Shown: positions 1 to 45,975, numbered from the stretch's first letter. The stretch is 45,975 bases of DNA from Bacteroidales bacterium (GCA_035477635.1 DATIKK010000031.1:1-45975); one strand, 5' to 3'. A program made the numbers and translations. Notes: generated by a model from the letters alone, not told the origin.

Positions 1-1074
1 GCCGCAACAGGCCAGCCTGTTGAATTGGAAGGCGGTTATGGCGCATTTCATGGTGGCAACCTGCCCAACGACAACTCCGGAGTGCTCAGGTTTGTAAGAA
101 TTGAGTATGCAGGCATTCCCATTAACCCCAATGAAGAAATCAATAGCCTCACTCTGGGTAGTGTAGGTTCGGGCACAGTGATCGAAAATATCATGGTTTC
201 ATTTGGTCTTGACGACGCATACGAGTGGTTTGGAGGAACGGTGAACGCCCGTTGGCTGATAGCATACCGCAATGTGGACGACGACTTTGATGTGGATATG
301 GGATGGACAGGTAATGTGCAATATGCAATATCCATTAGGGGTGCAACGCTTGCCGACCAGTCCGGTGCCAACACTTTCGAGATTGACAACAACGGAACCG
401 GAAGTGCAGCAGAGCCATTTACCTCAGGGGTATTCTCCAATGTTACGGTTATTGGTCCGAAGAAAAACCGTGACCTTCCTATAAGCCTTCAATATTCGAA
501 TGCAGCCCATCTGCGGCGCAACTCGCGCACAAGTATCTACAACTCGGTATTCACGGCGTTTCCCAACGGTCTGTTTATTGACGATGACAGGCCCGGTTCT
601 GGCCAGGCAGCATTAGATGGACATTTGCAAATCAGAAACTTGTTTCTTGCAGGTGTATCCCATTGGGGTGGAAACGGGTATGGCTCAGCCGGCACTATCT
701 TTAGCGGTGCTCCTGCCAACGGGTTGCAGCACCCCACACTGCCACGCGGCACAGCGATACGGCACCATGCAAATTTTCCCCCCGGCGGTGCAGAAGGTGC
801 AGCAGCATTCAACACCTGGTTTAACACAGCGGCTTTCAACAACCGATTGTTTGATAACTGGGAACTGCTCGGCCTGAATCAAAATATATTCGACCTGGGA
901 GTACCCACCCTGCTGCCCACCGCACAAAGTCCGCTACTCAATGCCGCTCGCTGGGACAACACCCCAAAAGCCACCACTTTCTTCGAAAGGGCTACTTTTG
1001 TTGGCGCTTTCGGAACCACCGACTGGACAAGTGGTTGGGCAGAATGGAATCCGCATTTGGTTACCTATTTTTAA
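1..1074 (+). CDS. conserved hypothetical exported protein, 5'-truncated by the window edge
   Basis: Frame 1 is open from nt 1 (AATGQPVELEGGYG...), so the TTG at 25 in the ORF track is internal. The frame runs to TAA at 1072-1074. Composition is G/N/D/T-rich and strand-like (LRFVRIEYAG, DDDFDVDMGW). A hairpin terminator follows. Family not recognised. Confidence 0.6.
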   Translation, partial: AATGQPVELEGGYGAFHGGNLPNDNSGVLRFVRIEYAGIPINPNEEINSLTLGSVGSGTVIENIMVSFGLDDAYEWFGGTVNARWLIAYRNVDDDFDVDMGWTGNVQYAISIRGATLADQSGANTFEIDNNGTGSAAEPFTSGVFSNVTVIGPKKNRDLPISLQYSNAAHLRRNSRTSIYNSVFTAFPNGLFIDDDRPGSGQAALDGHLQIRNLFLAGVSHWGGNGYGSAGTIFSGAPANGLQHPTLPRGTAIRHHANFPPGGAEGAAAFNTWFNTAAFNNRLFDNWELLGLNQNIFDLGVPTLLPTAQSPLLNAARWDNTPKATTFFERATFVGAFGTTDWTSGWAEWNPHLVTYF

Positions 1075-1103
1075 TATCTCAGCCCTCATCTGATGAATTT
1101 ACA

Positions 1104-1135
1104 AGCCGGAGAAACTCCTCCGGCTTTTTCTTTTT
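1104..1135 (+). terminator. rho-independent terminator
   Basis: AGCCGGAG (1104-1111) pairs with CTCCGGCT (1118-1125) around a 6-nt loop, followed by TTTTTCTTTTT. Confidence 0.65.
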
Positions 1136-1365
1136 GCCGTTTCGGATTTTGCCCGAAATGGAATTTTTTACCCATTCTTGCAAAAAACCTCACCTGTTTT
1201 CCTGTTTTGTGCACTACATGATTGCCCGTGAAATGCACTATTGAATATCAATTAATTACGAAAAAAATTAAAATTCAGTTGACCCGGCAAATATTTGGGG
1301 AATGTTAATACGTAAAAAGAAGAAAAATAGTGGGAGCAAAAGTATCCAAATCCTCGTCAAAACGA

Positions 1366-1396
1366 GTTTGTGTTTTGCGAATCATACCCGTTTCAT
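1366..1396 (-). repeat. orphan copy of the 31-nt core of the recurrent envelope-gene leader element
   Basis: The minus strand reads ATGAAACGGGTATGATTCGCAAAACACAAAC, 30/31 identical to 25682-25712. It starts 14 nt after the PorP/SprF stop codon. No gene follows it on the minus strand. Confidence 0.6.
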
Positions 1397-1410
1397 TTTT
1401 TCTGAAATGG

Positions 1411-2457
1411 TTAATCCGGACAGGGTAACATACGGGGCGTCCTGTTTGGCGGACCTTGATTAAAATGGTAAATCAGCGAAATTTCGTGCGACCCGCCCGT
1501 AGTATTTATAAGTCGGGAGATAGTCATATCGTAGCTATAGCCCAGTCGCAGAAACCTGGTGCGAATTCCAGCAATGGCAACAATGGCATCGTTGTTGAAT
1601 AAACCGTGCTCATAATTGTTAAATATAGGTATTCCCCGATAGAGGAGTCCAAGCGAAATGGGGTGTTTGCTCCAATATAATCCTACATCAAGTTGATTGA
1701 ACTTCCCCTGATTTCGGTATAATAATGCAAGTGAAATACTCTCATCAGCATCGCCTCTTAGAAACCCTCCATATTCGTAGCGATATCCGGCAAAAACCGA
1801 AAACTTCATGGGTATCCGGTTTACCTGTCCATCGAGCATTGAGCGGTTGGGACGCATAAGGTTATCAACAGTGAGTCCGGCCCAGATAGTATTTGAGTGA
1901 GCCACAACCGATGCTGCTGCATCAAAGTACCTAACGCGTTCGATAGGTACTACAGGGTTTACCGTTGTTGGCCTGTGCTGGCCACCCAGGTCAAGTTGAT
2001 CGCCAAACGTAAGCCGGAAAAAATCCAAAGTTCTTTCTGCAACACTGAAAGCCACTCCGGGACGAAGTGTCAGGTTATGGTTAACCTGGAAATTGTACGA
2101 GTACATAAGATTCATCGAGGTGTTGGCAAGACGTCCTGTTCCGGCCTGGTCGCGCAGTACCAGCAATCCAACACCACTGTTAAAATTGTGAAAATAGTGA
2201 TCGAGCGAAAAGGCGTAAGTTACGAAGGCGCCGGGGATTGATGGCCACTGATTTCGGTAGTTAAGGCCTAACCTGCTGCCGTCGGTGGCCCCGGCAAAGG
2301 AAGGAGCAAGATAAAGAGGGGCAGCATAAAACTGCGAAAATTGTGGTTCCTGAGCAATTAACCTGAAATTGGCCTGAATAATACCAATCATCAGGACAAT
2401 ACAGACTACCCCTTTATACGCTGTTGAAAGCCCAGGCCGACTTAGTATTTTTTTCAT
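1411..2457 (-). CDS. PorP/SprF-family type IX secretion system membrane protein
   Basis: 348 aa with a signal/TM N-terminus, then the family-typical QEPQFSQFYAAPLYLAPSFAG motif and Y/G/N-rich beta-barrel-like composition. It lies immediately downstream of a type-B CTD cargo gene, the classic SprB/SprF-like arrangement. Confidence 0.9.
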   Translation of the reverse strand: MKKILSRPGLSTAYKGVVCIVLMIGIIQANFRLIAQEPQFSQFYAAPLYLAPSFAGATDGSRLGLNYRNQWPSIPGAFVTYAFSLDHYFHNFNSGVGLLVLRDQAGTGRLANTSMNLMYSYNFQVNHNLTLRPGVAFSVAERTLDFFRLTFGDQLDLGGQHRPTTVNPVVPIERVRYFDAAASVVAHSNTIWAGLTVDNLMRPNRSMLDGQVNRIPMKFSVFAGYRYEYGGFLRGDADESISLALLYRNQGKFNQLDVGLYWSKHPISLGLLYRGIPIFNNYEHGLFNNDAIVAIAGIRTRFLRLGYSYDMTISRLINTTGGSHEISLIYHFNQGPPNRTPRMLPCPD

Positions 2458-2590
2458 CCGTAAATAATTTTTAAATTAAGGTCGGATGAACCCCGAAGGG
2501 TTCGCTGAAAGCAAACTCGCATAATGAATTTTAGCTTCGCTGAACTTCGTTTCATCCGTGTTTGTGTTTTTTGAATCATGCTCGTTTCAT
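2458..2590 (-). promoter_or_regulatory. expanded copy of the recurrent envelope-gene leader element (adhesin-porP intercistronic)
   Basis: The core at 2590-2560 (minus) matches 25682-25712 at 28/31 positions. Downstream blocks GGATGAA, ATTCATTATGCGAGTT, TTCATCC and CCTTAATTTAAAAATTATTTACGG-ATG are collinear with the copy at 25682-25771. Two insertions fall between the conserved blocks. Confidence 0.55.
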
Positions 2591-2628
2591 AAATCAAATT
2601 TTTAATCATTTCAGTATTCCTGATTTTT

Positions 2629-5600
2629 TTAACGAATCAGGGTAACATCACCCGACTTTGTTTCCCTGCGGTCGGTACCAAAGCAAGTGTACCTTACCTT
2701 CCACACATAAACGCCCATTGGCGCAGGCTTATCCCTATAAAATCCATTCCACCCTACATCCGGATCTTCAGATCGGAATATCAACTCTCCCCATCTGTTG
2801 TAAATCTCCAGTACATACTGGTCGATACCGAAATGCACCGGATGAAACACCTGATTAAGCGGATCGCCTGGTATAAACCGTCCATCGCCGGGACCTTCAT
2901 TAACCGGGGTAAAGGCATTGGGAAAATACATTTTGCAATTTTCTCCGGCTCCAACAGCGCCAACCAAAATTTTTGTATCATAACATACCGGGTAGGTATT
3001 GTTGGTAACGGTAAGTTTAATATCATAAACTCCCACACGTTTATAGTAGTGCACCGGTTCAAATTCGGTTGTGATGGTACCATCTCCAAGATCCCATTCC
3101 CAACTGTAAGCATTGCTCGAAAGGTTCACAAGCCTCACCGATTCGTTGGGTAATGTTACTTCAGGAGGCATTACCTTGAAATCGGCAATAGGTGGTTGAT
3201 GTACCGTTATGGTATGGATGACAGTATCGGAACCTCCAGGGCCTAAGGTAATTAAACTCACATCATAAATGCCGGGGTGTTGAAAAACATGACTGGGGTT
3301 TCTCTGATTTGAGGTATTACCATCTCCAAAATCCCACCAGAATGCCTGACTGTACAAACTCTGGTTTGCAAAGTTTACTGCAAAAGGCGGACACCCGGTT
3401 AAAGGAGCCTGAAATTGAGCAACGGGATAAGGGGCACGGATTACAATCTGTCTGGTAAGGTTATCAAAGCACCATCCGTTCGACAAATGCAGATTGACAT
3501 TGTAAATGCGGGTGTTGAGATCGCCTTCAGGGCGTCTAAAATCGTGGGTGAAACTACCAGGGTCGTTTTCAAATATCCGAACCGTACCATCGTCAAGATT
3601 CCAGGTGTAGCGCCAACTGCCCGGCAATGACTGATTGGTAAACAAAACCCTCGAATCAGGGTATATCTGGATAGCGGGTGTAGCCATAAAATCTGCAACA
3701 GGTTTCGGGTAAACGGTTACTCGCCTGGTAATTGTGTCGATACAGCCAAAAACTGAAGTTGCTGTTAGTTCAACATCATAATGGTTGGTAGTTTGGTTAA
3801 AAGCATGGAAAGTCTGACGTGGATTTGCAGCAATTGAAGTGGTATTATCATTAAAATTCCATACAAACCTGTCGGAATTTATGGATTGGTTAACAAACTG
3901 AAGATTCAGAGGCGAACATCCGGTTAAACCACCGTCGGCAACCGTAAAATCAGCTTTTACTTCAGGAAACACCCTAACCTGCTGCTCAAATGAGTTGGAG
4001 CATCCCCACTGGTTCGATGCTACAAGTGTTATCTGAACGTTGGTTGGCGTAGAGGTAGTATTCCTGAATTCCCATGAAAGGTCGCGACTCAGAGGAGTTG
4101 CCTTGGTTTCATTAAATACCCAGTTAAAACTTGTAGCTCCTACCGATTCATTGTCAAGGTTTACCATAAGCGGAGAGCACCCCTGAAGCACATCGGGCAC
4201 AAAATATGACAGCGGGCGTGGAAAAACAGTTACAGTATCGGTTGTTTCGGAGCGGCATCCAAATCTGTTGTGGGCAACCAGCCTGACTTGTTGTTCTCTG
4301 ATAAGAGTATTACTGGTGTTTTGAAAAACATGACTTGGTGCGGTTGAGTTGGTTGTAATACCGCTTTCCAGTTCCCAACTGTAGGTGTAACCCCCACTTG
4401 TATAATTTCTGAAATCAACCCTGTGTGGATGGCAGCCACTCAGGTTTCCGCCAAATTGAGCTGCAACTAATGGATATGCTTTAACATTAAGGCTGAAAGT
4501 ATCCTGACATCCAAATGCATTTTGCACCTGGAGGCTAACATTAAATATGCCAATTTCATCAACAGGGGGCTGGATAAAAACGCTACTTTGATTTCCCGGG
4601 GAAGTTGAGGTTAATCCATTTCCAAAATTCCAGAGGTAGGTAGTGGCACCAAGGGAACGGTCGGTAAAAAAGGCCTGGTGCGGGCTACAGGCAGGATCGA
4701 GAGGCGCGTCGAAAAGAGCTTTCGGAACAGGGAAAACCTGAATGGAAGTCATAAGAGAATCGCGGCAACCATATATGTTCTCTGCCCATAGCCAAATATT
4801 ATAGGATGTCGGGGCGATGTGGCTATAATTCGTAAAAGTATGCTGGTGTGTAGTATCTGTAACCAGAGAGCTTCTGCCGTCGCCGTATTCCCACCTGAAA
4901 GGATTTGTGGCAGTGGCGCCGGTAGAAAGGTTGGTTAATTGTACCTCAAGGGGGTGACAACCATTTAATTCGGAGACATTGAAATGGGCATCAACCATTG
5001 GAAAAACATCAAGAGGCAATGTAGTAGTATCAGAACAACCAAACTGATTGGTAACGAGCAATTCCGGATGAATGGTTATCAGGTTGGGAGTATTGTTTGC
5101 AAAATTGTGAACAACATTGCCCGGAACCACCTGGTAAACAGCTCCATCGCCCATAGTCCAACGGTTTGAACCTGAGCCAAGAGATCGGTCTATGAAGGTT
5201 ACCTCAAATGGAGCACATCCCTGATCCAATGGAAGCTCAAATTGAGCCACAGGTTTGGGCAATACTGTTACTGGCTTTATTATGGTATCATGACAATTGT
5301 ATTGAGAAGTGGCTATCAATTGCACCTGATAAGTAACAGGAATCAACGGGCTCTCATTAACAAAGGTTTGCACGGGTGATATTCTTGATGAGGTGCCGCC
5401 ATTTCCGAAATTCCAATTATATATAGAAGCGTTATTTGAGAGGTTTTCAAAATTCACGTATAGAGGGTGACATCCTGCTGCCGGCATTTCGAAATTAGCC
5501 GTGACCTCAGGGAAAATTGTAACATCGTGCGAAAATTCTTTTATGCAACCAAAATTGTTTTCAACAATTTGCCTAATCCTGAATACGCTTGGATTAGGGC

Positions 5601-8442
5601 TGTTATTTGAGTATAAATGTCTTATCTCGGCTGCTCCTGAAAGCGATTGGGCTCCATCGCCAAAATGCCATACATGGTTTGTAGCTCCAACCGACAAGTT
5701 GGAAATTACAATTTCATGGGGTGCGCAGAATGAATTGCCTGCAGTTGTAAAACCTGCTTCCAGGCGCGGGAAAACCGTAATGGTTGAATGGGCAGTATCT
5801 CTGCAGCCATATATTGAGGTGGTAATCAAAGAAACATCAAAAACAGAAGGTTGTGCAGGATCACTGTTTGTAAACGTTACAACCGGCGACCTAACCGATG
5901 ATGTACCCGAATTATTTCCAAAATCCCAATGATAAAAATCAGCTCCAACCGATTGATTATCGAAACTTACCTGCAGAGGACCACATCCCTCCACCAAACT
6001 TGGCACAAAGCGCGCTTCCAACGTAGGATAAACAATTACTGACCTTATTAGGGTATCGGAGCACCCATAAGCATTTGATGCTATAAGCCTGATGTTAAAC
6101 ACCCTTGGAATCGGAGAATTATTTACAAGAGGGTAAACAAAAGTTGGCTCTGAAAATGTTTGTTCCGGAGCTCCATCACCAAAATCCCACCTGAATTGGG
6201 TTGCTCCGAACGATAGGTTGGTAATATTTATAAGGTACGGGCTGCAATGTTGGGGATAATCAAATGCGAATTCAGCTGTTATAGCGGGTCTGACCATTAC
6301 ACGGATTGTATCAACATCAACGCATCCAAATCTGGAACGTACCCTTAATATAACAGTGTGGGTTGTATCGCTTGACGAAAAGTTGTTAAAGGTATATGTT
6401 GGGTTCCTTTCATTTGAGGTAGAGCCATCGCCGAATTGCCACGAAAAAAAATCAGCTCCGCTGCTCAGGTTTTGAAATGTTACCTGAAAAGGAGCACAAC
6501 CGCTCAAATCGGGTCCGGCCGATGCCACAATATTTGGATAAACCGTGATACGCGCCGACATTGTATCTATGCAGAACAAATTGTTCCGGATTGTAAGGAG
6601 CATATTATAGGTTACCGGATTGCTGGTGTTGTTAACGAAGGTATGTTGACGCGTGGCAAAGCCAGAATTAATCAAAGTTCCATCGCCAAGATTCCAGTTG
6701 TAGTAATCTGCGCCCAACGACTCGTTGGTAATATTTACCGTAAGCGGAGAACATCCGGATGTTTCGCTCAGGCTGAAGCGAGCATTCATAGGCTCGGTAA
6801 CACGAATGGTAACACTTGCTGAGTCAACCATACCGCACGCTCCTCTTACGGTAACGGTGTACATCATTGTGGTGTCGGGAAATGCTATTGGTGTCCTGCT
6901 AAACGGATCGCTTAAAAAATGAGGAGGATTCCATTCGTAGGTTATACCCCCTGAAGCAAAAAGTTGAACGCTCTGCCCATAGCAAATTGCTTCAAAATCA
7001 GTACCTGATTCTACAATGAAGGTCGAGGCCTCAACCACGTTAAAATCGGAAAAGTACCCATACATGGTACCCGATCCAGCGCCCCCGTTAATCAGACCCA
7101 GGTGAAAAAGGTCCCTGGTGTTTTGAATGAGACTTGGTTGCCCCACGAGTATAGCAGCGGTAAAATCGAATCTGGCGGCCAACCAGTCGGCATTGCCAAC
7201 AACCGGCAGAAAAGCCGAAGCCGGTATCAGGGTTGTACTTCCGTTAAGTATAAAACTCCCCTCGGCGCCTCTACGCACCATGATGTTTAAAAAAAATCTC
7301 TCACCGGTACCAGCTTTCGAACGTGTAAAAGCAACCTGACTTGAACCGGTGCATGCATCAACCGGAGGCAGAACAGCTCCACCCATTTCGCATCCAAATC
7401 CTGACACGTGAAAAGCATATGCCGGGTGAGTTGTGCGGATATGCCGTATAATAGGCAACCCCAAAATAACGCGATGCTGCTGGCCTTCTTGTATTGTTGT
7501 TACATAAACCCCATCAACCAGAATATCGGTATTGTTCTCTGTGGCAAGTATATAAACAGACTCGTTCATATTTGCGTTCAACTGTCCCCGCATAACTATG
7601 TATTCGGTTCCGATAATATTAACCGGTATCAACTGATCGCCAATAAGGTCGCGGCAACCGGCCACAGGGTTAGCATCTACTGAATCATCGCTTATGGTGA
7701 TAGCTATGGGCTTATCAGAGGTAACCTTGGTACCAACCAACCTGTTGGCGGGTAATTGCCCCGGACGAGGAAAGGCTCCGGTAAAAATCCGGTTCGGCGC
7801 TACTGCATACGTTTGCCCCCTGTTTAATATAATTTCGATAATGCTTCCTGGTGGGAAGGGAGTGGCCTCGTTGCCGCTAAATGCAGGCCGCGTAGGCATA
7901 ATCCGGACTACAGTATTATCTTCTTTGGCAACAATGTTTATGGTAGAAAAGGGTTGGGGATTATAACTCCCATTACGCCAGTTGTTTTGAAATGGAATAT
8001 AAAATTCAGTACCAAGGGCATTTCGCCCTTTAAGTGAAAAGATGTCGGTGTTAAAGTGAGTGCCTATTTCAAAGTAGGCAGTGATGGGAGTTGTGGATGT
8101 GATTTGAAACCCCCGGTTATGAATCTGACTTGGCATAGGATGCCAGAAGATGTTGTGAAGGGGTGAAATATCAAGTGTGTGGGCAGCGTTAGCAGCCATA
8201 TTAATAACCACAGGAGTAAAAAGCGGATTGGCCGGCATCGAAACGGTAACCGTGGCAGGCAGTTCCATCGAGGCAAAGCGAAAGAAAAACCTCCTGCCCC
8301 CCAAATTAGAGGGGATATTGGGATCGAAGCCATGACCTTCAGTAACCCGGGGAGCAACAAACCAAAACTCCGTATCAGTTTGCCCCCAAGCAAAGTCAGA
8401 TAACAAGACAAGAAAAACCAGTAAAAAAAAAGGTTTTTTCAT
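2629..8442 (-). CDS. giant T9SS type-B cargo surface protein / adhesin (N-terminal beta-helix-like domain, ~15 PKD repeats, gliding-motility-associated C-terminal domain)
   Basis: ATG at 8442 gives MKKPFFLLVFLVLLSDFAWGQ, a signal peptide; the ORF-track start at 8463 is TTG. There are 15 W-x-[FL]-G-D-G-like PKD signatures. The C-terminus YFPNAFTP...LEIYNRWGELIF...GWNG...GVYVWKV...GDVTLIR matches the type-B T9SS sorting domain. Confidence 0.9.
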   Translation of the reverse strand: MKKPFFLLVFLVLLSDFAWGQTDTEFWFVAPRVTEGHGFDPNIPSNLGGRRFFFRFASMELPATVTVSMPANPLFTPVVINMAANAAHTLDISPLHNIFWHPMPSQIHNRGFQITSTTPITAYFEIGTHFNTDIFSLKGRNALGTEFYIPFQNNWRNGSYNPQPFSTINIVAKEDNTVVRIMPTRPAFSGNEATPFPPGSIIEIILNRGQTYAVAPNRIFTGAFPRPGQLPANRLVGTKVTSDKPIAITISDDSVDANPVAGCRDLIGDQLIPVNIIGTEYIVMRGQLNANMNESVYILATENNTDILVDGVYVTTIQEGQQHRVILGLPIIRHIRTTHPAYAFHVSGFGCEMGGAVLPPVDACTGSSQVAFTRSKAGTGERFFLNIMVRRGAEGSFILNGSTTLIPASAFLPVVGNADWLAARFDFTAAILVGQPSLIQNTRDLFHLGLINGGAGSGTMYGYFSDFNVVEASTFIVESGTDFEAICYGQSVQLFASGGITYEWNPPHFLSDPFSRTPIAFPDTTMMYTVTVRGACGMVDSASVTIRVTEPMNARFSLSETSGCSPLTVNITNESLGADYYNWNLGDGTLINSGFATRQHTFVNNTSNPVTYNMLLTIRNNLFCIDTMSARITVYPNIVASAGPDLSGCAPFQVTFQNLSSGADFFSWQFGDGSTSNERNPTYTFNNFSSSDTTHTVILRVRSRFGCVDVDTIRVMVRPAITAEFAFDYPQHCSPYLINITNLSFGATQFRWDFGDGAPEQTFSEPTFVYPLVNNSPIPRVFNIRLIASNAYGCSDTLIRSVIVYPTLEARFVPSLVEGCGPLQVSFDNQSVGADFYHWDFGNNSGTSSVRSPVVTFTNSDPAQPSVFDVSLITTSIYGCRDTAHSTITVFPRLEAGFTTAGNSFCAPHEIVISNLSVGATNHVWHFGDGAQSLSGAAEIRHLYSNNSPNPSVFRIRQIVENNFGCIKEFSHDVTIFPEVTANFEMPAAGCHPLYVNFENLSNNASIYNWNFGNGGTSSRISPVQTFVNESPLIPVTYQVQLIATSQYNCHDTIIKPVTVLPKPVAQFELPLDQGCAPFEVTFIDRSLGSGSNRWTMGDGAVYQVVPGNVVHNFANNTPNLITIHPELLVTNQFGCSDTTTLPLDVFPMVDAHFNVSELNGCHPLEVQLTNLSTGATATNPFRWEYGDGRSSLVTDTTHQHTFTNYSHIAPTSYNIWLWAENIYGCRDSLMTSIQVFPVPKALFDAPLDPACSPHQAFFTDRSLGATTYLWNFGNGLTSTSPGNQSSVFIQPPVDEIGIFNVSLQVQNAFGCQDTFSLNVKAYPLVAAQFGGNLSGCHPHRVDFRNYTSGGYTYSWELESGITTNSTAPSHVFQNTSNTLIREQQVRLVAHNRFGCRSETTDTVTVFPRPLSYFVPDVLQGCSPLMVNLDNESVGATSFNWVFNETKATPLSRDLSWEFRNTTSTPTNVQITLVASNQWGCSNSFEQQVRVFPEVKADFTVADGGLTGCSPLNLQFVNQSINSDRFVWNFNDNTTSIAANPRQTFHAFNQTTNHYDVELTATSVFGCIDTITRRVTVYPKPVADFMATPAIQIYPDSRVLFTNQSLPGSWRYTWNLDDGTVRIFENDPGSFTHDFRRPEGDLNTRIYNVNLHLSNGWCFDNLTRQIVIRAPYPVAQFQAPLTGCPPFAVNFANQSLYSQAFWWDFGDGNTSNQRNPSHVFQHPGIYDVSLITLGPGGSDTVIHTITVHQPPIADFKVMPPEVTLPNESVRLVNLSSNAYSWEWDLGDGTITTEFEPVHYYKRVGVYDIKLTVTNNTYPVCYDTKILVGAVGAGENCKMYFPNAFTPVNEGPGDGRFIPGDPLNQVFHPVHFGIDQYVLEIYNRWGELIFRSEDPDVGWNGFYRDKPAPMGVYVWKVRYTCFGTDRRETKSGDVTLIR
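2944..6795 (-). repeat. tandem array of ~15 diverged PKD-domain coding repeats (~85 aa each) inside the adhesin gene
   Basis: A recurrent pattern C-x-P-x-x-V-x-F-x-N-x-S ... [YF]-x-W-x-[FL]-G-[DN]-G ... repeats about every 85 residues from roughly aa 557 to 1840. The repeats are diverged at the DNA level. Boundaries are approximate. Confidence 0.75.
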
Positions 8443-8915
8443 TGTAATGACAGCGTTCGTCAAATATTTCCAAAATTTACTCCCTGTAAGTATATTTGGA
8501 TTGTAGTTGCCGGTACTCTTTCAAATTCGTTAATCAAAAATATTCTCATACCCCTTCGCAAAAAAGAGTATTAACACTGCATTTGATGAGGCGTGACTGA
8601 ATAAAACCACCAATAGTTTTACACGGTATGAAACAGGTGTTTTTTATCCGGTAATTTTCGGTTTTTTTCGTAGTTTTTTATCAATTTGTCTGAACAATTA
8701 AATTTTAATTTTAGCAAAGAAAAAATCAGCTTTTTTTGAAAAATTCTTTTTCAAAAATCTGTTTGCTTTTCCGTGGCTAGCTCAAACAAATCAGATTGGT
8801 AATTTTTATAATTTGTAAATCCAACAAATCGGCTTCCAGGCTGTTAATTCACATAAATACCCAATCGGTTTTATTTTTAACTTTAAAAATTTCTTCTGCC
8901 ATTGAAAATATTGTT

Positions 8916-11708
8916 ATGAAGAAATTCTCATATACAGGGAATACAGAAATATCTGCAATTGAAGGTCTATTTGAGCAATATTGTCGCGATCCTGAGACTG
9001 TTGATGAATCGTGGAGGCTGTTTTTTGAAGGGTTTGAGTTTGCCCGGACGTATTTCCCGGAATCAGAACAGGCAACAATTAAAGATTTATCCGATATAAG
9101 CAATGAATTCAAAGTAATTGAACTTATAAACGGGTACCGCGAAAGGGGGCATCTATTTACTCTTACCAATCCGGTTCGAACCCGGCGCAAATACACCCCA
9201 ACACTCGACGTGGAAAATTTTAATCTGAGTGCCGACAGCCTTAAAAATATTTTCAATGCTGGCCAGGAAATCGGATTAGGAAAAACCACCCTTGAACACA
9301 TAATTGAACATCTGAAACAAACCTATTGTCAAAGTATTGGGGTTGAATATATGTACATCCGATTTCCGGAAATAGTTTCATGGTTAAAGGACAGGATGGA
9401 AAAAAGCCGTAATACACCACATTTCGATAAGGTTAAAAAAAAGCAAATTTTCGAAAAGCTAACTGCTGCGGTTAGTTTTGAACATTTTCTGCGAAGGAGG
9501 TTTCCTGGTCAGAAAAGATTTTCACTTGAGGGTTGCGAGTCTTTGATCCCGGCTCTTGATTTTCTGGTCGAAAAGGGCGCCACCATGGGGGTAAAGGAAG
9601 TAGTAATGGGTATGGCACACCGGGGAAGGCTCAATGTGCTTGGCAACATTCTTAAAAAACCCTTTCATAAAATTTTCAGCGAATTTGAAGGCAAGGAATA
9701 CGAAGATGAAACTCTGCTGGGCGATGTAAAATATCATATGGGTTGCACGCTTGAGTCGGTTACGCGCTCAGGGCATATAGTCCAGGTGAGCATTGTGCCG
9801 AATCCGAGCCATCTCGAAGCAGTTAATCCGGTAGTTGAGGGTATTTCAAGGGCTAAAATTGACCAGCTATACGGGAGCGATAGCGGACTGTTATTACCCG
9901 TTCTTATTCATGGCGATGCAGCAATTGCCGCTCAGGGTATTGTTTACGAAGTGATTCAGATGTCGCAATTACCTGCTTACAAAACCGGAGGAACCATTCA
10001 CCTTATAATAAACAATCAGCTTGGTTTTACGACCAATTATCTGGATGCCAGATCAAGTATTTATTGCACCGACGTTGCTAAAACAATTCAATCGCCGATT
10101 TTTCATGTAAATGGCGACGATGTGGAGGCCGTAGTTTATACCGTTGAAATGGCCCTGGAATTCAGGCAACGCTTCGGCCGCGATGTATTCATCGACCTGT
10201 TGTGTTATCGCAAGCATGGCCATAACGAAGGCGATGAACCCAGATTTACTCAGCCTGTGCTTTACAAAGTAATCGAAAAGCATCCCGACCCGGCCACAAT
10301 TTACCTTAACAAATTACTCAAAGAACAAGTAATAGAAAAGCAAGAAGCCGAATCTATGAAAAGAACTTTTGAGGACTTGATGGAATCAGAGCTTGAATTA
10401 GCCGCCAGCATTAAAAAGGGGTTTATTGATCCTTTTCTTGAAAAGACATGGCAAGGTTACCGAAAGGCTTCCGGCAAGGAAATTTTCGACCGGGTTGAAA
10501 CCGGTATTGATAGAGATTTGCTTAAAATGCTAGGGTTAAGGGCTACCCGCCTGCCCGAAGGAATGCCGTTTTTCAAAAAGATGCGCAAACTAATGGAAGA
10601 AAGGCAGACCATGATTATTTCAGGCGTTGGAATAGATTGGGCAACAGCCGAAATGCTTGCTTATGCTTCCCTGCTTGGGCAAGGAGTACCGGTGCGAATA
10701 ACAGGTCAGGATGTTGAGCGTGGAACATTTAGCCACCGTCATGCCATTGTTAAAATGGAAGATTCGGAAGAAGAATACGTACCTTTAAGCCATTTAGGTG
10801 ATAATCAAGCACGTTTCGAAATTTACAATTCGTTGTTATCGGAATATGGCGTGCTGGGTTTTGAATACGGATATGCCATGGCCAGCCCCGGAAGCCTTGT
10901 TGTATGGGAGGCGCAGTTTGGCGATTTTCACAATGGCGCACAGATTATAATCGATCAGTTTCTGGCAACCGGCGAAGAAAAGTGGAAGGTATTGAACGGG
11001 CTTGTGCTTTACCTTCCTCATGGATTTGAAGGTCAGGGGCCTGAACATTCAAGCGCCCGGATAGAACGTTTCCTTGGTTTGTGCGCAGAAAACAATATGC
11101 AGGTGGTAAATTGCACCAAACCGGCTAATTTTTTCCACCTGCTGCGCAGGCAGATTTTAGGAAGGTTTTTAAAACCACTTGTTGTTTTTACGCCAAAAAG
11201 CCTGCTGCGCCATCCTGAAGGTGTTTCGAATATAGAAGAATTCACCCAGGGGGCATTTTGCGAGGTAATTGACGACCCTGAAGCCGACCCACAGGTCGTT
11301 AACCGTGTCCTAATTTGCAGCGGCAAAATTTATTATGACCTAATAGAAGAGAAGAAAACCAAGGGTTTCTTCCAAACGGCCATAATTAGACTTGAGCAAT
11401 TATACCCGCTTCCTGAACATCAACTAAAGGTTATCTTTGAAAAATACAACAAGGCAAAGCGTATAATCTGGGTCCAGGAGGAACCACAAAACATGGGGGC
11501 ATGGCCATTTCTGGCATTAAACCTTAGCGATATTGCTCTGAGTATTATTGCCCGCCCTCCAAGCGGAAGCCCTGCAAGTGGGTCGCTCAAATTCCATCAG
11601 ATGCAGCAAAGAAAAATTGTCGAAAAGGCTTTCGAAGAATGCGAATGTACAGATGTATGCCGCGAATGCAAACAGCTTTGCATCAGCCATTTAACAGAAA
11701 TCATATAA
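8916..11708 (+). CDS. sucA: 2-oxoglutarate dehydrogenase E1 component
   Basis: ATG at 8916 gives MKKFSYTGN...IEGLFEQYCRDPETVDESWRLFFEGFEF, the typical SucA N-terminus. It is ~930 aa, has a ThDP-enzyme core (HRGRLNVL, GDAAIAAQG, HGHNEGDEP) and is followed by sucB. The ORF-track extension back to 8796 is non-conserved. Confidence 0.92.
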   Translation: MKKFSYTGNTEISAIEGLFEQYCRDPETVDESWRLFFEGFEFARTYFPESEQATIKDLSDISNEFKVIELINGYRERGHLFTLTNPVRTRRKYTPTLDVENFNLSADSLKNIFNAGQEIGLGKTTLEHIIEHLKQTYCQSIGVEYMYIRFPEIVSWLKDRMEKSRNTPHFDKVKKKQIFEKLTAAVSFEHFLRRRFPGQKRFSLEGCESLIPALDFLVEKGATMGVKEVVMGMAHRGRLNVLGNILKKPFHKIFSEFEGKEYEDETLLGDVKYHMGCTLESVTRSGHIVQVSIVPNPSHLEAVNPVVEGISRAKIDQLYGSDSGLLLPVLIHGDAAIAAQGIVYEVIQMSQLPAYKTGGTIHLIINNQLGFTTNYLDARSSIYCTDVAKTIQSPIFHVNGDDVEAVVYTVEMALEFRQRFGRDVFIDLLCYRKHGHNEGDEPRFTQPVLYKVIEKHPDPATIYLNKLLKEQVIEKQEAESMKRTFEDLMESELELAASIKKGFIDPFLEKTWQGYRKASGKEIFDRVETGIDRDLLKMLGLRATRLPEGMPFFKKMRKLMEERQTMIISGVGIDWATAEMLAYASLLGQGVPVRITGQDVERGTFSHRHAIVKMEDSEEEYVPLSHLGDNQARFEIYNSLLSEYGVLGFEYGYAMASPGSLVVWEAQFGDFHNGAQIIIDQFLATGEEKWKVLNGLVLYLPHGFEGQGPEHSSARIERFLGLCAENNMQVVNCTKPANFFHLLRRQILGRFLKPLVVFTPKSLLRHPEGVSNIEEFTQGAFCEVIDDPEADPQVVNRVLICSGKIYYDLIEEKKTKGFFQTAIIRLEQLYPLPEHQLKVIFEKYNKAKRIIWVQEEPQNMGAWPFLALNLSDIALSIIARPPSGSPASGSLKFHQMQQRKIVEKAFEECECTDVCRECKQLCISHLTEII

Positions 11709-11717
11709 AAATTGCAT

Positions 11718-13025
11718 ATGCTTATCGATATTATCGTACCATCGGCGGGAGAATCAGTTAGCAAGGTTGAACTTGCCAGGTGGTTGGTTGCTGGGGGCTC
11801 ATGGGTGGAAAAGGATCAGGAAATAGCAGAAATTGACTCCGACAAAGCCACTTTAACCATCAATGCGACTCAGTCAGGGGTGCTTCGGATCCTGGTGGAT
11901 GAAGGAACTGAAATGCAACCAGGAACGGTAATCGGACAAATTGAGGTTTCCGCAGAAGTCTCATCTGCGAAAGCAATTTTAACTGCAGATACCGTCCAGT
12001 CCCAGCTATCAACTCCCCCCCTTCCTGAAGCAGTTATTCCGCATCAACCTTCGCCCATCAATTCATCATTGCAGACAGAAGATGAAACCAATCCTCCAAT
12101 CACCTTTTCGCCCCAGGCAATAAAGTTGCTTGAGGACTTGGGGATTGGTAAACCAGATACAGAATTAACCTCCTCCAACCGGAGAATTACCAAAAAAGAT
12201 GTTCTGGCAGCCATTTCAACCCGATACAATGTGGGGAAGCAAAATGAAGTAATTGACTCGATTGCTGATACTTCAACCTGGTGGAGCGGCGGCCGGGAGG
12301 AAAACCGCCAGAAAATGTCATTGCTGAGGAAAAAGGTGGCAGAGCGCCTGGTTTCGGTTAAAAACCAAACCGCAATGCTTACGAGTTTCAATGAGGTAGA
12401 TATGTCGGCAATCTTCGAAATAAGGGAAAAGCACAAAGATTCTTTTAAAGAAAAGTATGGGGTTAAGCTCGGGCTGATGGGTTTCTTTATCAAAGCTCTT
12501 ACTGAATCAATTCCATGGTTTCCGCAAGTTAATGGAAGGATTGAAGACAACCATCTCATTATTCCCCGCTATGCCGATGTGGGCATTGCCGTCAGCACGC
12601 CAAAGGGTTTGATGGTCCCCGTTATTCGCAATGCAGAGAGGTTGTCTGTTGCCGGCATCGAATTAAAAATTTCGGAATTGGCCGAAAAGGCCCGTAACAA
12701 CAAAATAAGCATCGAAGAGCTATCGGGTGGAACCATTTCAATAACAAATGGAGGCGTTTTTGGCTCTATGCTTTCAACACCCATTATCAATCCTCCGCAA
12801 AGCGCCATATTGGGAATGCACAGGATTGTTGACAGGCCTGTAGCCTACAAGGGGCGGGTCGAAATCCGTCCTATAATGTACCTGGCCCTTTCATACGACC
12901 ACCGGATTATTGACGGCCGGGAATCGGTTGGATTCCTGATAAAAATTAAGGAAAAGATTGAAAATCCGCTTCTATTTCTGCTCAATGAAAAAGATCCATC
13001 TGCACGGCTTTTAGGCTTAACCTGA
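11718..13025 (+). CDS. sucB: dihydrolipoyllysine-residue succinyltransferase (2-oxoglutarate dehydrogenase E2)
   Basis: Lipoyl domain with EIDSDKATLTI, a P/S-rich linker, a peripheral subunit-binding domain and a catalytic domain with the DHRIIDG motif. The ORF-track start at 11712 is TTG; the ATG is at 11718. Confidence 0.92.
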   Translation: MLIDIIVPSAGESVSKVELARWLVAGGSWVEKDQEIAEIDSDKATLTINATQSGVLRILVDEGTEMQPGTVIGQIEVSAEVSSAKAILTADTVQSQLSTPPLPEAVIPHQPSPINSSLQTEDETNPPITFSPQAIKLLEDLGIGKPDTELTSSNRRITKKDVLAAISTRYNVGKQNEVIDSIADTSTWWSGGREENRQKMSLLRKKVAERLVSVKNQTAMLTSFNEVDMSAIFEIREKHKDSFKEKYGVKLGLMGFFIKALTESIPWFPQVNGRIEDNHLIIPRYADVGIAVSTPKGLMVPVIRNAERLSVAGIELKISELAEKARNNKISIEELSGGTISITNGGVFGSMLSTPIINPPQSAILGMHRIVDRPVAYKGRVEIRPIMYLALSYDHRIIDGRESVGFLIKIKEKIENPLLFLLNEKDPSARLLGLT

Positions 13026-13054
13026 TTCAAGTAAAAAAATTATTTTTAAAAAAT

Positions 13055-13591
13055 ATGGCATTAATAAAAAGTATCAGAGGAATGCAGCCCAAGTTTGGAA
13101 ACAACTGCTACCTGGCCGACAATGCAACCATTATAGGCGATGTGGTAACGGGCGACAATTGCAGCATATGGTTCAATGCGGTTGTTCGAGGTGATGTGAA
13201 CAGTATCCGTATTGGGAATAAGGTAAACATACAGGATGGGGCTATAATACATTGCACTTACCAAACAGCACCAACGGTAATTGGCAACAATGTTTCAATT
13301 GCACACAACGCAATTGTTCATGGATGTGTAATCGAGGACAATGTTCTTATTGGAATGAACGCCATTGTAATGGACAACGCCAGGGTTGGGCAAAATTCTG
13401 TAATTGCAGCCGGGGCTGTAGTGCTCGAAAACACAATAGTTGAACCGGGAGCAGTCTATGCCGGCATACCTGCTAAGAAGGTTAAACAGGTTGATCAGGA
13501 TTTAACCAGGGGCCTTTTGGAGCGAATTTCGAACAATTACCTCAAGTACGCATCCTGGTATAAAGATTCGCAACTCGATAGCAAGCTATGA
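13055..13591 (+). CDS. gamma-carbonic-anhydrase-like / hexapeptide-repeat (left-handed beta-helix) family protein
   Basis: 178 aa with imperfect hexapeptide repeats (IGDVVTGDNCSIWFNAVVRGD..IRIGNKVNIQDGAIIH) and the YrdA/PaaY-type tail (YAGIPAKKV). Confidence 0.8.
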   Translation: MALIKSIRGMQPKFGNNCYLADNATIIGDVVTGDNCSIWFNAVVRGDVNSIRIGNKVNIQDGAIIHCTYQTAPTVIGNNVSIAHNAIVHGCVIEDNVLIGMNAIVMDNARVGQNSVIAAGAVVLENTIVEPGAVYAGIPAKKVKQVDQDLTRGLLERISNNYLKYASWYKDSQLDSKL

Positions 13592-13596
13592 AAAAA

Positions 13597-13622
13597 AACC
13601 CTTTAAAAGAAAAGGGTTTTTT
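13597..13622. terminator. bidirectional rho-independent terminator between convergent genes
   Basis: AACCCTTT (13597-13604) pairs with AAAGGGTT (13611-13618). It is flanked by an A-run on the 5' side and a T-run on the 3' side, so a U-tract exists on both strands. Confidence 0.7.
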
Positions 13623-13631
13623 GCTGGTTTT

Positions 13632-14144
13632 TTAATTTATAATTCCAAGCCGGGTCTTAACAGGTTGAATCAGGTTATCTCCCGGAGGGAAGAAAATAAC
13701 TGCCCCAGTTGCAGTATCGAATACGTAAGTATAACCTAATTCTTTTGCTACATCTTCAATAGCCTGGCGGGCCGCCTGAATAATAGGAGCCAGCAGGCGC
13801 TGCTCCATCTGAGCAAGGTCTTGCTGTGCCAATTCCTGAAACTCCTGAACCCGTTCCTGAAGATTGTTTAACTCGCGTTGCCTTGATTGCCTGATAAGCT
13901 CGGAATATGTAGCTTCGTTTGCGACATATTCCTGGAATTTGGTCTGGAGTTCGGTTTGCATTTCAGCAAAAGTCTCCTCGAGAGTCCTGGCATGGTTTTG
14001 CAATTGAACCTGAGCAGAGTCGCGACCGGGCATTACTGCAAGCAACTCGTTAGTGTTAATATGTCCGAACTTTAGTTGCTGAGCATGCGCGCCTGAAGCA
14101 AAAAGCATTAAAACCAGTAGGGCAAGAAAAAACAATTTTTTCAT
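13632..14144 (-). CDS. OmpH/Skp-family periplasmic chaperone
   Basis: 170 aa with a signal peptide (MKKLFFLALLVLMLFASGAHAQ), then a Q/E/L-rich coiled-coil body typical of OmpH/Skp. Confidence 0.85.
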   Translation of the reverse strand: MKKLFFLALLVLMLFASGAHAQQLKFGHINTNELLAVMPGRDSAQVQLQNHARTLEETFAEMQTELQTKFQEYVANEATYSELIRQSRQRELNNLQERVQEFQELAQQDLAQMEQRLLAPIIQAARQAIEDVAKELGYTYVFDTATGAVIFFPPGDNLIQPVKTRLGIIN

Positions 14145-14229
14145 TCGTATATTTTTTGATTAGATTAGGATGGAATTCGCATGATAAATTTACATCACTT
14201 GTTTATTTAACGAATCATGCTCGTTTGGT
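14145..14229 (-). promoter_or_regulatory. copy of the recurrent envelope-gene leader element (5' leader of ompH paralog)
   Basis: The minus strand reads ACCAAACGAGCATGATTCG...GTGATG...TTATCATGCGAATTCCATCC...CGA-ATG-AAAAAA. The core matches the 25682 copy at 22/31 positions, and both helix pairs are retained. Confidence 0.5.
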
Positions 14230-14271
14230 AAGTGCAGTTTTGCGTGGATAAATATTATTTTTTATGGTTGA

Positions 14272-14279
14272 CAAAAATA
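14272..14279 (-). promoter_or_regulatory. candidate Bacteroidota -7 promoter box (TATTTTTG) for ompH
   Basis: Matches the TAnnTTTG consensus on the minus strand, about 45 nt upstream of the leader element. Confidence 0.4.
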
Positions 14280-14379
14280 ACCAATCTGACTTAAATAGAA
14301 CAAATTTTAACAGGCTTTAAGAATATTTGTCCGAGATATTAAAAAACCCAAAAAATTTTTGAATTAAAAAAATCACATG

Positions 14380-14387
14380 TATATTTG
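14380..14387 (+). promoter_or_regulatory. Bacteroidota -7 promoter box (TATATTTG) for tRNA-Gly
   Basis: Matches TAnnTTTG 17 nt upstream of the mature tRNA 5' end. A TTG at 14359-14361 lies ~19 nt upstream and is a candidate -33 element. Confidence 0.55.
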
Positions 14388-14404
14388 CAGCCTCAAAACT
14401 CAAA

Positions 14405-14480
<76 letters not shown>

Positions 14481-14484
14481 AACG

Positions 14485-14507
14485 ACCTCTTTCAAAGAGG
14501 TTTTTTT
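14485..14507 (+). terminator. hairpin plus T7 after tRNA-Gly
   Basis: ACCTCTT-tca-AAGAGGT followed by TTTTTTT. Confidence 0.55.
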
Positions 14508-14509
14508 AT

Positions 14510-14517
14510 TAAATTTG
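14510..14517 (+). promoter_or_regulatory. Bacteroidota -7 promoter box (TAAATTTG) for tRNA-Leu
   Basis: Matches TAnnTTTG 19 nt upstream of the mature tRNA-Leu 5' end. Confidence 0.5.
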
Positions 14518-14536
14518 CCTAAATGCACGCTCTTTT

Positions 14537-14621
14537 GCCCGGATGGTGGAATAGGTAGACACCCAGGACTTAAAATCCTGTGGCCATTGCGGCCGTGCCG
14601 GTTCGAGTCCGGCTCCGGGTA
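14537..14621 (+). tRNA. tRNA-Leu (anticodon TAA), long variable arm
   Basis: GCCCGGATGGTGGAATAGGTAGACAC..., anticodon loop CTTAAAA, long extra arm, GGTTCGAGTCC T-arm and a G1-U72 acceptor end as in E. coli leuZ; 85 nt, CCA not encoded. Confidence 0.93.
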
Positions 14622-14626
14622 CATTT

Positions 14627-15760
14627 TCAAGCTTTCAATTCGGTTTTCTTGTACCTGACCCCCCGATGATCAAGATAATTCATAACAAACCCGAAATTAT
14701 CAGGATCCATCCCAATTAATTCGAGAGGAAAAACTCCTTTCCCGGTAAATTTACCCTGCAATACCAATTCGGCGCATGCTGTTGCCGTAAACCCTGTGGT
14801 ACGCCCCATTGACGAAAGCCTGGTGGCATTGTCATATTCATCGTACAGATCGTAAACTATTTTTTTTGACACACCTTCATGCTTGCCTTGTATTTCAATA
14901 CGCATAACGGTAAATTCGGGTTCGTCGGGCGAAAGTCTCCAATCGTTTATCAGGATTTTGCTCGTAAAATCAATTGGTCGTATATCAGTATTATGTATGG
15001 TCAGGGGAGTTTTTTCAAAAAACCCCGCTGCTTTTAGTGCGGTAATAAGTTGGAGATGTCCAGGGTAACGAAGGGTTTTTTCGCGCATGTTTGGGATATG
15101 TGGCAGGTTGATCAATAGCGAGCGCAACCCGTCTGTATGAAAGCCTTCCAGAGTTCCGACCTTTTCGAAAAATACAAGTTCAGGTTCGCTCATGGCTGGT
15201 TTTGTAAGCAGTTGGCCTTTTTCTTTGTAGCGTGCCGGCCTTATGTATTCTTCAACAACATCGATCGGCGAAAAGGGGGCTTTGTAATAAAACGGATAAG
15301 TTTTAACCTTAGGAAGTCCGCCAACAACATACTCAAACCGCTCTATATCCATTATCTCGTTGTAATATCCAACTATAAGGTTTGGCATACCTGGCGCCAC
15401 ACCACAATCGGTAATTGCCGTTACACCACGTTTTGCAGCAAGAGCGTTGAGGTCCATAAAATCTTCAGACATAAAAGAAATATCAATAATGTTCTTTCCA
15501 GCCTCAATCACTGTACTAACGGTATTGTATCCCATAAAACCGGGTACTGCCGAAACAACCAGGTCACAATCCTTTACCAAACTGAAAATGGTTTCCTCCT
15601 CCATAAGGTTGGCGCTTGCAGTTTCAATAGGATAGTTGGCCGAAAGAAAATTAAGTGATTGTTTATCAACATCGACCGAAAGAACCTTATGATTTACCGA
15701 AAGGTCAACAGCAATGGCCTTTCCGACCATGCCTGCTCCCAAAACAATTATTCTACTCAT
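14627..15760 (-). CDS. saccharopine dehydrogenase family NAD(P)-binding protein
   Basis: 377 aa with an N-terminal Rossmann motif (IIVLGAGMVGKAIAVDL). Length and C-terminal half are typical of the saccharopine / lysine 6-dehydrogenase family. Specific substrate unknown. Confidence 0.75.
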   Translation of the reverse strand: MSRIIVLGAGMVGKAIAVDLSVNHKVLSVDVDKQSLNFLSANYPIETASANLMEEETIFSLVKDCDLVVSAVPGFMGYNTVSTVIEAGKNIIDISFMSEDFMDLNALAAKRGVTAITDCGVAPGMPNLIVGYYNEIMDIERFEYVVGGLPKVKTYPFYYKAPFSPIDVVEEYIRPARYKEKGQLLTKPAMSEPELVFFEKVGTLEGFHTDGLRSLLINLPHIPNMREKTLRYPGHLQLITALKAAGFFEKTPLTIHNTDIRPIDFTSKILINDWRLSPDEPEFTVMRIEIQGKHEGVSKKIVYDLYDEYDNATRLSSMGRTTGFTATACAELVLQGKFTGKGVFPLELIGMDPDNFGFVMNYLDHRGVRYKKTELKA

Positions 15761-15870
15761 AGAAAAAATGGATATAAATAAATTAAACTAAACTTCCGAC
15801 GCTAAGTTAAGAAAATATATAGAGTTGGATGTCATAAATTATTATTTCTGAAATTACTATGCGCTTTGTT

Positions 15871-15878
15871 TAATTTTG
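15871..15878 (+). promoter_or_regulatory. candidate -7 promoter box (TAATTTTG) for mrdA-rodA
   Basis: Matches TAnnTTTG 37 nt upstream of the mrdA ATG. Confidence 0.4.
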
Positions 15879-15915
15879 CAACTGCTACTCCAATAACATT
15901 CCGAAGGTTTTATAA

Positions 15916-17769
15916 ATGAACAACAAGAAAGGCTTTGAACATTCCCGCAACCGGAGCAAAATAATTATTGCTGCAATGGTTTTAACCGGTGTGATTTTCT
16001 TAATCCGGCTTTTTCAAATCCAAATGCTTGACCCTTCATTTAAATTGCTGGCAAGCGGAAACGTTTTAAGGTTTATTACCGAATATCCTGCACGTGGCTT
16101 GATATTTGACCGTAATGGCGAGTTGATGGTTTACAATGAAGCTCATTTCGATCTGATGGTAGTTCCTGGTCAGATGGGTAGTATCGACACGCTTGAGTTT
16201 ATTACCCTGCTGGGTATTGATAAAGAAACCTTTGCAAATCGCCTTGACAAGGCGCGACAGCATTCGAGGTTTCGTCCTTCTGTTTTCGAGTCGCAAATTG
16301 ACATGAACACTTTTGCAGCCTTTCAGGAAAAATTGTTCAGTTTTCCAGGTTTTTTCATTCAGCCGCGAACCCTCCGGGGTTATGTTTACCCTATTGCAGC
16401 ACACACTTTAGGATATATTGGAGAAGTAGGGCCAAATGAAATTAAAAACAACCCTTATTATAGGCCTGGCGATTACATAGGCATAAGTGGCATCGAACTC
16501 TCCTATGAAGAGGTTTTACGAGGTCGCAGGGGTATAAGGGTAAGAATGGTTGATGTACTTAACCGTGATATTGGTGCCTACCAAGACGGAAGATACGATA
16601 CCGTAGGTGTAGCCGGAAGAGACCTGTTTTTAACACTTGATGCTACCCTCCAAAAATACGGCGAGGAATTAATGCAAAACAAGAGGGGAAGCATTGTTGC
16701 CATTGAGCCTTCGAGCGGAGAGATACTTGCGCTGGTAAGCTCTCCGACATACGATCCCAACCTTCTGGTTGGGCGCATTCGGGCCAGAAATTTCAAAAAT
16801 CTCCAGGAAAACGAATCAAAGCCATTGTTCAACAGGGCTCTTATGGCACAATATCCACCCGGATCTGCTTTTAAAATCATTAACACATTAATTGCATTGC
16901 AAGAGGCCGCTGTATTGCCGGCAAGAAATTACTTTTGTGGGGGGGCCTATTTCAGTGGTGGCGTTACAGTACGATGCCGTAGCCATCCTGGGCCAGTAAA
17001 TGCGATAAGTAGCATTAAGTATAGTTGCAATACTTATAGTTGTATCGTTTTCAGGAACCTCCTCGACCAGGATAGGTTTGAAAATATTCAGGAAGGATTT
17101 AATAATTGGAGAAGGCATGTTTACAGTTTTGGTTTTGGCAGGAGGCTTGGAGGTGATCTGGCTCATGAGCTTCCGGGACTGGTTGCCGAAGCTGACCTAT
17201 ACGATCGTATTTATGGCAGTCGTGGCTGGAGTTCACTTACTATCATCTCGCTGGGTATAGGTCAGGGCGAAATTGGGTCAACTCCCCTTCAAATGGCCAA
17301 CTTAGCCGCAACTGTGGCAAACCGGGGCTTTTTCGTAACACCCCATATTGTTAGGGCTATTGGGAATGCTGACAGCATCCAAAACAAATTCATGAACAGG
17401 AATTACACCACCATTGACCGGGAACATTTTGAATTAATGGCACAGGCAATGCATCAGGTTGTAGAAGCTGGCACAGGCGCTTTTTCAAAAATCCCTGGAA
17501 TAACTATGGGGGGAAAAACCGGAACCGTCCAAAATCCACACGGAGAAAACCATAGCGTGTTTATCGCCTTTGCTCCGGTTGATAATCCTCAAATTGCAAT
17601 TTCGGTTGTTATTGAAAATGCAGGTTACGGATCTGCATGGGCTGCCCCGCTTGCAAGCCTGATGATCGAAAAATACCTCAACAGGCAAGTTGAACGTACC
17701 TGGTTTGAGCAGCGCATCAAAGAGGCCAACTTTATGGAAAATAATCAGGCTTTTTCTACCCAAAACTAA
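15916..17769 (+). CDS. mrdA: penicillin-binding protein 2 (elongasome transpeptidase)
   Basis: 617 aa with an N-terminal TM anchor, a PBP dimerisation domain, and transpeptidase motifs SAFK (SxxK), SCN (SxN) and KTGT. It is followed by rodA. Confidence 0.9.
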   Translation: MNNKKGFEHSRNRSKIIIAAMVLTGVIFLIRLFQIQMLDPSFKLLASGNVLRFITEYPARGLIFDRNGELMVYNEAHFDLMVVPGQMGSIDTLEFITLLGIDKETFANRLDKARQHSRFRPSVFESQIDMNTFAAFQEKLFSFPGFFIQPRTLRGYVYPIAAHTLGYIGEVGPNEIKNNPYYRPGDYIGISGIELSYEEVLRGRRGIRVRMVDVLNRDIGAYQDGRYDTVGVAGRDLFLTLDATLQKYGEELMQNKRGSIVAIEPSSGEILALVSSPTYDPNLLVGRIRARNFKNLQENESKPLFNRALMAQYPPGSAFKIINTLIALQEAAVLPARNYFCGGAYFSGGVTVRCRSHPGPVNAISSIKYSCNTYSCIVFRNLLDQDRFENIQEGFNNWRRHVYSFGFGRRLGGDLAHELPGLVAEADLYDRIYGSRGWSSLTIISLGIGQGEIGSTPLQMANLAATVANRGFFVTPHIVRAIGNADSIQNKFMNRNYTTIDREHFELMAQAMHQVVEAGTGAFSKIPGITMGGKTGTVQNPHGENHSVFIAFAPVDNPQIAISVVIENAGYGSAWAAPLASLMIEKYLNRQVERTWFEQRIKEANFMENNQAFSTQN

Positions 17770-17898
17770 TCTCATCATATTTTGGCATTTGCATAAATAT
17801 GGAAAGACCGGAAAACTAAACATTAAGGTATTTGTAGAAATTTAAACAGATAAATTCATTTTTTTAAAATTTCCCTTGTACGAAAAACTCCGTAAATA

Positions 17899-19161
17899 AT
17901 GAGCAAACAGGTTGCATTTTTCAAAAACATCGACAAACCCTTAATTTTTCTTTACCTGATACTCGTCGTGTTTGGATGGCTGAACATTTTTTCGACTGGC
18001 TTCCGTGAAGGTCAGACTGCTCTTTTTGACCTTGATAAAGATTATGGTAAGCAATTAATATTTATTGTAACTGCCCTTTTTATCGGGGCCAGTGTAATGT
18101 TAATGGATGTAAAGTTTTTTCCGGCTTTTGCATGGGTTATTTTTGGTTTACTGACTTTATCACTTATCGGAGTGCTTATTTTTGGGGTCGAGATAAATGC
18201 CTCACGGTCGTGGTTCAGGTTGGGTCAATTCAATCTTCAGCCCAGCGAATTCGCCAAATATGCAACATCACTGGCCATGGCAGCCTTTATCGCCAATATA
18301 AAATCACGCCAGGTTACTATTTTATCCCGCCTCCAAGCCGTTAGTATAATTTTAATTCCAATGGGGCTAATATTGCTGCAGAATGACCTGGGCACTTCCG
18401 TTGTTTTCACTGCATTTGTGATAGTTCTATACAGGGAGGGATTTGTTAGCGGGATACTTATGGCTTTCGGGTTGCTTTCTGTATTTCTGTTTATAATGAC
18501 ACTTGTTTTGAATCCCTTCATAATAATTGGTGTAATGGCGGTGATTACTGTGGCCGGGATTGCCATGAAACGACAAAACCTAAAAGGAATTGGCCAGGTT
18601 TTATTGATTTTTGCTGCTTTGTCCCTCTACGTTTATTCAGTAAATTATGTTTATGACAACGTTCTTCAACCTCACCAAAAACTGCGGATTGAGGTCTTGC
18701 TGGATAATAGTGTTGACTTACAGGGCGCCGGCTACAATCTTAACCAGAGCAAAATAGCCATAGGCTCCGGAGGTTTTTTGGGGCAGGGCTTCCTTCAGGG
18801 TACACAAACCAAATTCCAGTTTGTCCCCGAACAAAGCACCGACTTTATTTTTAGTACTGTTGGCGAAGAATGGGGGTTTGCAGGAGCCGTAGTTTTTTTA
18901 ACCCTTTACCTGGCGTTCCTCTTGCGCTTTATAGTGTTGGCCGAACGGCAACGCTCAACTTTTGGAAGAGTATTCGGTTACTCTGTTGCAAGTATTTTGT
19001 TCTTTCACCTAGTAATCAATGTGGGAATGACAATTGGCCTAGTACCGGTAATAGGAATACCATTGCCATTGATAAGTTATGGGGGGTCCTCGCTTTGGGC
19101 GTTCACTCTTATGATTTTCACTTTTCTGAAAATAGATTCCAAAAAACTCGATTTGCTTTAG
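17899..19161 (+). CDS. rodA: rod shape-determining protein RodA (SEDS family)
   Basis: 420 aa, ~10 TM segments and FtsW/RodA/SpoVE signatures (QPSEFAK, DFIFS..GEE.GF, GIPLPLISYGGSS). Confidence 0.9.
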   Translation: MSKQVAFFKNIDKPLIFLYLILVVFGWLNIFSTGFREGQTALFDLDKDYGKQLIFIVTALFIGASVMLMDVKFFPAFAWVIFGLLTLSLIGVLIFGVEINASRSWFRLGQFNLQPSEFAKYATSLAMAAFIANIKSRQVTILSRLQAVSIILIPMGLILLQNDLGTSVVFTAFVIVLYREGFVSGILMAFGLLSVFLFIMTLVLNPFIIIGVMAVITVAGIAMKRQNLKGIGQVLLIFAALSLYVYSVNYVYDNVLQPHQKLRIEVLLDNSVDLQGAGYNLNQSKIAIGSGGFLGQGFLQGTQTKFQFVPEQSTDFIFSTVGEEWGFAGAVVFLTLYLAFLLRFIVLAERQRSTFGRVFGYSVASILFFHLVINVGMTIGLVPVIGIPLPLISYGGSSLWAFTLMIFTFLKIDSKKLDLL

Positions 19162-19306
19162 CAGGAAATTTAACTGAGGCAAAAATGTTATAATCAAGGA
19201 GTCGCAATTAGTAAAAAATGAGGCATCCAATCCGGCATTAACCTTTTAGACATTTTTTACGTAAAAATTATAAACTCAAGTATTTTCAAATTTCGACAAG
19301 GATTTA

Positions 19307-20185
19307 ATGAAAGTAGCCCTTTTTGGCCGAGAGTTCAATTCCGATTTTATAAGTCCGGTAAATGCTCTTCTTGCTAAGCTTGAAACCCGTGTGGAGCATT
19401 TTCAGATTCATGAAAATTTTTATTCATACCTGACCAATTCCTGTAATTTCAACAGGCCTATAAGCATATTTAGCAGCCATGAAGAACTTAACAGGGAAAC
19501 ATTTTGTATGATAAGCATAGGTGGCGATGGCACTTTGCTCGATACAATCACCCTGCTTAAGGATAGTGGCATTCCTGTTTTTGGAATCAATACCGGAAGG
19601 CTCGGGTTTCTCTCGGCCGTATCCACAAACGAAGTTACTGCAGCTGCTGAAGCCTTGCTAAGCGGAAATTTCTCAATTGACAAACGTTCACTTCTTCATC
19701 TTGCATCACCCCCTGATCTGTTTGGCGATTTCAGTTTTGCTCTTAATGAACTCACCTTGCTGAAACGCGACACATCATCAATGATAACCATTGCGGTGGA
19801 AGTAGATGGAAAGTTTCTGAACAATTACTGGGCAGATGGATTGATAGTGGCCACCCCCACAGGTTCGACCGGATATTCACTAAGTTGCGGTGGACCGATT
19901 ATTTCGCCCGAATCGCAAAATTTTATCATCACCCCTATTGCCACACACAATCTTACTGTAAGGCCAATCGTTATTCCTGATGCCAGTACAATTAAATTGC
20001 GGATAACTGGCAGACAAAATGAATATCTGGCAGGGCTCGATTCGCGGGTGAGTTGTTTGTCCGAATCTGTCGAGTTTGTAGTCAGAAAAGCATATTTTTC
20101 AATAAACCTGATCTGCCTTGGTCAAAAGGATTTCTTTAAAACAATAAGAAATAAACTTGCCTGGGGGTTAGACATACGAAATTAA
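19307..20185 (+). CDS. nadK: NAD kinase
   Basis: 292 aa with GGDGTLL, NTGRLGFL and TPTGSTGYSLSCGGPI motifs. Confidence 0.92.
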   Translation: MKVALFGREFNSDFISPVNALLAKLETRVEHFQIHENFYSYLTNSCNFNRPISIFSSHEELNRETFCMISIGGDGTLLDTITLLKDSGIPVFGINTGRLGFLSAVSTNEVTAAAEALLSGNFSIDKRSLLHLASPPDLFGDFSFALNELTLLKRDTSSMITIAVEVDGKFLNNYWADGLIVATPTGSTGYSLSCGGPIISPESQNFIITPIATHNLTVRPIVIPDASTIKLRITGRQNEYLAGLDSRVSCLSESVEFVVRKAYFSINLICLGQKDFFKTIRNKLAWGLDIRN

Positions 20186-20259
20186 ACTATTATTTAAGGG
20201 TTCCAAGCTATAAAGCAACTATTGTTCCGAAACCTAACCGTTAACCAAGTAACCTGATT

Positions 20260-21258
20260 ATGCGTATAATTTCCCTTGCCATTTTTCTGGTATTGGTATC
20301 TGCACTGGAAAGTAATTCTCAAACAGGCCGGCGACCACGACATATAATATTTTTAGGATTAGGCCCAACCGGCTTCATGGGCGACTTAGGAGGAGCCAAT
20401 CAGATTGGAACTCAAGGCATCCGTGATTTTGATTTTCAGGCCATGCGACCAGGTATTCAGGCAGGATACCGTTTTTTTATTATTCATGATTTGGCTCTCT
20501 CGGGAAGATTATCGTTCGGGCATGTTTCGGGTAACGATAGGCATACCCTTGAGCCCTATCGTCATAACAGAAATTTATCATTCCGTTCGCAACTACTCGA
20601 AATTTCTGTTAACGGGGAGTTGTTTTTTTTCAGTTGGGGCCGTATGGGAGCAAGGTTCATTAACCACGCTGCTAATACAGGCTGGTCAGGCACTAATTTA
20701 AGAGCATACATTTTTGGGGGCATTGGCGGATTTTATTTTAATCCGCAAGGATATTTTGACAGGGAACATTATTTAACCCTCCAACATGCTTCTGTAACCA
20801 ATTCAGCATTTCTGCCTGAAAACGGCTGGTTCAACTTAAGAAGAATTGGGACAGAAGGACAAGGCCCGCCAGGATTGTCAGAAGCAGAAAATTATTCTCC
20901 GTTTAACATTTCATTTCCAATGGGTTTTGGGGTTTCAATTTCAATAAACCGCCAATGGAGTATTGGTGTGGAATATGGATTCAGGGCTACCTTTACGGAT
21001 TACATCGACGACGTTAGCACAAACTATGTTGATCCATCTATATTCTCTGCAAGATTTCCCGATGATCCTGCCAGAATTGCACTGGGTGAATTTTTCTCCA
21101 ATCCCACAAATTATGCTACAGGTGTTGCACCAACAATGCCCGGGGAAAAACGTGGCAATCCTCTCAACAGGGATGCCTATATGTTCATGTTTTTTTCCCT
21201 AAAGTATAAATTTCCACCCGGGCTTGGTAGCCCATGGTGGGTTCCATTTTTAAGATAA
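20260..21258 (+). CDS. DUF6089-like outer-membrane beta-barrel-type protein (paralog 1)
   Basis: Signal peptide and alternating aromatic/glycine strand pattern. It shares NRNL[SR]F, TDY[IL]DDVS and RGNP motifs with the next gene. The position between nadK and uppS-bamA is typical for this family. The family label comes from memory only. Confidence 0.6.
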   Translation: MRIISLAIFLVLVSALESNSQTGRRPRHIIFLGLGPTGFMGDLGGANQIGTQGIRDFDFQAMRPGIQAGYRFFIIHDLALSGRLSFGHVSGNDRHTLEPYRHNRNLSFRSQLLEISVNGELFFFSWGRMGARFINHAANTGWSGTNLRAYIFGGIGGFYFNPQGYFDREHYLTLQHASVTNSAFLPENGWFNLRRIGTEGQGPPGLSEAENYSPFNISFPMGFGVSISINRQWSIGVEYGFRATFTDYIDDVSTNYVDPSIFSARFPDDPARIALGEFFSNPTNYATGVAPTMPGEKRGNPLNRDAYMFMFFSLKYKFPPGLGSPWWVPFLR

Positions 21259-21300
21259 GTTTCACACATGCGATTAGTGTATGAAAAACCCATGTATTTT

Positions 21301-21308
21301 TAATTTTG
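21301..21308 (+). promoter_or_regulatory. candidate -7 promoter box (TAATTTTG)
   Basis: Matches TAnnTTTG 71 nt upstream of the ATG at 21380. Confidence 0.35.
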
Positions 21309-21379
21309 CATGCAGGAAGAAGAAATTCGGGAGTGAATGAAAAGGGATAATGGGGTGATTAAACCAAAAACCTGTAATC

Positions 21380-22207
21380 ATGGCAATAATCAGTGTCTCA
21401 TTAGTTAGCGGGGCATTTGCAAAGAAAGCCTTTATTACATGTGTTTTGGCCTTTTTTTGTTTTTACAAAGCCTTTGGCCAGAGGCATGAGATTGGGACGT
21501 TGTTTGGAGGAACTTACTATCTTGGTGACTTAAATCCTGTTAAACAGTTTGCATTAACCCGTATAGCTCTTGGGGGGATGTACCGGATAAATTTTAACCA
21601 GCATTTGGCTGCAAGGGCATCCGTTTTTTATGGCAGCGTCGAGGGGAATGACGCTCTTCTGAGGTTTAACCCTAACCGCAATCTTAGGTTTGTTTCTGAA
21701 ATTTTCGAAGCTTCTGGTCAGTTTGAGATCAATTTCCTGCAATTTACCCCAGGCAATTTTCAAACCCCGTTTACCCCATTTATTTTTTTAGGGGGAGGAA
21801 TACTTAGGTTTTACCCGAAAGCCCAGATACCCGATAATGGGGTTCTTCGCTGGACTTCACTCCACGGCTTACAAACCGAAGGCATTGATTACAGTCGTAC
21901 CGCATATACATTGCTATTTGGGGGCGGATTAAAATTTAATATTACAAAACGGCTTACCGGAAGTATTGAATGGGGCCTGCGGCGTGCGGGAACCGACTAT
22001 CTTGACGACGTAAGCTCGTTTTATCCTGACATGTCGATGTTAGCTCCTGATGATCCCAGACGCATCCTTTCTGACCCTTCATTAATCAATGCCGGGCAAA
22101 ACGCAGGTCTTTTGAGAGGAAATCCGAATACAAATGACTGGTATTCCTTTGCTGGCTTCGGTCTCTCCATAAAAATACCTGACATTCCGCGAGGTAAATG
22201 TCCCTGA
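21380..22207 (+). CDS. DUF6089-like outer-membrane beta-barrel-type protein (paralog 2)
   Basis: 275 aa with a hydrophobic N-terminus and the same motif set as 20260-21258 (GGTYYLGDL, NPNRNLRFVSE, GTDYLDDVS, RGNPNTNDWY). Confidence 0.6.
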   Translation: MAIISVSLVSGAFAKKAFITCVLAFFCFYKAFGQRHEIGTLFGGTYYLGDLNPVKQFALTRIALGGMYRINFNQHLAARASVFYGSVEGNDALLRFNPNRNLRFVSEIFEASGQFEINFLQFTPGNFQTPFTPFIFLGGGILRFYPKAQIPDNGVLRWTSLHGLQTEGIDYSRTAYTLLFGGGLKFNITKRLTGSIEWGLRRAGTDYLDDVSSFYPDMSMLAPDDPRRILSDPSLINAGQNAGLLRGNPNTNDWYSFAGFGLSIKIPDIPRGKCP

Positions 22208-22306
22208 ATCAATTAAAAATTCTTAAACTATGCTTTACAGCTTTTATTTCTCAAAACAATTTAAGAAATTTGCATGACCTTTTGGGGCGACATTTAAAAA
22301 GCTGGA

Positions 22307-23050
22307 ATGGAATTAAGGGAACAGTTAAACCTTGAAAAAATACCCCGCCACGTAGCGGTTATCATGGATGGTAATGGACGTTGGGCAAAGCACCGGGGAA
22401 AGGAGCGCATTTTTGGTCATGAGAACGGAGTGGAGGCAGTTCGCCAAACGGTGAATGCTGCTGCCGAAATTGGTGTAGAATATCTTACTTTTTTTGCATT
22501 CTCAACCGAAAACTGGCAACGGCCGAAATTAGAAGTAAATGCCCTTATGCGACTGCTTGTGAAAGCTATTCAGGATGAAACACCCGAGCTTCACGAAAAG
22601 GGCGTTAGGCTGCTGGCAATCGGCAACCTGGAAAGCCTTCCCGATTATTGTCAGCATGCATTGAAAAGCGCCATAGAGCTGACAGCCGATAATAAACGAC
22701 TAACTGTTGTGGTTGCCCTTAGCTATAGTTCGAGGTGGGAAATTTTAAATGCAGTAAAAAAAATTGCTGAATTGGTGCATAAGGGTGAGATCGCTCCTGA
22801 AGATATTGACAACCGGCTTTTGGAAAATAACCTTCTTACGGCAGGTATTCCCGATCCCGACCTGCTGATACGAACGAGCGGGGAACAGCGAATAAGCAAT
22901 TTTCTGATATGGCAATTAGCTTATTCAGAATTGATTTTCCCTTGTGTTCTGTGGCCAGATTTCAGGAAAGAACACTTTTTTCAGGCTATCCTTGATTACC
23001 AAAAGCGCGAAAGGCGGTTCGGGAAGGTGCCAAAGCATGAGTTTTGTTAG
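22307..23050 (+). CDS. uppS: isoprenyl transferase / undecaprenyl diphosphate synthase
   Basis: 247 aa with HVAVIMDGNGRWA, FAFSTENW..P and RTSGE.RISNFL.WQ..YSE motifs. Confidence 0.93.
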   Translation: MELREQLNLEKIPRHVAVIMDGNGRWAKHRGKERIFGHENGVEAVRQTVNAAAEIGVEYLTFFAFSTENWQRPKLEVNALMRLLVKAIQDETPELHEKGVRLLAIGNLESLPDYCQHALKSAIELTADNKRLTVVVALSYSSRWEILNAVKKIAELVHKGEIAPEDIDNRLLENNLLTAGIPDPDLLIRTSGEQRISNFLIWQLAYSELIFPCVLWPDFRKEHFFQAILDYQKRERRFGKVPKHEFC

Positions 23051-23100
23051 TCTTTGGTTTACCATACTCTTTTGTTTAAAAATTGAAAAATCTTCATAAA

Positions 23101-25656
23101 ATGCACCCTATCTTACCAGGCAATAAATTGCCGATAAAAAATCGCCAAATTGTATCCTTACCGGCTTTACTTGGCCTGTTACTTTGGCTGTTTGCTGTAC
23201 CACTTACGGGAATGTCGCAATCTGCGCAAACCGAAAACCAAATAAACATTGATCCGAACAACCCCCGGGAATACCGAATTGCGGGTATTACCGTAACAGG
23301 AACGGAGTTTAACAACCCAAATGTTGTTATAATGGTTTCGGAATTGTATGTAGGCCAAACTGTACTCATTCCCGGGGAACAGATTGCCAACGCCATTCGC
23401 AGTCTCTGGCGCCAGCAACTTTTTCAGAATGTAGCCATTTCGGTTTCATCAATTCAGGGCAATTCGGTTTTCCTCAATATTGAAGTTAAGGAAATGCCAC
23501 GACTAACCCGGTTCGAATTCGAGGGAGTCAGCCGGGCCGATGCGGATAAATTGCGAGAACAACTAAATCTTGTTCGCAACGATGTTATGACTGAGGGGAT
23601 GCTTTTCAGGGCCGAAAGCGCCATCAGAGAATATTTTATTGAAGAGGGCTTTCTCAGGCCGGCCATTACAATTGAGCAAGTGCCCGACACCGCAAGGGCA
23701 AACACCATGGGATTGATTTTTAACATTGATCGCGGGCAACGAACACGTATAGCCAATGTTAATGTGTTTGGGAATTACGCCATGCCCGACAGGAGAATTA
23801 AACGGCTCATGGAGAACACCCGCGAAAGAAGCCTGCGCTTTTTTTTCTCATCTTCAAAACTTGTTCAGGAGCAATTTGAGGAGGACAAACAAAAAGTTAT
23901 TGACCAATATAACGAGATCGGTAAGCGTGATGCCCGCATAGTGCGCGATTCGATATACTTTGTTTCTGAAAACCGGATCAATATTGACCTGCATATTGAG
24001 GAAGGGCCAACATACTTTTTTCGAAACATTACCTGGATTGGGAATACGGTGTTTCCAACTGAACTGTTAAACGGAGTATTAGGAATTGAGTCAGGCGATG
24101 TTTACAACAAGGCGTTACTTGACAAGAACCTTCTCATGAACCCGGAAGGTACTGATGTAAGTTCGCTTTACCTTGATAACGGATATTTGTTTTTCGATGT
24201 TACTGTTGCTGAAACATCCGTTGAAAACGACTCAATAGACCTGGAGCTTAGGGTTTTTGAGGGAAAGCAGGCAAGTATAAACCGGGTTATGGTTTCGGGC
24301 AACGACCGGACAAATGACCATGTTATAATGCGGGAAATAAGAACCAGACCCGGCGAGCTTTTCAGTAGAAGTGATATAATTCGAAGCCAGCGCGATATTT
24401 TGGCATTGGGATTCTTTGACCAGGAAAAAATAAATGTTATTCCCCGGCCTAACCCTGTTGACGGGACGGTTGACATTGAATACGTGGTAACTGAGATTTC
24501 GTCGGACCAGATAGAACTTTCGGGGGGCTGGGGCGCCGGACGGATAATTGGCACCATTGGTGTTACCTTCAACAATTTTTCCACCCGCAACTTATTCAAC
24601 CGCGAAGCGTGGAGGCCACTCCCAACAGGCGACGGTCAAAAACTCTCAATCAGGGCTCAAAGTTTCGGAAGGGGCTATATTTCTTACAACTTATCGTTTA
24701 TGGAACCATGGCTCGGCGGCCGCAGACCCAACGCCTTAAGCGTAAGCCTTTTTCAAACAACCCACCGCTCTGACCTGCCCCGAACACACCCTAATTTCGG
24801 CTTCTTCTCAATTTTTGGAGGAAGTTTGGGGTTATCACAAAGACTTCAATGGCCCGACGACTTTTTTATGCTACAGCAGTCAGTCAATTACCAGAATTAC
24901 CACATTGAAAATAGTCCTATTGCTTTTGCTATTCAAACAGGCCAATCCAACAACCTCAATTATAATATTGTACTGGGACGCAACTCAACCGATGCTCCTT
25001 TGTACCCACGTTCGGGATCAGAAATATCGCTATCACTGCAAATAACCCCCCCCTATTCTTTGTTCACCAGACGCGATTTTGCCGCTCTTCCCCTTGAGGA
25101 GCGCTTCAGGTGGATTGAATACCACAAGTGGAGATTTAATACTTCGTGGTTTACAACTTTGGCAGGGAATTTGGTATTGAGCACACGAACCCGTTTTGGT
25201 TTCCTTGGCTATTTCAATCCCGACATCGGATTACCACCCTTCGAAAGGTTTTTCTTAGGCGGCGATGGGATTTCGGGCTGGGAAATCGACGGAAGGGAAA
25301 TAATATCCCTTAGAGGATATGCTAATTTTTCGCTAACACCAACCGACAGGGCTGGCAGGGAAATAGGAGCCGGAGTTTTCAACAAATACACCATGGAAGT
25401 ACGTTATCCGATAGTGCTTAGCCCAATGTCAACCATCTACGCCCTGGCGTTTGTGGAAGGAGGTAATGCATGGAGCAGTATGCGCGAATTCAACCCTTTC
25501 GACATAAAGCGGTCGGCTGGTTTTGGTCTGAGGATTTTCCTTCCGATGTTTGGGCTGCTCGGAATTGATTATGGATATGGGTTTGATCAAATTCCCGGAA
25601 GGCCCGACGACAGTGGCGGAAGATTCCACTTCTCAATAGGGCGGGCTATTGATTAA
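23101..25656 (+). CDS. bamA: outer membrane protein assembly factor BamA
   Basis: ~851 aa with a signal sequence, POTRA-like repeats (I..I.V.G), a C-terminal Omp85/D15 barrel, and the uppS-bamA-ompH gene order. The ORF-track start at 23083 is TTG; the first ATG is at 23101. Confidence 0.9.
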   Translation: MHPILPGNKLPIKNRQIVSLPALLGLLLWLFAVPLTGMSQSAQTENQINIDPNNPREYRIAGITVTGTEFNNPNVVIMVSELYVGQTVLIPGEQIANAIRSLWRQQLFQNVAISVSSIQGNSVFLNIEVKEMPRLTRFEFEGVSRADADKLREQLNLVRNDVMTEGMLFRAESAIREYFIEEGFLRPAITIEQVPDTARANTMGLIFNIDRGQRTRIANVNVFGNYAMPDRRIKRLMENTRERSLRFFFSSSKLVQEQFEEDKQKVIDQYNEIGKRDARIVRDSIYFVSENRINIDLHIEEGPTYFFRNITWIGNTVFPTELLNGVLGIESGDVYNKALLDKNLLMNPEGTDVSSLYLDNGYLFFDVTVAETSVENDSIDLELRVFEGKQASINRVMVSGNDRTNDHVIMREIRTRPGELFSRSDIIRSQRDILALGFFDQEKINVIPRPNPVDGTVDIEYVVTEISSDQIELSGGWGAGRIIGTIGVTFNNFSTRNLFNREAWRPLPTGDGQKLSIRAQSFGRGYISYNLSFMEPWLGGRRPNALSVSLFQTTHRSDLPRTHPNFGFFSIFGGSLGLSQRLQWPDDFFMLQQSVNYQNYHIENSPIAFAIQTGQSNNLNYNIVLGRNSTDAPLYPRSGSEISLSLQITPPYSLFTRRDFAALPLEERFRWIEYHKWRFNTSWFTTLAGNLVLSTRTRFGFLGYFNPDIGLPPFERFFLGGDGISGWEIDGREIISLRGYANFSLTPTDRAGREIGAGVFNKYTMEVRYPIVLSPMSTIYALAFVEGGNAWSSMREFNPFDIKRSAGFGLRIFLPMFGLLGIDYGYGFDQIPGRPDDSGGRFHFSIGRAID

Positions 25657-25681
25657 AGGCAAAAATCATAAAAAAGAATAT

Positions 25682-25771
25682 ATGAAACGGGCATGATTCG
25701 CAAAACACAAACAAGGATGACAATTCATCATGCGAGTTCCATCCAACCTTAATCTTAAAAATCTTTTACGG
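25682..25771 (+). promoter_or_regulatory. reference copy of the recurrent envelope-gene leader element (bamA-ompH intercistronic)
   Basis: Core ATGAAACGGGCATGATTCGCAAAACACAAAC (25682-25712). Helix P1 is GCATGAT 25691-25697 with ATCATGC 25727-25733. Helix P2 is GGATG 25715-25719 with CATCC 25740-25744. An A/T-rich tract then runs to the ATG at 25772. Confidence 0.55.
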
Positions 25772-26281
25772 ATGAAAAAGTTATTGTTTACAGCCATAAT
25801 GCTATGGGCTGGATTGAGTTTCGGACAACGTTTTGCTTATATTGACACCGAATACATACTTGACAACATCCCCGAGTTCAAGGCGGCCGAGCAGGAGTTG
25901 GAACAACTCAGCATGACATGGCAACGCGAAATTGAGGAGATCTTCGGAGAGGTTGATCGTTTATACCGCGAGTACCAGGCTGAGGCTCCTTTGCTACCTG
26001 AGGATATGCGTCGTCGCCGTGAAGAAACTATTATTGAGCGTGAAAGAGAGGCCAAAAATTTGCAGATGCAGCGTTTTGGCCGCGAGGGAGACCTCTTCCA
26101 AAAGCGGCAGGAATTGATAAAGCCAATACAGGACAGAGTTTTCAGGGCTGTCGAAGAACTGGCCACTAATGAAAATTATGCTGTGATTTTTGATAAGGCA
26201 GGCAGCCTGACTATGATATTCACTGATGTCAGGTTTGACCTGAGCGATCAGATACTACGAAACCTGGGATACCGAAGATAA
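25772..26281 (+). CDS. OmpH/Skp-family periplasmic chaperone
   Basis: ATG at 25772 gives MKKLLFTAIMLWAGLSFGQ, a signal peptide. The body is E/R/Q-rich coiled coil, and the gene sits directly downstream of bamA. The upstream in-frame ATG at 25730 lies inside the conserved non-coding element. Confidence 0.85.
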   Translation: MKKLLFTAIMLWAGLSFGQRFAYIDTEYILDNIPEFKAAEQELEQLSMTWQREIEEIFGEVDRLYREYQAEAPLLPEDMRRRREETIIEREREAKNLQMQRFGREGDLFQKRQELIKPIQDRVFRAVEELATNENYAVIFDKAGSLTMIFTDVRFDLSDQILRNLGYRR

Positions 26282-26303
26282 AAAGACCTGACTGTAAATT
26301 ATT

Positions 26304-26336
26304 AAAGGCCTTTTCTTTCCATGAGAGGCCTTTTTT
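26304..26336 (+). terminator. rho-independent terminator after ompH (possibly bidirectional with mutS)
   Basis: AAAGGCCT (26304-26311) pairs with AGGCCTTT (26326-26333) around a 14-nt loop, then a T-run that reaches the mutS stop codon. Confidence 0.55.
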
Positions 26337-28965
26337 ATTTTCCGAGCAACCTTTTTATTTCATTAAGTTTCATGAGAGCCTCAACTGGTGTGAGCGTATT
26401 TATGTCGATATTCATTATATCGTCCTTAATTTGCTCAAGTAAGGGATCGTCAAGTTGAAAAATACTCAGTTGGTAGTTTGCCTTTTTTTGTTCCGGGAGG
26501 AGTGCCTGGTTTGCCGAGGTTTTGGATAATTCTTCATGGCTGTGTTCTTTCTCCAACCGTAACATTATCTGATTGGCGCGCTCTATTACCCGTGCAGGCA
26601 TACCAGCCATCCTTGCAACATGAATACCAAAACTATGTTCGCTCCCTCCCGGAACCAATTTTCGCAGAAAAATAATTTTGTTGTTCAACTCTTTGATGGA
26701 AACATTGTAGTTCTTGATGCGTTGAAACATTGCCGCCATCTCATTAAGCTCATGATAATGCGTAGCAAATAGTGTTTTTGCCCTGAGCATAGGGTGTTCA
26801 TGCAAATATTCGGCAATTGCCCAGGCAATGCTGATACCATCGTAAGTACTCGTACCGCGTCCAATCTCATCGAGTAAAATAAGGCTGCGATTGGAAATAT
26901 TGTTCAAAATGCTCGCAGTTTCGTTCATCTCGACCATAAAGGTCGATTCGCCCAATGAAATATTGTCGGAGGCGCCAACTCTTGTAAAAATTTTGTCAAC
27001 CATCCCTATTGATGCCTTTTCGGCTGAAACGAAACTTCCCATTTGTGCCATCAGCACAATCAGAGCTGTTTGCCTCAGCAAAGCTGATTTCCCCGACATA
27101 TTTGGGCCGGTAACAATCAGAATTTGCTGGTTGTCGTTGTCAAGGTAAACGTCATTTGCCACGTATTCCTCGCCTGGTGGCAGGTGCTGCTCAATAACAG
27201 GATGTCTCCCTCCCTTTATATCAAGAATGAAAGTATCATTTAATTCTGGCCTGGAATAATTGTATTGTCGAGCAACTAAAGAAAAACACAACAACACATC
27301 AAGACGGCCGATTACCCCGGCATTGACCTGAATGGGGCCAATGTACTCCTGTATAGCCAATACCAGAGCGTTAAACAATTCCTCCTCCTTTTGCAGAATC
27401 AGTTCCTCTGCTGCAAGTATTTTTGATTCGTACTCTTTCAACTCAGGTGTAATGTAACGCTCACAGTTAACCAGCGTTTGCTTCCTTTCCCAATCGGCAG
27501 GCACCTTGTCGCGGTGCGTGTTGGTAACCTCTATATAATACCCAAAAACATTGTTGTAAGATATCTTGATGTTCTGTATGCCGGTACGCTCAATTTCACG
27601 TTGCCTTAGCCGGGCAAGATAGTTCTTTCCTTCGTAGGCTATGCTTCGCAACTCATCAAGTTCGGCTGATACACCGCTGGCGATTACGTTTCCTTTTGAG
27701 ATTAAAAGCGAGGGTTCACTTTTTATTTCCCGGGCAATACGCTCCCTTATCAATAAGCATGGATTTAGTTGGTCGCCTGCAGCCTTCAGGGGGTTGCAAC
27801 CGCTTTCTATACAAAGTGTTCTCATTGGCTCAATAACTTCAAGCGCTTTTTGAAGATGATTCACTTCGCGCGGGTTTACTTTCCCGACGGCAACTTTCGA
27901 AATAAGCCGCTCAAGGTCACCAATCTGTAAGATATACGAACCAAGCGCGTCAGAAAATGACCTGTTTTCAATCAAAAAACTTACCACCTCGTGTCGCTCA
28001 GTAATCTGGGATTTATCCCTGAGCGGAAGTAAAATCCACCTTTTTAGCAGCCTGCTGCCCATGGGCGTTACCGTGTGGTCGAGCACCTTTATTAGCGGAG
28101 AGGCATTTTCGTTTGGTGAGTGTAATATTTCAAGGTTCCTGATGGTAAACTTATCGAGCCAGACAAATTGATGGGCATCTATTCGCGAGATACGGCTTAT
28201 GTGCGCTAACTGCTGATGCCGGGTTTCGGAAAGGTAGTGTAACACCGCGCCTGCAGCAATAATGCCACAGTGGAGGGAATCAATTCCAAACCCCTTAAAC
28301 GAAACTGTGCCAAAATGTTTTAACAGCAGATCATCGGCAAAATCGCGGGTAAAGACCCAATCGTCGAAAGTTGTGATAAAAAATTTTCCTCCGAAAGTTG
28401 ATTTAAAATATGTCTGCTGATTTTTTTGAATTACTACTTCGCTTGGGCGAAAACTCTGCAATAACTTGTCGATATATTCTACTTTCCCCTGATCGGCAAT
28501 AAATTCACCAGTCGAGACATCAAGAAAGGCAATACCGATAATGTCGTCGTTAAGATGAAGGGCAGCTAAAAAGTTATTTTCTTTATGGTCAAGTACTTTA
28601 TCGCTGAATGCAATTCCAGGAGTAATCAATTCGGTAACTCCTCTTTTCACGATTTTTTTCGCCAGTTTAGGGTCTTCAAGTTGCTCGCAAATGGCAACCC
28701 TCTGCCCTGCCTTCACCAAACGAGGCAAATAAGTATCGAGGGCATGAAATGGAAAACCTGCCAACTCAACAAACGAGGCTGCGCCATTGGCACGCCGCGT
28801 TAGTACAATTCCGAGTATTTCGGAGGTCTTTTTAGCATCTTCGCCAAAGGTTTCATAAAAATCGCCTACCCTGAACAACAACAAAGCATCGGGATGCTTT
28901 GCCTTGATTGAATAATATTGCTTCATCAAGGGAGTCTCGACAAAAGAGGCTTGAGAATTTGTCAC
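26335..28965 (-). CDS. mutS: DNA mismatch repair protein MutS
   Basis: 876 aa with N-terminal TPLMKQYYSIKAKHPDALLLFRVGDFYETF, Walker A GPNMSGKS and DEIGRGTSTYDG. The start is GTG at 28965. Confidence 0.95.
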   Translation of the reverse strand: MTNSQASFVETPLMKQYYSIKAKHPDALLLFRVGDFYETFGEDAKKTSEILGIVLTRRANGAASFVELAGFPFHALDTYLPRLVKAGQRVAICEQLEDPKLAKKIVKRGVTELITPGIAFSDKVLDHKENNFLAALHLNDDIIGIAFLDVSTGEFIADQGKVEYIDKLLQSFRPSEVVIQKNQQTYFKSTFGGKFFITTFDDWVFTRDFADDLLLKHFGTVSFKGFGIDSLHCGIIAAGAVLHYLSETRHQQLAHISRISRIDAHQFVWLDKFTIRNLEILHSPNENASPLIKVLDHTVTPMGSRLLKRWILLPLRDKSQITERHEVVSFLIENRSFSDALGSYILQIGDLERLISKVAVGKVNPREVNHLQKALEVIEPMRTLCIESGCNPLKAAGDQLNPCLLIRERIAREIKSEPSLLISKGNVIASGVSAELDELRSIAYEGKNYLARLRQREIERTGIQNIKISYNNVFGYYIEVTNTHRDKVPADWERKQTLVNCERYITPELKEYESKILAAEELILQKEEELFNALVLAIQEYIGPIQVNAGVIGRLDVLLCFSLVARQYNYSRPELNDTFILDIKGGRHPVIEQHLPPGEEYVANDVYLDNDNQQILIVTGPNMSGKSALLRQTALIVLMAQMGSFVSAEKASIGMVDKIFTRVGASDNISLGESTFMVEMNETASILNNISNRSLILLDEIGRGTSTYDGISIAWAIAEYLHEHPMLRAKTLFATHYHELNEMAAMFQRIKNYNVSIKELNNKIIFLRKLVPGGSEHSFGIHVARMAGMPARVIERANQIMLRLEKEHSHEELSKTSANQALLPEQKKANYQLSIFQLDDPLLEQIKDDIMNIDINTLTPVEALMKLNEIKRLLGK

Positions 28966-28984
28966 CGGATTCGGGTTTATTTCA

Positions 28985-28992
28985 CAAAAATA
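28985..28992 (-). promoter_or_regulatory. candidate -7 promoter box (TATTTTTG) for mutS
   Basis: Matches TAnnTTTG on the minus strand, ending 19 nt upstream of the GTG start. Confidence 0.4.
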
Positions 28993-29164
28993 AGGAAAAT
29001 CGAAAAAGTCTGCCGGGAAGCTTCCTGCTATTTTCGAGGCAAAGATCCAAAGTTTGCCGGGACTGCACCGGCAGCATATTAATTTTATTTTGAAAGCAAC
29101 AATATTATATCATGCTTATTTCAAAGTTTTTTTATCCTGAGTTACGGCAACTTGCTATTTGGCC

Positions 29165-29195
29165 AAAAAAAAACCTGCCCGGTAATAGGCAGGTT
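29165..29195 (-). terminator. rho-independent terminator after tRNA-Met
   Basis: The minus strand reads AACCTGCC-tattaccg-GGCAGGTT followed by a T-run. Confidence 0.7.
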
Positions 29196-29203
29196 GTCAT
29201 TTG

Positions 29204-29275
<72 letters not shown>

Positions 29276-29293
29276 GTAGTTAAAATTTGACTG

Positions 29294-29301
29294 CAAAGTT
29301 A
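29294..29301 (-). promoter_or_regulatory. -7 promoter box (TAACTTTG) for tRNA-Met
   Basis: Matches TAnnTTTG 18 nt upstream of the mature tRNA 5' end, the same spacing as at the other two tRNAs. Confidence 0.5.
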
Positions 29302-29352
29302 AGCAAATAATTATTATTCGTCATTGCATTAAGAATTTTTTTAAAAATAACC

Positions 29353-29360
29353 TACTTTTG
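29353..29360 (+). promoter_or_regulatory. candidate -7 promoter box (TACTTTTG) for era-der
   Basis: Matches TAnnTTTG ~96 nt upstream of the era ATG. The TTG used as the ORF-track start (29358) lies inside this box. Confidence 0.4.
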
Positions 29361-29456
29361 CAAATCAATTACCAACCGAAAGAACCACAGGTATCCTCAT
29401 CCCTTACACGCCAGCCTTTTTCGGTTTTTTGGAAATTTATCCAGTTTTCACAAACG

Positions 29457-30335
29457 ATGCATAAAGCCGGTTTTGTAAATATAATAGGCAACCCCAATGT
29501 GGGCAAATCTACCCTGATGAACGCCCTGGTTGGTGAAAAAATTTCTATAATTACCCCCAAAGCACAAACTACGAGGCACCGTATTTTGGGCATTTTAAAC
29601 GGTGAAAACTACCAGATTGTATTTTCTGATACGCCGGGCGTGTTGAAACCAGGCTACAAGCTACAGGAACATATGATGCGGGCAGTAAAAAGTACAGTAA
29701 TGGATGCTGATATTTTTATTTTGCTTACTGAAGTAGCTTCTGGTTTTGACCATCATGAACTATTGGAACAAATTCAGAAAACGGGAGTACCCGTGCTACT
29801 GCTCCTCAACAAAATAGACCTTTCGAATATGGAGCAGGTTGTTACTCGTGTTGAAGAATGGAAAAGTCGCTTCCCAAACTGGCTTGTTTTGCCCATTTCG
29901 GCCCTGCAAAAATTCAACCTCGACCAGGTATTAAACAAAATTGTCGAGTTGCTTCCAACCTCTCCACCGTTTTTTACACAGGATGAACTGACCGACAGGC
30001 CGCAGCGATTTTTTGTTGCGGAAATAATCCGGGAAAAAATACTTCTGAACTACCAAAAGGAAATCCCTTATTCGGTTGAGGTGAATGTTGAATCATTCGT
30101 TGAGGAAGATAAGCTGATAAGGATTAGATGTGTAATTTATGTTTCGCGCGAATCGCAAAAAGGTATTATTATAGGGCACCGGGGAAGCATGTTGAAAAAA
30201 GTAGGAACCGAATCGCGAATTGATATTGAGGATTTTCTTGGGAAAAAGACATTTCTTGAGTTACACGTAAAGGTAAGCAAGAACTGGAGAGAGAACGATA
30301 CCATGTTGAAACGCTTTGGTTACAGCAATCAATAA
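29457..30335 (+). CDS. era: GTPase Era
   Basis: The ATG at 29457 gives [22 protein letters not shown] (G1). It also has DTPG (G3), NKID (G4) and a C-terminal KH domain. Confidence 0.93.
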   Translation: MHKAGFVNIIGNPNVGKSTLMNALVGEKISIITPKAQTTRHRILGILNGENYQIVFSDTPGVLKPGYKLQEHMMRAVKSTVMDADIFILLTEVASGFDHHELLEQIQKTGVPVLLLLNKIDLSNMEQVVTRVEEWKSRFPNWLVLPISALQKFNLDQVLNKIVELLPTSPPFFTQDELTDRPQRFFVAEIIREKILLNYQKEIPYSVEVNVESFVEEDKLIRIRCVIYVSRESQKGIIIGHRGSMLKKVGTESRIDIEDFLGKKTFLELHVKVSKNWRENDTMLKRFGYSNQ

Positions 30336-30387
30336 CCCCATCAGGTTTTGTTAATTACAGCCCAAAAAAGAAAAAAGATAACGCTAC

Positions 30388-31695
30388 ATGGCAAACATTG
30401 CAGCCCTGGTTGGCCGGCCTAACGTAGGCAAGTCAACTCTTTTCAACCGTCTTACTCAAACCCGTACGGCCATAGTTGATTCCACTGCGGGGGTTACCCG
30501 CGACCGGCACTATGGAAAAAGCGACTGGAACGGAATTGAATTTTCGGTAATCGATACTGGTGGGTATGTGGTTAGTTCTGCAGATGTATTCGAGGAACAA
30601 ATTAGGCGCCAGGTAAGCCTTGCCATTGACGAGGCCACCGCAATTTTATTTCTGGTTGATACGCAAGAGGGGATGACTCCCATGGACGAGGAGGTTGCAG
30701 ACATTTTGCGGAGAAGCGGTAAGAAGGTGCTGCTGGTTGCCAATAAGGTTGATAGCAGCAAGCACCAGAACGACATACATAACTTCTATAAACTTGGCAT
30801 GGGCGAGGTATTTGGCATATCGTCAATAAGCGGTAGCGGAACAGGTGAACTGCTTGACGCTCTGGTTGAGGTCTTTGAAAAGAATCCCCAAGAAGAGCCC
30901 GCCGAAAACCTCCCAAAAATTGCAGTCATTGGAAGGCCAAACGTGGGGAAGTCGTCGCTCATAAATGCCCTTATCGGCCAGGAAAGGAATATCGTTACTG
31001 ATATTCCGGGTACTACACGCGACTCAATTTATACCCGCTATAATACGCATGGCTTTGATTTTTTTCTTGTGGATACAGCCGGGCTTCGAAAAAAAGGTAA
31101 GGTTACCGAAAATATTGAATTTTATTCGGTAATGAGATCAGTGCGGGCAATAGAAAATGCAGATGTTTGCCTTTTGCTTGTTGACGCCGTACAGGGGTTT
31201 CAATCGCAGGACACTAATATTTTTTCACTTGCAGCGCGAAACAACAAAGGGGTTGTTATATTGGTAAATAAATGGGACCTCGTTGAAAAAGACCACAAAA
31301 CGGCTGTCAACTTCGAAAAGACTATCAAGCAGTTAATTGCTCCCTTTAACGATGTGCCGGTGATTTTCACTTCGGTTCTTAACAAACAACGCATTTACAA
31401 AGCCATGGAAGCAGCTTTGCAGGTTTACCGATCAAGGGAACTCAAAATTTCAACAAGCAAGCTCAATGAAGTTTTACTTCCAATTATTGAAGGCAATCCG
31501 CCGCCTTCGTCCAAAGGTAAGTACGTAAAAATCAAATACATTACTCAATTACCTACCCCATATCCGACCTTTGCCTTTTTTTGTAATCTTCCGCAATACG
31601 TACGTGAGTCTTATTATCGCTTTTTGGAAAACAAAATACGTGAAAACTGGGATTTTTGCGGGGTTCCGATCCGGATTTACTTCAGGAAAAAATAA
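30388..31695 (+). CDS. der: ribosome biogenesis GTPase Der (EngA)
   Basis: 435 aa with two tandem GTPase domains ([12 protein letters not shown] and [13 protein letters not shown], each with DTGG/DTAG and NKVD/NKWD) plus a KH-like C-terminus. Confidence 0.95.
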
Positions 31696-31701
31696 GTGTT
31701 A

Positions 31702-32085
31702 ATGTCATTATCCGAAGGATTACGTATTGACAAATGGCTATGGGCTGTGCGGGTCTTCCGCACCCGTAGCCTTGCAACTCAGGCATGTAAGGCAGGCAAG
31801 GTCAAGGTTGAGGGGCAGGAAGTAAAGCCTTCGCGCGAAGTACGAAAGGATTTGATAATTCAAGTAAATGACGGACCGCTTAAGCGATTAATCAAAGTGG
31901 TTGAGTTATCCAATAACAGGGTTGGCCCGAAACTAGTCAACTCCTTTATGCATGACCTTACTCCTCCCGAAGAATATGAAAAGCTCAGGGAGTTAAATAA
32001 ATCTGCCCTCAAGCGGCCACGTGGTGCAGGGCGTCCTACAAAAAAAGAGAGGCGCGACATTGGCACCTGGTTAGGATGGGATTAG
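31702..32085 (+). CDS. S4-domain RNA-binding protein (Hsp15/HslR-like)
   Basis: ~127 aa with RIDKWLWAVRVFRTRSLATQACKAGKVKVEG, typical of the S4/Hsp15 fold, and a basic C-terminal tail. The frame opens with GTG at 31696 immediately after the der stop; the ATG is at 31702. Confidence 0.8.
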   Translation: MSLSEGLRIDKWLWAVRVFRTRSLATQACKAGKVKVEGQEVKPSREVRKDLIIQVNDGPLKRLIKVVELSNNRVGPKLVNSFMHDLTPPEEYEKLRELNKSALKRPRGAGRPTKKERRDIGTWLGWD

Positions 32086-34196
32086 CTTTCAAGCGGTGGC
32101 TGCGGTCCCAGAGTGAAGTAAAAAGAGGTGCCCTGGTTACTTCCTTCAGATTTGGCCCATACTTTGCCGCCATGGTGTTCGATTATACGTTTCACCACTG
32201 CTAACCCAAGACCGGTTCCCTGAATATTTGCATTAAACCTCACAAATGGATAAAACACCTTTTCCAGGTTCTTTGGTTCAATACCCAGGCCATTGTCTTT
32301 TATATAGTAGCAAACCTGGCCATCCTCACGCTTACTGCCAATTTCGATACGAAGTTTTTCGGAAGGGTTACGAAATTTAACTGCGTTTTCGATGAGGTTT
32401 TGAATGGCCTCAGCCACACGCGAACGATCACCGTAAGCATCAGGAAGCACCGACACCACCTCCAAATTTGCCTCTCCCTCCTTTAACAGACCGTGCAGAT
32501 AAAGACTCAGTTCTGAAACAAGATTTTCCATTGAGAACCAGCTTGATGGGTTCCCTAATCTGCCCGAACGGGAAAGTTTCAACAAATCCTCGAGTAATTG
32601 ATGCATCCGGTTCGTTGCTGAGGTGATACGTTCAAGACCCTCCTTAACCATCGCTCTATCGCCAGATTCGAAATCAGATACCAGAAACGGCAAGGAGCCT
32701 TTTATGGTAATAAGGGGACTGCGAAAATCATGCGAAACAATATAGGTAAACTGGTCGAGTTCGGAATTGATTCGCTCAAGGTCCTCAAGATGCTTTCTTA
32801 TTATGTTTTCGTTTTTTATGCGTTCGGAAATATCAAAATAAACTCCTATTATTCCCTGCGGAATCCCTTCCGAATCAAAAAACAGGGATTTATTATAAAC
32901 CACATTCTTTTGACTACCGTCGCGGTATTTGATCACCATGTCGCGATTGTAATCCTTTAAGAGTGTCAGCAATAAATGGTCATTTTCGTCAATTTCCGGC
33001 TTGTTTTCAACCACGCCTAACTCTGCCATTTGTTTTCCTACTATCTGCTCATGCTGTAACCCGAGGTATTTTTCAAACTCGGTATTGCATCCCATTATCT
33101 TGCCCTGAAGATTTTTGTAAAACAAGGGAAATGGTAAATTATTCAGAATATTCGACAGCAAAATATTTTGATCAATAAGTGCCTTCTCGGCCGTCCGTTG
33201 TCCGCTAATATCGAGTAAAAACCCCTCAAAGAAAAGCAGGTTATTTGCATCATCATATACTCCCACCGTACGGTCCCAAACCCATTTCACCTGCCCTGCC
33301 GAAGTAATGATGCGGTAATCAAATATTCCCGGAAGTTTATCCTGAACCATTTTTTTTACTTCGGATATTACCTTTTGTTGGTCGTCAGGATGGATCAGTT
33401 CGAAAAAAGAAATTTCCTCATTATTTATCAGAGCATCAGGAAGATAGCCTGTCAGTTCATAACATCCTTTACTTGCAGATAGCATTGAAAAATTTGAATC
33501 GTTAAGGCATCGGTAGGCCATACCGGGAAGGTTCTCCATAATGTTGGTCAATTGACGCTCCGAGTCTTTCAATGCCTTTTCGCTTGCCTTCAATGCCTTG
33601 AATGCATAGCGTAATCCTGTTATGTCGATAACCATAACCAATTTGAAACAGTCGCTGTTTTTCAAGGGAAGTTGGTTGCAAATTAGCTCAACATCTATGT
33701 AGCTGCCATTTTTTTTCCTGAGTCGGTGGCCGCTGCTTCGGTGAAAGGGGTTTAGCCGGCAGTTAAATGCATTTCCTAATTCATCAAGGTCATTTGGGTC
33801 GAATAGCTCATCTACCTTTAGCTTTAAAAATTCATCCTCATTGTAACCCAGCAAAATTTGAGCTGCCTCATTAACTTCAAAAATTCTTTGATTTTTGTTG
33901 TCAAAAATCCACATTGCCTGAGGGTTGTTTTTAAACAAAAGACTATAATGCTGGCGCGTTTCGTTTAGGGATTTTTGGGTAGCAAGTATTTTGAAAAAAT
34001 ATCGTTTTATGAGGAAAAACAATAACAGGGCGGTAATAATTACAAAAAACCAACCCTTATAGGTTTGAAAAAGGCGCATTGATTCAAGGTTGTTAATTTG
34101 CCTGAGCAAAAAAACATCCGAAAATATAATCCACGATAGCCCCACGATAAGGTAAATGCCGGCAATTCGCCAGTGCGGTCGGGTATTCAAAATCAT
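32082..34196 (-). CDS. PAS-domain sensor histidine kinase (2 N-terminal TM segments, ~3 PAS, HisKA, HATPase_c)
   Basis: H-box SHDFRSPL, N/G boxes (NLIENAVKF, DNGLGI, GTGLGLAVVK) and three PAS-like modules. The ATG at 34196 gives MILNTRPHWR followed by a TM segment; the ORF-track start at 34259 is TTG. The 3' end overlaps the convergent S4-protein gene by 4 nt. Confidence 0.85.
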   Translation of the reverse strand: MILNTRPHWRIAGIYLIVGLSWIIFSDVFLLRQINNLESMRLFQTYKGWFFVIITALLLFFLIKRYFFKILATQKSLNETRQHYSLLFKNNPQAMWIFDNKNQRIFEVNEAAQILLGYNEDEFLKLKVDELFDPNDLDELGNAFNCRLNPFHRSSGHRLRKKNGSYIDVELICNQLPLKNSDCFKLVMVIDITGLRYAFKALKASEKALKDSERQLTNIMENLPGMAYRCLNDSNFSMLSASKGCYELTGYLPDALINNEEISFFELIHPDDQQKVISEVKKMVQDKLPGIFDYRIITSAGQVKWVWDRTVGVYDDANNLLFFEGFLLDISGQRTAEKALIDQNILLSNILNNLPFPLFYKNLQGKIMGCNTEFEKYLGLQHEQIVGKQMAELGVVENKPEIDENDHLLLTLLKDYNRDMVIKYRDGSQKNVVYNKSLFFDSEGIPQGIIGVYFDISERIKNENIIRKHLEDLERINSELDQFTYIVSHDFRSPLITIKGSLPFLVSDFESGDRAMVKEGLERITSATNRMHQLLEDLLKLSRSGRLGNPSSWFSMENLVSELSLYLHGLLKEGEANLEVVSVLPDAYGDRSRVAEAIQNLIENAVKFRNPSEKLRIEIGSKREDGQVCYYIKDNGLGIEPKNLEKVFYPFVRFNANIQGTGLGLAVVKRIIEHHGGKVWAKSEGSNQGTSFYFTLGPQPPLES

Positions 34197-34425
34197 GCCA
34201 GCAAAATAAATTTGTTTTAGATGAATTTGCAAATGGGTGTCAAAAACAAAATTAATCAATTTAAAACACTCTGTCTAACCATTTGAATTCTGCCATTTAT
34301 TACCTTTTTAAATAATAAAAAGGGAGACCCGTTAAAGAATGGTCTGAAAATTTTTATTGCCTTGCATTTTTCAATTACCCGTATTTCAAGGCAAGGTTAA
34401 AAGACGCATTTAAAAAGTTTTTTAA

Positions 34426-34433
34426 TACATTTG
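34426..34433 (+). promoter_or_regulatory. candidate -7 promoter box (TACATTTG) for the M20 peptidase gene
   Basis: Matches TAnnTTTG 108 nt upstream of the ATG at 34542. Confidence 0.4.
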
Positions 34434-34541
34434 CTTCTTTTAGGGCACAAACCAACTATCCCGGGCCAGATGAGGCCAGTTTGCGGGCACCAGGGAGTAA
34501 CATAGCCTTTTCAATTATTTTTTCAATAAACAATTAATTCT

Positions 34542-35912
34542 ATGGAAGATCTTAAAAAGTTTGTAGAACAAAACAAAGAACGCTTTCTGGCTGAATTATT
34601 TGAACTTTTGCGAATTCCATCGGTAAGTTCGAAGGAGGCGCACAAGGACGATATGTATAGGGCTGCCGAATGGATAAGCCAACGATTGGTTGCCGATGGA
34701 GCCGACCGTGCAGAGGTTTATAAAACCGAAGGCCATCCGGTTGTTTACGGCGAAAAAATTGTCAATCCATCATTACCAACAGTTATGGTTTATGGTCATT
34801 ACGATGTGCAACCTGCCGAGCCTTTAGAACTTTGGAATACCCCCCCCTTTGAGCCTGATGTACGCGAAGGAAAAATTTATGCACGAGGCGCCGACGACGA
34901 TAAGGGGCAGATGTACATGCATTTCAAGGCCTTCGAATATCTTGTAAAATCAGGCAAACTGCCATGCAACGTAAAATTCATGATCGAAGGGGAGGAAGAA
35001 ATTGGCTCGCCCAGTCTTGGAAAATTCATCGACCAGAACCGCGACCTGTTGGCCAGTGATGTGATCCTTGTTAGCGACACTTCGATGATTGCTCCAGATA
35101 TACCATCTCTCACTACTGGTTTGAGGGGTCTGGCATATGTGGAGGTTGAAGTAACCGGCCCAAACCGCGACCTCCATAGCGGGGTTTACGGCGGAGCGGT
35201 TGAAAACCCGGTTAATGCACTTGCAAAAATGATTGCCTCCCTGATTGACGAAAATGGAAAGATTACCGTAAAGGGATTCTACGACGATGTGGAGGACCTT
35301 ACCGCTGCAGAAAGGGACGAAATGGCACGGGCGCCTTTTAACCTGGAAGAATACAAAAAAGAACTTGGAATAGCCGAAGTTAAGGGAGAAAAAGGATACT
35401 CAAGCCTTGAGCGAACCGGGATCAGGCCAAGCCTCGATGTAAACGGTATTTGGGGTGGCTATATCGAGAAGGGCGCCAAAACCGTGCTGCCATCAAAAGC
35501 GTACGCAAAGATTTCAATGCGCCTTGTGCCAAATCAGCAATCCGACAAAATTGCCAGGCTCTTCAAGGAACATTTTGAGGCGATTGCTCCAAAAACTGTA
35601 AAAGTAAAAGTTGACATACTTCATGGTGGCGAAGGATACGTATCCCCAACCAATACCATTGGATACCAGGCTGCCTGCAAAGCCTATGAAACAACTTATG
35701 GCCCGAAACCAATTCCGGTCAAAAGCGGTGGAAGTATTCCGATAATCGCACTCTTCGAAAAGAAGCTGGGCGTTAAATCCATACTTATGGGCTTTGGCCT
35801 GGAATCAGATGCTATTCACTCCCCAAATGAACATTACCCGTTAATTCAGTTCTTCAAGGGAGTTGAAACAATTCCATATTTTTACAAATATTTTGCAGAG
35901 TTAAGCAAATAA
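34542..35912 (+). CDS. M20-family dipeptidase (ArgE/DapE/ACY1/CPG2 superfamily)
   Basis: 456 aa with metal-ligand contexts typical of M20 (YGHYDVQP, RGADDDKG, IEGEEEIGS) and a C-terminal HSPNE motif. Confidence 0.85.
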   Translation: MEDLKKFVEQNKERFLAELFELLRIPSVSSKEAHKDDMYRAAEWISQRLVADGADRAEVYKTEGHPVVYGEKIVNPSLPTVMVYGHYDVQPAEPLELWNTPPFEPDVREGKIYARGADDDKGQMYMHFKAFEYLVKSGKLPCNVKFMIEGEEEIGSPSLGKFIDQNRDLLASDVILVSDTSMIAPDIPSLTTGLRGLAYVEVEVTGPNRDLHSGVYGGAVENPVNALAKMIASLIDENGKITVKGFYDDVEDLTAAERDEMARAPFNLEEYKKELGIAEVKGEKGYSSLERTGIRPSLDVNGIWGGYIEKGAKTVLPSKAYAKISMRLVPNQQSDKIARLFKEHFEAIAPKTVKVKVDILHGGEGYVSPTNTIGYQAACKAYETTYGPKPIPVKSGGSIPIIALFEKKLGVKSILMGFGLESDAIHSPNEHYPLIQFFKGVETIPYFYKYFAELSK

Positions 35913-35933
35913 CTACAACCTGCTCCCATTGCT

Positions 35934-35974
35934 ACAGGCAGAAAAGGGAAACACCCTGTTCTGCCTGTTTTTTC
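35934..35974 (+). terminator. rho-independent terminator
   Basis: A perfect 10-bp stem, ACAGGCAGAA (35934-35943) with TTCTGCCTGT (35959-35968), followed by TTTTTT. Confidence 0.75.
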
Positions 35975-36159
35975 TAAATAACGGTTTGGTTCTGTAACTT
36001 AAAACAGGCTTCAGAAACAAACATCCGGATAGTATAAGTATTTAGAAAAGGAATGTTGTTCTCAGAAAAAATTCTTTACATTAGCAGGTTTAATTCCTTG
36101 TTTAAAACACGGCTTTTAAAAACAGCATAAGAAAGGAAGTTAACCTTCAATTTTAATTT

Positions 36160-37947
36160 ATGGAAGTAACCAGATTATTTGATATTCCGGCTCGATATGC
36201 CCAATTATGTCCGGGCAAAAAGGATGCATTAGCCGGTAGAGATGAAAGCGGATGGAAAACCTACACTACAGAGGAGTTTGTAAGTAATTGCGATTTTGTA
36301 AGTTTTGGGTTGATGAAATTGGGTGTTAAAAAGGGAGAAAAGGTTGCCTCAATTACATTCAACAGGCCGGAATGGAATTTTCTTGACATGGGCATTCAAC
36401 AGTTGGGAGCCATACACATTCCAATATACCCAACCATTAGCGACAATGATTATGACTATATCCTAAACCATGCCGAAGTAAGCTACGTCTTTGTGTCGGG
36501 CGAAGATCTCTACAAAAGAATAAAGCGGATAGTTGAAAAAATTCCTTCAATAAAAGCTGTTTATACTTTCAGGAAGATAGAAGGTGTGCCCATGTTCGAT
36601 GAGCTCATTGAGATGGGGAAAAGGTATCAAAAACCATCAGAACTGCTTGCCGTTAAAGACTCCATAAGGCCTGACGATTTGGTTACGATAATTTACACTT
36701 CGGGTACCACTGGTGTCCCAAAAGGTGTAATGCTATCGCATAACAATATTATAAGCAATTTGATCGCCGTACGTGAAATTCCGATGTACGGACCAGAGCA
36801 CCGGGCCCTGAGTTTCTTGCCGATTTGTCATATTTACGAACGAACGCTCAACTATACGTTCTTATATCTGGGGATAAGCATGTACTACCTTGGTAATATG
36901 GCCCTTATCGGCGATAGCCTGAAGGAGGTTAATCCGCATGTTTTTACAACCGTTCCTCGTCTGCTTGAAAAGGTTTATGATAAGATCATGGCCAAGGGGC
37001 GTGCTCTTAAAGGAGTAAAACGTGCTATATTTTTCTGGGCCAATGCAGTAGGGCTTTCTTACGAACACGGAAAATCAAGACGTAACCCGATTTATGGCTT
37101 CAAGCTATTTCTGGCAAGGAAGCTGGTTTTCAGTAAATGGCGGGAGGCATTTGGAAAAAACCTCGATATCGTTGTGTCGGGAGGAGCAGCTCTTCAGCCC
37201 AGGTTATCCCGAGTATTTTGGGCGGCAGGGCTACGAGTTCTTGAGGGATACGGTCTTACGGAAACTTCGCCTGTTATTGCAGTTGAAAATTTCGGACCTG
37301 GCGGACTCAAATTCGGAACTGTCGGCCCTCCGGTAAAAAATGTTGCGGTAAAAATTGCCGAGGATGGCGAGATTCTGGTAAAAGGGCCCAGTGTAATGCT
37401 TGGATATTTCCTTGACCCGGAGCTTACTGCCACGGTCATAGATAAGGATGGATGGTTCCATACGGGCGATATAGGCCGTTTCGAACCAGAAGGTCAGTTA
37501 AAAATTACCGACCGAAAGAAAATGATATTCAAAACATCATTTGGCAAATATATTTCGCCCCAGATTCTCGAAAACAAGTTTAAAGAGTCGCCATTCATTG
37601 ACCAGATAATGGTAGTGGGAGAAAACCAGAAATTTGCCGGAGCTCTTGTTGTGCCTGATTTTGCTCATCTAAAATCGTGGTGCAACGTAAAAGGGATAGA
37701 TTACTCAACAAATGCCGAAATGATAGCCAAACCTGAGATCCGAAAGCGAATAGAGCAAGAGATAACTACATGCAATAAATTTTTTGGGGACTGGGAACGA
37801 ATTCAAAAATTTGAACTGCTCGACCACGAATGGTCGGTCGAAGGAGGCCAACTAAGCGCCACACTCAAGGTGCGCCGGAGTTTTGTCTCGAAATCTTATG
37901 CCGAAAAGATAGATAAAATATTTGGGGTTACTGCCTTGAGCAATTAA
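36160..37947 (+). CDS. long-chain-fatty-acid--CoA ligase (AMP-dependent synthetase)
   Basis: 595 aa with the AMP-binding motif YTSGTTGVPKGVMLSH, plus GYGLTE and TGDIG..EPEGQLKITDRKK. Confidence 0.88.
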   Translation: MEVTRLFDIPARYAQLCPGKKDALAGRDESGWKTYTTEEFVSNCDFVSFGLMKLGVKKGEKVASITFNRPEWNFLDMGIQQLGAIHIPIYPTISDNDYDYILNHAEVSYVFVSGEDLYKRIKRIVEKIPSIKAVYTFRKIEGVPMFDELIEMGKRYQKPSELLAVKDSIRPDDLVTIIYTSGTTGVPKGVMLSHNNIISNLIAVREIPMYGPEHRALSFLPICHIYERTLNYTFLYLGISMYYLGNMALIGDSLKEVNPHVFTTVPRLLEKVYDKIMAKGRALKGVKRAIFFWANAVGLSYEHGKSRRNPIYGFKLFLARKLVFSKWREAFGKNLDIVVSGGAALQPRLSRVFWAAGLRVLEGYGLTETSPVIAVENFGPGGLKFGTVGPPVKNVAVKIAEDGEILVKGPSVMLGYFLDPELTATVIDKDGWFHTGDIGRFEPEGQLKITDRKKMIFKTSFGKYISPQILENKFKESPFIDQIMVVGENQKFAGALVVPDFAHLKSWCNVKGIDYSTNAEMIAKPEIRKRIEQEITTCNKFFGDWERIQKFELLDHEWSVEGGQLSATLKVRRSFVSKSYAEKIDKIFGVTALSN

Positions 37948-38075
37948 ACTGCCAACTTACAAATAAGATAAATTCTCTGACTTCCTGCTGGCCTGATTAT
38001 GTAATTTCTGTGCTCTTTGGTTCTGTTAAAGCTGTTGATAGGCTATTCTTTTAGCAGCATGCCAGGATTCTATCC

Positions 38076-40226
38076 TCATGTGGTATTTTGATCTGCCTCC
38101 TTAATTGAGAGGTTAATCCTTTTGCGATGAACGTCGATTTGCTGCACCTTGACCACTACCTTTTGGTTAAGTTTAACAACTTCGGCCGGGTCACTAACAA
38201 AAGAATTGGCCAACTGGCTTATATGAACAAGGCCATCCTGGTGTACTCCTACATCAACAAAAACCCCAAAAGCAGTTATGTTGGTTACAATGCCAGGCAG
38301 AATCATTCCTTCACGAAGGTCTTCAATACTATTGACGGATTGGTCGAATTCAAAAACATCGAATTTTTGACGCGGGTCCCGGCCAGGTTTGGCCAATTCC
38401 TGCAAAATGTCTTTAAGGGTAGGCAGACCGATTTTATCATCAATATAATTTTCCAGCTTTATTTGCTTTTGCAATGATGCATCTTTCATCAGGGTAACCA
38501 AATCTTTTCCAAGGTCATACGCCATTTTTTGTACCAGATTGTAATTTTCGGGGTGAACAGCGCTCTTGTCGAGTGGGTTTTCAGATTGGTTAACGCGAAT
38601 AAATCCGGCAGCCTGTTCGAAAACCTTTTCTCCGAAGCGCGGCACTTTTCGCAAGGCCTTACGCGACATGAAAGGCCCGTTTTCGCCCCGGAATTTAACA
38701 ATGGCAGAAGCAAGTGAAGGACCAACACCCGAAACATACGAAAGCAATTCCTTACTGGCAGTGTTAATTTCGACTCCCACAGCGTTTACAGCGCTCTCGA
38801 CCACATCGTCGAGGCTTTGTTTCAGAAGTTTCTGGTCAACGTCGTGTTGGTACTGGCCCACCCCGATGCTTTTTGGGTCTATTTTAACAAGTTCGGCCAG
38901 TGGATCGGCCAGCCGTCGTCCTATGCTCACCGCCCCCCTTACTGTAACATCGTAATCGGGAAATTCTTCGCGGGCAACTGCCGAGGCTGAGTAAACCGAG
39001 GCACCGCTTTCGTTCACCATTACGGCTAAAACAGGAGTGTTGAACCGTATTTGCCTGATGAACTGCTCGGTCTCCCTTCCGGCAGTTCCGTTGCCAACAG
39101 CAATGGCCTCTATCTTATAGGCATTGACCAGATTCACAATCTTGGCTGAAGCTTCGCGACGCTGGTTTTGGGGAGGATGTGGAAAAATTGTTTCGTTATG
39201 CACCAAATTGCCTTCTCTATCTAGGCACACAACCTTGCAACCTGTCCTGAAACCCGGATCAATTGCCAAAACCCTTTTTTGGCCAAGCGGAGGAGCCAGC
39301 AGCAATTGTCTGAGGTTTTCGGCAAAAACCCTTATGGCTTCACGGTCGGCATTCTCTTTCAATAAATTGCGTATTTCTGTTTCCATCGAAGGTCCGAGCA
39401 ACCTTTTGTAAGAATCTTCCACAGCCAACGCTACCTGCTGACTGGCCAATGAATTTCCTTTAACAAACTGACGGTAAAGAATTTCCAGAGCCGTTTCCTT
39501 TTCCGGTTCAATGTCAAGTTTCAGATAACCTTCGGTTTCGCCACGAAACATGGCTAAGATTCTATGCGATGGAGCTTTGCTGATCTTTTCAGCCCATTCA
39601 AAATAGGTCTCATATTTATGTCCTTCGGCTTCCTTGCCCTTGGCAACATTGCTGGAAATTGTCGCTTCTTTTTCGAACAGTCGTCGCAAGCGGCCCCTGG
39701 CAGCAGAGTCTTCGTTTACCCATTCGGCAATTATATCGCGGGCTCCGGCAAGTGCCTCTTCAATTGTTTCAACCCCTTTCTCCTTGTCAACAAATTCAAT
39801 GGCAACCTTTTCCGGATTGAGAGAAGGTTGGGCAAATATTCGTTGCGCCAAAGGCTCCAGCCCCTTCGAAATGGCTATTGTAGCCCGGGTTTTTCGTTTT
39901 GGTCTGAAGGGAAGGTATAAATCTTCAAGCTCGGCCATTTTTCTGGCATTGATTATTGATAGTTCAAGCTCTGGCGATAGTTTGCCCTGCTCACGGATCG
40001 ACTCAAGAATTGAAGCCCGCCTTTTGTCAAGTTCTTCAAGCTGAGCTTTCCGGTCGCGTATAAGGCTGATCTGTTGTTCGTTGAGCGATCCGGTCAGCTC
40101 TTTACGGTACCTCGCAATAAATGGCACGGTAGCCCCCCGTTGCAGCAACTCAGATGTACGGCTTACCTGAAGTGAATCAAGATGCAGCTCGGACGCAATC
40201 TGTGTGATGTGTTGGTGGTAATTCAT
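38076..40226 (-). CDS. tex: Tex-family transcription accessory protein (S1 RNA-binding domain protein)
   Basis: 716 aa with N-terminal ATVPFIARYRKE, a YqgF/RuvC-like centre (LAIDPGFRTGCKV), HhH motifs and a C-terminal S1 domain (GIVTNITAFGVFVDVG..DGLVHIS). Confidence 0.93.
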   Translation of the reverse strand: MNYHQHITQIASELHLDSLQVSRTSELLQRGATVPFIARYRKELTGSLNEQQISLIRDRKAQLEELDKRRASILESIREQGKLSPELELSIINARKMAELEDLYLPFRPKRKTRATIAISKGLEPLAQRIFAQPSLNPEKVAIEFVDKEKGVETIEEALAGARDIIAEWVNEDSAARGRLRRLFEKEATISSNVAKGKEAEGHKYETYFEWAEKISKAPSHRILAMFRGETEGYLKLDIEPEKETALEILYRQFVKGNSLASQQVALAVEDSYKRLLGPSMETEIRNLLKENADREAIRVFAENLRQLLLAPPLGQKRVLAIDPGFRTGCKVVCLDREGNLVHNETIFPHPPQNQRREASAKIVNLVNAYKIEAIAVGNGTAGRETEQFIRQIRFNTPVLAVMVNESGASVYSASAVAREEFPDYDVTVRGAVSIGRRLADPLAELVKIDPKSIGVGQYQHDVDQKLLKQSLDDVVESAVNAVGVEINTASKELLSYVSGVGPSLASAIVKFRGENGPFMSRKALRKVPRFGEKVFEQAAGFIRVNQSENPLDKSAVHPENYNLVQKMAYDLGKDLVTLMKDASLQKQIKLENYIDDKIGLPTLKDILQELAKPGRDPRQKFDVFEFDQSVNSIEDLREGMILPGIVTNITAFGVFVDVGVHQDGLVHISQLANSFVSDPAEVVKLNQKVVVKVQQIDVHRKRINLSIKEADQNTT

Positions 40227-40302
40227 TTTTCTAAACTAATGGGATTTTGACACAATAATGTATTTTCTGACACTTTCAATATGATGTCTGTTGCGAGGAC
40301 CG

Positions 40303-40310
40303 CAAAGATA
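40303..40310 (-). promoter_or_regulatory. candidate -7 promoter box (TATCTTTG) for tex
   Basis: Matches TAnnTTTG on the minus strand, 76 nt upstream of the tex ATG and just downstream of the rnhB stop. Confidence 0.4.
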
Positions 40311-40325
40311 ACAAAACAGCACCGG

Positions 40326-40943
40326 CTATAAAGTCAGCATAAGTTGTCCTGAAGCCTTAAACGATTTGCGGTGGTGTTTGCAGGGGCCATGAAATTGTAA
40401 TGTCTGCAGGTGGGCAGCCGTTGGATATCCTTTGTTGCTACTCCACCCATATACTGGAAATTCGCTGTGAAGATTGGTCAAATAATCATCGCGCCATGTT
40501 TTAGCGAGTATTGATGCAGCGGCAACTGAGTGGTATTTCTTGTCTCCTTTTACGATGCACTGGTGTGGTATATTGCCAAAGTTTCTGAACCGGTTTCCGT
40601 CAACAAGAATAAATTGCGGTGCAACGGGTAGCCTTTCCAGAGCAATGTGCATAGCCTTAATGCTTGCGTTAAGGATATTAATTCTGTCAATTTCTGCTGG
40701 CTCAACCATAGCAACGGCAAAAGACACAGCTTGTTTTTCAATGATTATCCGGAGTTCATTTCGCTTCGAAGGTGAAAGGCTTTTTGAATCATAAAGTTGG
40801 GATTCAAGGTATTGGTCTGGTTTAATCGGAAGTATCACTGCGGCTGCAAAGACAGGTCCTGAAAGGCATCCCCTGCCTGCTTCATCGCAGCCAGCTTCAT
40901 GGTGCAAGCCACTAAAATTCCATTTCAGAGGTTGTCGGTTCAT
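40326..40943 (-). CDS. rnhB: ribonuclease HII
   Basis: 205 aa with the GCDEAGRGCLSGPV catalytic motif. Its ATG overlaps the upstream glycosyltransferase stop (ATGA). Confidence 0.92.
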   Translation of the reverse strand: MNRQPLKWNFSGLHHEAGCDEAGRGCLSGPVFAAAVILPIKPDQYLESQLYDSKSLSPSKRNELRIIIEKQAVSFAVAMVEPAEIDRINILNASIKAMHIALERLPVAPQFILVDGNRFRNFGNIPHQCIVKGDKKYHSVAAASILAKTWRDDYLTNLHSEFPVYGWSSNKGYPTAAHLQTLQFHGPCKHHRKSFKASGQLMLTL

Positions 40944-42028
40944 GGAGGAAAAAGGCTGTTGAATAATTGCAAATAACGGTCCTTCTGCGAATTGAACGAA
41001 TAGCGTTCTACCACCGTTCTACGTCCAGCTTTCCCCAAGCGGCTGCGCAAATCAGGCGATTCTATAAGCGCTGATAGCTTTTCGACCCATTCCTTATGAT
41101 CCTTTGCCAAAAACCCATTTACCCCGTCGGCGATTATCTCGGTATTTACTCCAACGGGCGACATTATTGCCGGAATCTCGAGCGCCAAGTATTGTAACCC
41201 TTTGAAACCACATTTTCCACGAGTCCATTCATCATCGGGTAAAGGCATTATGCCGATATCAATAGGACGCAAGTCACTCACTTCGGTTTCAGCATTCCAG
41301 CTTATATTTTCAAGGCCTTCGAGGTCAGCTAAAAGGGGCTTGTTTGAAATAACTCTGAAGCAAACCCGTCGGCTATATTTTTGTTGCAATTCCCTTAGAA
41401 TAGGAAGAGCCATCTGAAGGTGTTTCAGGGTGGTTGATGATCCCGTCCATCCAATGCAGATTTTTTGCCCAACTTGTTTCTGAACGGGAACGTGCCTCTC
41501 GGTATCTATGGTTGTTGGTACAACGTGCACATTGCTGTTATACTTTAAAGCCCATTGAGCAAGAAATCTGTTGCCAACCAGAACCATATCACACAGTCCC
41601 ACTATTTCGGCAGTTTTCATCGGCCTCTTGAGCCAGGAAAAATGGCGGTTTCCGTCGGAAGTATCGTTTATCCAAATGCTGTCGTCAAAGTCGAGGATCA
41701 TTTTAAGTCCCTTGCGCCTAAGAAGACGCTCAAACCAGGTTATTCCAAGCATATGAACCTCGCGGTAAATGAAAACCAGATCATAATTGCCCGCCCTTTT
41801 TAGGTCTTTTAATCTGCGGGCAAAACTTTTAAACAGGATAAGAGTCTTGGCAATGTATTTTTGAGGCGCATAAAAGTTGAAGTCGTCCTTTTCGTTGATC
41901 AGATAAGAAATATCACACTGAAAACCGTTGCTCCGCAGAAGATTTAGATATTGCTCGAAGCGGAACCGTTGCCCGGGTGAACGACCAGGCCTGTGGGGAA
42001 CCAAAAACAAAGCTTTTTTTATGCCCAT
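40940..42028 (-). CDS. glycosyltransferase, GT-B fold (GT4-like)
   Basis: 362 aa. The C-terminal half has the GT1/GT4 pattern (GWTGS..T, P....E....K...YLA...P.......G...E.I.DG.NGFL). Acceptor and donor unknown. Confidence 0.75.
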   Translation of the reverse strand: MGIKKALFLVPHRPGRSPGQRFRFEQYLNLLRSNGFQCDISYLINEKDDFNFYAPQKYIAKTLILFKSFARRLKDLKRAGNYDLVFIYREVHMLGITWFERLLRRKGLKMILDFDDSIWINDTSDGNRHFSWLKRPMKTAEIVGLCDMVLVGNRFLAQWALKYNSNVHVVPTTIDTERHVPVQKQVGQKICIGWTGSSTTLKHLQMALPILRELQQKYSRRVCFRVISNKPLLADLEGLENISWNAETEVSDLRPIDIGIMPLPDDEWTRGKCGFKGLQYLALEIPAIMSPVGVNTEIIADGVNGFLAKDHKEWVEKLSALIESPDLRSRLGKAGRRTVVERYSFNSQKDRYLQLFNSLFPP

Positions 42029-42056
42029 TGATCAAAGGACTATTCCAGAGTTCAGA

Positions 42057-42758
42057 TTAAATGCACGCTTTTGTCATGGATTCAACAACTGCATCAAAAA
42101 TAGCGCGGCCGTCGGTGTTGCCGAGGTGGAGGTCGGCTGCCCTCTCCGGATGGGGCATCATTCCAAATACATTACGTCTTTCGTTGCATATGCCTGCAAT
42201 ATTTTGCAATGAACCATTCGGGTTGGCTGAATCAACCGGCTGCCCAGATTCGTTGCAGTATCTGAAAAGTATCTGATCGTTTTGATAGAGTTGGTCGAGA
42301 ACAGCATCGGATGCATAATACCTTCCTTCACCGTGGGCGATTGGAATTTTCAACACCTGTCCTAAATTTAACTTTGAAGTGATAATGGAATTTGATGTTT
42401 CAGTTCTGATAAAAGTATTCCGGCAAATAAAACGGTGGTTAATATTAGGCAACAATGCACCGGGCAGCAACCGGGCTTCGCACAGAATCTGGAATCCATT
42501 GCAAATACCCATTACATACCCTCCATTGTTTGCGAAGTCAATGACTTTCTCCATAATTGGTGAAAACCTTGCAATAGCCCCTGACCTTAGGTAATCTCCA
42601 TAAGAAAACCCTCCGGGCAAAATTATATAATCACAATCCTGCAGGCTGCTTTCCTTGTGCCATAGCGAAACTACTTCCTGGTTTAGCAACTTTTTTATCA
42701 CATAAATCACATCGTGATCACAATTGGAACCCGGAAAAACCACTACTCCAAATTTCAT
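42057..42758 (-). CDS. purQ: phosphoribosylformylglycinamidine synthase, glutaminase subunit PurQ
   Basis: 233 aa with [31 protein letters not shown] (catalytic Cys) and MPHPER. Confidence 0.93.
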
Positions 42759-42819
42759 CCGTAGTCAATTTTCGTTTTGAATTATATCTAACCTGGTAAT
42801 TCGCGTCATTTTGATGTAA

Positions 42820-42827
42820 CAAAGGTA
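42820..42827 (-). promoter_or_regulatory. candidate -7 promoter box (TACCTTTG) for purQ
   Basis: Matches TAnnTTTG on the minus strand, 61 nt upstream of the purQ ATG. Confidence 0.4.
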
Positions 42828-42892
42828 AAAAACGGCTTCTTATTAAAAAAAGTAAGGGCTCCAACCGTCTTTATTCTCATAAAACACGCATT

Positions 42893-43888
42893 TTAAATCC
42901 CTGTCAAACCAAACTTCCCAAGTATAATTGAGGCAAGCAGGGCATAAAACAATAACTCAGCAAGCCACTTTTTTTTCATTTCCAGGAAAAAAACTGATAG
43001 GATTACACTCAGGGGAATCATCAAAAAAGCATGATGAACATCGAAGTAATCCCTTGAGAGAAGGAATGACAGTAGTGAGAAAATAAAAAAATAGAGCAGT
43101 ATGCCAAACCTTTTTCTAATCCGTACAGGCTTGTCAGACAGGTAAACAACCCTTAGCCTTATTATGCTCAGTATTGTGAGAAGGCCGAGCAGTATAATGA
43201 ACATCCTGGTGTATGGAAAGAGGGGTCCCTCAAAAATCAAAAAGAGGTCGAAATGTCCAAATATGGTACCAACCTCATAGGCGAGCCTATCGGTTAGAAA
43301 CCAAAATGTTCCAAGAAAGAAAATTGGTGCAAGAAAACCCATAACAGAAGCAACAACAGATCTGAATGATGCCAAAAGATACTGTCCAACTACAATCAAC
43401 AACCATGCAAGAAATAGCAAAGCGGGGTAGTAGAATAAACCAGCAATCGACACTAACGCACCCAGGTTGAACAAATCAATTACATGTTCCTTCTGATCGA
43501 GAATAACCATCAATCGGGATAATGCCAAAATAAGAAAAAGATTTGCCGGAATAACTGGGTGAAAACTAAGCAAAGCCGGGTCGCTACTCATCAAAACTAA
43601 ATAGAAGAATCCGGGCAGCCAGGTTTGTTTTCCTGTAAGGTTGTTGGTTTGACAAATTCCGTTTACAAGTAACGCCTGTAAAAAAACCATTCCGAACCCA
43701 AAAATAACCTGGAGGATGGGGATGGTGTCCAAACCATTAACCAAAAGCAAATATAGGGGTGCATCTGACTCCCTGCCAATGGTCAAGCTCTGATATGCAA
43801 AGAATCTATCGACCCACATCAGTATGCCTAGTGGAACCAGCAAAAATGCAAGCCAATGAAAACCTTTTTTAAATGTGCGAATCAGCAT
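42893..43888 (-). CDS. uncharacterised polytopic inner-membrane protein (~8-9 TM segments)
   Basis: 331 aa, almost entirely hydrophobic helices (L/F/I-rich) with short loops. It starts 21 nt downstream of purD on the same strand. No catalytic motif recognised. Confidence 0.7.
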   Translation of the reverse strand: MLIRTFKKGFHWLAFLLVPLGILMWVDRFFAYQSLTIGRESDAPLYLLLVNGLDTIPILQVIFGFGMVFLQALLVNGICQTNNLTGKQTWLPGFFYLVLMSSDPALLSFHPVIPANLFLILALSRLMVILDQKEHVIDLFNLGALVSIAGLFYYPALLFLAWLLIVVGQYLLASFRSVVASVMGFLAPIFFLGTFWFLTDRLAYEVGTIFGHFDLFLIFEGPLFPYTRMFIILLGLLTILSIIRLRVVYLSDKPVRIRKRFGILLYFFIFSLLSFLLSRDYFDVHHAFLMIPLSVILSVFFLEMKKKWLAELLFYALLASIILGKFGLTGI

Positions 43889-43909
43889 TTAGGAGGTTTG
43901 TAAAAAAAA

Positions 43910-45193
43910 TTAAAGGTATTTTAAAAGGTCCCTGCCAATGTCGCACCTAAAATACATGCTATCAAAATTAATCAGGCTGGCACTTTGATAAGATTTTTCG
44001 AGCGCGTCGGGAAGGGTTGCAGCCAGACTAGTAACAGCGAGCACCCTCCCGCCGTTCGTCACAGGAAGATCGGCTTCGCCTGTTAGGCCGGCATAAAACA
44101 CATGGCTGTTTTTTATTTGATTTATTCCTTTTACAACCTTTCCTTTGGGATATTCGCCCGGGTAGCCTCCAGAAGCCAAGATTATGGTTGCTGCATAATC
44201 TGATGAAACTTCGATGGTATGTTTTTCGAGGGAGCCTTTTGCAGCCGACACAAGTATAGCTGTAAAATCCGATTCGATGCGCGGAAGTATTGCTTCAGCT
44301 TCAGGATCGCCAAGTCGAACGTTATATTCGATTACAAATGGGTTGCCATCAACATTCATTAAACCAAAAAAAATAAACCCGCAATAAGGTATATTTTCAG
44401 TTTGAAGGCCTTTAATGGTAGGCAACACAATCCGGGTTTCCACTTTTTCCAAAAAATCTGCGTCAGCAAATGTAACAGGCGATACAGCACCCATGCCCCC
44501 TGTGTTTGGGCCAGTGTCATTCTCGCCTATCCGCTTATAATCTTTTGCTGCCGGAAGCATCAGGTAATGGCTACCATCGGTAATGGCGAACACCGAAAGT
44601 TCAATTCCATTTAAAAATTCCTCCACAACAACCGTACTCGAAGCTTTTCCAAACTTTTTGTTTAGCAACATTTCTTCAAGAACAAGATTTGCTTCATTCA
44701 GATTCTGGCAGATTGAAACACCTTTTCCGGCTGCAAGTCCATCGGCTTTAATTACATAAGGTGGTTTTAGAGAAGAAATAAAAGCTTTTGCCTCAAGGAT
44801 ATCGGACTCCCCAAACGACTTGTAGGCAGATGTCGGAATGCCATGCCTTTTCATAAAATCTTTTGCAAACGCCTTGCTGCCTTCAAGCCGGGCTGCAGAC
44901 TTTCCGGGGCCAATTAACATAACATGCTTAAGATCCTCCCTTGCGCTAAAATAGTCGGCAATTCCCAATACAAGGGGCTCTTCGGGCCCCACTACTATTA
45001 AATCAATTTTCTTTTCCAGTACTAATTGCCCAATAGATTGAAAGTCGTTGGGGTGAACATCACAATTACTGCCAATCAACGAGGTGCCAGGATTTCCCGG
45101 GGCAACATAAAGCTCCGAGCACAAAGGGCTTTGATTAATTATCCATGCCAAAGCATGCTCACGGCCTCCCGAGCCAAGTATCATTATCCGCAT
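43910..45193 (-). CDS. purD: phosphoribosylamine--glycine ligase
   Basis: The ATG at 45193 gives MRIMILGSGGREHALAW, the typical PurD start. It has an ATP-grasp core (VIKADGLAAGKGV, EEFL.G.E.S). The ORF-track start at 45214 is TTG. Confidence 0.93.
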   Translation of the reverse strand: MRIMILGSGGREHALAWIINQSPLCSELYVAPGNPGTSLIGSNCDVHPNDFQSIGQLVLEKKIDLIVVGPEEPLVLGIADYFSAREDLKHVMLIGPGKSAARLEGSKAFAKDFMKRHGIPTSAYKSFGESDILEAKAFISSLKPPYVIKADGLAAGKGVSICQNLNEANLVLEEMLLNKKFGKASSTVVVEEFLNGIELSVFAITDGSHYLMLPAAKDYKRIGENDTGPNTGGMGAVSPVTFADADFLEKVETRIVLPTIKGLQTENIPYCGFIFFGLMNVDGNPFVIEYNVRLGDPEAEAILPRIESDFTAILVSAAKGSLEKHTIEVSSDYAATIILASGGYPGEYPKGKVVKGINQIKNSHVFYAGLTGEADLPVTNGGRVLAVTSLAATLPDALEKSYQSASLINFDSMYFRCDIGRDLLKYL

Positions 45194-45366
45194 TCCCGAA
45201 TTAGATGTATTCAATCTTGTTTAGTTTTAAAACTTTGAACATTTTTTACATAAAAAAGACAGCAGTAACTCTTTTGTATTTGACTTTGATTTAAAAACAG
45301 CTTTTCGACCGGTATCAAGCATTTCATGCCATTTAGAATTGGAGTAACCTTAAGGGTATCCACCTG

Positions 45367-45374
45367 CAAAGATA
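45367..45374 (-). promoter_or_regulatory. candidate -7 promoter box (TATCTTTG) for the purD operon
   Basis: Matches TAnnTTTG on the minus strand. It would imply a ~165-nt leader before purD. Confidence 0.3.
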
Positions 45375-45664
45375 TGTGCAAATGTTTTGCGTGTGATGGT
45401 ATTTTCTACTGACGAAAGCCTAACTAAAAAAATCAAAACAAAATCTCGACCAAACAACTCCAAAACTACCGGTAGAAAACCATTGGTAGTAAACCCCTGA
45501 TTTAAGATTTTTGAAAATACACAAATCGCTGAGTAATTAGCTGTTTTGTAAGAATACTTTTATGTTTCAGGGATTATTGCGTCCATTACAGAAATCATTC
45601 ACCATCTTTCCTGATACAGCAGGGGTTGTGGCGGAATTCTGGCGGACAAAATTTTAAAAAAAAT

Positions 45665-45975
45665 ATGATGGAAAGCAAGTTGAAGGTTTTGAAATTGGCA
45701 GCCATAGTCCTATGGATTATGGTTTCCGGTCAAATAGCGTTAAGTAATACCCCACCTACTGTTTTTTTCAGGGAAGGCTTTGAGACAGGCAGCACACAAC
45801 TGCCATCCGGATGGATTAATGTCGCAATTGTTAACAACGGTTCCTGGCAAGTTGGTGTTGGAGCCGGCCCTTTCCCTCCCGGACAGTCGGGGTTACCAGA
45901 TAGCGCTGCTGTGGGAGCTACCAATGCTTATTTCAGAGTTCCTTCATCAAATCCTTATGTGAGTCGCCTTATATC
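45665..45975 (+). CDS. secreted protein, 3'-truncated by the window edge
   Basis: It is absent from the ORF track because no stop codon is reached. ATGATG at 45665 opens MMESKLKVLKLAAIVLWIMVSGQIALS (signal peptide), then NTPPTVFFREGFETGSTQLPSGWINVAIVNNGSWQVG... The frame stays open to the window end. The EGFE..LP.GW start resembles N-termini of large Bacteroidota surface proteins. Confidence 0.55.
   Translation, partial: MMESKLKVLKLAAIVLWIMVSGQIALSNTPPTVFFREGFETGSTQLPSGWINVAIVNNGSWQVGVGAGPFPPGQSGLPDSAAVGATNAYFRVPSSNPYVSRLI

Follow-up and report, generated by a model that had tools for sequence, protein, structure and literature searches.

RNA thermometers of the ROSE and fourU types are multi-hairpin 5′ leaders of approximately 100 nt that occur in several copies per genome and in which the 3′-most hairpin pairs with the initiation region. 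ROSE elements occlude the Shine-Dalgarno sequence and are found before heat-shock genes only. In the MS2 coat/replicase system and in erm leaders, it is translation upstream that melts the hairpin hiding the next start. The short repeats of the ERIC/IRU, Correia/NEMIS, and bcr1 families either form long imperfect palindromes or have inverted repeats at their termini, use generic short targets, and lie at variable distances from genes; they are co-transcribed with their neighbors and fold as RNA. REPs reside mostly at the 3′ ends of genes, and we know of no IS200/IS605-derived or REP/RAYT family that is placed at start codons. Bacteroidia mRNAs have no Shine-Dalgarno anchor, and how single genes are tuned in these bacteria without it is poorly understood.

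The window, a stretch of 45,975 nt from a Bacteroidales bacterium, contains three full copies and one truncated copy of a repeat. The genes assigned in an earlier note on this DNA, which was prepared from the sequence alone, agree with the Pfam matches: BamA (POTRA and Omp85 domains), two OmpH proteins, PorP/SprF, and a PKD/CHU_C adhesin. The copy in the spacer between bamA and ompH is used as the reference. The features of this and the other copies are listed below, with P1 and P3 designating helices of the unit.

25682..25774, plus strand: reference unit in the bamA-ompH spacer, from the 5′ ATG to the ompH start codon (covariance model, 86.1 bits, E 1e-14; nhmmer, E 3e-17)
25682-25712, plus strand: reference core ATGAAACGGGCATGATTCGCAAAACACAAAC, the query for repeat comparison
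25682..25684, plus strand: 5′ ATG, which opens the mini-ORF ATG AAA CGG GCA TGA and has an A-rich, initiation-like context upstream
25686..25695, plus strand: 5′ arm of P1, AAC-GG-GCATG (pairs invariant in 144-150 of 150 sequences; same helix in RNAalifold)
25696..25728, plus strand: variable interior domain, with the junction CACAAAC and the hairpin GATGA (25716-25720)/TCATC (25725-25729); length and sequence differ by subfamily
25729..25738, plus strand: 3′ arm of P1, CATGC-GA-GTT (family alignment, RNAalifold)
25740..25745, plus strand: anti-start CATCCA, its CAT paired with the start codon (P3 covariation; helix in the MFE fold of the reference copy)
25746..25768, plus strand: A/U-rich loop of P3 (A/U-rich in all subfamilies)
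25769..25774, plus strand: start-codon arm CGGATG, with the ompH ATG at 25772-25774 (ORF frame, OmpH Pfam match, P3 pairs)
25772..26281, plus strand: ompH, the start codon of which is the last element of the unit (PF03938, E 1e-32)
14142..14229, minus strand: degenerate copy before the second ompH (covariance model, 54.9 bits)
13632..14144, minus strand: second ompH (PF03938, E 6e-32)
2455..2590, minus strand: copy before porP, with two internal insertions (nhmmer, E 4e-10; covariance model, 38 bits)
1411..2457, minus strand: porP/sprF (PF11751, E 2e-60)
1300..1396, minus strand: decayed orphan copy between convergent genes, 15 nt past the porP stop; its first 31 nt alone are intact, and its 3′ boundary is approximate

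The core had been reported in the earlier note at four sites, and both the coordinates and the match counts were reproduced. It recurs at 1396-1366 (minus strand) with one mismatch and at 2590-2560 (minus strand) with three, and the fourth site, 14229-14199 (minus strand), is identical at 22 of 31 positions by manual count and contains AACGAGCATGATTC exactly. Dinucleotide shuffles of the window yielded no match to the 31-nt core (0/100), and AACGAGCATGATTC is matched four times in the window against 0.04 expected. The similarity was also said to continue up to the start codon in the three gene-proximal copies, as the sequence confirms; the start codons that end the copies lie at 25772-25774 (ompH), 14144-14142 (second ompH), and 2457-2455 (porP). 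With a covariance model of the wider family, scores of 86, 55, and 38 bits were obtained for the three full copies.

In the reference copy, the 5′ arm of P1 has a G where the consensus, AAC-GA-GCATG, has a nearly invariant A, and A25745 lies opposite C25769, a mismatch in P3. The copy before the second ompH has ACC instead of the 5′ ATG and one C·A mismatch in P1, and its P3 consists of CAT/ATG and one further pair. The first insertion in the porP copy is located in the loop of the interior hairpin and the second between P1 and the anti-start, where it contains the hairpin GAACCC-UUCG-GGGUUC at 2503-2488; P3 of this copy is formed by CATCCG (2488-2483) and CGGATG (2460-2455).

The bamA-ompH spacer is one copy of a large family of structured repeats in Bacteroidia rather than a local signal of envelope genes, and this family, which recurs in Marinilabiliales and many Bacteroidales genomes, is apparently previously undescribed. 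The unit is approximately 95 nt long, with ATGAAAC at its 5′ end and the ATGAA start of the next gene at its 3′ end, and three blocks are common to all subfamilies: the 5′ block (AT)GAAACGAGCATG, the middle block CATGCGAGTTCCAT, and the 3′ block NNNATGAA. Contigs representing one genome per species were scanned with three patterns, namely, the 5′ block, the middle block, and both arms of P1 with the remainder free. An HMM built from 150 copies gave at least 314 nhmmer matches in the 2.25 Mb fetched, approximately 310 or more of them in the pattern-fetched loci, which make up approximately 1.6 of the 2.25 Mb. Hosts among the matches listed are Marinilabiliaceae (Anaerophaga, Thermophagus, and Marinilabilia), Prolixibacteraceae (Draconibacterium, Mariniphaga, Mangrovibacterium, Maribellus, Tangfeifania, and Prolixibacter), Paludibacter, Dysgonomonadaceae, Odoribacter, Rikenellaceae, and many Bacteroidales MAGs, together with one Elizabethkingia isolate and one Flavobacteriales MAG. 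A few titles from outside the Bacteroidota are chance pattern matches or short MAG contigs. Single genomes can have tens of copies: 19 windows from Anaerophaga thermohalophila DSM 12881 contain at least 44, and Thermophagus xiamenensis has at least 23. Among 160 loci chosen by OmpH homology and not selected for the repeat, one copy was found, again before ompH.

The element had not been recognized as any named RNA family, and Rfam 15 agrees. At the gathering threshold, the window gives three tRNAs only, and fifteen loci with approximately 30 copies give no match; permissive scans of two copies return only chance-level matches to miRNA and snoRNA models. A full-text literature search, sequence strings included, did not find a description of the repeat. 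The family would represent an uncatalogued RNA family that is missed by current genome annotation.

Helix P1 is formed by AACGAGCAUG and CAUGCGAGUU, which provide eight Watson-Crick pairs around a 5′-GA/3′-AG tandem mismatch. Each of these eight pairs is unchanged in 144-150 of 150 sequences, and P1 therefore shows no covariation of its own. RNAalifold recovers both P1 and P3 unaided and places a 2 × 2 internal loop at the G·A positions of P1. Two complementarities had been drawn for all three gene-proximal copies in the window, GCATGAT/ATCATGC (25691-25697 with 25727-25733) and GGATG/CATCC (25715-25719 with 25740-25744); both are present, the latter with only 4 bp in the ompH copy at 14229. 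The core of the former, the P1 of the original drawing, belongs to the family-wide invariant helix.

P1 always encloses an interior of variable length, which is a domain of one or two hairpins. In most subfamilies, the interior begins with a hairpin, P1a, which shows 72 and 71 double changes (GACAA..TTGTC, GGCAA..TTGCC, GTAAA..TTTAC, and GAATAC..GTATTC are examples) and wobble counts of 30 G·U versus 18 A·C. The subtype found in the window has no P1a, and the GATGA/TCATC hairpin takes its place. Insertions, often small G+C hairpins, are confined to the P1a loop, the loop of the second hairpin, the P1/P3 junction, and the P3 loop.

The second complementarity, internal GGATG/CATCC, had been named P2 and combined with P1 into an H-type pseudoknot. 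Its 5′ arm (25715-25719) falls within the variable interior domain, and at two of the five pairs of P2, 89-95 of 150 sequences have no pairing. The covariation score of P2 is 0.043 versus 0.049 for shuffles, 467 of 500 of which score as high, and the internal segment stays unchanged when the anti-start varies (CATACG, CATCAG, and CATAAG, for example). P2 is present in the subtype of the window only, with no covariation above shuffles, and because P2 is not conserved, neither is the H-type pseudoknot as drawn. The internal CGGAUG of that subtype could still pair with CAUCCG in competition with the start codon; this is not a feature of the family. A different pseudoknot can be drawn between an interior loop and the 7-8 nt before the 3′ arm of P3, as in GUAUAAAA/UUUUAUAC. 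The proportion of copies with a match of 7 nt or more is 23%, compared with 11% for permuted partners and 4% for shuffled segments; such matches occur mainly in the Marinilabiliaceae subtype and are absent from the copies in the window, and we treat this pairing as a lead only. Two further motifs were considered and set aside. The hammerhead-like CUGAUGA...GAAAC of some copies has no stem II between its boxes, and its CUGA is replaced elsewhere by CGGA, CGAA, or CGUA; the GGA of a CsrA-like site is not conserved across subfamilies.

The partner of CATCC is instead the GGATG of the start codon, and compensatory change between the two is abundant. This helix, P3, starts 1 nt past P1 and pairs an anti-start, CAUNNN(NN), with NNNAUG, that is, with the start codon and the three to five bases preceding it, across an A/U-rich loop of 20-30 nt. 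In 268 copies in which the ATG was set by the HMM and not by pairing, positions −1, −2, and −3 form Watson-Crick or G·U pairs in 93%, 87%, and 86%. More than 20 arm combinations with compensatory changes are observed, among them CATCCG/CGGATG, CATCTTAT/ATAAGATG, CATACG/CGTATG, CATACTAT/ATAGTATG, CATCAG/CTGATG, CATTCG/CGAATG, CATGCG/CGCATG, and CATGTG/CACATG. In alignment A3, half of which was kept only with at least five P3 pairs, double changes number 38, 29, and 14, and the covariation score is 0.21, compared with 0.057 for shuffles (0 of 500 as high) and at most 0.054 for a slid partner. The percentage paired in A3 is inflated because the alignment was partly selected on P3 pairs; the figure from the 268 copies is the unselected one. 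Start codons of the family have a median predicted pairing probability of 0.95, compared with 0.57 in control genes (p = 3e-15). A helix that contains the AUG is thus kept by compensatory changes, as in a start-codon-sequestering leader, and both P1 and P3 are well supported as helices of the proposed transcript fold.

The opposite end of the unit carries a second candidate start. Of 286 copies, 238 (83%) begin with ATG, and 10-17% of copies are without a 5′ start codon. In gene-linked copies, the frequency of A at positions −14 to −11 before the 5′ ATG is 0.59 versus 0.43 further upstream, a peak similar to that at the real starts in the same loci. This context resembles the Kozak-like A pattern at starts that is reported for Flavobacterium (PMC6847099). 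The mini-ORF opened by the 5′ ATG encodes MKRA* in 100 of 213 copies and otherwise measures from 5 to more than 30 aa, and the length of the unit modulo 3 is uniform (76/69/68). A conserved leader peptide is rejected on these two grounds; with so variable a mini-ORF, the act of translation could matter and the peptide cannot. ORF calling places the start of the ompH ORF at 25730 rather than at 25772, so that the 5′ ATG can mislead start calls, and in-frame N-terminal extensions are possible in some copies.

Copies that are retained at orthologous positions change more slowly than synonymous sites in four of five pairs. In these four pairs, the element is 0.90-0.96 identical, compared with 0.69-0.75 for third-codon positions of the downstream gene and 0.70-0.86 for the upstream 100 nt. 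The fifth pair contains a degenerate copy, which changes faster than its flanks.

The placement of the repeat was evaluated in 285 full copies. In 160 of these, an ORF of 60 aa or more begins at the terminal ATG, and in 87 only a short ORF follows; 31 are arranged head-to-tail, with the next unit overlapping by ATGAAA, and the terminal ATG is missing from 7. The last bases of the unit are therefore a start codon in 56% of copies, approximately 30% are orphans, and 11% are in head-to-tail tandems. Where an upstream ORF is present, it lies on the same strand in 64% of cases, a quarter of which are separated by no more than 30 nt. With many copies so close to a co-directional upstream gene, read-through transcription is plausible.

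The second codon of the downstream ORF encodes K in 140 of 154 cases and N in 12 of 154. Since the downstream genes nearly all begin with MK or MN, placement is set by the ATGAA start and not by envelope function. Ten downstream proteins were assigned by Pfam as pyruvate kinase, 6PGDH, aspartokinase, OTCase/ATCase, type II dehydroquinase, 2-hydroxyacid dehydrogenase, an EF-G-like GTPase, V-ATPase B, an ABC ATPase, and SOD. Hydrophobic N termini are found in 60% of the element-linked proteins and in 39% of all background ORFs (p = 4e-6), an excess that disappears when the comparison is made with background ORFs starting with MK or MN (58%, p = 0.84). The specificity for envelope and T9SS genes suggested by the copies in the window is not sustained: the targets are diverse, and the excess of exported proteins vanishes against MK/MN-starting ORFs.

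On balance, we favor the view that the element gates translation at the start codon and is borne by a mobile, or formerly mobile, cassette located at ATGAA starts. Without a Shine-Dalgarno anchor and with an initiation that needs an open start region, an element of this anatomy should gate translation. A dependence of Bacteroidetes initiation on low structure and Kozak-like A residues is described in two reports (PMC3155529, PMC6847099). We infer the gate itself from the anatomy of the unit and, likewise, its action at the RNA level, its trigger, and its mode of spread. The earlier note had proposed a cis-acting RNA that coordinates envelope and T9SS genes, possibly through translation; a cis-acting role in translation is the reading that we infer with the best support, and the coordination of those genes is abandoned.

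In the proposed gate, P3 would stack on P1 with the AUG included, such that the start codon would be shut by default, and the A/U-rich loop of P3 may be a landing region for ribosomes. The preferred trigger would be ribosomes that initiate at the unit's own 5′ AUG. These ribosomes would enter the 5′ arm of P1 at codons 2-5, unfold P1, destabilize P3, and expose the real start; because translation from the 5′ AUG would open both helices, expression would be coupled to the original initiation region of the gene. Alternatively, a factor bound to the invariant G·A junction could act as the trigger. The family may have been disseminated as a cassette that occupies ATGAA starts and regenerates them, which would explain why unrelated downstream genes all begin with MK or MN. 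The G·U and A·C counts in P3 and P1a accord with a sense-strand RNA and with DNA-level hairpins alike; the purine tandem mismatch, the cUUCGg insert, and the conservation in place favor an RNA read from the sense strand. Two observations in the window speak against a gate, namely, the deviation of the reference copy at the G·A position and the weak P3 of the second ompH copy. For Bacteroidia, such a module would offer a testable handle on the accessibility of start codons.

A start-codon-homing cassette is a more tentative proposal. A mobile unit would integrate at ATGAA starts, after which the old start would head the mini-ORF and the new start would be locked in the RNA fold, with expression arising through translation-coupled or factor-dependent opening. 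If true, this would constitute a new class of element that combines transposition with translational control and acts on tens to hundreds of genes per genome. A mobile family would in any case be an unusual repeat, one that rewires the translation of genes as unrelated as bamA-linked chaperones, T9SS parts, and central metabolism.

The main rival to the gate, which we consider unlikely, is a selfish, non-autonomous mobile DNA repeat. Its hairpins (P1a and P3, with the guide-like GTTCCAT) would function in transposition or recombination, either in double-stranded or in single-stranded DNA. With ATGAA as its target, it would often arrive at start codons and would regenerate them to avoid harm, and any effect on mRNA would be incidental. 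Several observations speak for such a repeat. Copies are numerous within a genome and near-identical even in their loops, they form genome-specific subtypes, and only 1 of 263 lies inside a long ORF. The tandem units that overlap by ATGAAA (31/285) are often dissimilar neighbors, which therefore resemble independent additions and not slippage. Orphans with a neighbor within 1 kb (n = 76) are oriented roughly at random: the neighbor shares their strand in 48 cases and not in 28, and a leader function is impossible for the 28 of 76 that face the end of a convergent gene. The shared property of the targets is an MK/MN start and not a function, and the orphan and reference copies of the window share the rare variant GGG, which alters a nearly invariant position. 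Sense-strand G·U pairs in P3 are in no excess, being no more frequent than A·C pairs, and the loop-side pair is A·C in 28 copies. The ATGAA(A) at both ends of the unit could be a duplication or a shared recombination core, and the internal GTTCCAT is complementary, in a guide-like manner, to ATGAAAC at the end of the element and in its target. The closest bamA-ompH spacers, from relatives with 73-83% amino-acid identity, are without the element and have a short spacer ending in ATGAAAAA; these relatives are too distant to provide an empty site at the nucleotide level. The best relatives of the window have 83% amino-acid identity in genomes and 82% in metagenomes.

Other observations speak against such a repeat. 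The ends of the unit, CGAGCATG... and ...TTTACGG, are by inspection not inverted repeats, as they would be in a MITE. No recurrent transposase or other non-housekeeping ORF cluster was found in approximately 225 fetched windows of 8 kb, plasmids gave no match and viral contigs two only, and no filled/empty orthologous pair was present among the fetched loci. The slow change of orthologous copies extends to the A/U-rich loop; short of frequent gene conversion, an inert insertion would not be expected to behave in this way. On the other strand, the purine tandem G·A becomes a C·T/T·C mismatch, and a selfish repeat would gain nothing by occluding the start codon that it restores.

A non-mobile global regulator, riboswitch-like or protein-binding, is improbable. 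In such a regulator, the three-way junction at P1 and its G·A mismatch would bind a small molecule, an ion, or a protein and set P3 on or off for a large regulon. The combination of invariant unpaired and junction nucleotides with covarying stems, with insertions in loops alone, has the appearance of such an RNA; some riboswitches occur in tandem, as do copies of this family, and orthologues show conservation in place. Oxidative-stress genes recur among the targets (SOD three times, glutathione-peroxidase-like proteins twice), yet no pathway is common to the targets as a whole. The near-identical loops within a genome point to recent amplification rather than to an ancient regulon, and the orphans that face gene ends also speak against a regulator. 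Despite a riboswitch-like core, the family has unrelated targets and an interior domain that differs greatly between subfamilies, with no P1a in the subtype of the window.

A DNA-level promoter or operator, raised in the earlier note as an ECF/sigma-E-type site with TGAAAC as the −35 and CACAA as the −10 box, is very improbable: TGAAAC does resemble ECF −35 boxes, and the copy before the second ompH, which has a divergent upstream neighbor, would need a promoter of its own, but the spacing from GAAAC to CACAA varies from 17 to more than 22 nt between subfamilies, both motifs lie inside paired or junction segments, conservation with base-pair covariation continues for approximately 60 nt beyond them up to the start codon, of those copies whose upstream gene is co-directional, a quarter are less than about 30 nt away from that gene, and no canonical Bacteroidetes promoter was found at a fixed distance upstream of the element in 181 copies, where TAnnTTTG occurs 23 times in the sense orientation and equally often on the reverse strand.

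Comparison of the gated repeat with known systems reveals partial likenesses to several of them. Similar to ROSE and fourU elements, the repeat is a leader with its 3′-most helix over the initiation region and is found before different genes. It differs from ROSE in having no Shine-Dalgarno sequence, in the pairing of the AUG itself, in its unrelated targets, in a copy number that is 10-100 times higher, and in the occurrence of orphans and tandems. An RNA thermometer is not supported: there is no Shine-Dalgarno sequence, no heat-shock bias among the targets, and no match to an Rfam thermometer. The short upstream frame overlaps one arm of a start-masking structure, as in MS2 and the erm leaders; those systems, however, are single and gene-specific, whereas the repeat would be a portable cassette in which coupling is presumed.

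Among repeats, the ERIC/IRU, Correia/NEMIS, and bcr1 families are likewise short, non-coding, multi-copy, intergenic, and patchy between relatives. In contrast to them, this repeat has no inverted termini, keeps a fixed polarity, and ends on a start codon in more than half of its copies. With the IS200/IS605-derived elements (PATEs) and REP/RAYT, it shares the absence of inverted termini and of an obvious target duplication, hairpins with non-canonical pairs, and insertion beside a specific short motif, for which GTTCCAT would be guide-like. It is set apart from these by two end hairpins that are unlike each other and by the lack of a Y1/HUH transposase among the ORF clusters near copies in the 8-kb windows. 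Without the defining features of either group, the family appears to resemble ROSE elements in its presumed action and transcribed intergenic repeats in its distribution.

In the fetched genomic loci (L numbers), some of the approximately 95-nt repeat units have other recurring sequences next to them. In the Flavobacteriales MAG JBBIOU01, the same protein, MKKSKFSPEQIARILKEFEQGKK..., lies behind every fetched copy of the unit, intact in L073 and L083 and broken off after 14–17 codons in L016, L087, and L097. Judged by sequence, this protein looks like an IS3-family OrfA, and an insertion sequence with a unit aboard could carry the unit from genome to genome. Several units of Anaerophaga thermohalophila have behind them, where a gene start would be, a second common sequence, CCTCATTAACAAT(A/G)AGTTAACTCCGGTACAAAAA (L010 on the minus strand, L018, L077 from approximately position 5606, and L250), which is another repeat. 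Chimeric copies, in which the 5′ half of the unit as far as CATGCGAG is fused to conserved sequence of another kind, CCTGCCTGCCGG...TTATGAAAAAG / TTATTAGAGGGCAAATC, are found in L206, L216 (two copies), L275, L296, and L304. Their composition hints at recombination between modules or at a related family.

Small G+C-rich hairpins, of the forms CCCGA-NNNN-TCGGG and GAACCC-TTCG-GGGTTC, are also inserted into units at loop or junction positions, both in the window and in fetched loci (L004, L009, L055, L078, L090, L224, L240, L255, L279, and L303). These inserts may be either expansion segments of the structure or mini-insertions that form a second family. The hairpin in the window, an ORF, and three tRNA genes of the window are as follows:

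2488-2503, minus strand, hairpin insert of the GAACCC-TTCG-GGGTTC type
25-1071, plus strand, 349-aa ORF, convergent with porP
14405-14477, plus strand, tRNA gene
14537-14621, plus strand, tRNA gene
29204-29275, minus strand, tRNA gene

A Pfam search with the 349-aa ORF returned no family at E <= 1e-5. Just upstream of the element's second ompH copy, and divergent from it, lie two of the three tRNA genes.

Oxidative-stress genes recur behind the element, including in the distant hosts Elizabethkingia and Draconibacterium. These comprise an Fe/Mn superoxide dismutase, checked by Pfam, in L230, L254, and L284, glutathione-peroxidase-like N termini in L049 and L202, and a peroxiredoxin-like ORF approximately 200 nt downstream of the element in L077.

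Elements of this family can misdirect start-codon annotation. Mechanical ORF calling placed ompH at 25730-26281 (plus strand), taking an ATG within the element, at 25730, as the start and opening the gene 42 nt too early, and the frame from the ATG at the 5′ end of the unit reaches or passes the true start codon in 38 of 213 copies.

In the orthologous bamA-ompH spacers of many sediment Bacteroidales MAGs, the nearest to the window (L113–L135 and others), a clear Shine-Dalgarno-like motif, GGAGGA, is found approximately 6–12 nt 5′ of the ompH start; at this position the window has the repeat instead. Bacteroidia generally lack Shine-Dalgarno sequences, and such a motif before ompH is unusual for the class.
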